Shown: piece by piece, positions 1 through 64,000 of the stretch
Position numbering within the stretch: the stretch's first letter is position 1
Layout of the letters: the number at the start of each line of letters is the position of its first letter
DNA from: Ramazzottius varieornatus
Lineage: Eukaryota; Animalia; Tardigrada
NCBI GenBank assembly: GCA_001949185.1
Contig: BDGG01000021.1
Coordinates: 24,817-88,816 of the forward strand
Reading direction: 5' to 3'
Length of the DNA: 64,000 nt
Notes under the pieces: generated by a model
Database searches by the model: none
What the model was told of the DNA's origin: nothing
Seen by the model: only the letters and a program-made list of their open reading frames with translations
Translations under genes and position numbers: made by a program

Positions 1-832
1 AAGTTGGACAGTTGTTGGCTTCTTTTGCTCTTACCTTTCTTTCTCCTATAGGCACAATTTTCAGAGGCAGCTGTAGCTCAACTCAATCCTTCTTGTTGAA
101 GGGTTCAAAGTGTTGTGAGTGAAGACACAGAAGAGTAATGTTTCGGTTTTATCCATCTGACCGTGGAGTGATATGGAGGTCGGTCGGAAGATTTACGTTA
201 GTTTTTTGTCTTCTCTTGAACGATAGCTGCTTCATGTTGTAATTTTAGAGCCATTCTTCGGAATGCGCAGTGTACATTCCTCTCTTGTTGATTTACCTTT
301 GATGTTCTGGTTTGTTCTATCCACAAGTTATTGACGTAATTTGACTCTGATAGTTTTCCTTCGTGGAAAATATTCCGAATAAAATGAGTTATCAGGAGCC
401 TGCAAACGAGGTGTCTCAGGACTGAGATCCCAAGTTGCGCACGCTGGCGGGTAAAAACAGTGGTAACATGCGCCACTTGATCACGATCCTGTGCGCTTCG
501 TTTGCCGGCCTCCTAATTCGAGAATTCACTACTTTGTGCCGACCTTGTACATCAGTGAGCACTTATAAGACAAAAACTTGAGAAGGTGTTATAACTTAAG
601 TAAAACTACGACGACAGGAAATTGCACTGATTTCAGGCATCCCAAAGACGGCGCAGAGATCTCTTGGAAAGAACAGAACAAAAGAAGCATTTTTTCCCAA
701 GAAGAGAAGTGAACTTCGCAGTTTCATCCCCATCTGTGGAGGGGCCAAACATACAAAGCGGAACCAGCCGTAGAAGAGAGAAACAATCGTACCTTATATC
801 AATAACATTAAAAACTTCATCAGATATCGCTT

Positions 833-3800
833 TCACTCTACAGGATGGCCCGTTAAACTGAGGCCACGAGCAATGTGGAAGCTGTCACGCGCGGCACTTC
901 GAAGGCTCTTGAACATAGCCAATCGCGGCTTGGGCTTATTCTCCGTCACACACGCCGCCAAGATGGACTCTTCACTCGTCGAGTTGGTGAAACGGTCGGC
1001 GTACACGTCCGGATACGACTTCTGAAACTATAAAAACAGACCCAGATAAGCAAACATCAAACCGAACATTTTATTCCTCAAGAAATTCAGAAACATTTTC
1101 ATGATTGTTTTCAGGTTTCTGGTTCCTTTAGGCTTTCTCCAACAAATAAAACCACAAAAATCGTTTTCACAAGCGGCCCACGCACTTAGCTAATATCAGG
1201 TGCGGAAGGGGGNNNNNNNNNNNNNNNNNNNNNNNNNNNNNNNNNNNNNNNNNNNNNNNNNNGTCTGTACTGTAAGAGCATAGGGGAAGAGAAAAGATAT
1301 GCTCTCCGCAGCCATTTTTTGCAACCACTCTGGAGGAAATTGTTCTTTCTCGTTGGAGGTGCTCCGATTTTCCGACATGGTGATCATCCTTCAGTATAGG
1401 TTCGCTCTTCCTGGTGTGTGAAGGTTAGTCTCCAGTTCCACCTCCCGCAGTTTTGCGACAGCGTTTTGTTCGATGTGCACCCTAGAGCTGACTTGCAACA
1501 CTGGTGTTTTGAGTCGATTGAATAACTTCGTTTAGTGAACGGCGTGTGTTATCATCGCTATTCCCTGTACTAAAGAGGTCTAGTCTCCGGCTACCGTTAC
1601 GTCGGGCAAAATGACTTCGCAGGGGTCTAGACGGTGAAATTCCAACCAGACAGTAACCAAAATTTTCCTTTGGTGCCACTCGGGCTTCGAAATTTTCCGC
1701 GGTATTTCCGCTTTCGAAATATTCCCTTTTTTGCTTCAGAATGTCCTATAGAGCCCATTTATTGTTACTGGCAACAATGCGATCTGAAATCGGTTCGCTC
1801 ACGTTCAGAGCCGGGAGGGTAAAAGAAAGGCAAAACTCTGCGTCATTTGTAAGGTGCGCGCGCCAAACGGGGTATCCGATTTTCTAAAAGCCCATCCCGG
1901 ATTTAGGGAGACACTTTAATGTCTCGTAATGATATTACAAGAGTTAGGGGAGAATCTGATTCAACAAAGTCCCCGAGCACGTTGTTGACCACTACCAATT
2001 TCGGTTTTCCGTAGGGATTACTTCGGAGGAAACAATTTCCAGAACGGAGGCGAATCACTCAATCTCCTACGGTACACAAGTTAGCTGCTATCTTTTGAAA
2101 ACTTCAGCAGATCTTCGTGCCCGTGTGGGATGCGTTGGCGCCTCAGAAAAATTCATAGTGTTTAATGACCCAAAACTCTGGTTATTCACGATTCCGACAA
2201 AACTATTCCTGCTTGTCTGCAGAGCTGAAGAACTCAGAACAGTAGGATGCCAAACGATAGCCCGGACTTGGCAAAGTAACAAAAAAAAGACTTCAGGACG
2301 AAAGAACAAGGGGGAGAGTAACCATGATTTTCTGAAGTTGACGTGTTCCCAGGAGTAACAAGTCATACTTCCGCACCTGATAACGATGGAAACGTGCGCC
2401 ACTCAAGATGATAATCCAGGTGAAATCCTTTGGCGATGTCTTGCGAATTCTCTGTGAATATTTTTGAGAAAAAAAATTTGGATTTTTGGCAAAATTTTTG
2501 AAGTTTGTTCGAAATTAGCTGGATTTTGTTTTTATTCCGGAGGCGGTAAATTAAGTGCGATAGATTAAGATAGAGGTAGAGTATGTTCTTCCCGGGGATG
2601 TTTATATATGTTTGTCCGTTTGATTTACCAGCAGGAGGCGTTTGCGTTTTTCTTTGAGATCCATGACGGTATCCGTGACGATATTATTCAAGAGTTGTGT
2701 CATGTGTTGGTGTAGATGTGCGTTCTTTTGTGCTTGATACTCGCTAGTGGTTATTCTCTTGCAGAAGGCCGCTTCGATGCCATGCGTCTTCATGATCATC
2801 TCCACTTTGGCCCTGAAGCCCTCCACCGGCTGGGAGATCTCCGCCCGATGGAGGATCATGAAAGACAGGAGGCGGACACCCAGTGCGGCCCCGACCTCCT
2901 CCAGAATGATGGGCGCGAAGCAGTGCGTAACCTGCAAGACGAACAGGGAAAGATGACACCTTGCCATGTAAGCTCGTCACAACAACTGTCTAATGCTCCT
3001 CCGACGGACGTCACAACAAGCCCTCGTAACACCATTTTCCACTTACGAAATCTTGCGTCGTTAGGTTCTCCGAGAAGTGCAGCTGATTGCTTTTAAAGAT
3101 TTGCTCGAACATGCTCAACAACACATCCAACTGTCCTCTGCAAAACAACACGATATCGCACAACAGAAATACTGTAGATATCAAGGTTCCGGTCAATATG
3201 AACACTGACAACCGAACCCATGTTTCTGTTGAACAGAAACCAAGGTAGTCCTAACAGGGCAACAGTGCAAGTCTACCCTGGTTTCAGCTCGATTGGTCCA
3301 ATCTCAGTACTTTAAGGAAACAGAGTTCCGTGAAGAGAGCAACCATACAAATCCACCCCCGTTTCTATCCCGAAGGTCCAAACCCGAGAAACTGTAGGGG
3401 AACCACAAAGTAAAAATCTTTTTTACGAAAGACTGAAGAACTTACAAGTTTTTAGGGTTCTCGGCCAAGAGAATCAGCTGTATGGAGCGCACCAGTTCAG
3501 GACAGGAAGGTGAAATGGGAAGCTGGAATCCGCTCCAGTCAATTTCCGGCAGACCTTTGCCGATCGGTGTGAAATACTGGTCCCCAGACTCCACTTCTCC
3601 GTAACTGTCGTCACGATAGCCGGGGTTCAGCTTCTCCAAGCTCACACTGTCCCCGACACCGTCAAGCACCACAGCGCCTGGAAATGAAGAACGGTGAACG
3701 GTCGAAGTTGCCGAGGAGAAACTTCCGCAACGCTCGCAAACTTCCGTCCTGAAAAATAAAGAACCATGAAATGGGAAAAAACCCCAGAAATACCCACACA

Positions 3801-6800
3801 TATTCTACTAAAAAATTCAAATGAAAGTTTTCCAGCAAACTTTTCAGCTTGTAAATTTAATTTCATATTCTCCCTACTTTTTCATGATGCAGTCGGCGCT
3901 CTCCGATCGACATTCGCCCGACATGCTGCCATTCAGCGCCAAGCCTGCATTCTCCATGTTGGGGAAGAGACTACTGGATCTGGGGCGTTTGCGGACGAGG
4001 CGGGTTTCGGGGATGGTTCCGGCGAAGGCCGTCTCCAGGCAGACGTCTGGGAAGCTGCAGCGACGGTTGGCGCCTTTGAGAATGTCCAGCATGAAGCTCT
4101 CGACAGAAGACGACGAATCCACCGCCATACTGTCTCGCTTCTCGGACGAAGGCATCAAGAGTTCTACAAGAAACAAGGGAGATTAGAAGCTAATCAGTGC
4201 ATTCAATGGTCGGAATTTCTGCAGCCATCGATTGTGGATTGACGAGGATCACATGGGGGATTATGTGGATCACGTGACGTCAGTGGAACAAGATATTGAC
4301 CTGAATAAAAGCGGCTAGACGATGGTGGAAAAGAATCCCACGCTAAAGTGAGGAAATGCCTCTCACCGTCCAAATAACCATACATGAAAAAAATCGCTTC
4401 AGACCTTAAATTCGCCGGAAAGAAATTCCAAGCCTTTTCCGCCCATCTTTTCTATCCACACTTGTTCGTCGATAATTGCGGGGGTATTTTTTTCCAGGAA
4501 ATTTGGAAGCTGGACATACAAACTCGACAAGACTGTCGTCCCAAGTGGCGCACAATCGCAATGTCATTGAGTGGAAACGTGGGCCGCTTGAGCAAGCGAC
4601 AACAGCGAGTTTTCTTGTTCCCTGAAGTGGCGCAAGTTTACGGTGTTCCTAGCTGAGAGGCTGCGCCATTTGGGAAAACGATCGTCTCGAGTTTGTCGGC
4701 CCCTGTCCCATATTATTGCGGCTTTATTCTCATATCATTTGTAATTCTATCCGACGAGCGCTGGTGATAAGAAAGTACCTACCGAAGCTTTTTTTGAGCA
4801 ATTCGGCGACGGGAAGACTGATGAGGGGCTTCTCGAGTCCCCTCAGCCAGGCTTCGACGACGTGAAGAAGGCAGCGTTCGAAGCCAGGTGTGCAAGGCAC
4901 TCCTTTGGGAGTGTCGGGCCCTGACAAGCAAAGAACCAAATACTAATAAACCGGCAAACTGGCACTTCGGACCGAACTTATGACGGTAATGTTAACAATA
5001 ATGACAAGGCCACATGTGTGTGCTTACATCTCTCCAGCGCGTCGATGGCTGAGCGCACAAAGTCGGGAATGGCCTCCTTCTTATTATGACTACTCTGGCT
5101 ACTGTTTAGTGTGTTGGCAATAACGTGGTTGACATCAATGCTGGCCACAATGTCAGCGGCGGAGTCTAGCCGGAGCAGCTTGGCCAGGTCGGTGAAGAAT
5201 TCGTTCAACCACACATCTTCCGCCGTCACCTTCTTCTCGAGACTATTCTCTGCCGAGAAGGAGGAGGCTGGTTTTGTGTTGTGGCCATTGTAGCTGGACA
5301 GGGGTCGAATGGCTTTGTCTGCGCGGGCAGAAAAGCGATACAGTGTCGAGTCGCTCTTGAAGGAGAGACTACCGTTGCTACAAGCCTCCTTTCCCACTGC
5401 TTCAAAGGCTTGGTGCTGGTACAGCCGATCCAGCATCTTGACGGCAATCTCCCTGCAAGGAAGAAATCAACCACCATCAGGCCGGCGTCAATGACCGATA
5501 ATTGACTGCTATATCCCATCCAGGCGCACCAACCATTCCATAAAATTACACCGATTATGCCCAATCTGTCACACATTACGTGGCAGTCCATTGGCCAGAT
5601 GACATTACTAGCATAACCACGTAACGAGGTTACATGACGTCACATGACTCAGATCCTTCGATCTGCAGTCAGTGCCAGTCACTGGACCGTTGAATATACA
5701 GTAATTGATCCAACATTAAGGGCTTACAACGAATAAGCTGGCTTGGTGGTGTAATTACACCAGTTATTTTGGTGGATACGCCCAGAAAAATTTTTCTACC
5801 AGTTAGGAAAGCGGTGTAACGGCTCGCTTTGAAAGCCCCGCACTGCAGGTAAGTACGATTGGACGGTTATAAGATCTTTGATGTCCAATGTACCAAAAAA
5901 ATAACCGTCGAAAATGGGTCGGATGGACAGGCGGAGCCTCGGTTTTGTTGAGCCAATCGAAAACTACTTGATTGGGGATTGATTAGATGTAAACAAATTG
6001 TGATTCCATTTGCATTTGGTTCCTTGCGTTTACGGACTTCCGAGTTAGAACTTCTTATGTACAGCTCGATGATGACACCCGGAAAGCTGATTGATCCAGA
6101 TCTAGTGGCGGTAACTTTCAGTTATTATAAAGAAAGCCCGTGTCGCGAGGAGGATCAAAAAGATCCGCTCATGGGTTTCGGAGGTTCTGCGCAACGACGA
6201 TCCGAATACCAACGAGAGGAAAGTCAAGAAACCCAGAGGACGACCTAGGATTACCACCCCGGATCAAGACCAAGACATCCTGAGCTTCGTGAGTGCCAAC
6301 CGTGAACTGAGCGGAGTAAAAATTGCGGCCGAGCTTGGAATGAATCGTCAAACCCTACTCAACCGACTCCACGAAAACCATATCCGACGATCTAAAGCTA
6401 TACTGAACGGACTCACACCTTCTCATGGAAAATCGCGTGAACTGGTGTCTGTATTATCTCGAACAGTACGCTAATAACCCAGGTGTTTTCGGAAATATTT
6501 CACGGATGAAGTTCGCTTTGACGTACACGGAGGTCGACTGGAGGTACGTGTACGAATTCAGATTATTTCTAAATTGCTGAAGTCAAATTTGTGTATTTGA
6601 TGCGCCCTTCAAGACGTTCTGCTTTTTCCTAGATGTGGTATTTCCCGGGGGAGAATCAAACGGATATAGACCTTCAACCTGGCACATCCGTACTGACACA
6701 GGGTGGCTACATGTACGGGGGGAGCGATCTCAGAAACAGGTGCCGTTGCGCTCGTTCGTGTGGACGGTAACGAAGATTCGGAGAAGTATACAGAAATCGT

Positions 6801-8206
6801 TTTCGATCATCTGGTGCCATACCTGGACAAGTAAGGACATGACAAGGAACTACTGCAGGATGGTTCATCGGTCCAAACTTCTAACCATACGGGGAGCTTT
6901 CTCGAGCACGAAGGTTTCATTATCGTTCCTTGGGCCGCAAAATCTCCCGATCTAAATGTGATCGAGAACGTGTGGGGCCTGATGAACCAATATATCGTCA
7001 AAAGAGATCCGAAAACCCTGGAAGAGTTCGACCGCTATGTTAAAGAAGCCTGGGAAACTTTGGTCACATCAGATTATTGTAGGAAGCTAGTTGGATCCAT
7101 GGTTAGTCTATGCAACAAGTGCATCCTGAACAAAGGTGCTCGGATCCCGTATTGATGGCTGCGGTCAACGGTTGGAATTTCCCATTGGTTTCCTTACCAT
7201 TCAACTTGTGCAGTAACTGGCTCAACAAACATAGTACCGCCTACCGTCCCGCCCGTTTTCGATGGTTATTTTTTTGGTACATTGTCGGAGGAACCACCAT
7301 ACACTGACCAGTTGGACGAGTAGCAAAAAACTTCATCATGGAAGTGACATTTAAAAGTTTGGAGGGGAGCACAGCGCACTTGCGATGTTGGTTAAGTCTG
7401 GTGTAATTACGAGTCGTTCCGGAGCGACTCGTAATTACACCGAAAGTGTAACGTCTGGTGGAATGAATAGGCCAATCGTAAGGGTGTGAGTGGAGCCAAT
7501 TACACCAGCGTTGTGATTCCACCAGCGTTGTAATCTATCTTTGTAAGCCCTTATTCAGCCAGGTTTCGAGCCAGAGACGTAATTCAATTCAATGCAACCT
7601 GTGACGTCAAACTACCACTTTCGGTACACAGGCAACATACGGTGCCAGATTGGGTCTGGGTGTGGTTTTGAAATCAACGAAAGACGTCATGCGCTAATTT
7701 CGATCTGTTTTGGTTTTCGTAATTTGGAATTTTTAACTGAATTTACCGTGTGGATCGATCGCTGAAATTGGGGTTTCTCTTGAGGTATTCCTCCATCCAG
7801 TCGACGGCGTCGGAAGCCATGAAGCAATTATCGTACTTTTGGAGCTTTTTACGATGGTTGCGGATGGGCATATTGGTGGTGAAATCGGTAGCCACCATAT
7901 TCCACTACAAAGGAGAAAAGACAAAGGCGTTAGTGATATAGCTCATCTGTCCTCCAGGGTTGACTTCGTTTCTTCGTTCCGTTCCCATCAGTTGACTTTT
8001 GACAGTCGCTGCCGCCAGAAATCATGTTGACAACCGGATGAACCTTTTCCGCTCCACTGATTCCGCTCTCACAATTGTCACTTCCAACTTCACCGATTGA
8101 AACTAATTACGCCCCAAAATAAATCCTCATCTTGAAATTCGTTGCGTGAATCTTATCTCACCAAACGTGTCGCCCGGAATGGACTTCCATGCTGAATTTT
8201 CTCCAT
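833..8206 (-). CDS. DEPDC1: DEP domain-containing protein 1 (DEPDC1/LET-99 family; DEP + RhoGAP-like), about 9 exons
   Basis: Spliced reconstruction: MEKIQHGSPFRATRL (ATG 8206) | WNMVATDFTTNMPIRNHRKKLQKYDNCFMASDAVDWMEEYLKRNPNF (DEP domain) | ...SDSTLYRF... | PGFERCLLHVVEAWLRGLEKPL | ...GVRLLSFMILHRAEI...FCKRITTSEYQAQK...LKEKRKRL | KSYPDVYADRF...FKSLRS...stop at 833. Matches the recalled DEPDC1 motif order (PYRATKLWNE, GFERDVF, LKEKRKKL, FRSLRS). GT-AG junctions are visible. Confidence 0.9.
1213..1262. other. Assembly gap (50 N) inside the last DEPDC1 intron
   Basis: Run of N in the sequence. Confidence 1.
4520..4694. repeat. Palindromic MITE family A (about 85-90 bp unit, often a tandem dimer); representative copy
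   Basis: Consensus approx. AAACTCGACAAGATCGTTTTCCCAAGTGGCGCA-N20-30-TGCGCCACTTGGGAAAACGATCTTGTCGAGTTT. Further copies near 430-480, 2390, 10180-10270, 12340-12465, 16720-16800, 23010-23060, 23540-23605, 24570-24730, 25765-25910, 26880-27025, 32880-33045, 33445-33475, 35140-35300, 35970-36070 and 45430-45490. Confidence 0.85.
5719..7551 (+). mobile_element. Tc1-family DNA transposon (DD34E), defective, in DEPDC1 intron 2
   Basis: TA|AGGGCTTACAA ... TTGTAAGCCCT|TA termini; repeated GTAATTACACC subterminal motifs; HTH remnant LSGVKIAAELGMNRQTLLNRLHE; FTDEVRF; LLQDG-(34 aa)-SPDLNVIENVW. Frameshifts and an in-frame TAA near 6834. Confidence 0.93.
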
Positions 8207-9014
8207 ATTCCAACGGAACCGTTGGGTCGTTGTGACAGTTGGTAATCCACGAAAAGATCAAGGCAAAGGCTTCAAAAAAACGGATGACGAATTAAACAGA
8301 AGTATATTAATTTCAACGATGGGCGAAATCCAACTTCGGATCCTTGTCTTGTAGCCGGCAAAAGTAGGATAGTAGGATCGCTTGCGTGTTGTCATTCCTG
8401 TCCGTAACCCATGTTGACATACATCGGGCTCACTTAGGTCAGGAAAAATGTCCGGATCATATTTCTGCAAAAGAGTGGAACAAGAGCTCGTTCGCCAGCC
8501 CTAATGAAATAAACCCAGCTGGATTATTCTGTCGACGGCAGCTGGCTGGCAAATAAATAATTTTCTGGACAGCAGGGCGTGGCTTCGATTGATCAGCCAA
8601 TGAACGATCGGTGAACAACTATAAAGCCAATTATTAACACAGTGGGTAGACGCACGAATGTCACTGGTAGTTGATAAACGGAAGGGGTGGTTTATTGTGG
8701 ATGAGGAGGGCGGGGATAATTTTGTAACGTGAGATATCAACAAGAAAGCCAGGAAACAGGTTCCACATCAGGGATGATGTCTGTCCCCGATGGTTATCGA
8801 AGGATCGTCCATTGATTTACGTGTGTTGCTGTTGCCGGAAGAACTGGCCGAAGGGATGAACCGGGCGAGTGGATGACGTCGATTTTGCCGTAGCGAAGCT
8901 GTACACCTGGTAAGTGACGTCCTTTTCCCAGCATGTTATATCAATGGACTTCAATGTTCTCTTCCTGTTTACACCTTGTGAATCATCCATTAGAATAAAT
9001 ATAGCCTGCTGACA

Positions 9015-11618
9015 ATGTTACTCGAAGGACCCCTCAGCAAGTGGACGAACGTTATGCAAGGCAAGAAAGGCTCGGTCTGGGATTTTGTGAATGAAACGAG
9101 AGTAATGTCTTCCTGACCTAAAAGTGCTTCCTTTTTTGGCTGTTTTTAGGATGGCAATATCGTAAGTAGCTTTCCGCCTTCTGCTCCAATTCTTTCCAAG
9201 GCTAGTGCTCATCTGTTGCCCCCTCCCCTTTCCCAAGGCTGGTTTGTCCTGGATGAGTACCATGGACTGCTGCTTTATTATACTGTGAGTTGATCAGAAA
9301 GGATCTAACCTAGAATCCCCAAAACTCTAAAATATTATTATATCCCCAGTGTGATTGATTGTAAATGACATTGATTGGTGGCTTTGATGCCACTGCAGGG
9401 AGGACATACTGTCTGACATGGCAGTCTTGATGTCAGAGTCATGTCACAGTTGTGTTATATTGCCGAGCGCTAAAACCGAAACCTTGTCTGTCTGTTTCCT
9501 CCGCTTCGACTTCCGCCGAAGAATCTTATCTTCTGACAACGTCATTGACACTGATGCTTATTTGTCTTTGTAGTCCAAGGACAAGATGTTGAAAGGACAG
9601 CGGCGTGGATTAGTGAGGTAAGATTGTGTAAGATGAACTGATGGAGGAATTACGAGATCCTGTTTCTATTCTCGGTGATCGATGGTCTTGAGAACTTGCT
9701 GACAATTATGCCTGTCTTACAAATGGCCGGAAGCCATGGTTGGGGCTGGATGTGGCAGTTTGATGAATGTCCTTTTGATCAACTTACAGGCTGAAAGGCG
9801 CCATTATCGGGATCGATAGCGAGGACGACTCGACCTTCACCATCAAAGTCGACCATAAAACATTCCACTTCCAGGGTAAGCCTCTTTACTCTCACAGCTC
9901 CATTCATGTCCAGAGTACGTCACGCTGTAGACTCATTCCACATTGATCACACATCATTAATGCGGGGTTGTACTTTACTTCCGGTTTGTCCTCTTTTGCA
10001 GCGCGTGACGCGGATGAACGAGAACAGTGGACCCGAGCTCTGGAAGCCGTCATACGCCAACAAAATCAAGGTGGTCGCCAGGTGCTTTATCAGCTTTCCA
10101 CTCTATATTGCACTAGGTTGTTGAATGTTCATAACAGTGGTCTCTGAAACTGCGTTCTGGGAGCAAGAGCTCACAGCAGAGCTTGACAGAATCATCTGCC
10201 CAAGTGGCGCTCGTTTCCAGTGTTAACGGAAGAAAGCGTGCGCCACTTGGAAAATCGATCTTGGCGAGCTCCCAACTAAGTCCATGAAGTTTCCACGCTG
10301 ATTTTTTTACCTTCGGAATTTCGCCAATAGTTTTCTTGGGTTTTCATTCTCAGAATTTCGCTCAGCGATATCGACCAAACATTCCTGAGTTTGAGAAGCG
10401 GATCGCGGAGAGTGACGCCTACTTGAAAATCCTCTTGGAGCAAATCAAGGTTGGTCTTTGCCTCGTCATTGATAATCTCATTAGTGTGTTTTACACGCGG
10501 AAGTGAGTGACTCCCTTTGCGTTACACGCCATTCCCTCATAACTGGTTGAGGTTTTTGGGGATGAGCGGCTGGAACAACGCGGCTTGATCGAGCGAAAAA
10601 GGTTGCCACAATCGATGGTAGTTTCCCAGTTCGGCTCGCTCAGGATTGAGATTACCACCGCCTGATTGAACTTCTCGCGTGTTCTATGAGTGCCTTGCGT
10701 GTGGTGAAGGTTTCATGTGCTTGGCAGAATTTCAAAGTGAAACGCGAGTCAATGAAGGGCACCAGCCGCGTCAAATTAGACGCTATCATCAGTTCGGCCG
10801 AACAAATGTGCGAGTACATTAAACACGCGCTTATTGTTCTCCAGATCGCTAAGGTACGTCACACAATCTCTGCACTCCCTCACAAAAAATTTTCTTTGTT
10901 CATCAAAAATCTTCAGAAGCTTTGGGCGAGAAGAAGGCTTCAAGCTGTTCACGAGAAGGTTTTTGGCGCCTCAGCTATTTCTGCCTTTTTCTACGAGGTA
11001 CTAGTCAGGGCCGTGCTCGGCGAAGGCTTGACAGGCATTTTGCAGGAAAAGGGCAGAATGAGCTCGGCGTCCGAAACAGCTCTTTTAGTGACTGCTGAAA
11101 AATCTGCACTGACCCCAAACATCATTCCGGGTTTTTCTGAATATTGGCAGATATATAGACAAGACCATGATGAAAATATTCTGCATTTGTTCCTGGTAGT
11201 TTTCCGGAAATTGAGTCGTTTGACAGGCTCGTTGTGACATTTCCCTAACCTTTGCGTGTTATCCTATCTCCCACAGAACGAATGCCTGAATCCCCCGACG
11301 GGTTTTGAGGAGACTCCCTTGGCGGAGATTGACTTGAGCGATCTGGCAGGCAAAGTGTCAGTCAGTCGGTTGTCCGAGTCGGGAGACAGCGAAGCGGGCA
11401 TCGGCAGCAACAGCCTGTCCGCACGCGAAGGTGATTTGCCCTCCGCTGCTCGACGATTGCTCAAGGATCAAGGCCGTCAGGAGTCCTCAGACTCGCGAGG
11501 CCTTCCTCACGTCCTCCCCTGGACGTCTTACAGCAGCGACGACGAGTTCTACGACGCCGAAGATACCTTCGACAGCAATGCTAATGCTACACGCGACAAT
11601 AACGAGCTGATAGCTTAG
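9015..11618 (+). CDS. OSBPL9: OSBPL9/ORP9-like protein: PH domain + helical region + FFAT motif, with no ORD domain
   Basis: [16 protein letters not shown]|WQY|[16 protein letters not shown]|[15 protein letters not shown]|[28 protein letters not shown]|[10 protein letters not shown] closely matches the recalled ORP9 PH domain; then [32 protein letters not shown] and [13 protein letters not shown] (FFAT); TAG at 11616-11618. Confidence 0.9.
10960..11075. repeat. Fold-back MITE family B in an OSBPL9 intron
   Basis: Arms TTCTGCCTTTTTCT ... AGGAAAAGGGCAGAA around a central AGGGCCGTGC; aligns with the reverse complement of 14780-14880. Confidence 0.6.
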
Positions 11619-11777
11619 TGACATTTTACTGCCTTTCCTGATTCTGATACAGCACGGTGTGGTGGAGAAAGGTTAGTCTACAAAGGAGTTATAAAAGAGG
11701 AAACAATGTACAGTACAAGGTTTAGAATATTAACTTGTGCTTCAAATGCAGCAGAGTTATCCCGTTACGCCTAACAT

Positions 11778-13984
11778 TCATGCTTTTTCATCGTTTCGTC
11801 TTGACTTGGGTTTACCGCCATCTTTCGCGGCTTCTCTCTTCCGTTTATTCAGTGGATTCCTGACAGGAAAATAACCATCGAAATGGTTGCGCTACCATTC
11901 CAGGTCGCTCAGCGAGTTTAAAAGGAGGAAGCAACGCACCTTGGGTCGTACAGTTCGTACCAATCGTCGGCTTTGGTGCTGGCGTCCTTTGCCAGCTTGT
12001 AGTTCTCTGCTTCGAAGGACAGCCTCCCCTTCATCCTGTCAAGGCAACCGAAACAACCCCACAGGTTTCTGCTGATTTCTTATCGTACGCCAACATTATC
12101 GTACCAGTTTAGTCCTGTAATATCTTCCTCGGCTTCTTCAAGTCCTTCAGAGTCCGCAGCTAACTGCGATTGAACAGCCGGCGATTCCTCGCCATCTATA
12201 CGGACGGCATGAAGCGTCGATTGAAAAGCCTTCAGTTTGGCCAGCGTCTGGAAAACAAAAGCAAACGCGGCTCTCTAAACTGGATGCTCAGCAAACAAAC
12301 TGTACAACACTACCCTTCCAACCGGCGCAAGTTTACAGCGTTACTGGCTGAGCGCGTGGACCACTTGGAAAAACGTACAACATTGTTCTTCCCAAGTAGT
12401 GCGGTTCTCGATGTTACAACAGTAGCTGAAAAATTGCGCCACTTGGAAAACAATGTTCTTGACTTCGAATTCCATTCAGAAATGTTTTAAAGCAGAACTT
12501 ACCGTGGCTTCGCGATCGTCCCTCTTGTCGCCCTCCTTGTTCTTGGCTTTCCTCCTCCGGCTCTCGTATATTTCCATGCCTTTCTTGTAGTCTACCACAG
12601 CAGCGTCAACTGCCTTCACAGTGCGAGCCTCCAACGGTATGTCTTTCACTTTTGTCCTAGTCAGCTCTTTCTGTAGTTGAAGAGCCTGCTGGCGAAGAGT
12701 ATCCACTCGTGAGTTGGACGTTGCGTTCTTGGTAGCTTCGCGTTGAGCATCTTCGGCTTCCAGTTCGTCCAGTCTCTCAGCTTCAGCCTTCCGCAGCCTT
12801 TGCTGGACACTTTGCAGTTCGTCGGAGGTCGACTCTTCTATCGGCTCGGAGAGGACTGACTGTGAACTCATCTTGGGATCGTCGACGACATCGTGAAGAC
12901 TCTTCGACACTGTTCGAAATTCCTAAAACAACATCCATTCGGTTTATTCGTGAATTTTCTTCGAAATTTGTCAAGAATCTTCCCCCTCATGGCTTACCGA
13001 TATAGTTGCCTCTGTTTCTTCCTCTTCTTCTTCGGCTTCTTCCCCGAAAGACAGCAGGCCAAAGTTCCTGCAAGGGAAGTCTGTTGGTCACATTACCACG
13101 GTCCTGTGTTTTCCCTCCTAGAAGTTGAGCAAGCTCGATGCTCGATACATCGTCCTCTGGTATTTTACTTGGTTGCTTTAGCTTTAGAGTCGACAGGTGC
13201 TTCTGCAGGTTTGTCCGAAGCGAAGCTTCTCGGGACGATATCGTCAAATGGGTTGATCACAACCTACAACCGGAAGTTCAATCAACCACATCTTTCAATC
13301 AATCGGAATAGGATTGTATGCAAGTACGAAGCATTGATTGTTGATTGAGTCACAACAAAACCAATTCTCAAGTCTGTAATTTAATTGTTACCTCGGTCTT
13401 GAGGATCTTGTTGAGGTAGACAGGTCTCTCATTGGCGTCGATCTCGCTCTCTCCCAGTTTAAGCATGTTGAAGAGCGTCGTGCCCACCGCCTTGCCAAAG
13501 ATGGTGTGCTTATTCTGCAGGTCGGGAGTGGCGTCGAGGGTGAAGAAGAATTGGCTGCCATTGGAGTGGTTGTCCCCGTTGTTGGCTGTGGCTAGCAGGC
13601 CGCGCCGCATGAAGCGCAGACGCGAATGAGGCTCATTGCGGAAGGGCTCTCCGTAGATGCTTTCACCACCAAAGCCAGTGCCGGAAGGGTCGCCACCTTG
13701 GACGACAAAATTAGGCGCCAGACGGTGGAAGATGGTCTGGTTGTAGTAACCTTCCAGGCAGAGCTGGACAAAGTTGCGACAGGCCAGAGGGGTTTCCTTG
13801 GACCACAGCTCGATCTCGATGTCCCCAACTGTCGTATACATGATAACCTGCAATGGAATGGATTGGTGAGGATTTTTGGCCAAGATTTGTCACTTGTCCG
13901 GAGATAACGTGTAGGCGATTATCCATCTCACTTCATTCTTACTTTTCCATTCGTCGGCGGCTCCTGGATGTAAATGTTCGACAT
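11778..13984 (-). CDS. CWC27: Spliceosome-associated cyclophilin CWC27 (SDCCAG10)
   Basis: MSNIYIQEPPTNGK|VIMYTTVGDIEIELWSKETPLACRNFVQLCLEGYY...GGDPSGTGFGGESIYG...HSRLRFMRRGLL...NGSQFFFTL...KHTIFGK; C-terminal AKDASTKADDWYELYDPRNPLNKRKRE; stop at 11778. Confidence 0.96.
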
Positions 13985-14519
13985 CTTCTCCTCCTTTCCA
14001 CCAGTGACGGTTAACGCTGCAAGACCGGCAAATTGGACAGAAATGCGAGTTGTGGAAGAACGGGCATTCCAATAATCGCGAGTAAGATGATGGACATGAA
14101 TTGGAGGAATAGTTGGAATTTTGATTAATCTCATTATATTCCAGCTTTGGGTGAATCAAATGAACTGATCCGAACAATCAGTCGCTTATTGCTTACACAC
14201 ATGACGTCATAACAAAATTCCGCGCCGCAAGTCGACGTTTCTTCTTAACTTTCGGAACGGTTTTCCGCCATAATTTCCTGAGGAAATTTTCCTCTATAGG
14301 TTTGCTGCAGCTCTGACTCTCTGATCTTTCTTCGGCACTTCCAGACTTCGGACTTCCGGAGTGTCTTCAAGTAGTCTTTGAGGCAGGTGCCGGATCCGGC
14401 TATCTGTATAGCATCATCCGTTCAGCGTCCCGTTATGAGACTATTTTGATTCCGTTCTCTTTCTTTTCAGCAGGTGGGCGGCTTCACCCTGTACCTAAGT
14501 GATCTCATCTGGCCGCGAG
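13985..14519. promoter_or_regulatory. Probable bidirectional promoter region (CWC27 / F-box-like gene) containing a CRE-type palindrome
   Basis: Head-to-head starts about 0.5 kb apart; ATGACGTCAT at 14201-14210. Function not demonstrated. Confidence 0.35.
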
Positions 14520-15828
14520 ATGGACTCGACACTGGTCGTTCCCATCAGCAAGCGACAACGGATAGACTCCGAGCCCTCTTTATCAAGCCCCGAAGATAGG
14601 GCGTCAGGAAACATGTGGCTGGTCGAGTGTCAGGCGATGGACACTGCGTTGGCGCTGGTGGCTTGCGCGGGCATTAACGATGTGAATGCATACCTGCTGG
14701 ATGGCATCCTCTTCCATACTGACTTTTGTAGCCTGCTGGACGTTCGACGGAAAGGTCTAATGGGCAAACTACAAGGCTACAGAGTGTATCTCATATCGTC
14801 CCTTTCCTACGATAACTTCCTAACAGGTCGGTGCCCTGCACGGCCCTTTTCATGTGATCATAGTAAAAGGCAGAACACTCTATTCCACGTAGGTATAGTA
14901 TTGTGAAACCAATAATGCCTCTCAGGGTTTGCATGGACTGGCACGCAGCACTCTCCCGAGAATCCGCACCGTTTCTCAGACATGTCGTCGTTGATTTGTT
15001 TTCGTCGTACTTGAATAGACTCGACGCCACCAACTCTGGGATCAACCTGTGGCAGTTGGCCCCGAGAGCCAAGACGATTTTCTTCTACGGCCCACCTTCG
15101 GGAAAAGTGAGATGGGCAAGCTTCTGGAGCCGTACACGGACCTCGTCGTTGCCAGCGGTCGGTTCCTGCCCATCAAACGCATCACCTTCGCTCGGACCAC
15201 GGTTTTGTCCACGGCTTTCCGCTCCCTCATGTTCCAGCGGGCTTCTGTCCAAATCGTCGTGTACAAGACAATGGTCAATTTCGCCGTAGCGGACGTCTTC
15301 CGCTTTCGAACGGAGCAAGCTGATAGCTACGCCGATGAATTCAATAAGAGCATAATACCAATTGGTTTCAATAAATCGTTCTTTGTCATGACACAAGACT
15401 TGGTTCCAGCTATGGACATGAAGAAAAAGCAGCAGAGATACCATTCAGTGGCCGCCATACATTTCGCCATGAAATCATTGCCTTTCAGGCAGCCCCGCTT
15501 GAACTGGATGTATCGTGAGATGCGAAGGTTCCCGGCTCCAAAGCTCGATGGACATGTGGAGGGATTACTGCGGCGGTAAGTACCCACACATGTGTCTTTG
15601 TGGAACTCCCGATTCATGGTCTGTCGATACCGTAGGTTCGGTCCGACAGATGTCAACGTCGGCGGCATGCACTTGCTCCTCCACCACAACGAACAAGGAT
15701 TTGTGGCTGCAGTTCATCCGATGGTGAATCTTCTGCTCGACCACTACCTCAAGTTGGTCAGAGATCTCAAGCCGGCAAACCAAGTACCCGCTGTACAACC
15801 CGAGCAGCCTCTGCCTCCTCAGGCATAA
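14520..15828 (+). CDS. Putative F-box-like protein, interrupted by a MITE and possibly frameshifted (possible pseudogene)
   Basis: INDVNAYLLDGILFHTDFCSLLDVRR + (after a 176-bp insert) VCMDWHAAL resembles an F-box; long downstream coding-like ORF 15049-15576; clean GT-AG intron near 15576-15635; apparent frame change near 15100-15120. Confidence 0.45.
14751..14926. mobile_element. Fold-back MITE (family B) inserted in coding sequence
   Basis: Nested inverted arms (AGAGTGT/ACACTCT; CCTTTCCTACGAT/ATCATAGTAAAAGG) centred on GTGCCCTGCAC; homologous to 10960-11075. Confidence 0.6.
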
Positions 15829-17029
15829 ACAATTTTGCGATCATCTTTAGATTTATTTTCCTGTTATGCTAGATGCTAGTGATCACCCATTTTCTACGAA
15901 AGTTCTTGTCAGGTCCAGTCAATGTCTCGTAGAAAAATGGCCGAAACCTGTAACAGGGTCCTTTCAGTCATACTATGTCGAAGGTGCTTCCCAGCCCGTG
16001 GTTGATTTGATTAGCAGTTGCGGACACATTACTGCAGTCATAGTGAACTTGTGCAGACACACTAAAGCAGTCAAATTTGATCACGAGCTGGGAAGCACTT
16101 TCGACATTGTAAATAAATGGCAACCAGTGTGACGGACTGTCAAACAAAACGATTACCCGAATTATATCGATATCATCAGACAAGTCTGACGAAGGAACCG
16201 ACCGAAAAAATCACACGAGCGAAAAGCGCGCAAGTATCGGTATGAAAGCAGGCCTCGCCTAGCAAACCAGTTTAGGATGGAAAACGAAATAGCGCATATT
16301 AAAAAAACTGGCCATTTGTCTGATTGATTTTGCACCACAGTGCTCTGCTTTTGATTTCGGCCACCATCGCATTAAAGTACTTCTCGCAATGTCTCAAGCT
16401 TGGGGAAGCTGAGAGACGCTTCGAGGTATCTATTGTATCAAAGTGAGTGCTCTATAGAAACGACAAAATCTTCACAGTTGAAGGAAGATATCTGGAACTA
16501 TTTATCCACACGCAGAACAGTGCGGAGGATGACTACGGCGGAGACCTTTCGCACTTCCTCTAAGCCCTTCTGTTCAAGGTACTCCGTCATTCTGACCAGC
16601 CATTGGGACGAATGTTTTATTTTATTCAGCCTCATCTCTAACACAGTCAGGAACACTATCGTTCAGTTGGTACAGAAAAGCTGGTACAAAAAGGGAGCTT
16701 GGCAAACAAACCCGACAGAACCGTTATCCTCAGCGGCGCACATCTGCAGTATTATTACCTAAAAGCGTGCGTCACTTGGGAAAACGATCTGTCGAGTTTG
16801 TGTGCAGAAAACACCACGACTTCTTTAAAATTCGGTCACAGTCAGGATAACAGACCGGAGTAGGTTCCGAGAGACGCTACAGGAGAACTCATTCCGATCA
16901 TTAGATCCGGATTACAATCAGACGAGCCAGACCATCGAAAATATAACAAGCAGAGATCTAAAAATCAAACATCGCTGAGCAGATGGGAAATAACTTTGCT
17001 TCGGTAATGCTTAAAAAAACTATTATCAG

Positions 17030-17840
17030 AGCTAGATGGCGAGGTCCGCGAGGCAAAGATGTCTGGAAAGCGGCCCTCAGCATGGTCGTCGTTCAGCTGC
17101 ACTGAAAACAAAATACTAGTCAGTAATATTAAGTGCATCTTTCCTGAAACACTTCTCCGTGATTGTTCAAATGCTAGTTAATAAAATGAACTGTGTGACT
17201 TCTCTAAGATTACAGAACGATCGATTGTTTATACCGTACGAGTATCGGCAACTGGAATGAGCTGGCCATGTCCACGAAAAGGAACGACTTCCTGTCCTGT
17301 AATGTAAAACACGTGACCGATTAGAGATTCATTAAAGCCTGGGAAACACCAAACAAGTACGAGCTTCGTGGACCCAGAATGGCATGCCAGAATTCCGTCG
17401 TTTATTCCATACCTGTGATCTCTGTCAAGCGCTCCGCCACGGATTCTTCCATGCGCGACAGTATGCTGGAGACCAAGGCTTGCTTCTTGGCTCTTCGCGC
17501 GACTCGTCGATGCTTCACGAGCAGATGAGTCACCAGTCCAACCAGCATAAGGAAGATAAAAGCTAGCGCGAGGCTGACTCCTGTCAAAGCTCCTCTGAGT
17601 TGCTCACAGTCCAGCGGCTATGAAGTGAGGACTGTAATCTGCGTCTGGTCACTTCCTATAGCGGTAACCGCACATTTTGTCTCCGCATAGATTTCTGCGA
17701 GATTACAGTCTGCTGGTTAGCCTGCTGCCCAGTAGTTCGGTCTTACTCGCAAACTCACATGTCCCATTGCTGTCTTCAAGTATGTCGGTCACTTGTTTAT
17801 AGTGGAGATTCCCAGTTGCAATCCAAACAATCGTAACTGT
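17030..17840 (-). CDS. Small single-pass membrane protein of unknown family (boundaries uncertain)
   Basis: TM helix GVSLALAFIFLMLVGLVTHLLV followed by basic KHRRVARRAKK; splice-like junctions near 17410, 17300, 17235 and 17103; 5' end unresolved. Confidence 0.45.
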
Positions 17841-18210
17841 ACAACAACGAATCGTCCGTGAATTTTCGTGGCGGAGTACCTCTTTTGTATATGGCGAGTC
17901 AAGGGAGCCACTAATACTGTAGCAACATACACCTTCGAGTAGAAGTCACAGGTTAAATGACACACAGTATTAGCAGTGGTGCTCGTTTTCTATAGCCTCC
18001 GCGGAATCGCTTGCTCTGTACTGATTACCGTCCAGTTATGCTTCGGAAACCGAGATTTCCACCCTATTACTTGTTCCCAGCTTTTCCACCCTGCCGTTCT
18101 CACCCTGTTCTTCCAGAATGGAAGTTTCCACCTTTTGTATATCAGAGCCGTTTAGGGTGGTCGTACTTCCACCATTTCCACCATTTCCACTACTAGCTGA
18201 TGCGTGTATA

Positions 18211-19724
18211 GAAGGCTCGGGGAAGCTGCAATAAGCCGTTCTTAGGCGTGGCTAAAACAATTTAAGCCGCGGTTAAAGCAGCTAAAACACTTTTGTCCAC
18301 GGCTAAAATGTTTCGTGCGTACGACTGATTTATTGAAGCTAAAACTATTTAAGCCAACTCAACATCAACAAATCAATCGAACGCACAATACATTTTAGCC
18401 GTGGCTAAAAGTACTGCGAGAGCTCCGCCCAAAAGGCTGGCCTTCCATTAGAGCTTCAGAATGAATCATAGACCATTTGAGTCATCGTGGAAATCTGTTC
18501 AGGCATTCTAAAGGCCTTAAATTGGGGCAAACTATGGCAAGCCTGAGCTTATGGCGGAAGATCAAAGAGAGATTTCTTGGCACAGACAGTGGCCTCTGCC
18601 AATAGTCATCTGTTGTACGTACAGGCATATTGCATTATTAGGAGAAATATTGGCTTCTTCTCCTCGATTTCGTTGCCTAAAGCAATCTCTTCTTCCAGAC
18701 TGAAGTCCCTCCGTGGTTTACCTGAGCTGGAAGTTTCTGCTATAGACAGGTCATGAGCGTCTGACCCATCGACAGCGATCGACTCGTCCATCGTTATCAC
18801 TGATATCAAAAAACTATGGAAATACACAGAAAAAGTTTTAAAGTTTCCGTTCGAAAATTTCGAAGTCTTTCCGGAGAGTAGACAACGGTGAAAATTTACC
18901 GTGTTGCCCTAAGATTCGTGTTACCGACAGTATTTTATGCCGCGGAGAGAAATAGCTGAATTGCTATGCAAGCTCCACTAAACATCGGAATAGCGTCCCG
19001 TATGCGCTATGCAAAGTTCAGAGCTTGCATAGCATAGTGGGTTCAATCGGTTCAAGCCCGCCTCCGTGGTCTATTCCGATTGGCTCGTTGCTGTGCTAAA
19101 TCTGTGCTAAACACTCATCAAGTCAAATATCAACCTCTCTAGTGAAATACTGAAAATAGGGCAAACCTTCAGTTAATGGTAGGGCGAAAAATAAAATTTA
19201 AAATGTATCGAACGCGTACGTACGTGAGGTATGCTAATCACGAGTTTGCGTAGTGCAAGTCGCAACCTCTGCTGGCTTAGTGTAGTCAGGGGTCGGAGCC
19301 TGCTCACTGTTCTTAACCTGTGCTAAACACTGATCAAGTCAAATATCAACCTCTCTATTATACCCTGTTGATCGTGCAGTGCCGTCAAGTGGTACTATCA
19401 ACAGGGTCATCAATTCCGTATTAATCGATACTCCAACATCTTCGAATGATTGGTACAGAATTGATCAATCAAATCCGAAATCACGACTCATAACTCATCA
19501 AAAACTTGAAAAAATTCTTCAAATAAATAAGAAAAATCAGAAAAAAACGGGGAATCATCCTGAGTAAAGGACTGTGGTCTGTGCTGTCTGGAGCTCGAGC
19601 TTCCTCTAATGAGTTTTCGATTCAGAGTACCTTGGGTATTTCACCTGCTTTAGCCGCATCCAAAATATTTTTAGCCACGGCTAAGAACGGCTAAAGCGGC
19701 TTATTTTAGCTTCGCCGAGCCTTC
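18211..19724. mobile_element. Non-autonomous TIR DNA element carrying a decayed Myb/SANT-like ORF
   Basis: About 75-bp imperfect TIRs (GAAGGCTCGG.GAAGCT..AATAAGCCG...GTGGCTAAAA) flanked by TATA on both sides; internal minus ORF 18606-18827 contains KPRRDFSLEEEIALGNEIEEKKPIF. Confidence 0.75.
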
Positions 19725-19738
19725 TATAAGTACGAGTA

Positions 19739-20788
19739 CAGGGTGATCACGCCAAGTGACTACCACCTTGTAATCTTCACGGCTCTGTCAAATGAGTGTG
19801 TGTTCATTCTCACTACTATTTCTATTTGATTAAGCCCTCCTTTTGCTACCTTTCGAAACTGAATTGCACTGGGAAGTCTAAGCTCGACCGGAGACTGGGG
19901 AAGGTGCATGCAGGAAGCTGCTCCGGAGCGAACTTTTCGCTCCTTCTTACTCCGCAAAAAAGTCATATCTCACTCGTTAACGCCTTGGCATTCAAACTGC
20001 CCGTTGGAAGATGTTCAACTGTAGTTTAGCTAGCGAAAACACCATGCTGTGTCATCGTACCGCGCGTTGATTGAATAATACAATAAATTCAATAAAATCG
20101 TGGCGAAATATAGGGCGGACGACAGAAAACAAAGTTTCTCGAAACGGTTTCGATCTTTTATCGACTAACAGAATCATGAAACGGTAGCTGACTTCATGGG
20201 CTATACGAGACGAGAACTTTTCTGAGTAAATCGAGCGGAGCTCAATCGCAGGAAAACTTTCCGAAAAGCCGAGTTTGCGTGAACCAACAAACTTTTCAGC
20301 TTTTGAAGAAATTTTGAATTTTTTTGTCCACCTCTCCTAAGAGAGCTCGCGGTGTTAGTAGTAACAGTAGTTGATACAAAGACTGAGCTACATGGACAGT
20401 TATAGTAAGTCTAATTTCTTGGTTTGGAGCCTAAGTTACGAGTTTTGTAACGAGGAGTGGTTTCCCGGCAAACCAGCGAAATCGGCGGTTTTAATTCTTT
20501 TGTAAGGCTTGTTTCGCCCTCCTAAGATCTTTCTCAACTTTCGAAAACAACCTGAATTGTTGTAGTCCGTCAAAGGCAAATCGAGGTTGATTACTCACAC
20601 ACGGAGGTCCAGAGACCCCGTTTTGTTCATGCTGAAAAGTCTTCCCCACCGGAAGTCATTTTAACTAACTTGTCCAACAGCGGACAAGCTATCTCTCAAC
20701 GAAAGGATCGTAAAAAGTTGTATAAATTGTCCGAAGAAACGAGACGAAAACAAGTTTCAGGTGGTAGTCACTTGGCGTGATCACCCTG
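19739..20788. mobile_element. Non-autonomous Tc1/mariner-type element
   Basis: Perfect 30-bp TIR CAGGGTGATCACGCCAAGTGACTACCACCT with TA duplication; no transposase; a diverged right-end relative lies at about 52545-52752. Confidence 0.9.
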
Positions 20789-21097
20789 TATCATGGCCGT
20801 CCAGCGAGGTCGTTTGACGGCCACCCAATCGTGAGCGTATCATGCATGATTGTCGGACTAAAGCCGTGAACACACTTGAATAAGGTCAGATAAGCTCGGC
20901 TAACACGCAGCGTAGGTATATTTCCCCAGTTAGAAACAGCAAAGTAAGAATAAAATCTTCGTCATACAGCAGATTATCGAGTGCGCTGACAAGAAACAGC
21001 CAAAGCGTGGCCACCCTATCATATGACAATATGTACACATCTTCCTATACACCCAGGCAGACCGAAGATCCTGCATTCCCTTGAGGCGACGTCTTCT

Positions 21098-21779
21098 TCA
21101 CAGGACAGGTGGTGCGGGTGGAAGGTTATCCTCGTCGCGGTAACTCTGTAAAAGAGATTGGACAAATTAGATAACGCGCAGACTTTGACTACACCTATTA
21201 TTCAATCGGTTATCATTTTCGATTTTCTCCTCAAGGCTCAACGTGACACTTACGCCTCGATCATGGTCTCCTTTGCCATCCGTCCTACGTCTGAGCGCGT
21301 TGGGCCGCATGAAATACATGACCAAAGCCAGCATCATCCAGGCCATCAACATCATCGTCCCCGTGTAGTTGCCGGGCTCTGACGTGGGCTGAGATCCCGC
21401 CGCTTCAGGCACTACAAGAAAGATGTTCCACATTATTTGACAAATGGACACTTCCTGGGAAGGCTTCACTTACGTTCGTTAAAGCATTCTCCATCAGTAC
21501 ATTCGCTTTGTGACTGTCTAAGCTGAAAAGGAGAAACACATCCCATTAACATTTCGCAGCGGAGGTAACGAGCCACGTGACACTATGTAATGCCAACAGG
21601 CGAGACAGTGCGCGACTTTAACGGGACGAACAAGTATGTGCGATAGTTCGGTTATCAGGCAATCAAACGAGGGAAGGCCTTACATAGTTGAGCAGCCTGG
21701 TCATGCCCGCAGTGTGACTGTAGATGCATTCACAAGCGTCAAAGTTGCCATCTCCTGCTCCACCGTCGCCACCATCCAT
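21098..21779 (-). CDS. SMIM14: Small integral membrane protein 14
   Basis: MDGGDGGAGDGNFDACECIYSHTAGMTRLLNY|LRQSQSECTDGECF...MMLMAWMMLALVMYFMRPNALR...PPAPPVL*, matching the recalled SMIM14 pattern (FDPCEC..SH, LRQSQSYCTD, RP, PPAPPV). Confidence 0.93.
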
Positions 21780-22493
21780 CTTTAGAAAAGGTTCGAGTAC
21801 TCGGGAAATATCACAGATTGGAATTCCGTACACTGAAGGTCACGCAGGAAGCTGCTGCTGGGGAAGTTTGGAGCAGCACAGATGGTCGATCAGCTGGACG
21901 GGCAGGCTTCGTTGCTGAGATCCTGGACGGCCCACGAGCAACTCCAAACTTTGGAAATCTGGAACGACAGATCCGTTTGGCCTACTTGGCTCTCCAAAGC
22001 ATGCGCAAACAATACCTGGTTCAACGTTACAGACGCGGAGTAGCAAAGCGAAGAAATGGCTGGCAGAAAGCGTTTGACAGCGTGTTTTGATAGACTTTGC
22101 CAAACAAACGGACTAATCAACTTACAGCGTTGGCCGAACAGTTGATGTCCAACCACTTGCCCAAAATCATAAAATCAGTGCCGTTGAAGTCAGCTGGTTG
22201 GAATCAAGTACAAAGACTCTTGCTGTAGCTTTGGTACCTTACGTGCGCTGTTGTAATTGGATTGAAAATTCGACTCCACCTTGACCTGCTTGTCAAAATT
22301 TATGACTGGTTGGATATACTCACCAGAGTCATAACTACGCCTTCGTGGTAGTATCTGGAAATTGATTGGAATTGTTGATTGAAACTGTTGATTCCATTGC
22401 TGATTATGCGGTTTGGCATTGTTTTAGAAGATTGTTTTCCCGTCTCGATGAGTTCAGCGCCAGCATCCTGTTGGATCTCGTTCGTTTTCGTCG

Positions 22494-25400
22494 ATGACCA
22501 GCGTTCTCCGGCCATTGTTACGGATAAAAGCCGGTCTCAAGTTATGTCGATCGCGTTCTGTCTTTGAACATTCATTCGTTTTGCCCAGGCAGCTTACAGG
22601 AACTTCGTCGATGGCAATGGCGCAGCAGAAATCCATCATGCATGTATCCCTCTTTCCTGAAGGTTAAGATACACGGTAACATGGTGGTTTATTTGCAGGA
22701 ACTACTTCAAGGCTTCACCAAAGAAGGATGGAGCAGCCAAAGCTTCAACTGCTGCTTCGACGGCAACGCCAGCAGAAGCAGGAACGAGCGTGGCAGATGA
22801 TCTTAGCGAGAAAGATTTTGATCCCAGCTCTGACTCCTATCATCCCATCAACGATGCAATCTGGAGAAAAGGGGAGAAGTACGTCTGGTTACGCTCTTAA
22901 CCTGCATTGAACACACGTGGACGTTGTCGGTTTTTCAGGACACCGTATCTGGCGCTGGCAAAGACGTTTGAGAAGATTTCAGCTGAATCAAAACGGTAAT
23001 TGTCCAGCATTTCAAACTGGCGCAGATATGATGCGCATGCCCAGTTGTTGTGCGCCATCTGATTCGATTTGTAACGTATGTCAGCGTGACGCAGTGGCCA
23101 TGGGTTTTCCGGGATATTATGCGCCAGTTGATCAAAGCAGTTTGTGGGATTTTTTAAACTGACCGCGTATGGTTTTTCCAGGCTGGAAATCATCAAAACG
23201 ATGACCAACTTTTTCCGTTCTGTGATGCTCCTGAGCCCAGAGGATCTCCCGAAGTGTCTGTACCTTAGCTTAAACAAGGTGGCACCTGCTTGGGAAGGTA
23301 TCGAGTTGGGCGTAGGAGATCGCATAGTCACAAAATCTATCGTGGCAGCCACAGGTTGGTTTTCTTCATGCGAAAACGGGCTTTCAGTGCTCTTCACCAT
23401 TGAATATTTCAGACTTCCTCAGAGAACTCTTCGATGATGTTTGTAGGCTTCACCGAGAAGAAACTGGCGGAGATGAAAACGAGGCTGGGCGATACAGGCG
23501 CTGTCGCTGCAGTGAGTAGACTTTTCGTCTTTCGCCATGCAAGCAGTTTCGCAAGTCGTGCACACTTTCAGCCACTTACAATGTAAACGTGCGCCACTCG
23601 GATGGAGAATCACTGGAAGTTTATTTGCGAGCTCTCACATTTCAACGTTAAACCGTTGCGTTGTTCGAGCAGGAATGTCGAAGCAAGCAGAGGACGCTGG
23701 TAGCTCCCAAGAAGCTGTCGGTGGAGAAGGTCTTCCAGAAGTTCATCGATATCAGCAAGACATCGTCGAAAGGGGTTCGTAATATTATCTCTTTGATTAC
23801 CCCTGTGCCGTTCTCCTTCCAGTCAAGCGACCTTGTTTCTTCCGCAGTCCGAAGCCAAGAAGATCGAGATTATCAAAGGTCTTCTGGCCGACAGTCAGCC
23901 GGTGGAAGCGCGGTTCATCGTGCGAGCGTTGAAAGGCAACATGCGGATGGGGCTGGCCGAGACGTCGGCCTTGATCGCTCTGGCCAACGCCGCCATTCTT
24001 TCTCCTCCAGGCCACCGTAAGCAACCTCCTTGAAGTATTGATATTGCTGTGTCAAGGGAAAGTGGTCAATATATTGCGTGTGTTCTTTCTCTCGCAGAGG
24101 GAAAGCATCGTGTGACGAAGACAGCAGACTCTAGAGCTGAAGAATTCATACAGGCCGTCAACATTATGAAGCGTGGATACAAGTAAGTTGCTTCGACATT
24201 TAGAGTTGCTTTTTGATCAGTATCGAGGTACGAGGCTCTCCTAACGGCGATAGTTGACAACTGGTAGTGAGCATCCGAACTACGATACAATAGCCTCAGC
24301 TTTGGCCAAAGGCGGCCTGCCCGAAGTGGAAAGGCGATGCAAGATCAAACCTGGTAAGTCTACTCGGTTTCCGCGTCTGGTTTTGAGTAGAGAGTAATCG
24401 ACATTGTGACTCTTTCGAAGGTATTCCTGTCAAGCCGATGTTGGCTCATCCTTCCAAGGGTATCGAAGCGCTGCTGGAGCGCTTGGGCGATCTAGCCTTC
24501 GTTTCGGAATATAAGTACGACGGCGAACGCGCTCAGGTAAATAAATGGGAAGCTCGGCAGACACACTAGACAGGATCGTTCTGCCAAGTGGCGCACGCCT
24601 CCAGCCACTTACGCTGGAAATGTGCGCCGCTTGCAAAGACAAAGAAACTGGACAAGATGGTGTTTTTCAAGTGGCGCACTTCTCCAGCCATTGACACGGG
24701 AGATGTGAGCCACTTGCGTGGTTTAGTTGGGTGGTTGATCAGTGCGCGTTGTTGAGTCTGCAGGTCCACAGGGATGATAAGGGGAAGATCACAGTGTTTA
24801 GCCGCAATCAAGAGGACCACACGAGCAAGTTTCCGGAAGTGGTCAAACGCCTGCCCAAGCATGCCAACGAAGGCATCACCTCTTTCATCCTCGACACGGA
24901 AGTCGTCGCTTTCGATGTCATCAACAAGACCATCTTGCCCTTCCAAGTTCTTACCACAAGAAAACGAAAGGTCCTTTCCCCTGTTAGAAGTTCCAGCCAA
25001 AATCTTTATAATATGTGGAATTTCCATGATGAACTTTTGTTTATAGAATGTCGAAGAAGGCGATGTGAAGATTCAAGTATGCCTGTACGCTTTCGATATC
25101 ATCTACCTTAATGGGGAATCGCTCATCTCCATGACGTTACGCAACCGACGGTAAGACCTCTTCCAGGAAGCGATTTTCGTCAAAGTCTGTTGTTGAAGTC
25201 AAGTTGCTCTGCAGGGAACTTTTGCACGAGCACTTTTCGACGACAGAAAGAGAGTTCATGTTCGCCACGCACGAAGAATCGAACGATCCTGAGAAAATTC
25301 AAGAATTTATGAACAAAGCTATTGAAGGTAAGGCATTCTTCTGTGAGCTTTAGTTGCGGTGTACAGTATATTTTCTGAAATAATTCTCTATTTTTTGGCA

Positions 25401-26583
25401 GATAAGTGCGAAGGCCTGATGGTGAAGGCGCTGGATCGAGCGTACGAGATTGATAAACGCTCGAACAACTGGCTGAAGGTAAGAGCGTATTTTTGCCTGC
25501 TGGCTGTATTGTATGGGAATTAGCTCAACGGCGAGCTTGTGGTTGTAGTTGAAGAAGGATTACCTGGACACGGTGGGTGACTCGTTGGACGTCGCCATTA
25601 TCGGCTGCTACAAGGGTTCGGGCAAACGTGTCGGAACCTTTGGCTCCTACTTGTGTGCCGTCTACGACAAAGACAAGGAAGAATTCCAGTCACTTTGCAA
25701 GGTTAAAGAAGTGACACGAAATAGCCAGAGGACAAAAGATGATCAGTACAACAGAATTCACGCAGATTGTTTTCCCAAGTGCGCATACTTCCCGCTCATG
25801 ACAACGCAAACTCGCGCCACCTGGAAAGACAAATAGTCAAACTCGACAAGATCGTCGGTCGAAGTCGATTAGTGACAATGCAAACATGCGCTACTTGGGA
25901 AAATGATTTGTGTTGAATAATCTGCCGACGTCCTAAACATCACATCAGATCGAGACGAAATATCCAACAAATAATCATGGTGAGGTTGGAAGGCAAAGTA
26001 TTGATATCAATTTTCTAGTTAGCGACGGGATTTTCCGACGAGCAGCTGGAGACCTTCACAGCCGAATGTAAGGAGCTGATCATTCCCAAGCCGCTGAACA
26101 ACTATCGCTGTAACCTTGTACCCGACTACTGGCTAACACCCAAGCTAGTGTGGGAAATTAAGGGCGCCGATCTGTCCATCTCGCCGGTACACACTGCCGG
26201 TATCGGAAAGGTGAGAAGACGCCGAGAATTTTCAAGATCTCCTCCTCTATTGCAGCGTGTTCCTGCAAATCATTTTTCTCCTGGTTTTTTTTCTGACTGC
26301 TGACTATGATATTTCTCTTGCAGCAAGATCCAGCCAAAGGGATATCGCTACGCTTTCCTCGTCTGATGCATGTCAGGACAGACAAGAATCCAGAAGACGC
26401 CAACACCGGCGAAGACGTGAGTATACCCATGTCGACTCCTGAATGGCAGGTTCTGACGGGCTTCTACTTTCGAGTGACAGAGCTTTGAATGTACTGTTAC
26501 AGGTCGTACGGATGTACCGAGCCCAAGCCGCCGTCCAAGGAAACAAGAAGCCTTTCAACGACGACGAAGATGACGACTACTGA
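22494..26583 (+). CDS. LIG1: DNA ligase I (ATP-dependent), multi-exon; alternative downstream starts at 22611/22617
   Basis: PIP box QKSIMNYF; [14 protein letters not shown]; [27 protein letters not shown]; [12 protein letters not shown]; active site [10 protein letters not shown] (about 24507-24536); FILDTEVVA; CEGLMVK; RSNNWLKLKKDYLD; ISLRFPR; stop 26581-26583. The 22494 start is inferred. Confidence 0.96.
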
Positions 26584-27093
26584 AAGCAGCTTCCTTAACT
26601 GTAAGAAAAGCTGTTCGTTGGTGTCTCGCTTGGATATTTTCTCCTCCCTTGGAAAGTATCAATAGTTTCAAGTTTGACCCGCCAACAAAAATTTTTTTGA
26701 GGCACATAGGAAGGTTCTTCATAAGACTACAGGTTTTATCGTAACCGAGCCGCGCAACCGGCAAATTTTTGTTTCTTCACAGAAAGAGTATTATTATGTT
26801 TAATAGCAGTGTAAAAAATACTACTGGGCGTGAAAACGAAACTGAAAATTTCGCGAAAGCGCAAAATATATTTATCAGAAGCGATACACAGCTTGGAAAA
26901 GAAGCAAACTGGAGAACATCGTTTTACCATGTGGTGCACCTTTTCAGTGTTATCGGCTGACGGAATGCGCCACTGGGAGAGACGATCTTGTCGAGTCTGT
27001 CTGCTTGACCAAGTGGCGCACTCCTGCAATGTTGTTGTCAGCTTTCGTGCGCCGTTTTCAAAAAGGGGTCTTGCAGAGTGTCATATGTTCCAT

Positions 27094-30000
27094 TCAGAGT
27101 GGCGCATCTTGAGGTTCGGCAGCAGTGTTGACCGCTCTGTTGGAGCCCAGGTTGCCACTTCTATAGGTGACCGACAACCTGTCTTTGGTCTTGGGTATCC
27201 TGTCGTGGTTGAAGAGGCTCTTCCGGAGATGAGGGATGGCCACGTGGAAGCACCAGGCCTTCTTGTAGGACTGCTTGAAGTTGTCGCTGATCAGAGCGTA
27301 GAGAACGGGGTTGATGGCGCTGTTGAGGTAGCAGAGACATTGTAGGGAGAGCGCGGTGTAAATGTCCCACCAGACCATCTGCTGGCCACCGTGCTCCGAT
27401 GGCTCGTGGCAAGGATCGTCGTGCAGCAGGTCGGAGGGTAGGCTGCTCGAGTGGGGGCTGCTGCTGCTGCTGTGGCTTAGTCCAATCAAACGAAAGGTAA
27501 TGTTTAGTTGGTAAACCCTGTGGACAGCACCAGAAATTGAACAGCGATTGCAGTTACTGCTTAAATCGGTCGTATGCGTGTTTAATTTTAGCACGGTGTC
27601 TTCTTTTATGCACCAACAAGACTTATGCTGTCCTGTCGTGGAACAATCGAAGGAAAAGCCGGACAGCAGCAGTCCTACATCAGAAGATATAATGCAGCTT
27701 AACTACAGTGTTCGCTGTTGATTATGCACTGGGCCACCTGGCTGAAACTGTAAGAATGATGGAGAAGTTTGTGGAAGTTTTTGCTGCTGAAGAATATCTG
27801 TTCATTTTTGGCGTTGAAGTGTCGCCATGGGATTTTGAATGTTTAAATTTGACCAAGTTGATAGGTTCTTGTTACCAGTAAGGTGTCCAACAGAGGAGGT
27901 AGGCGAGAACGAGGATCATGATCATGAAGGAGACTTTGTGGACCTTGGCTCGTCGGTTCTTGTTGACGGCGCGGGTGGTGGAGAGGTTGGTGGGATGGTG
28001 TTGGCGCGTGCGCAATCGGTGAACGACCAAGCTGTAGAAGAGAACCATGAAGGCCACGGGGAAGGCAAAGCCCAGGACGAAGCAGTAGAGGGCAAAGGCT
28101 TGCGGTCCCTGCACGTGCAGATCCAGCATGTCCGGCCAGAAAATGTTGCACTGTGTCTCCAGACCCTCCGCCGTCTCCACTGTTCGCGTGCCGGCGTACA
28201 TGAAGACGGGACACACTAGACAAAAGGGACAAGAAAGGCTTCGCTCGGTACCCTCCATTAACACAAGTATCGTCGACAGCAATAGACTATACCAACGACT
28301 CCCTCAAGCCAAACGGATGCATTTCCTCGCACGCTTACAAAGCCCACAAACAACGCTTCACTTCACAACATAAACGACAGACAAAACCCCTTCTTGAGAC
28401 TATGGTATCAAAAGTACAGAAAAAGGATTTCTCTTAAACTCTTCGTTTTCACTGTTTCACTTTTGAGTAACTACACTATTGTTCAATTTAGCTGTGTTTT
28501 CTTCAGGAAGATTGAGGGTAAATGAAACTCTTTATGGCGTGTCATGGTCATTTTTCTACAATTTTCACTTGTTGGAGAGTAAATCTTGCTGGCTGTAGTC
28601 GTAGGCAGGAAGTTTAAAGGCTTACTGAACAAGATGGCCAGGGACCAAACCAGGCTACAGACCAGGAAGGCCGCTCGCGGTGTCCGGAAGTCGCGACTGA
28701 TGTAGGGTAAGCTGCAAACAGAGACACAAACCTATCGTTAGCTCTTTGCCGCCCAACCCACCATCCGTTCGATATAAGTCGGTCACAGTGGATCTGGATA
28801 AGCTCGACAAAAGGGGGTCTTTTAAATAGTGGAAAGGTTGTCGGTCTTCAGGGAGTGCCCCTCTGCATTGTTTCGAGGTTGTATTGAACAGTCTCCGAAT
28901 GGGTACCATTATGCTCAAAACACCTTCAGAAAAGATGGAGGCTACAATCAGCATATCGTCTTACCAAATTGCAAAATATCTGCAACAGCAAAAGGAAATA
29001 TTATTGACAGCATCTGTAATGGAGAATCTACAGCTAATACGGTTTAAAGGACGCACCTGTCAGCACTCATTGCAACCAGGAAGAAACTGGATGCAAATTG
29101 ATTGACGGTGGTCATGACGTAATATCTGCAAGGATAAAGCCTCATTGTACAGTACATATATCCCCCCTGAAATGACCAGTACACAATAGAGTTTCCCTTG
29201 AAAACATGTTTTTCATGCAGTTGCTGGCGATGGTGAAGGTGGTGCGTTATTGCGTGCAAGTCAAGGAGAGTGGAGGTCCCTTGTGGCTGGCAGGTACTTA
29301 CATTTTGCAATAGAGCCAGCCGAAGGTCCATTGCTCGACGATGGTAGTGGCAATCAAAAAGGGGATATTAACCAGAAAGCAGACGTCGGCCAGGGCTAGC
29401 GCCAGGATGAAGATATTGGTGACAGTGTGCATCGAGGCGAAGCGACAAATGACGTAAAACTGAAAAGCCCATCTTTGTTATATTCAGTTTACCGTCTTTT
29501 TGCTTTATTGACAACTTTGTCCACGGGTTCCTTGATAGATCGTAGGAAAAATAGGGCGAAAAGGTTGGGTGGTAATAAAAATAGTGCTTGCAGCGATGGT
29601 CAACAACTTCATATTACACACTGAACTGTGGCCGTGTTCATTTAGTGGTAGGCTACTAGGTCCTTGTAAAGATTATGATTAACCTGCGTTCATAAAAGCG
29701 ACTATTTCCAACCCAGAGGTGGGTGGCTCGTAACAACCCAAAAATCGTTCACAAAGTCGAAAAATTATGAGATGAGTCATTTCAACCACGTTTCACCTAA
29801 CCTCGTCGTCAACTACGTCAACTTTGTGAACGCATTAGGGCCAGCGACCAGCGTAGCCAACCAATCCCATTATAAAGTACTACAACTACTAGCCAACAGA
29901 GTCTAGTAGAATTCAACCCAGCTTCCGGCTGCGACATCAAACATTTTGAACATAAATTCTCTTTGTATCGCTGGCTACTCCCTGAAAACTTTCCACTGTC

Positions 30001-30758
30001 AGAATACAGTTTCTGGCTTCGTTTGGTGTGAGGAAAGTGAGAGGCGGACCGTGGATGGAACAGGTACATCTTAACTCATCGTGCAGGGATTAGTTCCCAT
30101 GCTGCTCCACTATGTCGTTCTCGAAAACTGGCTTCTCACCGCTCAGCAGCTCCTGAGACCTTCCCAATGTTTTCATCGCCCGCAGCGGCTTCTCCATGTA
30201 ATGTAAACAGTACAGCTAAGGGAAGTCTTCGAACTTCTACCAAACGCGCCGTGCGAGTTCTCAAATTACGACAGTCAGGGGGTAGTTAACCCAGTTGCCA
30301 ATAATTCATTTTCGAACGGTAGTTGATCAAAATCAAGTAAGTCACTACGTGGTTGCTCATAATTTCGTCTACCACACCAAGTAGCTTTTCTGCGTGTTCA
30401 CAAAGTCTACGTTGTTCTTCATAACGACCACGTCACTCACAACGACCCAGTCGAGAAAATGAACACGGCCTTGGTGTGTCGTTTGTTTCTTGTTAGCGGT
30501 AATTGCTTGTTAATTTGGAGAAAGGCCTTGTGGCCATGATTTGAGGGGTTGGGGCCGGCTCACCACGAGGACGTTGCCTAAGAGGCCGACGCAACAAATG
30601 AGGCCGTTGATGGCGTTGACCAGTTGCATGAAATGGGAAGGAGGCAGCAGCACATGCTGAATATCGCCCATCTCCATGGTATAATTAGGGCCATTAGCAC
30701 AGGCATAAATGAAAGGATGGCCAGTGCTGCTTTCTGCCAAGGAATTTCCATAATCCAT
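27094..30758 (-). CDS. Allatostatin-C / somatostatin-type class A GPCR
   Basis: GLLGNVLV, TVTNIFILALALADVCFLVNIPF, WTFGWLYCK, NQFASSFFLVAMSADR, QCNIFWP, FALYCFVLGFAFPV, CWTPY, YLNSAINPVLYALISDNFKQSY. Confidence 0.88.
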
Positions 30759-33700
30759 TTGTAGCCTGCCTTGGGTCCACAATGGCAAAGATGCGCTGCC
30801 CGGAATGCCAAGCGGGACTTAGCGTGACCGTCGACTCGTCGACGGTCGAGAGGCTGCCGCGGATGTGCTGCCAAGTTCAATGGCGAGTTAATTCGCCATT
30901 TGACAGTGGACAAAATCTAAATTCCCCTCTATTCTTCCCCCTCAATGAATGGACATGTCAGCAAATGGCCAATGCGACCCTGGCAGCTTTCATCATGCTT
31001 GATTACAGCCAACTATCCCTCATGGCAAGCCCCGTGTCGTAACCAGATTGATAATAATCCAGCGTTACGCCAGTCCCAAACACACAGTCCAGACTAACAG
31101 AAGAAAGCTTACAATCAACCGATCGACATCTTTTTTCGTCCGCCAAGAAACGATACAGCAGTTGACACAACCGTCAAGGCAGTCTCCCGTGGAGGAATCT
31201 CCCAGCTTGACTTAACAGGGCTATAACAGGGAGTAAGATAAGCCAATGCGCCAACTGAGCGGATATTGAGCCAAGTTGCACAAACTGTCCAATCTGATCA
31301 GCGGAGATGCGCAGACCTTGAACAATGCTCCGTAAAGTAAAAGTAAAAGTAAAAGAGGGAGGTCGGCAAAAGCGGGAAAAAGTGGGGTCGAGGAGGTTAC
31401 AGAGAAAAAGTCGGCTACATGGAAGAAAAGGATGGGCGGGATGAGTTGGAAGAAGTAGTCAAAAGGCCACCTTGATTAAAGTGCCCTAAAAAGTAATTAC
31501 TCGTGCCACAGGCTGACAGTCAAGGGCCTTCACGGCGTAATGGCTTTTATAACAACGTGTTATTGTCAAACTCCATAATTTGATCAATATCCAACACGTC
31601 AAGGCAGCTCTCGATCTCTCTCCCAAGGCGGCACAACAAGCAACAGATGCAACCGAAAACTTGCTGGGTTTCCCGCAGCAGTTGAGGGGCTTTGCTGCGG
31701 AAAGGAAGCTATTGGGTCGGTCAAACGTGGAAAAGGGATGACTATAGATATTGCCACAGCTGCCATCGGCTGTACTGGGGCTTCTTTGCCGGATGAGTGA
31801 GGTTGGCGAAATAAGGCGGCCTGTGGATGAAGGAACCCTTCGGCAGCCGGCAGGGCAGGATAAGGCGCTTATAGAGTGGAAGCAGTACGTATGCCCATGC
31901 GAGGTGGTCGACTGTGTGGACTAGCTGTCTCGTACATGTGCCTCCATGGCAAGATGGCATAAACATCCTGCAGGGTCGCTTCCAGCGCCTGACAGGCTTT
32001 TTTCTTCTCACGCTTCAGTAACCTTAGCCTATCTTACCCTATACAGACAGAGGATCCTGCATAGCTACCGTACGCCGTATGCCGTTTGGCCTGTCCACCT
32101 CAAGCTGAGAGCTGATGGATAGCGGAAGGGCAACACAGCTTGACACACTCAATGCCATCTTCTCCTTTCCCATCTTTCTGATAAGCCCACAGACAAGTTC
32201 TTTATGGGCACGATTGGGGCCTGATCTCGTCATTACGCCAACGCCAGAAGATTAACCCCTGATGTAACGAAATATAGATCAAGAGGCTTGGCGGCATTTT
32301 GCACCATCGAGTGCATGACACGCCAAAGATATCTTTCCCTGGAATGTTGTTGCCTTTAAACAGAGCCTATACTGTATAGGAAATGGTAACGCGGGAGAGG
32401 GCGGACCATTTTTCACGTTGATGAATAATGGAAAGAGGGTAATGGTCGTCCATGGAAGTTGCCATAACTGCTTTGTGCAATCGGCGTTAATGAGCTTTGC
32501 TTGACTTTTTAACGAGGAGATGGGTACTAAAAGCCAGCTCAAAGTTGGTCGGCTTGGGGGTAATTGGTAATATTAGACGTGCTTGTGCCTGGTCCTTGAA
32601 CATGACACCAAACATTTCCGGCCAGAACAAATGGATCTTTTTGACTGCACAGTAATGAGAAAGCCACGCGCAACCATGCCGGAAAGTGATCTCCTAGGCG
32701 TCAACGAACAAAGATCGTTTGTCACCATTTCTTCAACTGGCGTCTACTCCTGCAAGCAAAATCCCAAGAAATGACCATTCTTTCCTCGCCAATATTGCGT
32801 AGAATGGCGTCAACTTATAAGGCCCAACTTTCGATCATTTCGACGTCGTCAGATGATTTCATCCAGAACGCCTTCCCCTCTGGCGCAGGTCATCATTGTT
32901 CTCAAGGCACAGAGTGCGTCACTTGGGCAAAGGTTCTTGTCGAGTTGTTGTTTATCTGCGCGAGTGGCGCACGTTCTTGGTGTACTGTATATGGGCTGGA
33001 AGTGCACGCCACTTGGCGAAACGGTCTTGTCCAATTCACTTGTCGAAATCTCCATTTTGGTAGGGTGCTTTGGTAGAGAAAGTTGACGGAGGAGCTTGAT
33101 ACTACGACACGGCCTTCAATGATGTCATCGCTGTTCGATCATATGGGTATTTTTACTGTTCAGGCGCCTGGCCTAATTATCGGCCTGGACAAAATTTCCG
33201 GCCACTGGTTGAAAGCGACAGCCGCCAGTAAAATGACCCATCAATCGAAGCATTACCGCTTTGGGCCGGTGGGCGGGAATTTGGTCCAGAGGGGTAGGCG
33301 CGTGCAGCCTCAAGGAAGCCTTGACCGTCACGTCAGAGCTCAGACCTGTTGGACATGGCAGCACAAGTGTCGCGGCCTTTCCTTCGATGGCGTAAATCTA
33401 AACAGCTTACATTGGGCAAACATGACAATAACGCTCAAGCTGACATCTGCAGCGCCTGGGCCAAGTGGCGCAGCAGGCTAGATATGAGAAAATACATTAC
33501 CATAATCGCTTTCACGGGCACACTTCATCAAAGTCAACAGATCCCACAGGCAAAGCCGCAACTGTTAACCCTCTTTTGTCAAGCCTCTCTGTCTCTCTTT
33601 GATAATGCAGGCAGGCACTATTGATCAAACAATAACAGCAGCAACGCTTCATCGGGCCAGAGTGAGAGAAAGACGCGTCAAGAAATTGAGAAAATGATTA

Positions 33701-34166
33701 CGCAGTTGGGCATCTCTTTCTACAGGTACCGTCTTCACAGCTGATCAAGAGTCTTCAGTCATCCTTTTTTTAACCCTCTACATTGTCGTCTGTTGTCTTC
33801 CAGAAAGCTCCTCTTTGTTGGTATTGTCTAGTGAGGGACAACTAGCTGGTCCGTGGCAACTTCCAGCTTGCGGCACGCTGTTACGGATCTTTGGAGCGGC
33901 ATCCTCTTCCAGCTCTACCCAAGGACTCTTAACCGGATATACGGACTTTACATAAGATACCCCGGGTGTCATGGCCAGCTCCAGATGGAATGTTGATACG
34001 TTGCGCTGTTCTTTGCCATTACTGATTTTATTTATTGGCCAACCCGGAAGTTTTGGGGAAGCGGCAAAGTTATCAAACAGCAAACTGAGTAGGCCTATAA
34101 TCATATGAAGAAGAAGTGAGGAAAAAAAGTGAGGGTGTGATGGTTGAGCATGTTGGTGTATTGTAG

Positions 34167-36939
34167 TTTCGTCTGACGGAATGCTATGCGGTGCGACCAA
34201 GATGGGCTTCAAGTTCTCCAAAGCGGAACTGATCGAGCGTTTCAGGGCCTTAACTGACAATGGCGAGGAGCCGGTGGAAGTGGTGCAGATTTACGTCGCG
34301 GGCTCCAAGCTGGAATCGCTGTGCTTGTACGACCCGATCTTAGTCGAAGACAGGAAGGCCATCAATGCCGCCATTGCCGAATTTGATGATGGCGAACGCG
34401 GTGTCAATGTAAGGAACTCCCTACAGAGTATTTCTCACAGTCTTTTACGTTAAACAAACAGTGGCAAAAATGCCACATTGGGAATTTCCCGTTTTTGGAA
34501 TATCAAAAAGAAATGCCGCCTCATCGCATTAAAGCGTATTGAAGTTGATGAAGATGAAGAATGTGTTGACTGATGATGTTGGCTTTTTTTCCTTGATAGA
34601 TTACAGCCAGTCCGCCGATAATTGGTCTGGGCAATTGGATCCCTTATTACGCTCGGGATACGGGTCTTCGTGCCGGAGAGGCTTGCGTTACGTCTGTCAA
34701 AGCGGTGGGTGCTGTCAGCGGGAACCTATAAGGTCTCATTACCCCTGTCAACGTATCCTTCAACACCAATGACTGTCTTGACAACCTGCAATTAAACACG
34801 ATCTAAAAATATAGCTTAATGGGCTCTTTGCTGCTTCGTCGGAAATGATCAATGTCGCTCCCTTACTACTGCTCCCGCCTTTTTTCCGTCAAATGCCTAT
34901 AATTGTTACGTCGTAGAGTAATGATGGCTCTTCTCATTCTTCCAGGACACCATTGTGTATTTTCAAGCCGAGGTCGTCATCGAAGTCGTTGCTCCCATCA
35001 GCCAAGCCGGCGCCAAAATCAAACTGAATATCCACTGTGAAATGCCGCGCCCACAAAGCATCGATACGGATTTGAAAGTGTAAAATAATATTCACCATCT
35101 CCAGACTTACACCACTAAAAAAATTGGGACCTTGGTAAAAAACTCGACAAGATGGTTTCCCAGTGACCGATGCGTCCAGCTAATTACACTGAGAGCGTGA
35201 GCCACTTGGGTGTACAACGTTGTCGACCTTTCCCAGTGGCGCACTCTTCCAGGCGAACACGCTGGAACCGTGCGCCGCTTGGGAAAGCCAACGGCTCGAG
35301 CTGCTTTACCGTGCTCCTAAATTCTTTCTGATAATGCACTGCATCATGAAATTTAGCTGATATTTGAATGCAGCATGATATTCACCAGTTTACGTATTAT
35401 TGCCCATTTTTGTAGGCATCGCGTGGAGCATTTGGGATCAGCGATCGGCGAGATCCCCTTCGTGGAAGCCATCCAGATGAAGTTCGTCTATCCGGGTGAT
35501 CCCTCGCTTTCCGTGACGGAAGTCAGTGTGGACGAGCCCGTTCGTCTCGTTCTGTGGAAAGTCCGTCCAGAAAGCGACAAGTCTTCCCTCAAGACTTCCA
35601 TCATGCCCATGAACTGCGAGCTGTATTCTGACTCGACTAAAGTCGCCGGTGTCACCTTCGTCCACAACAGGTGCGAGCTCGTGTCATAGTTTGTCCAGAC
35701 ATATTTCTGGCATGATAACCTTGCTGTCTGTTTATTTTCACAGCTGCCAAGAGAAAACACCAGCTGACATGGTGACATCTGTCATGTCCCGAAAGACCGA
35801 CGTCGACGGCCTTGAATTTCGCGAGGTATATTGGGCCGACTTCAAGGCCTTCCGCTTTGACGGTAGTAGCAGCTTGCTGGCCAGCTGCGTGGTCCGCGTC
35901 TGCGCCAAGTCACACCTCAAAGACTGCCAAAACCGAGTCGGACCCAACGGCCTGGTAAGTCCTCACTCGACTGTCGACTTCTTTTCCAAGTGGCGGACCT
36001 TCCTCAGGTTATTGCCTGAAAGCGTGCGCCTCTTGGAGAACCCAACGAAATCGTTTTCCAAGTGGCGCATGTGTCAGTGAGATCCTGGTAACGGATCCCC
36101 ATGTGCAAAAGCAGCACGGATCCTTTTCCGAGAACTCAGCAACGCTGATTTACCATACATGAGCGCAATCTCGTTGAAGAATGTCATATTTTCAACTGCC
36201 AAACGTTCAGACTTTTCACTGAATATACAGTAGTACAGCGCTGTAGGTAAATTGAAAGTACATAGAGAAATGCCAGTCTGTACGGGTGAAGCTGCATAAA
36301 GTATGTTACGAGGGATTTTGGCCCATTCTTGGGCCCATCCAAAAGCAGATGACATACAGTACCACCAATTGTCAGCCTGTCTAGCATGACCATTTTGTCT
36401 TTTGGTTTTTCTAGCCTTGTTTCGAAGAAGGGGATGCTAGAGAAATGTCCGAGTATCCAGCCATAAGCGGTGAGAACTCGGAAGACCGGGGCGGCATGGA
36501 AGTGCCCAATGCCGAGCTGGAGCTTCTGCGGCTAGCTTACCCAAGACGCTTCCCAGCGCCCACGCCCTTGAAGAGATTGCGTCGCAGTGTGCCGGACGAT
36601 GGCGGTATTGTCACCATCAAGCAGCACCTCCTCGTCCGCCCATCCGTCCTGCCATCAGCGCCTGCCAGGCTGCAAGCCAGGATAGGCAACTCAACGGAGG
36701 ACGACCAGCAGCTTGGTCCTCTTGTACGGAACCGCATCTGCTTTCACAACTACATGATCTATGTGGCCTTAGGCACCGTACTGTGGTTTCTGCTGTTGGC
36801 TCTCTTGCTGATTGTCCTACTGGCCTGTCAAGTCAGAAGGCTAAAAGCCAAGACGCTCGATGACGGCCATAGTTTGACCTCCTCCAACTTGTCGTCACCG
36901 GGCTCGTCATGTTCTTCGCAGTCACACCTCTACCGTTAA
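34167..36939 (+). CDS. ZP-domain (cuticlin/dusky-like) single-pass membrane protein; 5' exon(s) unresolved
   Basis: ZP-N-like start LCGATKMGFKF; ZP-C motif FKAFRFDGSSSLLASCVVRVC; furin-type site RLRR-S; hydrophobic patch IVTIKQHLLV; C-terminal TM YVALGTVLWFLLLALLLIVLLAC. Confidence 0.8.
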
Positions 36940-37165
36940 CAAGGCTCCTTAGCAAGCTTCTTTGGCCGCCTTTTGTACTTGTTATGTACTTCGATTTCTT
37001 GTTGCTTTGACTTCTTCAAACATACGTATATTCCACACTTTATTATTTATTTATTAACACACGTTAGTAATCTTTATTACCAACCGAAATCCATAAGATG
37101 GATCGGAGAAAATTTCAACGTGCATCAAAGGCTAAAGACATACTGTATTACGGAAGCCGATGGGG

Positions 37166-39666
37166 CTAACATGGTGGTGTGACGGTGACTTTGAAGGGCT
37201 TTGGGGCTAGCACTACAAGAACGAAGGAAAAAAGCAGTTATACCACATAGATGACATGTCAGCTGCAAAAGGCGGCTTGACTGACCGGATGCCAGTGCTG
37301 GTTCCCTGCTTGGTGTGGTCCTGCTTGACAGGGTGAAATGCTGCATGATGGCGGTGAAAAAGATGAAGACCTCCATTTTGGCTAGTGGCTCCCCCAGGCA
37401 AGCTCGCCGCCCTGAAAGTCACTTTATTGAGCTTAACCCATAGCCAATTGAGGGACAGTAATGCTTACCGACTGAGAATGGCTGCACTTCATCAGCTAAA
37501 CTCTGGATGACCTGTCCCTTCTCATCCAAGAATCTCTCCGGTCGGAAGACATCGGCGTCTCCCCACACGGCAGGACTGACAAAATGCTGACAAAGTAGCG
37601 GCCATACTTCCGTTCCTCCAAATGACAAAGCTCATATCACGGCCATCAATATTTGTTCGGTTAAGCGGCAAGTGACGGGATGGGTACACGCAAGACGAGA
37701 AGTTATGGTACAGGCGGAAAGGACGGCGAAATGGAAACTGGACCGTAGAAAAGTGTCGAAAAATGTATTACTGTGAATCGGTCGCTTGCGTACGTGCTCC
37801 CGTACCGCCGTAGCGAAAAGGCCTGTCCCATCATTTTTACTGTACCATACTATCTCAGCCTGCGTGTATACCTTTCGGTATGGTGTAACCTTTGAAGGGG
37901 ACATCTTCCGTGGTGCAGTGGGGTACGCCAAAAGGCACAAAGTAGGTGATGCGAGTGACCTCGTTGATAACTGCCGTACTGTGGGGCATCTTGGACTGAT
38001 CGGCCACAGCAGACCATCGCGACGACACAACGGCCCAATCAACCTCCGCCTGCACTTTTGTCTGTACTTCCGGGTTGAAGATCATGTAAACCATAGCCCA
38101 GCGCAGGAAAGTAGTCGTTGTCTCAAACCCAGCTACGGACGTTGAATCAGTAGTGCATTTCAAAAGTATGTGCGCTTTCTGATCATCCTCCGAAATTTCC
38201 TCTGCTTACCGACGTAAAGGTCCGACAGATTTCGGATGAGTTGGTCATCGGTAAAAGTGCCGACGTCTCCTTTTTCATTTATTCGACTTTCTTGCGCACA
38301 GAAGTAGTGGTCGACGTAGTCTCGTGGATTATGTGGATCGAAGGACTTTCTGTGTTCTGCAACCAGTTCCCTCAGAGGCTTCTGGATGTTTGCAATTCGC
38401 CCATTCATCTCCTGGTATCTTCAGGAGAAGGGATAGATGAATCTGAGCCATGGGTACATTTCAAGAGCAGCGCCCTGCGAAAGGTCGGCGATAACTTTAG
38501 CGACGTTGTCTGCAAACTCGTTGAACCGCTGGTCAGCCATGTCCACCCCGTCGCTGAACAGCATGAGGGATGCCACATCGGCCACTGAAACACAATGCTC
38601 CTTACTATATTTGCCACGCACCCTTGACACCTGCTAACCTGTTCGATACGCACCACGAAAAGCTATGGGCCAGTAAAATCGTGGACCAGGCTTCCAGAAG
38701 AATGTACGTACGCTACAGACTCACAGTAACGTACTTTTCTACGATTGAATTTTCATCGTTTCCACCTGGCAGGTATATAAGGCTCGGCTAACCTAAAATA
38801 AACCGTTTAGCTGTTCTTAGCCGCGGCTTAAATACTTTTTAGACGCACCTAAGACGGCTAGCCAACATGAATAAACCAATCGAACACACAAAACAATTTG
38901 GCCGTGGCTAAGAAGGCTTAAAACGGCTTATTTTAGCCTGGCCGAGCCTACCATACCGGCAGGTAGTTTGTACTGGCCCATAATTTCTCTTGGTGGGTGT
39001 ACTGTACCGGAGATGGCCAGTGTCAATTTGGGATCGAAGATTCTGTCTGGCTGTCTGCGTAACTCCGCCACCAGGTGCGCCGCTTCCTTTTGAACCCGCT
39101 CTTCCCCCTAGCTTTCGCTAAACCTTGAAATAAGAGAGCTCATTCCATGACCATGCAATACCAAGCTAACTTAACGCTCGAACGGTAGGCCTACGTACCA
39201 AAATCACGAAGCGCTTGCAAGGAAAAGCGGCGATGGTCCTTCCATATTTCTCCATCGCCCATGACAATACCTACGAAGAAGGCAGGGCAGTTCTGGTGGT
39301 ATACCTGACGCCAACGGTTATTTATAGCAAGACGATGACGGACTTACCGTCTCGCATGTTTCCAGAAAAGTGTTGAAGGATGCCGGCGCGGGTTCGGTTG
39401 TTGAGTCGCTCGTCCTTGAACAGTGTTCGAATGGAATCCATATCGCCCACCGCCACACAAAAGCGCTCGCCCAGGTAAAAGCTAAACAGGTTGCCATATT
39501 TTGAAGCCCATTTCCGAAAGGTTTTATCCGGACGTTGCACGTCCACATTCGTCGTCCCCACCAAGGGTAGCGCAGCTGGACCAGGAGGAATACGTCCATT
39601 CCATCGATCAATCATACGCAGGAAGTACCTTCGGAATCGGTAGAGAAACAGAGCAGTCGCCGTCAT
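37166..39666 (-). CDS. Cytochrome P450, CYP2 clan, copy A (1-nt frameshift as assembled; possible pseudogene)
   Basis: PPGP hinge, [36 protein letters not shown] heme motif; one base short relative to copy B at the G5 run 39104-39108; short N-terminal anchor. Confidence 0.88.
37705..37850. repeat. Dispersed repeat family C (CYP intron); inverted copy at about 57645-57790
   Basis: The reverse complement of this segment aligns along its length with 57645-57790 (e.g. ACACTTTTCTACGGT, CCGTCCTT.CCGCCTGT.CCATAA). Confidence 0.8.
38776..38954. mobile_element. MITE derivative of the 18211-19724 element, in a CYP intron
   Basis: Shares both termini (AAGGCTCGGC.A.CTAAAATAA.CCG ... CGGCTTATTTTAGC.T.GCCGAGCCT) and the internal motif CAATCGAAC.CACAA.ACA.TT.GCCGTGGCTAA. 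Confidence 0.8.
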
Positions 39667-41934
39667 CAGCAGGAATGCTGGGGCAGAAGCGTGCCACAAA
39701 GTGTTTCCGGTAGCCGTGGCTCCCGCGATTCTGAGCTCTAACCAGTAATAATGGCTACCGGGCTACCGGGATTTTTAAACCGTATCGGTAGCGAAAGGGG
39801 TTCTGGGGGGCAAGCCAGAGGAAAATTTCGGATTTTTGTTCGTAAATTCAGAAAGTGGCGCGGTATTGCTAACATTTATACTGTAGCCGTCCGCCACTTA
39901 CCGGGGTGACTTTCGATGAAAGGCTGGGCAGTAACTCATTTACAGTACACTACTTCTAGTGAACTGACGCAAAACAGCGGTAGACGTAAACGGATCAGTG
40001 CGCCACTTTACTCCGAGATGTCGTTACCGCAGTTGAGGCTCTGACGGAAACGTGCATGAGATGGGAGGCGTTCGCGGTTCTTTATGTAACGAGTATGCCA
40101 GCAGCTCGGTATCGGCCCATATGTAATCCCTATGTCAGCGGTTAGTCACAGAGTTATTTTGAGCTTCTGCCTTTTCTATTGAAACTCCTAATGCCTGCTG
40201 CGGTCTGTACTCGTCCGCCATATGGAAGTGGGTAAAACTTCATGGTACCCGACAGAGATATTGATACATGTGAGCGAGCTTTGAGCTTTGACGGGTGAAT
40301 GATGGAAACGTCGGATAGCAACGGAAAGTCATCGAGTTTTACTATCGGCACTCGGTAGATTCGCTAACCGGAACTAAAAAGGTCGTCATCGCAGTACTTT
40401 CTAAAAAGTTGCTGTTGTCGCCGATACAGTGTGAGGCTATTAAGTAATGCTCGCGAAGCTTAGTAATACAACCTTGCATGCGACTTGATACCCCATGTTA
40501 TCATATGTCAACCCACTTCGGGTGGTCTAACATGGCATTTTTGGCCACGAGCTGTCGTTGCGGAGCTGGTTTTGTTCGTAAGTTTGTGTTTGAACATCTC
40601 TGCTGAACTTTGCCCAGTGAAGGGCAAAGTACAACATTAGTGGAGATAAGCTTGTGAATGGAATGTGACTGAGGAGAAGCGAAAGTAGGTCACAAAAGAA
40701 GGAGATAAGGCTATAGCATTGTATTCTGAGTCACAGGGAGTAATTCAATGGTTGGGAACTTGGGATACGCGCTGCCATCATCCCAGTTCCCGTTTCTTCT
40801 CTTTTAGCCTCCCTCGGCGGCAACAGCACCCGTTAGGGTGCCGCCCCGCGAGTTTGTTCTGAGCCATCGAACTCACTCTTAGACTTGACAATGACTCTTT
40901 TCGAACTCATTACTCTTCTTGTATTTTTGTGCCCGAATCATGTAGGATCTGATGGAAACTGTTATTACCGTATTTCGGAAATAAACTGTCACAGCTTGGA
41001 CCACCTACATGGAGAATCATTCCGCCGCCCCTGTTTCATCGAGCTGGAACTCTATTGTCCTAATAAAGAATCAAGGAGCAAAAGAAATCTTATGGTGGAT
41101 CCCTTCTTACACGACTTGTCTAGCTATACAGTTGTCCTCTGGGATAGAGGGAAGGAGCAGTCGTGGTTCGTACTGCCACTTTCGAACGTATAATCGACAA
41201 GCTGTTATATACCTCTTGACAAGGAAAATTTCACTTCTCAAGGGAGTTATAATATAATTGATCTTTCCTTCTGTCCCGGATTACCTTTCGTCGAGGAATG
41301 TTGGCAGTGAATCTTTCAGTGGAGGACTGGCCTTGTACCAGAATGCTGTTTTCCGACTTGCCAACGACCGCAAAACCCAACCACCTATTCCCCTCAACGA
41401 GAGTACCTTTCAGGTAAAGATCCGTTAAAGAAATTTTCCGTTAAACACACTCCATTGTGGATGACTAAACTGATCTTTTAGATCGAAAAAGCGTTGGAAT
41501 ATGTCCCTTTTTCCAGCGGTCCCTGTGAGGCTCCCGGTGTCAGTTCCTCGTCACCGTTTCAAGAAATGACGTGGAAAAGTAACGATCAGACTATGTCGCG
41601 GTTCGAGGATAAAACTTTCGATTATGGCTTCCCGACGCCGGGGAAGAAGAACGTCCGAGTGATCGAAGAGGAAACATGTTTTTCGTCTGCTGTCTGGTCG
41701 AGCTCGCGATAACTTCCGGAAGGCTGCTACGACGATCCAAGCTCCGCTAAACGGCCCAATGATGCGGGAGGCAGCGGTAGCGGCGCATCTTTGAGCAAGA
41801 ATCAAAGCTTGATGAGCTCTTCCTTTCCGCAGAAGCCGGTATCTCTGACCGGTGGAAATAATGGACGTCCGGACAGACCGCCACTACCGCCAACGTTTAA
41901 CAAGCTTCATCTGTCCAGTAAGAATATTTTCGTA

Positions 41935-42540
41935 CTGTAGTGCTCGCAGTTTATCGCGCACTCAACCACGTGATTAGTCTGGTTTGTCCGGCAAGATCAG
42001 CTGTTGCCAGAAGGGCGTGAGTTGATTGACTTTAATGGGTCGTCAGTTATTTTGAAAAACGATCCGGTCCAAATTCCAGTTTCTTTCACTGGATCCGAAG
42101 GTAGAAAACATTGTCATGGCTAGGACCCGTATATTTATAGCGATGAGGATGCGGAGAAAGCTTTGAGAAACTATGAAGAGAGCGGATTATCGAGGAGAAA
42201 GCATGCGAAGCTTACAGGAATTCCGGAATCAGCCATGCGCAGCTGGTGGTGAGTCGAATGATACCTGTTCCATAAGCAGCTGATAAGCTTCACGGAACCT
42301 CATGTTTTTGCTTCACAAAGCAAAGATTCCGGGCAAGCGAGGACCGGAGAAAAGTGAGCAGATACCGGAAACGCTCCAGAAGGAAATGAGCAATTTGAGT
42401 TTGACTTTTCAGAATAACACTTGTCTTAACCGATGGCCAATCATTGATTGTTGATAAAGCAGTACAACGTCTAAAATCCCCGATCGGGCGTTATTTACTG
42501 TTCACGTGGTTGAGTGCGCGATAAACTGCGAGCACTACAG
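41935..42540 (+). mobile_element. Internally deleted pogo-like element retaining an HTH (psq/CENP-B-type) remnant
   Basis: Perfect TIR of about 39 bp (CTGTAGTGCTCGCAGTTTATCGCGCACTCAACCACGTGA) with TA duplication; internal YSDEDAEKALRNYEESGLSRRKHAKLTGIPESAMRSW at about 42135-42250. Confidence 0.85.
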
Positions 42541-43522
42541 TAATTATCTTACGCCTAACTGTTGTACGTAATTTTCAAATAGTTTTTCTTTGACGGCTCC
42601 GCGGAGCGAGACTGACACGGATACGGACGCCGAAGAATTCCTGTTGGTGTCGTTGGTGATGGCAGAATTCGAACCGCCGAAGGAAAGACGAAGGAAGGCC
42701 CGCCAGTCCACACTCCTTCTCCCGAAAAAGGCCAAAGTCTCGGACGCGAGCGAGGATGGATGGTCTGCTTGACGCCATGGAACTCGCTCGGCTTTCCGCC
42801 AGAAGGGAGACTTAGTGGTCTTTCCTGGCTGTTTTGTTTAAATCTGACTTTCTCGTGTTAGTTCTTTTAAAATGTTTTACGTGTCTTATCGGAACTTGTC
42901 GTATCTTATATAAAAAGGCAGAATGATCTGCTCCCTATGAAAGAGCGGTGACTAGTGAAAGTTCCCACCGTGAAAACGAGTTTTCCCTTGGGTTTTTAGA
43001 GAGTCCAGAAAGGTCAGCATTCCAGCCCCTGAGAGTGACCTTTCGGGCCACCGGAATTTTTTCTGGACTTCCGTGGCCATATGCTCCTGCTACCGCAATT
43101 TTCGGTCCCTGGCGCGCTACCGTGCTGGGGACAGGGAGGCCATTCCAGGACCATGTGGTGCAAAATTATGCCGGTTGCAAAGTCTTGCTGTCAATGGGCA
43201 CCAGACAAAGTTCTTTCCGAAGAACAGCTCCAACACAACGCGTTAAGTGACTGTACAACCGGTAAGATTATGACGTCCAGCTTGATACTGAGTGAGAGAT
43301 AAAGATTCTAAGATACGAGCGAAGTCCTGGGAGTATGGGACCTTTTTGGCAAGTCATCCTTAAGACTTGCACAGCTCCGATCATCACATCACTGATGAGG
43401 CAAACGTCACCGGGGTGATGTAGCTCTCAGGCCGGCACTGCCCGGTAATTATTTACCGCGTCTGCTGCTCCTTGAGCGGACCCAGCGAATGCTCACCGCA
43501 CACGCGCCTGCCCCAGAGGTGA

Positions 43523-43649
43523 GCATGGACAAAAATGTGGGCAACGGAGCGAAAGGGGCACCGCTCCGATTGATTTAGTTGATTGGTCGACCTCAGTTGG
43601 TCCGTGTCGCTTTCGCTCTGCTGGCTGCTGCCCACATTTTTGTCCATGC
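43523..43649. repeat. Fold-back element
   Basis: Perfect 21-bp arms GCATGGACAAAAATGTGGGCA / TGCCCACATTTTTGTCCATGC plus an inner GAGCGAAAG/CTTTCGCTC pair. Confidence 0.85.
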
Positions 43650-44045
43650 CCACATTTAGGGCAGACGCTTGTACTTAAATCCTGAAAATGAACCATAATA
43701 ACTAAATAAATCAATTGCTGAATTCCGAATAATTCGAATTGTTAATTCAGCTGGACTGAATGTCAAGTTGAAACTGAAGCTGCGAACACCCCTTTACGCC
43801 GGAGGTGTTTCGATGAGTTGTAATGACAATCAGAATAGGACTTATATTAAAACAACACTGGTCAAAACCACTCGTTAGTGCACGAGGGTACAGTATATTC
43901 AGGACAAGCAAGAAAGCTGCAGGACATCCCACAAAGACACTAGGAAAGTCCGGTTTCCCATATCGCGTGTACGATAGATCAAAACTCCCTCTGACACTCT
44001 TGAAACTATTCGTCCACTGTCTGGTTTGTCCGAGAGTTGAGCCAA

Positions 44046-46237
44046 TCAAGCGCGCGGTGTCACCGTCATCTCGAAAGGTTTGGGCGAGAGTACTGAAGAG
44101 AAAGCACACAAAAGTTGTCATCTGAGTAGCTGGTTAGGAACAATCCAAAGGAGGTTGGCGTACTGACCGACAGCAAAGGCTGGTTCCGTGCTTGTGTGGT
44201 GCTGCTTGAGACGGTGAAATGCTGCATGATGGTTGTGAAGAAGATGAAGACCTCCATTCGCGCCAAGGGTTTACCCAAGCACGCTCTTTGCCCTGCAATT
44301 CGATCGGAAGACTTGTCGCGCTTGCTCCGTCACTCGATATTCCATCTATTTAGACAAACTCACCGACAGAAAATGGCTGCACTTTCTCAACCCAGCTTTT
44401 GATAAGTCGGCCATTCTTGTCCAAGAATCGTTCCGGCCGGAACACTTCAGGATCGCCCCACACTTGGGCGTTCATCGAGTGGAAACACATCAAGGGCCAG
44501 ACTTCCGTACCTGCACACAAACAAAGCTTTGGATCATACAGCTGACATCGGCAATGGCCCATGCAAGAATGGCTGTACGGTGCCTTTGGGTATGGTGTAT
44601 CCATCGAACTGCACATCTTCCGTGGCGCATTGGGGAGCACCGAATGGAAGGAAAGAGGTGATGCGGAAGACCTCCGTCATGACGGCTTCAGTGTACGGCA
44701 TGTTGGACAGATCCGCTACGACGGGCGGTCGGGATGGTCCAATCACTGAAACAATCTCTCTCTGCAGCTTTTCCTGTACTTGCGGCTTTAGGATCATGTA
44801 GACCAAGGCCCAGCGTAAAAAAGTTGTCGTTGTCTCAAAACCAGCTACAAAAATAATACTTTGAATAATATAAAGGCACAACAACAACTTTTGAAATAAG
44901 TTTGACAAGAAGCAAGACAATACGTATAAACAAAATAATACAAGGACATATGAAGGTCAGTTTTGAGCCAAGATGTCGATGTTGACTCCCTACCGACAAA
45001 GGTCCGATAGGTTTCGGATAAGTTGTTCGTCAGTAAAGGTTCCCTCATTCCCTGAAGCATTTCTCCGAATCTCTTGCTCACAGAAATACGCATCAACGTA
45101 GTCACGCGGGTGGTTCGGATCGAAGGTCTCTTTGTGTTCCGCAATCAACTGGCGCATAGAATCCTGGGTTTGCGAAAGGCGCTCTTGGATGTCTCGAAAC
45201 TTCCGAGCAAACGGAGGATAGATGAAACGCAGCCAAGGCCAGATTTCCAGTTCGACGTCACTCGTCAGCTCCATGATATTCTTGGTCACATTGTCGGCAA
45301 ACTGGCTGAAACGCTGGTCGTCCACTCTGTCCACTCTGACGCTGAACAGCATGAACGATATCACGTTGGCCACTTTAAGCAACAGCAAAGCAGAAATATA
45401 TTCACTGTACCAGAGCAATCTAATTTGGGAGGGCGCCAAGCGAAAATGACGCACGTTCTCAGTCTTAATGGCTGAGGATGTGCGCCACTATTCGTCTGCC
45501 GCTCTCCCAGTGAACCACTTTGCAGAGATGTGCAGTTAGAAACATACTGTACCGGACGTCGCCAGAGTTAACTCAGGCTCGAAGCCGGTGCCCCGTTGTT
45601 CCTGTTGTTCTCGGAGTTTCGCCACTAGAAACTTCGCTTCCTGTTGAATCCGCTCTTCTCCGCCGGGTTTCCCGAAGCCTACCAGAAAACAATTGTCCAT
45701 ACTTTTCTTTCAGACAAAACAAATGTAGAACGTTCATGTGGACGCAAGAATCTCACCGAAAGTGCGCAACGCTTGCACGGAAAACTGACGATGTTCCTGC
45801 CACAAGTCCCCGTTGCCCAAGACGATGCCTGTAGAAAATAAAATATGCCGCCGACCGAACATGCAACTCTCAGGTGAGAGGGTCAAATTACTTTCAGACA
45901 GATCGCCTTGGAGTTTGTGGAGGATACCCAGATGGCACCTGTCATTGAACTTTTCATCCTTGAAGAGTCTTCGAATGGTGTCCATATCGCTGGCTGCGAC
46001 GCAAAACCTTTCGCCCAGATGGAAGCTGAACAACTTGCCGTACTTGGAGGCCCATCGTTGAAGCGTCGGAACTGGACGACCATAGTCCACATCGATGGTC
46101 CCAATGAGCGGATAGGCAGCTGGCCCAGGAGGAATACGCCCCTTCCATCGATCAAGCGTACGCTGGAAGTACACCCGGAAACGATACAGAAAAAGAAGAA
46201 CAAGCGCGGTGAGAAGCCATATCAACGCGGAAGCCAT
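44046..46237 (-). CDS. Cytochrome P450, CYP2 clan, copy B (apparently intact)
   Basis: MASALIWLLTALVLLFLYRF anchor, [40 protein letters not shown]; same intron positions as copy A; stop at 44046. Confidence 0.93.
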
Positions 46238-48057
46238 TTTTCCTTCGCCAAGTTATGTGGACTTCAACGACATGCAAAGGGAGACTTTATAAGAGGCGAA
46301 CCTGCCTTCGCCCCAGTCGTCTGACGGTTTCTGCATGCGAAGCTTGCAAACACCGGCGTGTATATGTACTGTGTACACTCGGAGAGTTTTATCGGAGTAA
46401 GATATAACCAACAAGACCTTGAGCATTGTCAGACTGAGACAAGCAGTCTGATCAGTATTCCACACCCATCTCGGAGCCGCAAACATTTCCACAACTATCT
46501 TGACTACCAGCGAGCTCGAGATCATCTTACAATCCTATCTGAGTCTAACGACATTCGGTAAGGCCACGCCGTCCAGGTCTTTAATTTTGTTTCCACTCAA
46601 GTCGGCGTACCTGACCGTTCGATTCCTCAAGGTTGAAACAATACCCATTCCATTCTGATAAAGCTTCACCGTACCCAAATACTGAAATGAGAAAAGGCAT
46701 TCGGAGAGGTCATGATAAGATGCAAACTGCGCTACGCGGTGCCCTTCAATCCGTGCTGCCTGCCTTTTGGGATTCTTTTAAATTCCGTATCAGGTGTTTC
46801 AGTATGACTTGTCCGTTTTTGGCGGATGACTTTCAAATTTTTTTCTGACTTCACCGTCTGACTTTTCAATTCTAAAAAATATTCTAAAGTAGAAACAGGC
46901 CCTCCTTGTTTTTTGTATACACGAGGAAATACCATACGATCAGACTGAGAAGAATAACTGGGGCAGAAGAAGTAGCAGGAAGTTTTCGCTCGCACCTCTT
47001 TCTTTGTTTTATTTTCTTGATAAACGTAATTTAGCAAAGGAAACGATTTGGTATTCCAAATGCCCAGATGTTATGTCATCTGACCACCTTCAGAAAGCTC
47101 TTGATTCTGACTTTTACAAATTTTAGAAAACATTTTTCGAGAATTCCCCGGAAAAACCGTCCTGTGTTATGCGCCACTTTAGTGAGGTTGGCAAGTTTAA
47201 ATACTTTTCAACTTCTTGGCTTATCAAAAGCTGTTGACTGTAGTACCAGTACGTATCTCAAACTGATAGATACCTATATGCGAAGCCGGGTCTGGATCGG
47301 ATTCTCCTTGACTTTGGGAGAAGCCGCCTTTCGTCTGCGGGTTTCATCATCCTTCCCACCTGACCATCTTTCGTATCAAACTGTTCTGTAACCGTTGTGA
47401 ATATGTAAATCTGTTCTGTTCTGTAAATTTGTAACCGGGCGTGTGAGAGTAGTGAGTATGAGTCTATGTTTGCGAAGTTTCAGAAGTTTTTGAAAGCGCA
47501 CGCTTGGAAAAGAAAAATTAGTTTACCCTGGGTCAGGAATTTTTCAAAATTTCAGCACTGACAAAATTATTTTTGCTTGGTTCCTGCAGCGATAGATCTG
47601 ATTGTTTTGCAACGAATTTGAAGGTCACGACTTGGTACTATGTTGCTGAGAAAAAAAATGGGAGAGATATCCCGGTTCACTTGGGAGAAAAAAAATCCAA
47701 AGTCAGGCGCGAAGAAAACGGACAAGTCAAACTGAAACACATGATACATAGAAGGATGCGTACCACAGCAGTGCGCTTTGCTGATAGTCCATGTTATCGC
47801 TTACCCATCTTACCGGCAAGTCCTGCAAAGACGATAAATCCAGCAGATAGTTATTGCCGAACTTGACTGGACGTAGGTTGTGAAAGTTTGCGACTTGGCC
47901 AATATCAATCGGTTTCTTGTGTACAGCTGAGTAGACCGATGGGAAGACCCGCAGCTTGCTTTCTCGGTGACGCTTCAAAGTTTGTTCAATCTTTAAGACA
48001 GTGAGAGAGAGGCTTGACCAGTCAACTTTCATCCTCTACCTGCACAGGATCATTGCG

Positions 48058-48255
48058 CTTCATCATCATCACGGAGAACCTTAATTTACGTAAAGTCATA
48101 TAGAAGTCATTACGAGAAGCTATCACGGACTTCCGTCAAGAGCTCCTAAATGAGTGATTCCACTTCTCCTGTCATAACCGACTCGAAATGATCGAAAGTA
48201 GAATCACTCATTACGGAGCTCCTGACGGAGGTCCGTAATGGTTCTCCGTGATGAA
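48058..48255. repeat. Fold-back element
   Basis: Outer arms CATCACGGAGAACC/GGTTCTCCGTGATG; inner arms of about 40 bp (ACGGACTTCCGTCAAGAGCTCCTAAATGAGTGATTC and a near-perfect reverse complement). Confidence 0.75.
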
Positions 48256-48617
48256 GTGGAATCGCTGTATTAGCATGCCGCGTGTCCCCGGTCGCTCTCT
48301 CCGAAATGCCGATCCGGAATAACCCAACCAACTTCGTAATTGTATATCTCGAAACCTACAAAATTTCCAAGTCTATTTTGCCGATTAATATGTAGAGGAC
48401 GCGTGGAACTATATCCGCTGACCGTCTTGAATTTGTGGTTGTCGAACTCTTTCTGGAAAGTAATGTCTTCTTAATCGCCTTTCTGTTGCTCCAGCAGAGT
48501 CTTTATCTGAAGACCGGGTGTCCCGGTGTTCCGGTGTTTAATCTTCGTTGACTACTGTGGGCTTTACTGGACGAGCGCGGAAGTGACTTTGCCGGAACTG
48601 AGGCACTCGTAATTCGC

Positions 48618-48750
48618 ATCACTGACGAGCTGCTGAACATCGTGTTGCACAAAGGTGATTTGCTTGATTGCTGCCAGAACATATGGTTGATCAGTTGATG
48701 TGCACTACTATCAGTTTGTGCAGCACGGTGTTCAGCAGCTCGTCAGTGAT
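48618..48750. repeat. Fold-back element
   Basis: 36-bp arms ATCACTGACGAGCTGCTGAACATCGTGTTGCACAAA / TTTGTGCAGCACGGTGTTCAGCAGCTCGTCAGTGAT (2 mismatches). Confidence 0.85.
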
Positions 48751-48814
48751 TCGGATGCGACTCGAATCTGAATGCCCCCAAATGATCCCCCAAAAGAAGT
48801 CAGAAAAAAATTGA

Positions 48815-51790
48815 GATGGCAGGAAGGAGAGGAAGGCCGGATGTATCCGCGGCAAGCAGAGGATTTCCAGCGCCCAGCTTGTTATATATAGGCCTTGTTG
48901 GTGTTGTGGTCAGCGGCTGCTGTGGCTCCTCCAATGCAGGAGCTGTAGGAAGAAAACCGGTGAAAGTGTGGTTCATGTTTGAGGAGGGTCCTAACGGCTT
49001 GGCTGAAGGGCAAATGAGTAAAGGTAACGACATTAAACTGGAATAGGGAAGATCAGGTGAATGCAGGACTTCACGAAGGTGGCGGAAGTTCGGGAAGGCT
49101 CTGATGGGACAGACAGAATGGCCAGTTGGCGGAAGAGTTACCGACTGGTGGGACCCGGCTTTGCTGTGACGTAAGTGGAGGAATGGAAGAATCGGCGTTG
49201 ATGGAGACATCACGATAGAGGATTGTTTGTTCGGAGGGGGTGTTTTCTTGAATTCGCAAGAGTGGAGAAGACTGACGAGGGGATTATGCCTGTCCCCTCT
49301 TTTTGGTCAAACTGTCCTGGCGGAACAAGAGAGGAGAGTCTCTTCTAGGATCTGAGCCAGTGAGCTAAATCCCGCGTCGATCCTTGAACAAACTACAGGG
49401 ACTCGGAAGTCAAGTCAGAAATTTATGCCAATAATGTAGAAACGTGATGACTTGTAGACCTAACAAACAAACCCTGAAACCCATCAGTAAACAAACTTGT
49501 CACGGCAAATAGATAGTACAGAAATGATGAGCGTCATAAAAGTGATGGAAGCAAAGACGGGCCTTGCACCACCCGCAAACCAGAAGAACAATGTCTGCAG
49601 TTCTCGTGCAGACAACTGCCTTTCAGCTTATCAAACATAAACTTGGCTGGATTAACATACATGAAACGTTCGTCGGTATATCCCGACTTATGCCAAGCTT
49701 CAGCTATCAAATTTTCGAACCTGGGCGACTGAAACTGTTGATACAGCAAAGAGCGTAATCTCAAAATCACATCGAGACGATGCACTTGAACGGGTAAATC
49801 GTGCAAAAAGACAAAGTCGGATATCTTCTTGAAGCAGCCTTTGTACATCCTAATGCATAACACATGCAGCGGTTGAATTTGACCGGTAACTTTCGGAGGG
49901 ATGGTCAGCATTTCGTACTCCAGCTCTTCCGGTTTCAGTTCAATCACAGAATCTTGATCGGTGAAGATCTTCCACGAGCCGGCCAAGAAACTGCACCGCT
50001 CTTCCATATGAGAGAAAAGAACTTTTTCTGACCACTCTAAGTAGAGCTTCTTGGTCATCTTCCCGGATGGCGAAGCAGTGACATACAGATTATCAGCCTT
50101 GAACATCGTTCTCGACACGATTGGACTAACACTCCTTTCTCTTCCTTCAGCGTTAGGAAAAGAACAGGAAGAAACTTACGCCTGCCCGGGGAGACCGCCA
50201 TCATCACAGTGTAGCTATGTGTCATGGAATTCTCCGACTGGGTGATCGCTTCCACGTGTTTTACTCCAGCCGTTTCCGAAGTTCTTCCTGGTCTCATTTC
50301 ATATTCAAAGCCTGACTGATCCGCATTCCACAGACAGTCTAACCCGTACTCTGCGATCCTTGATCTAACGAGCGCAACGCAGGCTTCAGCACTTTCCTTG
50401 ACGTGAGGCGCTTTTTGTATGGATTTCTTGGTGACGAACTTGGTTATTTTCCGGTCAACGATCCCATAATATCTAGAAGATATTAATTTCGCTTTTGAAG
50501 GAAATCGAAGCACAAAAAACTGTTGGTACCGTTTGAGTTTTCCGATCAGTCTGGGGAAGCAGTGAAACCGGCCAAGTTTACCGTTTCGTTCGCAGTGAGA
50601 GCCCATCGACGTAAGTCCAAATCCTTGACCATTTGCTTTTTCCTTCTAGCGAGGCAGAACTGCTTACCGACATCCAAACGTAAAGCCTTCAACTAGTCCA
50701 GCCTGGAACCGCCTTCCACTACCTGCTTTTCCCAGTCGTACAGCTGCCGTATGCTGGTTACTTTACCAAAACTTCTCTGAACAGTGGTCAACGTGAGACG
50801 CTTCTTCTTCACGGCGTTTCTCCAGTATGTAGCCTCACGTTTTTTGTACTCCAAGTTGACCAACTGATCCACTGGAAGCTTGGGGTTAGGAAGTCGTGGG
50901 ATGTATAGCTCATGGGAAGAAGGTTCAGTTCCGCTGGAAACAGGCTCAAGCAGTCTATCAGGTTCCGTAACGTCGAAGTCAGCTTCACTCCGGCCATTCA
51001 GCAGGTTGCACTGGACAACAGATGCTTCGCAATCTGCAAACGACTCGACGCGGATCTGCAGATCATACTGGAGGTCTTCTTCAACGGCATACACAGGAGT
51101 AACACTTTGGGTGATCTTCGAGTCGATGAAATCTAGGAAAGATTACGAATCAAATTAGTAACTTTTTTGTTTTTGAGCTCCCGTGCACAGCAAGATTACC
51201 TTTAACTATGTCCTTGAACTGGCTGTCAGCTTCGCTTGGAAAATCGTCGATACGGTAGAGCAGTTTGTAGTCCCATTCCAGCAGCTTGATAACATTCAAC
51301 AAGTTGATGGATTCCATTTCACAGAAGCGCAGGAATGAATGAGCAAATGAGAGCAGATTGAAAAACAACAGAAAACTTGATGAGCAGGAAGCACAGGCTC
51401 AATCAACAACCGAATCAACCATCGAACAATCAAGTCTTGATCGTTCATTACTCTGCCTATTTACCGCCCTAATTTCGACGTCACTCCCTAGTCCCTGTAG
51501 TTTGTTCCAGGATCGACGCGGGATTTAGCTCACTGGCTCAGATCCTCGTTCCGCCACGACAGTTTGACCAAAAAGAGGTGGGGACAGGCATAGTCCCCTC
51601 GTGAAGAAGGCAAAGCAACAGACGGTCCAGTAGAGATACTGGGTAGCAGCGTCGAGTCGGGAATATCACAGACGAAACTTAATGCGTCGTATGAGCAGGG
51701 CAGTGATGGGCAGACGGGCGTCAGGAGGGCGTTCGTTCAACCGGTGGAAGCCTCCGACGACGTAGTGTAGGTATTGGTCAGCGGTGAAGT
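48815..51790 (-). pseudogene. Tyrosine recombinase remnant of a DIRS/Ngaro/Crypton-type element, split by a DNA transposon
   Basis: RLPIT...YWTVCCFAFF|SLLHSCEF (degenerate AFFGxLRxxEF), LHLRHSK...CPIRA, FSSYSSCIGGATAAA...IQQAGRWKSSACRGYIRP; contains stops and frameshifts. Confidence 0.85.
49276..51601 (-). mobile_element. Tc4/Tc5-type (pogo-related) DDE transposon, defective, with a 3-bp TGA target duplication
   Basis: TIRs of about 110-130 bp starting CGAGGGGA.TATGCCTGTCCCC; TGA on both flanks; transposase motifs LWNADQSGF, THSYT, SGKMTK, IPPKVTGQIQPL, AWHKSGY and a C-terminal Cys/His cluster. Confidence 0.9.
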
Positions 51791-54523
51791 CGGCAGCTAT
51801 GGCGCTGCGCAATAGCCAATATGGCAAAAAATTGGTTCCCGTATGTAGTGCCCATCATGTGACTACAGGTTAGCAGGCGGCTTGGTTCATTTGGGCAAAT
51901 TCGATATCGCGTACGGAACGGCTCCATGGGTGTAACGTACGTACACGGCTTACGCATCGGCTCAAACCGTTACGTCAGGTTCAACATTGCCGTTTCCCAG
52001 CTGTTTGTCATATTCGAATGTTCCAGCCCTATGGCTGGAAGTCGGACAGGCCACGCTCTTGCTTTCAGATAACTTGGAGAAATTTTTTCAGTTTTCCGGA
52101 AAGGTCTTGCATCTCCGACATTGATTAAAAATCAGCCCAAGGACTTGGCTAGACCAAAAGCCATTAAAAGCCATTAAAAGTACAAACTCTTGGTTTGGAC
52201 CAAACTTCGCAATTTTTTCCATGAGGAGGGGTTTCTCGGCAAAATGGTCAAATTCGACAATGTTAAATCGTGTTCAAAGTGGTTTGACTTTCTTGCGATC
52301 TGTTCGTGATTTTTTTTTCAACACGAACAGATCGCAAGGTACTGCAAAAATTCGCTGCGTCCGCGCTGTACGTACGCCGCCGTATACGTACGTAATGATG
52401 CGCTCCCGTAGGGGGTTGAGCCGGACCGGGGCTGTACTTCACGTGTACGATGACGTACTGCGCGGACGCAGCGAAATTTTACAGTAGTTATACCCAGACC
52501 AAAATCAAATCAAGGATGGATTGTCAAACAGGGAGTTCCAGAGAACCTGTTTCATTCGTGGCGTGAAGTCTTCCTCACCGGAAGACATGCCAATCAACGT
52601 TTTCAACCAATGCATGCAAATGAACTATGTCTCTTTGGGGAGAGCTTGAAAAGCTGAACGAAATCTGTGAAGGACCGAAAGGAGAACCAGCACTTTGACT
52701 TTCTTCTGCGCTAAAGTTCCAGGTCATAGCAAGTTGGAGTGTTCACCCTGTAAACCGACAGCAGATGAACAATGAAAAATACAAAAGGTGTCCAACGGAT
52801 GTGTAGAAATACATCCTGTAACAGCCAACTTGTCTCCTCCCATTTTTTAAACTCGTTTAAACTCACCATCAAATTATCGTGTCTAACTATCCATGCAGAA
52901 AAGCTAGCGCAACTTCTAAGCTACTGATTACTGTTGTAGTTTGCCTGTTTGTTGTTTCAGTGTTGGTCGGAAAAATGTTGATTACGTGCGGCTAGTGATC
53001 GGGACAATTGTCAACTTTTTTGACGAAAATTAAATTCGGCAGAGTCCAGAATGAGCATCCCTCTACAAACTATAACACATTATGTTTAAATTACAGTTCT
53101 CTATCGATTCACATCAGCGCTTTAATTTATTTTGATCAGAACAATGTTTTAAAAAACTAATATTCAAATCGGAAAATGACGAAAAATTCGGGTCAAAAAT
53201 AGTTTTGGGTTTTGTCCCATTCGAATTTTGGTGATAGTTCCGGATGAGCTTGTTAGATCTCAAATACCTTGTGTTCTTCGAAAGTAGATGATCTGGGCTA
53301 TCGAGCAACCACAAAGGCTAATGGTAGAACTGTTTGAGAAAGGCACACCAGTTTTTGAATAAAGGAGGGACAGGTTGGCTGTTACAGTCTGTACAATCCG
53401 ACTACAGAAACACCGGACTGCGTCGGGATGCGCGACGGACTTCGATGATAAGGAGGTAATACTTCTCGTGTAGCGGCACGAGAAACGAACGGATAAAATC
53501 TTGTTTGCCCCACCGACATGAAACATGATCGAGGAGAATCTAGGCTTTGTTCAGAGAGAATAGACGTACTGATAAGAAACCCGGTATCGAGTGCGAAAGC
53601 CACTGATGCATAACGAAATGAAAGCAGCGTAAACAGTGTGATGGTTGGAGGAGGAGGAAGGAAAAGAATTTGTGGCGCCCCGAGGAGCCAGTGGTCAGCA
53701 CATGCTAACCAAAATCAAACTCGGTTCAATTTTAATTCAACCAATGTTTAATCTCATTTCTGTCGCTCCAGCAATGTATGGAGACCGTGTGTCCGGATGT
53801 TTAATCTCCGTTCGAACAATCATCTCCTTTCTGTTACTGGAAAGCTGATTCAGTACACGAAGAACACGCTAACAAACTTGCAAGCAGTAGCAATTAAGGT
53901 CCAATAAAATCTCATTAAAATGAGCGCTACGGAATATCATATCTTTGTAACAGCACAAGAAATTCTTTAACACCTGCCTCGTTGACGACCGTTTCGTTGT
54001 CGGCACGGTTTACAAACCGAGTAGTTTGTAACGTATAAGATTGATATGGAGCGAGTAAAATGACATACTGTACCAGCTACGCTTGCGTTTACACAAAACT
54101 ATGTTTTGGGCGAACGCGAACGTAGTTGGTACAGTCAGGTATGTCTGCAATCGTCCTCCAGACAGATGAAGATACGGGTTACAATTAAAATTAGCTTGCA
54201 AAATGACCATACTGACGAAGTTTTCTAAAACTGTCCCACGTAAATCAGTCGGATGTTAGATTTTCGGCGAAAAATGCTCAACACTACCACAGATTTTCGG
54301 CTTGTAAAAGTTGCAATTACATTCTACATTTACATTACAACTTCCCGGTGGTTGCAATGCCGTGTAAAACTGTAATTCTAATGTAAACTGTAACGTAACG
54401 TAAAATGTAAGGCTCATGATTAGACTTGAATACACTATTTTTTGCCGTTCAACAAAATCAACAAAAGGCATTCAGTTAGAGTTTCATGCGACACCCTACA
54501 GAACAGTTTGAGTGTAGCAAATC

Positions 54524-55213
54524 TAGTGGTGCTCGGAGAGGTCAAAGGTCATTATAAAAGTGAGGCAACGGCATTCTGACCTCTTTGATTAAGGATCCAT
54601 TAACTAGGCCACAATAATGCATTAATTGAAAAAATTCTCGTAATTGCGGGCAGTGAGATGGAATTCAAATTCCACATTCGCACCGCGTGTGCGCGAGGCC
54701 TATCCATCACGAAAGGTGCTGTGTGCGCGAGATAAGGCTGCGTTTTATCTCAACTTCTGGACTTTCATTCGATCAAACAGCGACTGTTTCAATCAGCCTT
54801 CCACAGTAATCAACGATCACACAGGGTGTGGGTTTAACTCTAGCTTGCTGGAACAAACGAGAATGATTGGAACATCAAACAAAAATTTCAGTCAGATGAA
54901 TCGAACCAGGAAAATTTTCAGTTCTGAATAAGGATATATCAATTTGGTCTGAAACTTTTCCCAATTGTGGGTGTAATCTTCTAAGGACGACGATTCCGCA
55001 CTGGGATTTAATCGAAAGGTTTCTAGAACACCATTACGTGCATGCATGTTATTTCAGCATTTTCTGGCGGTTAAATAACAGTTCAGAAAAGTAGCCAATC
55101 AGAATATAAGAGATGCGGTCTTAAGGTGACCATGGGTGTGACCGTAGGTTAAGCACTTGACCGTGACCCTGCTCCATTTTTATAGTGACCTTTGACCTCT
55201 CCGAGCACCACTG
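54524..55213. mobile_element. Non-autonomous hAT-type element
   Basis: TIRs of about 35 bp (TAGTGGTGCTCGGAGAGGTCAAAGGTCA.TATAAAA / reverse complement ending CACTG) and an exact 8-bp duplication AGCAAATC (54516-54523, 55214-55221). Confidence 0.9.
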
Positions 55214-56617
55214 AGCAAATCTGTCGACCACGGTGCGAATGGACCTCGCTGGCGACTTCCACGTTGGAAAGAATGCCGATTCATGACTTCGCTTTGCTAC
55301 ACGATACGCAACAAGAACGAATCAGCCTTTGACCCGCATTCTCACTTGTTATTTTAGCTTCGCCGAGTTTCCTATAGTCATACTTACGCACCTGACGGTA
55401 TTATCAGATGCGCAAGTACGAAATTTTGGTTTTCGACTGATCATCTTTGAAACATTTACTCAACTTTGTGTGGCGACTTTCTAAGTCTAACTTACGTTTG
55501 GTGTTAGACTCTTGTTAATTTAGCAAAACAGAAAACAGGTGGCTGCCACCATTCGAGAAAGAAAGAAAAATTGCGGAAGGAAAGGAGGACCTTCAAAACT
55601 GAGTCTCCTACAAAACTTTTTCTCTCTCGGCAGCGGCGGCCTGATCGAAAAAATGTTAGGTAGTTTAGTACCCCGTAACTTTTGCTATGTAACGAAGAAA
55701 ACACGGTATGGAAAATCAGCCTGCAGAGTTTTAGAAAAAAGGTTTCGTAAAAAACCGGGTGGTGCGCAGCGTTGTCTGAGGTGCGCAAGTTTAGTGAGGT
55801 ATTCGAATTCTGATTGTCATGGCTTTGACCGATCCTTCTGATGTTGTGGTCGGGGATACTGCTGATGATGTGTCTTATAACGCCACTCCAAGTTTGGAAA
55901 GGATCGATCGTCGAGTAGCCTTACAGAATACTCGGTTTCTCAAAAAACTTCTAGTTTTTCAGGGGTTAACTTGCAACTGGCTGACTTTCCGGAGAAAGCT
56001 TTCTAACCAAAACTTTTGCCTGCTTTAAAAAGTACATTCATCCTCCTCTTGTTCCTCATACAGCATGAATTTCTAGCCAACTCAGACGAAGAGCAGTGGT
56101 CAAAACAGTAAACTTGGCAAATTTTTCAAAAATTTGCGGTAAATTGAAACTTCCCTAGGAAATGTCAGGAACAACTTCTGTAGTAAGTTTATTGCTTATT
56201 TAAGGGAAGACAGACGATGTATCGTCTTTACCAAATTAGGAGAGGAAAGGAGCCAGCGTTCCCGAGATATGAATATTCGAACTATGGGTAGAAAAAACCG
56301 AAATTTCATACGTGGGGACCTGATAATACCACAACTAGAGGTAATAATTCAACTTTGAAGATGTGGGTACTATAGTAAATTTTATTTCCGGCTGCTTTCC
56401 ATGGCAGCGCTCTATCCAAGTGCGAAAGGTCCACTAAACGTCGCAGTTCGGTCGGGCAGAGGTCACAGGGCGGATATTGGCATGTGCAATTTGTGCTATT
56501 CTAACGTGTAGTATACTTAACCGTAAACAGTTACCACTCGGTAAGGTGTAACAATGTAGATATGAAGAGAAGAAGGGGGACAGTTTCTGGTGGTGTCACT
56601 TGACTGGGACTGATTTT

Positions 56618-57400
56618 ATGAACTCGCCGCCTGCGCTCCGTTTAACTCCTGTTTCCGTTCACATTTACGATATTTTCTGGACGAACCGTATACTTTCCCG
56701 TGTCGGTTGTGGTTGTTACCATTCCGGTGTTGAAGTCTACGGAAATGAGTACGGCTTCGCTGGACACCCCTTCAGTTTCAGGTGGGCACTTTTGATAACA
56801 CGTACGTACACGTCAGCTACGTCACATGTAGATAGCAAGCTGACTTTTCTGCTGTTTCATAATTTTTCGACCCGTCCAATCGAAACTGTCAATTTTTACG
56901 AGGCAAAGTTCGCTTGAATATTGGCGATTTTTCCCCACAGTGGCCTATTGGAAAAGGAACCAAAAGATTGTGAAGAACTAGGCGACCAGTTTCACTACCG
57001 ACTAAGCCTCCTTCTGGACCACACCACCCTTACCCAAGTCGAAGTTCAGAGCCTGCTGGGCGTATTGGCTCACGAGTGGCACGGTTACACATACCACGTA
57101 CTTCTCCGCAACTGCAATCACTTCTCGGACTGTCTCAGTCGGCTGCTGTGCGGTCGGCAAGTCCTGCCGACTTGGGTCAATCGAATGGCCAACGGTCTTA
57201 GCCACATCCCTTGGCTGGACCGTATGGTACCCAAGGACTGGATCCAGCCATGTCGGGACGAAGAGAACATTGCCGTGGAGAATATCTTGGGCAACGGCTT
57301 GGATATGACGCGCTTGTGGGAGATTACCTTCTTCAATAAGGTCCCCACTAGTCTTTACCTTGGGCGAAGAAGACATAGGCCGAAATTGTTTCAGCCATAA
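56618..57400 (+). CDS. DESI2: PPPDE/DeSI2-like desumoylating/deubiquitinating isopeptidase, 2 exons
   Basis: VHIYD..WTN...G.GCYHSGVEVYGNEYGFAGHPF (catalytic His); YHVLLRNCNHFS (catalytic Cys); PTWVNRMA; intron 56782-56940. Confidence 0.9.
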
Positions 57401-58068
57401 GGGAACCGGAGGATGGTGTCAATAGAAGGGTGTCAGTTGAAAACCATGAGACGTCGGCAAATAAAAGAGAATCTGCGCCGCGCCGCCAAAGTCGGCGTCT
57501 ATCTCCAATTTTTGAGACACAGACGAATGCACCGGGTGATGTATTTTAGAAATCTGTTTTTGTTTTTACAAATAAACACAGGTTATTTCGGTTATTTTAG
57601 CACTGTCGTGCTCAACTGATACATGTACACGCACAATGGGTAATTATGGGGCAGCAAAAATTATGGAACAGACTTTTTCACTACGGCGTACGGAAGCACG
57701 TGCGCACACGACCAATTCACACTAATTTACTTTCAACACTTTTCTACGGTTGAATTTCCACTTTACCGTCCTTCCCGCCTGTCCCATAAGTTTTAATGTC
57801 CCATAATTACCCATCGTGCGTGGACAATAGGTGGTAGCTGCGTGTAGGCATGGTTACATCGTAGAGAGTACCGCATTGACTAAAACACTGCAATGTTATA
57901 TTTGGGCATTCACGACTCGTGAGTCGCCTTATCGATATTACAGCAACGGAAGTTTTGTTTGAGTCGGATACCATCTTTTGGCCTTTGTGCTTTTTCGGGA
58001 TGATTTTGTTGGTGGAATCTGAGTAGTCGGTCTTCGCATTCTTGCCTTCAGAACTACAAGACATTGTC

Positions 58069-60623
58069 ATGTCTGCCGATCCGACGGCCTTTGACCCCTC
58101 GTCATTCAACCCAGCTACCAAAAGCGTAGTGCGTCGAACTTCAATGCTGGTGGAGAACCGCAAGAACCAGAAAGCCGAAGAAGAAGCCGAGAAGTTGCAG
58201 CAACGCAAGAAGAAGACCAGCGCGGCGTTCCAACAAGGTTATGGCGCCGAATTGAACCCCTTCATCTTGGTCGACACCGTCGACTCGCCCTCGGGGAAAC
58301 AGCCCAGCGATGCCACGACAGCTAAACCGCAGGTTGTCCGACGGCGTATCCTGGTCGAGCCGGTCTTTAGTCGCTTGCATAAGCGGACGGGTCATGGAGA
58401 AAGTATGTTCCGACAGATTATCCTCGATCAAGGTATAACCGATACCAGCTTGGTAGAGGAAATTGACCGCGGCGACGACAACGAGTACGAAATGGGAACT
58501 GAAATGCAGCTGAGGAATGTCCATGATTACGTTGACTATAGCAGCAAAGCTTTGGTCACTGGCTTCATCAAAGAACACGTAAGACGACTGTAATTTTCAT
58601 CAATTTTCTTACTGAGAACAAGATCGAAAAAACTTTCGAGATGGACCGAAGCTCGATATTTTGAGACCGATCGGTCTCAAATTATCCTCACTGTGTATTT
58701 TTTCCCCATATATTGGTTTGATTTCGAGCGTGTTGTGGACGGAACTACAGTATGTGTGTCGTTTTGCTGCGACATATTTTGATGTTCTTAGGCAGTGGGA
58801 AACATTCTTCTCTCGGCAACATTCCGGTACCTGGTCCTGTTGGTGATCTTGATTAACGCAGTCTTGATTGGACTGGGAACAGATAACTACCTGAGTATAA
58901 AGTATGGCATTTACATGGAAGCCTTGGAAAATATCATCATGGCAGCCTTTGTAATCGGTGAGTTGCTAACATGCCTGCCAGTTGCGCTGTTCAATCTCTA
59001 GTCCGCTTTTGTCGATGCATTAACCGCCTATTGCTTTTCTAGAAATACTGTTCAAATGGTATTACAACTTTGAAGTGTTCTGGAAGGGCGGATGGAACAT
59101 ACTGGACTTTGTCATCGTCATGATCTTGTTCTTCGGCAGCAGCTTGAAGTTTCTAGGCTCCAGCCGAGTACTTCGCATTCTTCGAGTCATCCGGGCATTC
59201 CGCTCACTGCGGGACACTCCCCTTTTCAGCGGACGTAAGTGCCTTGATGTGCAAATGACAGTCACCACTCTAGCACCTGTAGGAGTACTGACCTGTTTGC
59301 TGGCTTCCTTTATAGTCAGCTTGATCTTCCAAACTGTGGCGCGCTCGGTATCAGACATGGCCAACATCATCCTGCTCATGTATGCCTAGTAAGGAAACAG
59401 CATTCATCTTCTGCTCCATATGACCTGTTGTCTCATGGCACCAACGTTGTCCTCATAGAGAACTCGTCTTTGTAGGCTGATCATGATTTGCTTGTTGGGC
59501 GTCGTCGGTGTACAGCTCTTCGGAGATGCGGTGCCGCTGTACTTTGACTCTTTCTCCGACGCGGTGTTCAGCATCTTCATATGTCAGACCCAGAGGGGAT
59601 GGGTTCGCATTTACAATATGTTCATTGCTGCTGGTGGCGTAAGTCCATTGACTCACTTGGCCCATCCACCATACATCACAGCGGTGCCACAATTGAAATA
59701 CAGTCATATTTTCCTTTCAGGCATATTTCTGGGGTGGCTTCATCTATTTCATCGTGACCATAACACTGACATCGTTCGTTTTGAAGAATCTGTTTGTGGC
59801 GGTACGTTCTATGTAGAAATTTGTCGTGCTGATAAATCGAATCGTGTCCTGCAGGCCTGCGTGGCAATCTTCGGTACTTTTCGCCTAGTAGGGCGAACTG
59901 TACAGGCACGAAAGAAAAAGTCTGGACTAGTACAAAGGCTCGATCAAGCGTGGAAAAATATTTAACCGTAGAAAATTGTCCAGAATGGAGTGAAACGGAA
60001 TGCTTTTTCCGATAATCTTCTACGGTTTAATCTTACGCTGCAGTCTTTTTCGCCATGGTCCAGACTTCTCTTCGGACGTCTACAGCCCATAGTGAAATGA
60101 AACCGAGGGAAAGCAAGACACTAGTTCTTCTCCAGTCTAAAGTTCAGGTAACTGGCTCTGATGTTCATAGGTGGTGGTTACAAACTTGCGCAAGGAAATG
60201 AAAGCCGCACAGGAAGAACGCGACCGTAAAGAAGCCAAGAAAAACAAAACAAAACCTGCCGTCAAAAATTCCGCCGAAGGCGATGAAGATGGCGAAGAAG
60301 GCGAAAGCGAGGAAGAAGGTGAAGCGGAGAACAAGCTTGAACCTTTGATTGCCGCAGCCCGAGGTTGGAAAGGCGGTGACAGCCAACGGCGAGTTCTCCT
60401 ACCGATGTTTCTCAATCTGGTCACACTGGAGGATCTGCAGAAGTATCTGTTTCTCCAAGTGGCTCTCGAAGAGAACCTCACTGTGTATCGGCAGCTTCGA
60501 GCCAGACTGAAAGATATCTACGGAGAAGTGCATCTGATGAACGAATCGTACTTTAAAGAGCTGCGGAAGAAGCCACCGCAGCAGATGAACGCTCAACCTC
60601 CAAAAAGACGGTCGAAAGTCTGA
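58069..60623 (+). CDS. CATSPER4: CatSper4-like single-domain 6-TM cation channel alpha subunit, 7 exons
   Basis: FWKGGWNILDF, S4 RVLRILRVIRAFRSLR, SVSDMANII, GVQLFGDAVP.YF, pore FICQTQRGW, GGFIYFI...NLFVAVVVTNL, C-terminal ALEENLTVYRQLR...GEV; all junctions join in frame. Confidence 0.88.
59895..60090. repeat. Imperfect fold-back element in the last CatSper intron
   Basis: AAGTCTGGAC/GTCCAGACTT and ACCGTAGAA/TTCTACGGT nested inverted pairs. Confidence 0.55.
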
Positions 60624-60701
60624 CAGGACTCCGGTGGCCTTCTTCAGAATTCCTCTATCGACAGCATTTGTAGAGATCATGCTCCAATCTGAAGATAGTT
60701 T

Positions 60702-61655
60702 TCATTTGGTGAATTCTTTGAATATTTCTTCCGAGTCAATGATGGGTATGTCTTCTTTCTTCTCCACATCGCAGACCATCCTGCACTGCGGATTGGTCTC
60801 GGTTGGTGGTGGTCGATTTGGTACGTAGGGCTTGAACATTATGGGTATGATCGGTTTTGCTATTAGTGCCGCAGTGGCCCAACTGGAGGCGGTCATAAAT
60901 TCTTTGGAACTGATTGTCTTTAGATCAATTCCGTTGGCTACGAACTTCAAGTAGAGCAAAGGGTATTCGCAGCAGCTCCACCAGGTAGATATGAGGGAAG
61001 GGATCGTTGGCACTCCTCCATGTATTTCAGCGCCCAGAGTATGGCTGGGCAAATACTGGGTAACTTCGTCCGTTGCCAGACTTCTGGATAACCACGTTAC
61101 CGTTCTTCTGAAAACATCAAGGAAGCACCGTAGGACAACGACAAAGAAACCAGCGGAAGTCATCGCCATACGAACTGCACTCCAAGATGACTGGGTAAGT
61201 GAAACTACGATATAAAGACTTTCAGTTTTACACTGGGAAACTTGTTTTGCAACCTACACAGCAGCTATGATGAATAAGGTGAGCCACGGTATCCGTGCTT
61301 TGTAGACCTCGTACAGGCTGGACCAAGTCAAGTGTGTCGTCCAGAGTACAACGCATAGTAGAGCAGTACAAAGAAAGGCAGCCGAAGAGTTTAGTTTGCC
61401 GACAACAGCTCGGATGGTGGCCAGGTATTGGAAGACATTGGCTTTCGTTCCATAGCGAGCAAGGACAAAGCTGGTGGAAACCAGCAAGAGCTCTCTTGTC
61501 AATACTCCAGTGGTAAAATCACTGCCAAAGTCGGCTTCTTCAAAGGTGGGAAGTACTGGCACTACTACATACTGCGCCATCTGCTCCAACTATAAGGAGC
61601 TCTTCTCGCAGTACACGCCGACAGGCAAGTAACTCACAATGTCTTCTGACGTCAT
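60702..61655 (-). CDS. Uncharacterised multi-pass membrane protein (about 3 exons)
   Basis: MTSEDI|LEQMAQ... ORFs 61254-61589 and 60702-61190 with hydrophobic segments (AAFLCTALLCVVLWTT, IPWLTLFIIAA, AGFFVVVLRCFL); second junction uncertain. Confidence 0.55.
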
Positions 61656-61825
61656 CTGCCATGACACTTCTGTCCATAGTTCGTATCCTGCTACAAGTCG
61701 TCATGACTACCACTGTTTTCCGCCTGATTTTCGAATCGATTGGAAGATTACAAGATATTTTAGGAAGAAAATTGAGCATGCAGCTGTTTCCAAGGGGTTG
61801 AAGTTGAGGTTCGGAATTTGTTGCC

Positions 61826-62590
61826 ATGACCTTTGTAGAGGTCGGCTACTTTGGTGACAATACCTCGTTGAACCTATGGGATCCTACGTCCAGCAAGGTT
61901 ATCTTTCCGCTGATTATCGGACGTTTCAAAGCAGCAGCCTTGTCAGCATGGAAGGCCGCTCGGACCGCCTGGGCCGACGAGCCCCTGGTACGGCTGCCAC
62001 CAGCCAGGCCCGAAACTTACCGTCGTGCAGCACCCGCCATCCTCTGTGGGGCTGTTGCCACCGCCCTCCTTTATTCCCTGTACAGATCTCGGACCAAGAG
62101 ACGCAGACAGTTTAGGGAAGCCTACCCTCGGCTAGCGGAAGCCACGACAGCCCTCCCAACCCAGGCTGTAGAAGAGGACTTTTACGTCAGAGCGGCTTCA
62201 CCGGAGGACGTTTGCTCCGATCTTGTGCTGCCCTCGGATCTCTTACAGCAGGCGGATAGGCTTGACAGCGACTGGATCAACAGGGTGGAGAGCAACTTTG
62301 ATGTGGATATTCGGATAACGACTACGGAGACCGCCCACGCGGTCCTGTGTTTTGTGGGCTCGTCGCGGAATATTGACAGAGCAATGAGGTATCTTAAATC
62401 CTTCTTCAGAGAGTTGATCGGCGAAGGCGCAAGCAGGCACACCACAGTATCGTCAGTGGAGCTGACGGTAACGGCTGAGAAGGAACCACTGCCGTCACTG
62501 AGCGTCGATCAATTCCATCCGGCAGACGTACGTGGAAGGACGCCCGTCAGTGGATCGGTAGCTGGTCTGGGAGATGTTGTTAGACTGTGA
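61826..62590 (+). CDS. Intronless protein with an anchor-like TM and a degenerate KH-like domain (TDRKH/PAPI/AKAP1-like layout, no Tudor)
   Basis: 254-aa ORF; AILCGAVATALLYSLY followed by RSRTKRRR; DLVLPSDLL...WINRVESNFDVDIRI...LCFVGSSRNIDRAMRYLKSF follows the KH pattern but lacks GxxG. Confidence 0.6.
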   Translation: MTFVEVGYFGDNTSLNLWDPTSSKVIFPLIIGRFKAAALSAWKAARTAWADEPLVRLPPARPETYRRAAPAILCGAVATALLYSLYRSRTKRRRQFREAYPRLAEATTALPTQAVEEDFYVRAASPEDVCSDLVLPSDLLQQADRLDSDWINRVESNFDVDIRITTTETAHAVLCFVGSSRNIDRAMRYLKSFFRELIGEGASRHTTVSSVELTVTAEKEPLPSLSVDQFHPADVRGRTPVSGSVAGLGDVVRL

Positions 62591-62868
62591 TACATATACA
62601 TATATTCGTTTACATTGCTCGATTGATCTTTGTGCTGGTTGGATGAACTTTAGTTGCCATGAAAGTACGCGTAGAAAGACGCAGGAATTGTGGCTACGGT
62701 AGCGAATGTTGTGTTGCCTGTTTGTACGGAGTGCGATTCACTAGTTTGATACTAAAAGAAGAGCGCTAATTCGGTGGGCTAATTACTGACTGTCGACTGT
62801 TAATTTTGCCGTTTTGGGGTGATCGGTTCCGTAGTGGGACGAAGGAGCTGTGTAGTGTAAGCTAAAGG

Positions 62869-63341
62869 ATGCATCGGCAACACCTTGATCATGAATTCGA
62901 AGGGTTGAACGTCGAATGCAAGTGTGCCGACTCAGCAGCTTGCGACCCTCAAAATCTTCGTCTAGGCGATGTGGGCCACGGTACCTTTTCCCAACTTCGC
63001 TATCGAAACCTGCCCTTCGAGAAACTGATCGGGTTCCACTACAGTCCTTTCCCCGAGCGACGGCTAACAGGTAAACCTCTGATGATATTTTCCCCCGTTT
63101 ACAGCTTTGAACTGGTTGCAAGATGCAGTAATGCCCGTTGCAGATTCGACCGCAGTACAGGATGATAGCCACCGTGGCTTCCTCATGCCGTGGGCTACCA
63201 TCAATGCCACGCCGACCTGTAGCATTAGCTCAACCAATTCCCCTTCCCAATTTGACGAGACAGCCTGAAAATTGGCAGACACCACCTGCAGCTGGCCACC
63301 CCTTTGAACAGGATCAGTCCGGCATCATCCGATCATACACG
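62869..63341 (+). CDS. Possible spliced coding fragment of unknown product
   Basis: 98-aa ORF with a donor GTAAAC near 63071, acceptors near 63103 and 63311, and a donor GTGAGT at 63341; no recognisable domain. Confidence 0.3.
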
Positions 63342-63870
63342 TGAGTACGAGGAGCGAGGCCTAACTTGGCTCACGGGTCTACGTTACCCGGTCAAGTTCT
63401 TCAGGCGGCGCTGCCGGTGGCAGAATTAGCTGGCGCCGGTGAGGCAACTCGGAGTAGAGCTCGTAGCAGCGTGGTCACGCGGTACCACGCTGATCCACGC
63501 GGCTCGCTCCGCGTGGATCAGCCCAAATTGTACAGGGATTGTGCGTGGATCAGCGAAGCGTAGCACAGGTGTCAGCCCATAACAGTTCGCGCAGTATGAC
63601 TGACTCTGTCTTCCACCGCGCAGCTGAATGCGTGCCATTTTCGTACTCTATGGAGCACTGAAATACATATTCGGGCCTCGTAGTTTACGATGACCTCATA
63701 GTTTTTGATATTTTATCGTTGGTTTCTACTTCCGGAATCCGTCGTGTTTTTAGGTTTGAAATTCTGTTTTTATTTGTGATTTTCGTCGATGAGCATAGCC
63801 AGAATTTCCGTCCATACTTCTCACTTTCTATTTTTTTACGTTCGCTGGGACATTTAGGTGCATTCCAGCC

Positions 63871-64000
63871 ATGTCTGAATCAGAAGAGGAATCTGGAGAT
63901 AGTCAGGAGGTGATCGACCTTGTCGGAGCGGACGACGGAGTAGCGAGAAAGGGCAGCAAGCGGACCAAAAGCAAGACAACCCAGCCATCAAAGCGAGCTT
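63871..64000 (+). CDS. 5' end of a gene running off the window (acidic/basic N-terminus, SIM-like EVIDL)
   Basis: GCCATG context; open frame MSESEEESGDSQEVIDLVGADDGVARKGSKRTKSK... to the window end; acceptor TTTAG just upstream. Confidence 0.5.
   Translation, partial: MSESEEESGDSQEVIDLVGADDGVARKGSKRTKSKTTQPSKRA

What the first reader, a model, noticed from the sequence alone, without database searches (positions are those of the whole stretch)
59576..59602. CatSper4-like channel with Arg in place of the selectivity-filter Asp (TQRGW)
Seen: the pore reads FICQTQRGW with codon AGG at 59594-59596, three substitutions away from an Asp codon, so a single base error is unlikely; the rest of the gene is intact. 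Known: mammalian CatSper1-4 each contribute an Asp (TLDDW, TLDHW, TVDGW, TQDGW) to a Ca2+-selective ring, while one basic residue in the ring underlies Na+ selectivity in Nav (DEKA) and NALCN (EEKE). Inference: this lineage may have a re-tuned, monovalent-selective or non-conducting CatSper complex.
Basis: partly seen in the sequence, partly recalled or inferred. Interest (0 to 1): 0.85.

Follow-up and report, generated by a model that had tools for sequence, protein, structure and literature searches.

The report
Tardigrade CatSper4 with arginine pore filter
A water bear's sperm calcium-channel gene (CatSper4) carries a positively charged arginine where other described animals have the negatively charged aspartate thought to select calcium, and four other tardigrade-clade sequences share the change, so these animals probably run this sperm channel with altered ion selectivity.

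Summary
Window 59576-59602 (+) reads F-I-C-Q-T-Q-R-G-W, with AGG (Arg) at 59594-59596. It lies in the pore exon of an intact 7-exon, 542-codon gene at 58069-60623.

- **Genome:** Ramazzottius varieornatus (tardigrade). Its public model for this gene is mis-fused to the upstream gene and stops before the pore, so the Arg is absent from that public protein.
- **Orthology:** the gene is the single CatSper4 orthologue, by sequence, tree and fold. The best solved match is mouse CatSper4 (7eeb_D), with the Arg aligned to the filter Asp.
- **Conservation:** the same Q-T-Q-R-G-W motif occurs in Hypsibius exemplaris, in the sexually reproducing Paramacrobiotus metropolitanus, and in two unnamed assemblies. 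52 other CatSper4-like proteins have Asp, Limulus has Glu, and one unplaced fragment has Lys.
- **Rest of the complex:** the genome also holds one CatSper1, one CatSper2 and one CatSper3, all keeping Asp, plus a CatSper-beta hit. The inferred ring is D/D/D/R.

Sequencing error and pseudogene decay are effectively excluded. The functional reading is inference by analogy with the Nav DERA mutant and NALCN: Ca2+ permeation lost or reduced, monovalent cations conducted.

The scan had already noted this same gene on this window (s1-795722), not on other DNA.

The parts
58069..58578 (+). Exon 1: start ATG and cytoplasmic N-terminal region (170 codons)
   Evidence: In-frame stop upstream at 58024-58026 and GTAAGA donor at 58579. 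55% / 39% identity to the Hypsibius / Paramacrobiotus orthologues.
58792..58957 (+). Exon 2: S1 and start of S2
   Evidence: AG acceptor at 58790-91 and GTGAGT donor at 58958. 67% / 62% identity to the orthologues.
59043..59234 (+). Exon 3: end of S2, S3 and S4 (S4 reads R-V-L-R-I-L-R-V-I-R-A-F-R-S-L-R)
   Evidence: Pfam Ion_trans 30.9 bits. 89% / 84% identity to the orthologues, the most conserved exon.
59316..59379 (+). Exon 4: S4-S5 linker and start of S5
   Evidence: Splice sites TTATAG / GTATGC. 80% / 75% identity. The public model RvY_18773 reads through intron 3 and this exon, then stops at TAG 59387-59389.
59476..59638 (+). Exon 5: S5, pore helix P1, selectivity filter, start of P2
   Evidence: Best solved match is CatSper4, 7eeb_D / 9ubw_D. 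66 relatives in the 1.84-billion-protein library, nearly all with T-Q-D-G-W.
59594..59596 (+). AGG codon: Arg in the column of the CatSper filter Asp
   Evidence: In the AlphaFold model of the Paramacrobiotus orthologue, the equivalent Arg335 lies in the 3-residue loop between P1 (321-333) and P2 (337-347), in blocks of mean pLDDT 85-93.
59585..59587 (+). CAG codon: Gln three residues before the Arg, co-substituted with it
   Evidence: All four tardigrade-clade database sequences and the window have Gln here. The other CatSper4-likes have I/V/M/L (rarely T/A).
59721..59801 (+). Exon 6: S6 inner helix
   Evidence: Phase-0 TTTCAG acceptor and GTACGT donor. 67% identity to Paramacrobiotus. Missing from the Hypsibius public model.
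60171..60623 (+). Exon 7: end of S6, cytoplasmic C-terminal helical region, stop TGA at 60621-60623
   Evidence: 59% / 47% identity. The equivalent region models as a long helix in the orthologue.

Best explanation
This is the single CatSper4 gene of the tardigrade Ramazzottius varieornatus. CatSper4 is one of four pore-forming subunits of the sperm cation channel CatSper. In the sampled tardigrade clade the filter Asp of this subunit has been replaced by Arg, together with a Gln three residues upstream, and the change has been kept while the channel core stayed conserved. CatSper1, 2 and 3 of the same genome keep their Asp, so a 1:1:1:1 heterotetramer would have a D/D/D/R ring (net charge -2 instead of -4).

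Shown here: orthology, intactness, conservation of the Arg, and Asp in the other three subunits.

Inferred: the guanidinium group sits in or at the ring. As in the Nav DERA mutant and the Lys-bearing NALCN pore, it would repel divalent ions. The tardigrade channel would then conduct monovalent cations with little Na+/K+ discrimination and would admit little or no Ca2+. It would act by depolarising the flagellum rather than by direct Ca2+ entry.
For: Identity and orthology:
- The pore exon and the full-length orthologue both hit CatSper4 best among single-repeat chains (118.8 bits against about 76 for bacterial Nav).
- The Foldseek top hits are 7eeb_D (TM 0.82 normalised to target) and 9ubw_D.
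- The tree places the Arg-bearing sequences as one clade (support 100) inside the CatSper4 clade (support 99), apart from CatSper3-like and bacterial channels.

Gene state:
- Seven exons, six GT..AG introns, 1629 nt, open throughout.
- S2-S4 is 84-89% identical and S4-S5 75-80% identical to the orthologues, against 39-59% in the termini.

Conservation of the Arg:
- It is shared by Hypsibius exemplaris OQV14040.1, the Paramacrobiotus metropolitanus CatSper4-like protein, and two unnamed assemblies.
- P. metropolitanus is gonochoristic, so it makes sperm (PMC11191345).

Other subunits:
- CatSper1 has L-T-F-D-D-W, CatSper2 F-T-I-D-H-W and CatSper3 T-S-D-S-W.
- There is only one CatSper4 locus.
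- CATSPERB_C scores 53 bits.

Analogy:
- The Nav1.4 DERA mutant is non-selective for Na+/K+ and impermeable to external Ca2+ (PMC2233758; PMC5008630).
- NALCN switches between EEEE and EKEE/EEKE pores (PMC3557258).
Against: - There is no functional, expression or read-level evidence for any tardigrade CatSper.
- The side-chain orientation of the Arg is unknown. It could pair with a neighbouring Asp and leave a Ca2+ site, since CatSper1 also offers a second Asp in D-D-W.
- The 1:1:1:1 stoichiometry is assumed from the mouse structure.
- The DERA analogy comes from a four-repeat Na+ channel with only two acidic ring residues.
- R. varieornatus and H. exemplaris reproduce by parthenogenesis (PMC13389832), so in this genome the gene may be little used.
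- dN/dS could not be computed.
Confidence: 0.5

Rival explanations
1. The channel stays Ca2+-permeable. The Arg side chain is turned away from the axis or salt-bridged (to a neighbouring filter Asp, or held by the co-substituted Gln). Three Asp plus the extra Asp of CatSper1 (D-D-W) would still bind and pass Ca2+, with only affinity, block or pH dependence changed.
For: All other invariant filter residues (T, Q, G, W) and the three Asp of CatSper1-3 are kept. That would be expected if a Ca2+ site were still under selection. The coupled hydrophobic-to-Gln change at -3 suggests a local structural accommodation of the Arg.
Against: In the Nav DEKA locus a basic residue, Lys or Arg, prevents inward Ca2+ current (PMC2233758). 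Removing one of four carboxylates and adding a cation changes the ring charge by two units. No compensating new acidic residue appears in the filter motifs of CatSper1-4.
Confidence: 0.27
2. The pore is non-conducting. The Arg plugs or neutralises the filter, and the complex is kept for a non-conducting role such as flagellar scaffold, voltage or pH sensor, or organiser of signalling domains.
For: Arg is bulky and sits at the narrowest point by homology. The large CatSper complex has many non-pore subunits, at least one of which (beta) is present here.
Against: S6, the pore helices and the three Asp of the partner subunits remain conserved, which a dead pore would not require. The Nav DERA mutant still conducts monovalent cations (PMC2233758).
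Confidence: 0.12
3. The Asp-Arg pairing in a narrow filter makes the pore proton-selective or proton-preferring, as proposed for the Asp-Arg filter of the voltage-gated proton channel Hv1 (recalled from memory, not checked here).
For: Only the composition supports this: acidic residues facing one Arg at a constriction.
Against: No evidence was obtained here. The CatSper filter is much wider than the Hv1 constriction. Three unpaired or partly paired Asp would still attract metal cations.
Confidence: 0.05
4. It is an artefact or decay: an assembly or sequencing error, or a gene drifting under relaxed selection in a parthenogenetic species.
For: R. varieornatus reproduces by parthenogenesis (PMC13389832). 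Reads could not be consulted.
Against: The same Arg and Gln occur in four other sequences from at least two other named genera, one of them gonochoristic (PMC11191345). The gene has no stop or frameshift, and its transmembrane core is 75-89% identical to the orthologues. CatSper3 is also complete.
Confidence: 0.02

Closest known systems
Mammalian CatSper4 (mouse, chain D of PDB 7EEB and 9UBW)
   Same: Single-repeat 6TM fold with a charged S4. The pore signature F-I-C-x-T-Q-x-G-W is shared. It is the best sequence and fold match. CatSper1-3 and CatSper-beta are present in the same genome.
   Different: The filter Asp is Arg, and the hydrophobic residue at -3 is Gln. The tardigrade stem branch is long (1.3-1.9 substitutions per site). 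The host is a protostome, a group in which the complex was reported absent in 2008 (PMC2572835).
Voltage-gated sodium channel DEKA filter and its DERA mutant (rat Nav1.4 K1237R)
   Same: One basic residue in an otherwise acidic or neutral four-residue ring at the homologous P-loop position. DERA shows what Arg does there: conduction without Na+/K+ discrimination and no inward Ca2+ current (PMC2233758, PMC5008630).
   Different: Nav is one polypeptide of four repeats with ring D/E/K/A (two acidic residues). Here there are four separate subunits and three Asp. The natural residue in Nav is Lys, not Arg.
NALCN with EEKE / EKEE versus EEEE pores
   Same: A Ca2+-channel-like all-acidic ring converted in evolution to a ring with one basic residue and net charge -2 (PMC3557258). 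This is the same arithmetic as D/D/D/R.
   Different: Lys rather than Arg, a four-repeat channel, and in invertebrates the switch is made by alternative exons. No alternative pore exon was found in this gene (locus L001).
Limulus polyphemus CatSper4-like protein (XP_013781768.1)
   Same: The only named non-tardigrade panarthropod CatSper4 recovered here, with the same family and pore signature.
   Different: Its filter is T-Q-E-G-W, so it is still acidic. A Glu codon would allow a one-step-at-a-time path Glu (GAG) to Lys (AAG) to Arg (AGG). That path is speculation.

Membership tests
CatSper4 (pore-forming subunit of the sperm cation channel) | Single-repeat six-transmembrane voltage-gated-like fold (Ion_trans) | tested here: met
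   Pfam PF00520 on exons 3, 5 and 6. The model of the Paramacrobiotus orthologue has block-mean pLDDT 80-96 across the transmembrane core, and its top PDB hits are 6TM channels.
CatSper4 (pore-forming subunit of the sperm cation channel) | Closer to CatSper4 than to CatSper1-3 or other channels | tested here: met
   Pore exon: CatSper4 at 42 bits, next single-repeat chain at 24 bits. Orthologue P0004: 7eeb_D at 118.8 bits, with no CatSper1-3 chain among the 60 best hits shown (cut-off 72.8 bits). Fold: 7eeb_D ranks first. The tree places the gene inside the CatSper4 clade, support 99.
CatSper4 (pore-forming subunit of the sperm cation channel) | Pore signature T-Q-D-G-W with the 'absolutely conserved' key Asp (PMC2572835) | tested here: not met
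   T, Q, G and W are invariant and present, but the Asp column holds Arg. I still file the gene as a CatSper4 orthologue by descent. It fails the functional signature, and that failure is the finding.
CatSper4 (pore-forming subunit of the sperm cation channel) | Positively charged S4 voltage-sensor helix | tested here: met
   Exon 3 reads R-V-L-R-I-L-R-V-I-R-A-F-R-S-L-R, with Arg at every third position.
CatSper4 (pore-forming subunit of the sperm cation channel) | Co-occurrence with CatSper1, 2, 3 and auxiliary subunits in the genome | tested here: met
   CatSper1 at G000:C1 about 7.741 Mb, CatSper2 at C1 about 0.807 Mb, CatSper3 at C13 about 48 kb. CATSPERB_C at C5:1381612-1382319. The Pfam beta-propeller models of gamma and delta gave no hit. 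Other readers' notes report gamma, epsilon, tau and EFCAB9, which I did not check.
CatSper4 (pore-forming subunit of the sperm cation channel) | Sperm-specific expression, flagellar location, Ca2+-selective alkalinisation-activated current | not testable with these tools
No tardigrade CatSper paper was found in the held library. No CatSper entry was found in the supplements of the P. metropolitanus sex-biased transcriptome paper.
Channels with one basic residue in the filter ring (Nav DEKA, NALCN EEKE/EKEE) | Exactly one basic residue among the four homologous P-loop positions | tested here: inconclusive
   The four genes give D, D, D, R. That they assemble 1:1:1:1 as in mouse is assumed, not shown.
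Channels with one basic residue in the filter ring (Nav DEKA, NALCN EEKE/EKEE) | The basic residue is Lys, on a four-repeat polypeptide | tested here: not met
   The residue is Arg and the subunits are separate genes. This is therefore a functional analogy only, not membership.

The most novel reading that the evidence does not exclude
Eutardigrades have a natural D/D/D/R CatSper that no longer admits Ca2+. It would work as a voltage- and pH-gated monovalent (or proton-preferring) conductance. That would mean the conserved CatSper machinery can control sperm through membrane potential alone. It would also be the first natural case of Arg, rather than Lys, converting a Ca2+-type ring in this channel superfamily.
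Probability: 0.35. Interest if true: 0.8.

Novelty: new variant of a known kind. Interest (0 to 1): 0.66.

Why it matters
The CatSper filter Asp has been described as absolutely conserved, and all four subunits are said to share one filter (PMC2572835, PMC13674862). A lineage that fixed Arg in one subunit, while keeping the other three Asp and the rest of the complex, is a natural mutagenesis experiment. The channel in question still cannot be expressed heterologously (my recollection, not checked here).

It gives a concrete, testable prediction: a D/D/D/R ring excludes Ca2+ and passes monovalent cations. It also extends the rule 'one basic residue re-tunes a Ca2+-type ring', known from Nav and NALCN, to a heterotetramer.

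Together with the Limulus sequence, it documents a CatSper set in panarthropods, a group long listed as lacking it. A practical point follows: the public R. varieornatus and H. exemplaris models of this gene are wrong, so proteome-based surveys would miss or misread the pore.

Tried and rejected
- **Reads and RNA:** There is no read or transcript confirmation of the codon.
- **DNA of the orthologues:** I therefore have no orthologue codons, no dN/dS, and no species names for P0001, P0002 and P0065.
- The joined protein was never built or searched. Full-length analyses (structure, fold search, trees) used the public orthologues P0079 and P0004 instead.
- **First structure model:** the P0004 model is of limited use, because that public model lacks the S6 exon. 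I repeated the prediction with P0079.
- **Auxiliary subunits:** the Pfam beta-propeller models of CatSper-gamma and -delta found nothing in the genome. The tool itself warns that this does not show absence.
- **Second, canonical CatSper4 copy:** none found. The pore exon hits only itself. Limulus CatSper4 hits only the four CatSper loci and one four-repeat channel. A pore profile run over 40 Ion_trans loci found nothing more.
- **Alternative pore exon inside the gene:** none found (locus L001).
- **Lys-bearing fragment P0065:** I considered that it might be a heterotardigrade. The tree does not join it to the tardigrade clade, and it has no named close relative, so its origin stays unknown.
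- **His-rich stretch upstream of the CatSper1 candidate:** this open frame contains its own hydrophobic segment and may be a separate gene. I make no CatSper1 N-terminal claim from it.
- **Complex prediction:** not used. The four pore domains of a single species were not available as unaltered sequences.
Full report
**Observation.** The stretch 59576-59602 on the + strand reads TTC ATA TGT CAG ACC CAG AGG GGA TGG, which is F-I-C-Q-T-Q-R-G-W, and the Arg codon AGG is at 59594-59596. HMMER aligns the exon to the solved mouse CatSper4 chains (7eeb_D, 9ubw_D; E 4e-9 and 5e-10). The motif lies over F-I-C-I-T-Q-D-G-W, so the Arg occupies the column of the filter Asp without ambiguity.

**Gene model.** The motif belongs to a seven-exon gene on the + strand:
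- E1 58069-58578
- E2 58792-58957
- E3 59043-59234
- E4 59316-59379
- E5 59476-59638 (pore)
- E6 59721-59801 (S6)
- E7 60171-60623 (TGA at 60621-60623)

The exons sum to 1629 nt (542 codons plus the stop). All six introns are GT..AG and 81-369 nt long, and no exon holds a stop. Exon 3 carries an S4 with Arg at every third position. I never built or submitted the joined protein, so analyses that need a full-length chain used public orthologues.

**Which genome, and the state of its annotation.** The assembly is 55.8 Mb in 200 contigs. The public protein RvY_18773 of Ramazzottius varieornatus matches the window's exons 2-4 at 99-100%. That model is faulty. It fuses the upstream PPPDE-domain gene (about 55.8-57.4 kb) to this gene, reads through intron 3, and ends at the TAG at 59387-59389. 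It therefore lacks the pore and S6, and UniRef names it after the PPPDE domain. [quoted passage not shown] The Arg is therefore not visible in the public R. varieornatus proteome.

**Orthology.** Four lines of evidence agree.
- Among single-repeat chains of the PDB, the pore exon hits CatSper4 at 42 bits and the next chain at 24 bits.
- The full Hypsibius orthologue hits 7eeb_D at 118.8 bits in one stretch. Bacterial Nav channels score about 76 bits, and no CatSper1-3 chain appears among the 60 best hits shown.
- An AlphaFold model of the Paramacrobiotus orthologue has block-mean pLDDT 80-96 across the transmembrane core. Its best Foldseek matches are 7eeb_D (TM 0.82 on the target, 33% identity) and 9ubw_D, ahead of NavAb.
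- In maximum-likelihood trees the Arg-bearing sequences form one clade (SH-aLRT 100) inside the CatSper4 clade (support 99). CatSper3-like and bacterial channels fall outside. The tardigrade stem is long, at 1.3-1.9 changes per site.

Sources name the relatives CatSper4-like in Limulus, Acropora, Antedon and Lytechinus.

**Is the Arg real and kept?** A scan of 1.84 billion representative proteins with the pore exon gave 66 hits. Of the 58 sequences that show the CatSper4 signature (57 of those hits plus the Paramacrobiotus protein found), 52 have Asp. Four have Arg, one has Glu (Limulus) and one has Lys (P0065, a 206-residue fragment of unknown origin).
- The four Arg sequences are H. exemplaris, Paramacrobiotus metropolitanus, and two unnamed fragments. 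One of the fragments is sister to Paramacrobiotus.
- With the window that makes five distinct sequences, 60-72% identical in the pore exon, all reading Q-T-Q-R-G-W.
- All five also share Gln at -3, where other CatSper4s have I, V, M or L.
- Exon-wise identity to the two named orthologues is 84-89% in S2-S4 and 75-80% in S4-S5. It is 61-70% in the pore exon and 39-59% in the termini. That is the pattern of a constrained channel core.

The Lys fragment does not group with tardigrades and has no named close relative. It may be an independent basic substitution in the same subunit, but nothing more can be said.

**The rest of the ring.** I searched the genome for Ion_trans (125 exon-level hits). 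I then fetched 40 candidate single-repeat loci and scanned them with motif and profile searches. Three further CatSper-type genes came out.
- **CatSper1:** G000:C1 at about 7.741 Mb, minus strand. The filter reads L-T-F-D-D-W and is split from the pore helix by a 70-nt GT..AG intron. Its pore piece hits mouse CatSper1 best, with the Asp aligned, and its S1-S4 piece scores 86 bits to CatSper1 against 42 to CatSper3.
- **CatSper2:** G000:C1 at about 0.807 Mb. It reads F-T-I-D-H-W and hits CatSper2 best in both halves.
- **CatSper3:** G000:C13 at about 48 kb. It reads T-S-D-S-W. Its relatives are named CatSper3-like in Paramacrobiotus (61%) and Ptychodera (41%), its pore piece hits CatSper3 best, and the gene covers residues 10-384 of the 384-residue Paramacrobiotus protein without stops.

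The four tardigrade-like CatSper3 sequences recovered all keep the Asp. Limulus CatSper4 used as a query finds only these four loci and one four-repeat channel, and the pore exon finds only itself. There is thus one CatSper4 and no canonical second copy. No alternative pore exon lies within the gene. The Pfam CATSPERB_C model hits G000:C5:1381612-1382319 at 53 bits. The gamma and delta propeller models hit nothing, which the tool warns is not evidence of absence. Other readers' unchecked notes list gamma, epsilon, tau and EFCAB9 in this genome. Assuming the mouse 1:1:1:1 assembly, the ring is D/D/D/R.

**Likely mechanism (inference).** In the model of the Paramacrobiotus orthologue the Arg lies in the three-residue loop between pore helices P1 (321-333) and P2 (337-347), which is the filter turn. 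Replacing one of four carboxylates by a guanidinium changes the ring charge from -4 to -2.

The closest experimental precedent is the DEKA locus of Nav1.4. With Arg in place of Lys (DERA), the channel still conducts but no longer distinguishes Na+ from K+. It also carries no inward Ca2+ current, and the authors attribute this to electrostatic repulsion by the basic residue (PMC2233758). Simulations explain why Arg, unlike Lys, fails to impose Na+/K+ selectivity (PMC5008630). NALCN shows the same evolutionary move from an all-acidic EEEE ring to EKEE/EEKE (PMC3557258).

My best reading is therefore a conducting, largely non-selective monovalent pore with Ca2+ excluded or much reduced. I put this at about 0.5. 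The rivals are:
- a Ca2+-permeable pore with the Arg turned aside or salt-bridged (about 0.27);
- a non-conducting complex (about 0.12);
- a proton-preferring Asp-Arg filter (about 0.05);
- artefact or decay (about 0.02).

**Caveats.**
- R. varieornatus and H. exemplaris reproduce by parthenogenesis, with males only occasionally seen in Ramazzottius (PMC13389832). In this genome the channel may be rarely used.
- It is notable that CatSper3 and CatSper4 are complete here and that every piece read of the CatSper1 and CatSper2 candidates is open.
- The Arg is shared with the gonochoristic P. metropolitanus (PMC11191345), whose males make sperm, so it is compatible with sexual reproduction.
- Nothing here shows expression, assembly or current.

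**Novelty.** Cai and Clapham (PMC2572835) reported the key Asp as absolutely conserved and the complex as absent from sampled protostomes. A 2026 paper still states that the four subunits share a conserved filter (PMC13674862). Full-text searches for CatSper together with tardigrade, Hypsibius, Limulus or Ecdysozoa found no treatment of this. The Hypsibius and Paramacrobiotus proteins are public with automatic names, so the sequences are known. The Arg, its conservation and the D/D/D/R ring appear to be undescribed. I class it as a new variant of a known kind.

Noticed in passing
window 55819-59389: The public gene model RvY_18773 (526 aa, named after its PPPDE domain) fuses the upstream PPPDE/DeSI-type gene (about 55.8-57.4 kb) with the first four exons of CatSper4. 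It reads through intron 3 and stops at TAG 59387-59389, so it lacks the pore and S6.
   Followed up: yes
P0004 (Hypsibius exemplaris OQV14040.1) against window 59721-59801: The Hypsibius public CatSper4 model jumps from the pore exon straight to the last exon. The 27-residue S6 exon is missing (22% spurious identity, against 67% for Paramacrobiotus), which is probably an annotation error.
   Followed up: partly
L040 = G000:C1:7738000-7745000 (minus); L038 = G000:C1:803900-810800 (+); L029 = G000:C13:45200-51800 (+): These are the CatSper1, CatSper2 and CatSper3 genes of the same genome, with filters L-T-F-D-D-W, F-T-I-D-H-W and T-S-D-S-W. All keep the Asp. CatSper3 is complete against its Paramacrobiotus orthologue.
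   Followed up: yes
G000:C5:1381612-1382319 (+): A Pfam CATSPERB_C hit (53 bits, above cut-off, open frame of 269 aa). This is a CatSper-beta homologue in a tardigrade.
   Followed up: partly
P0065 (206 aa, NCBI assembly, contig of 3157 bases, no name): A CatSper4-like fragment with T-Q-K-G-W, so Lys sits in the same filter column. It does not group with tardigrades in the tree and has no named close relative. It may be an independent basic substitution in CatSper4.
   Followed up: partly
P0007 (Limulus polyphemus XP_013781768.1): The horseshoe-crab CatSper4-like protein has Glu instead of Asp in the filter (T-Q-E-G-W). It is the only Glu among 58 CatSper4-like sequences.
   Followed up: no
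whole genome G000: A species that reproduces by parthenogenesis (PMC13389832) keeps apparently open genes for all four sperm-channel pore subunits. No stop or frameshift was seen in CatSper4, CatSper3, or the pieces read of CatSper1 and CatSper2.
   Followed up: partly
L040, reverse-strand positions about 1631-2545 (upstream of the CatSper1 candidate): A 305-residue open frame with a His-rich stretch, acidic Pro/Asp/Lys repeats and one hydrophobic segment. It is unclear whether it is part of CatSper1 (whose N-terminus is His-rich in other animals) or a separate single-pass membrane protein.
   Followed up: no
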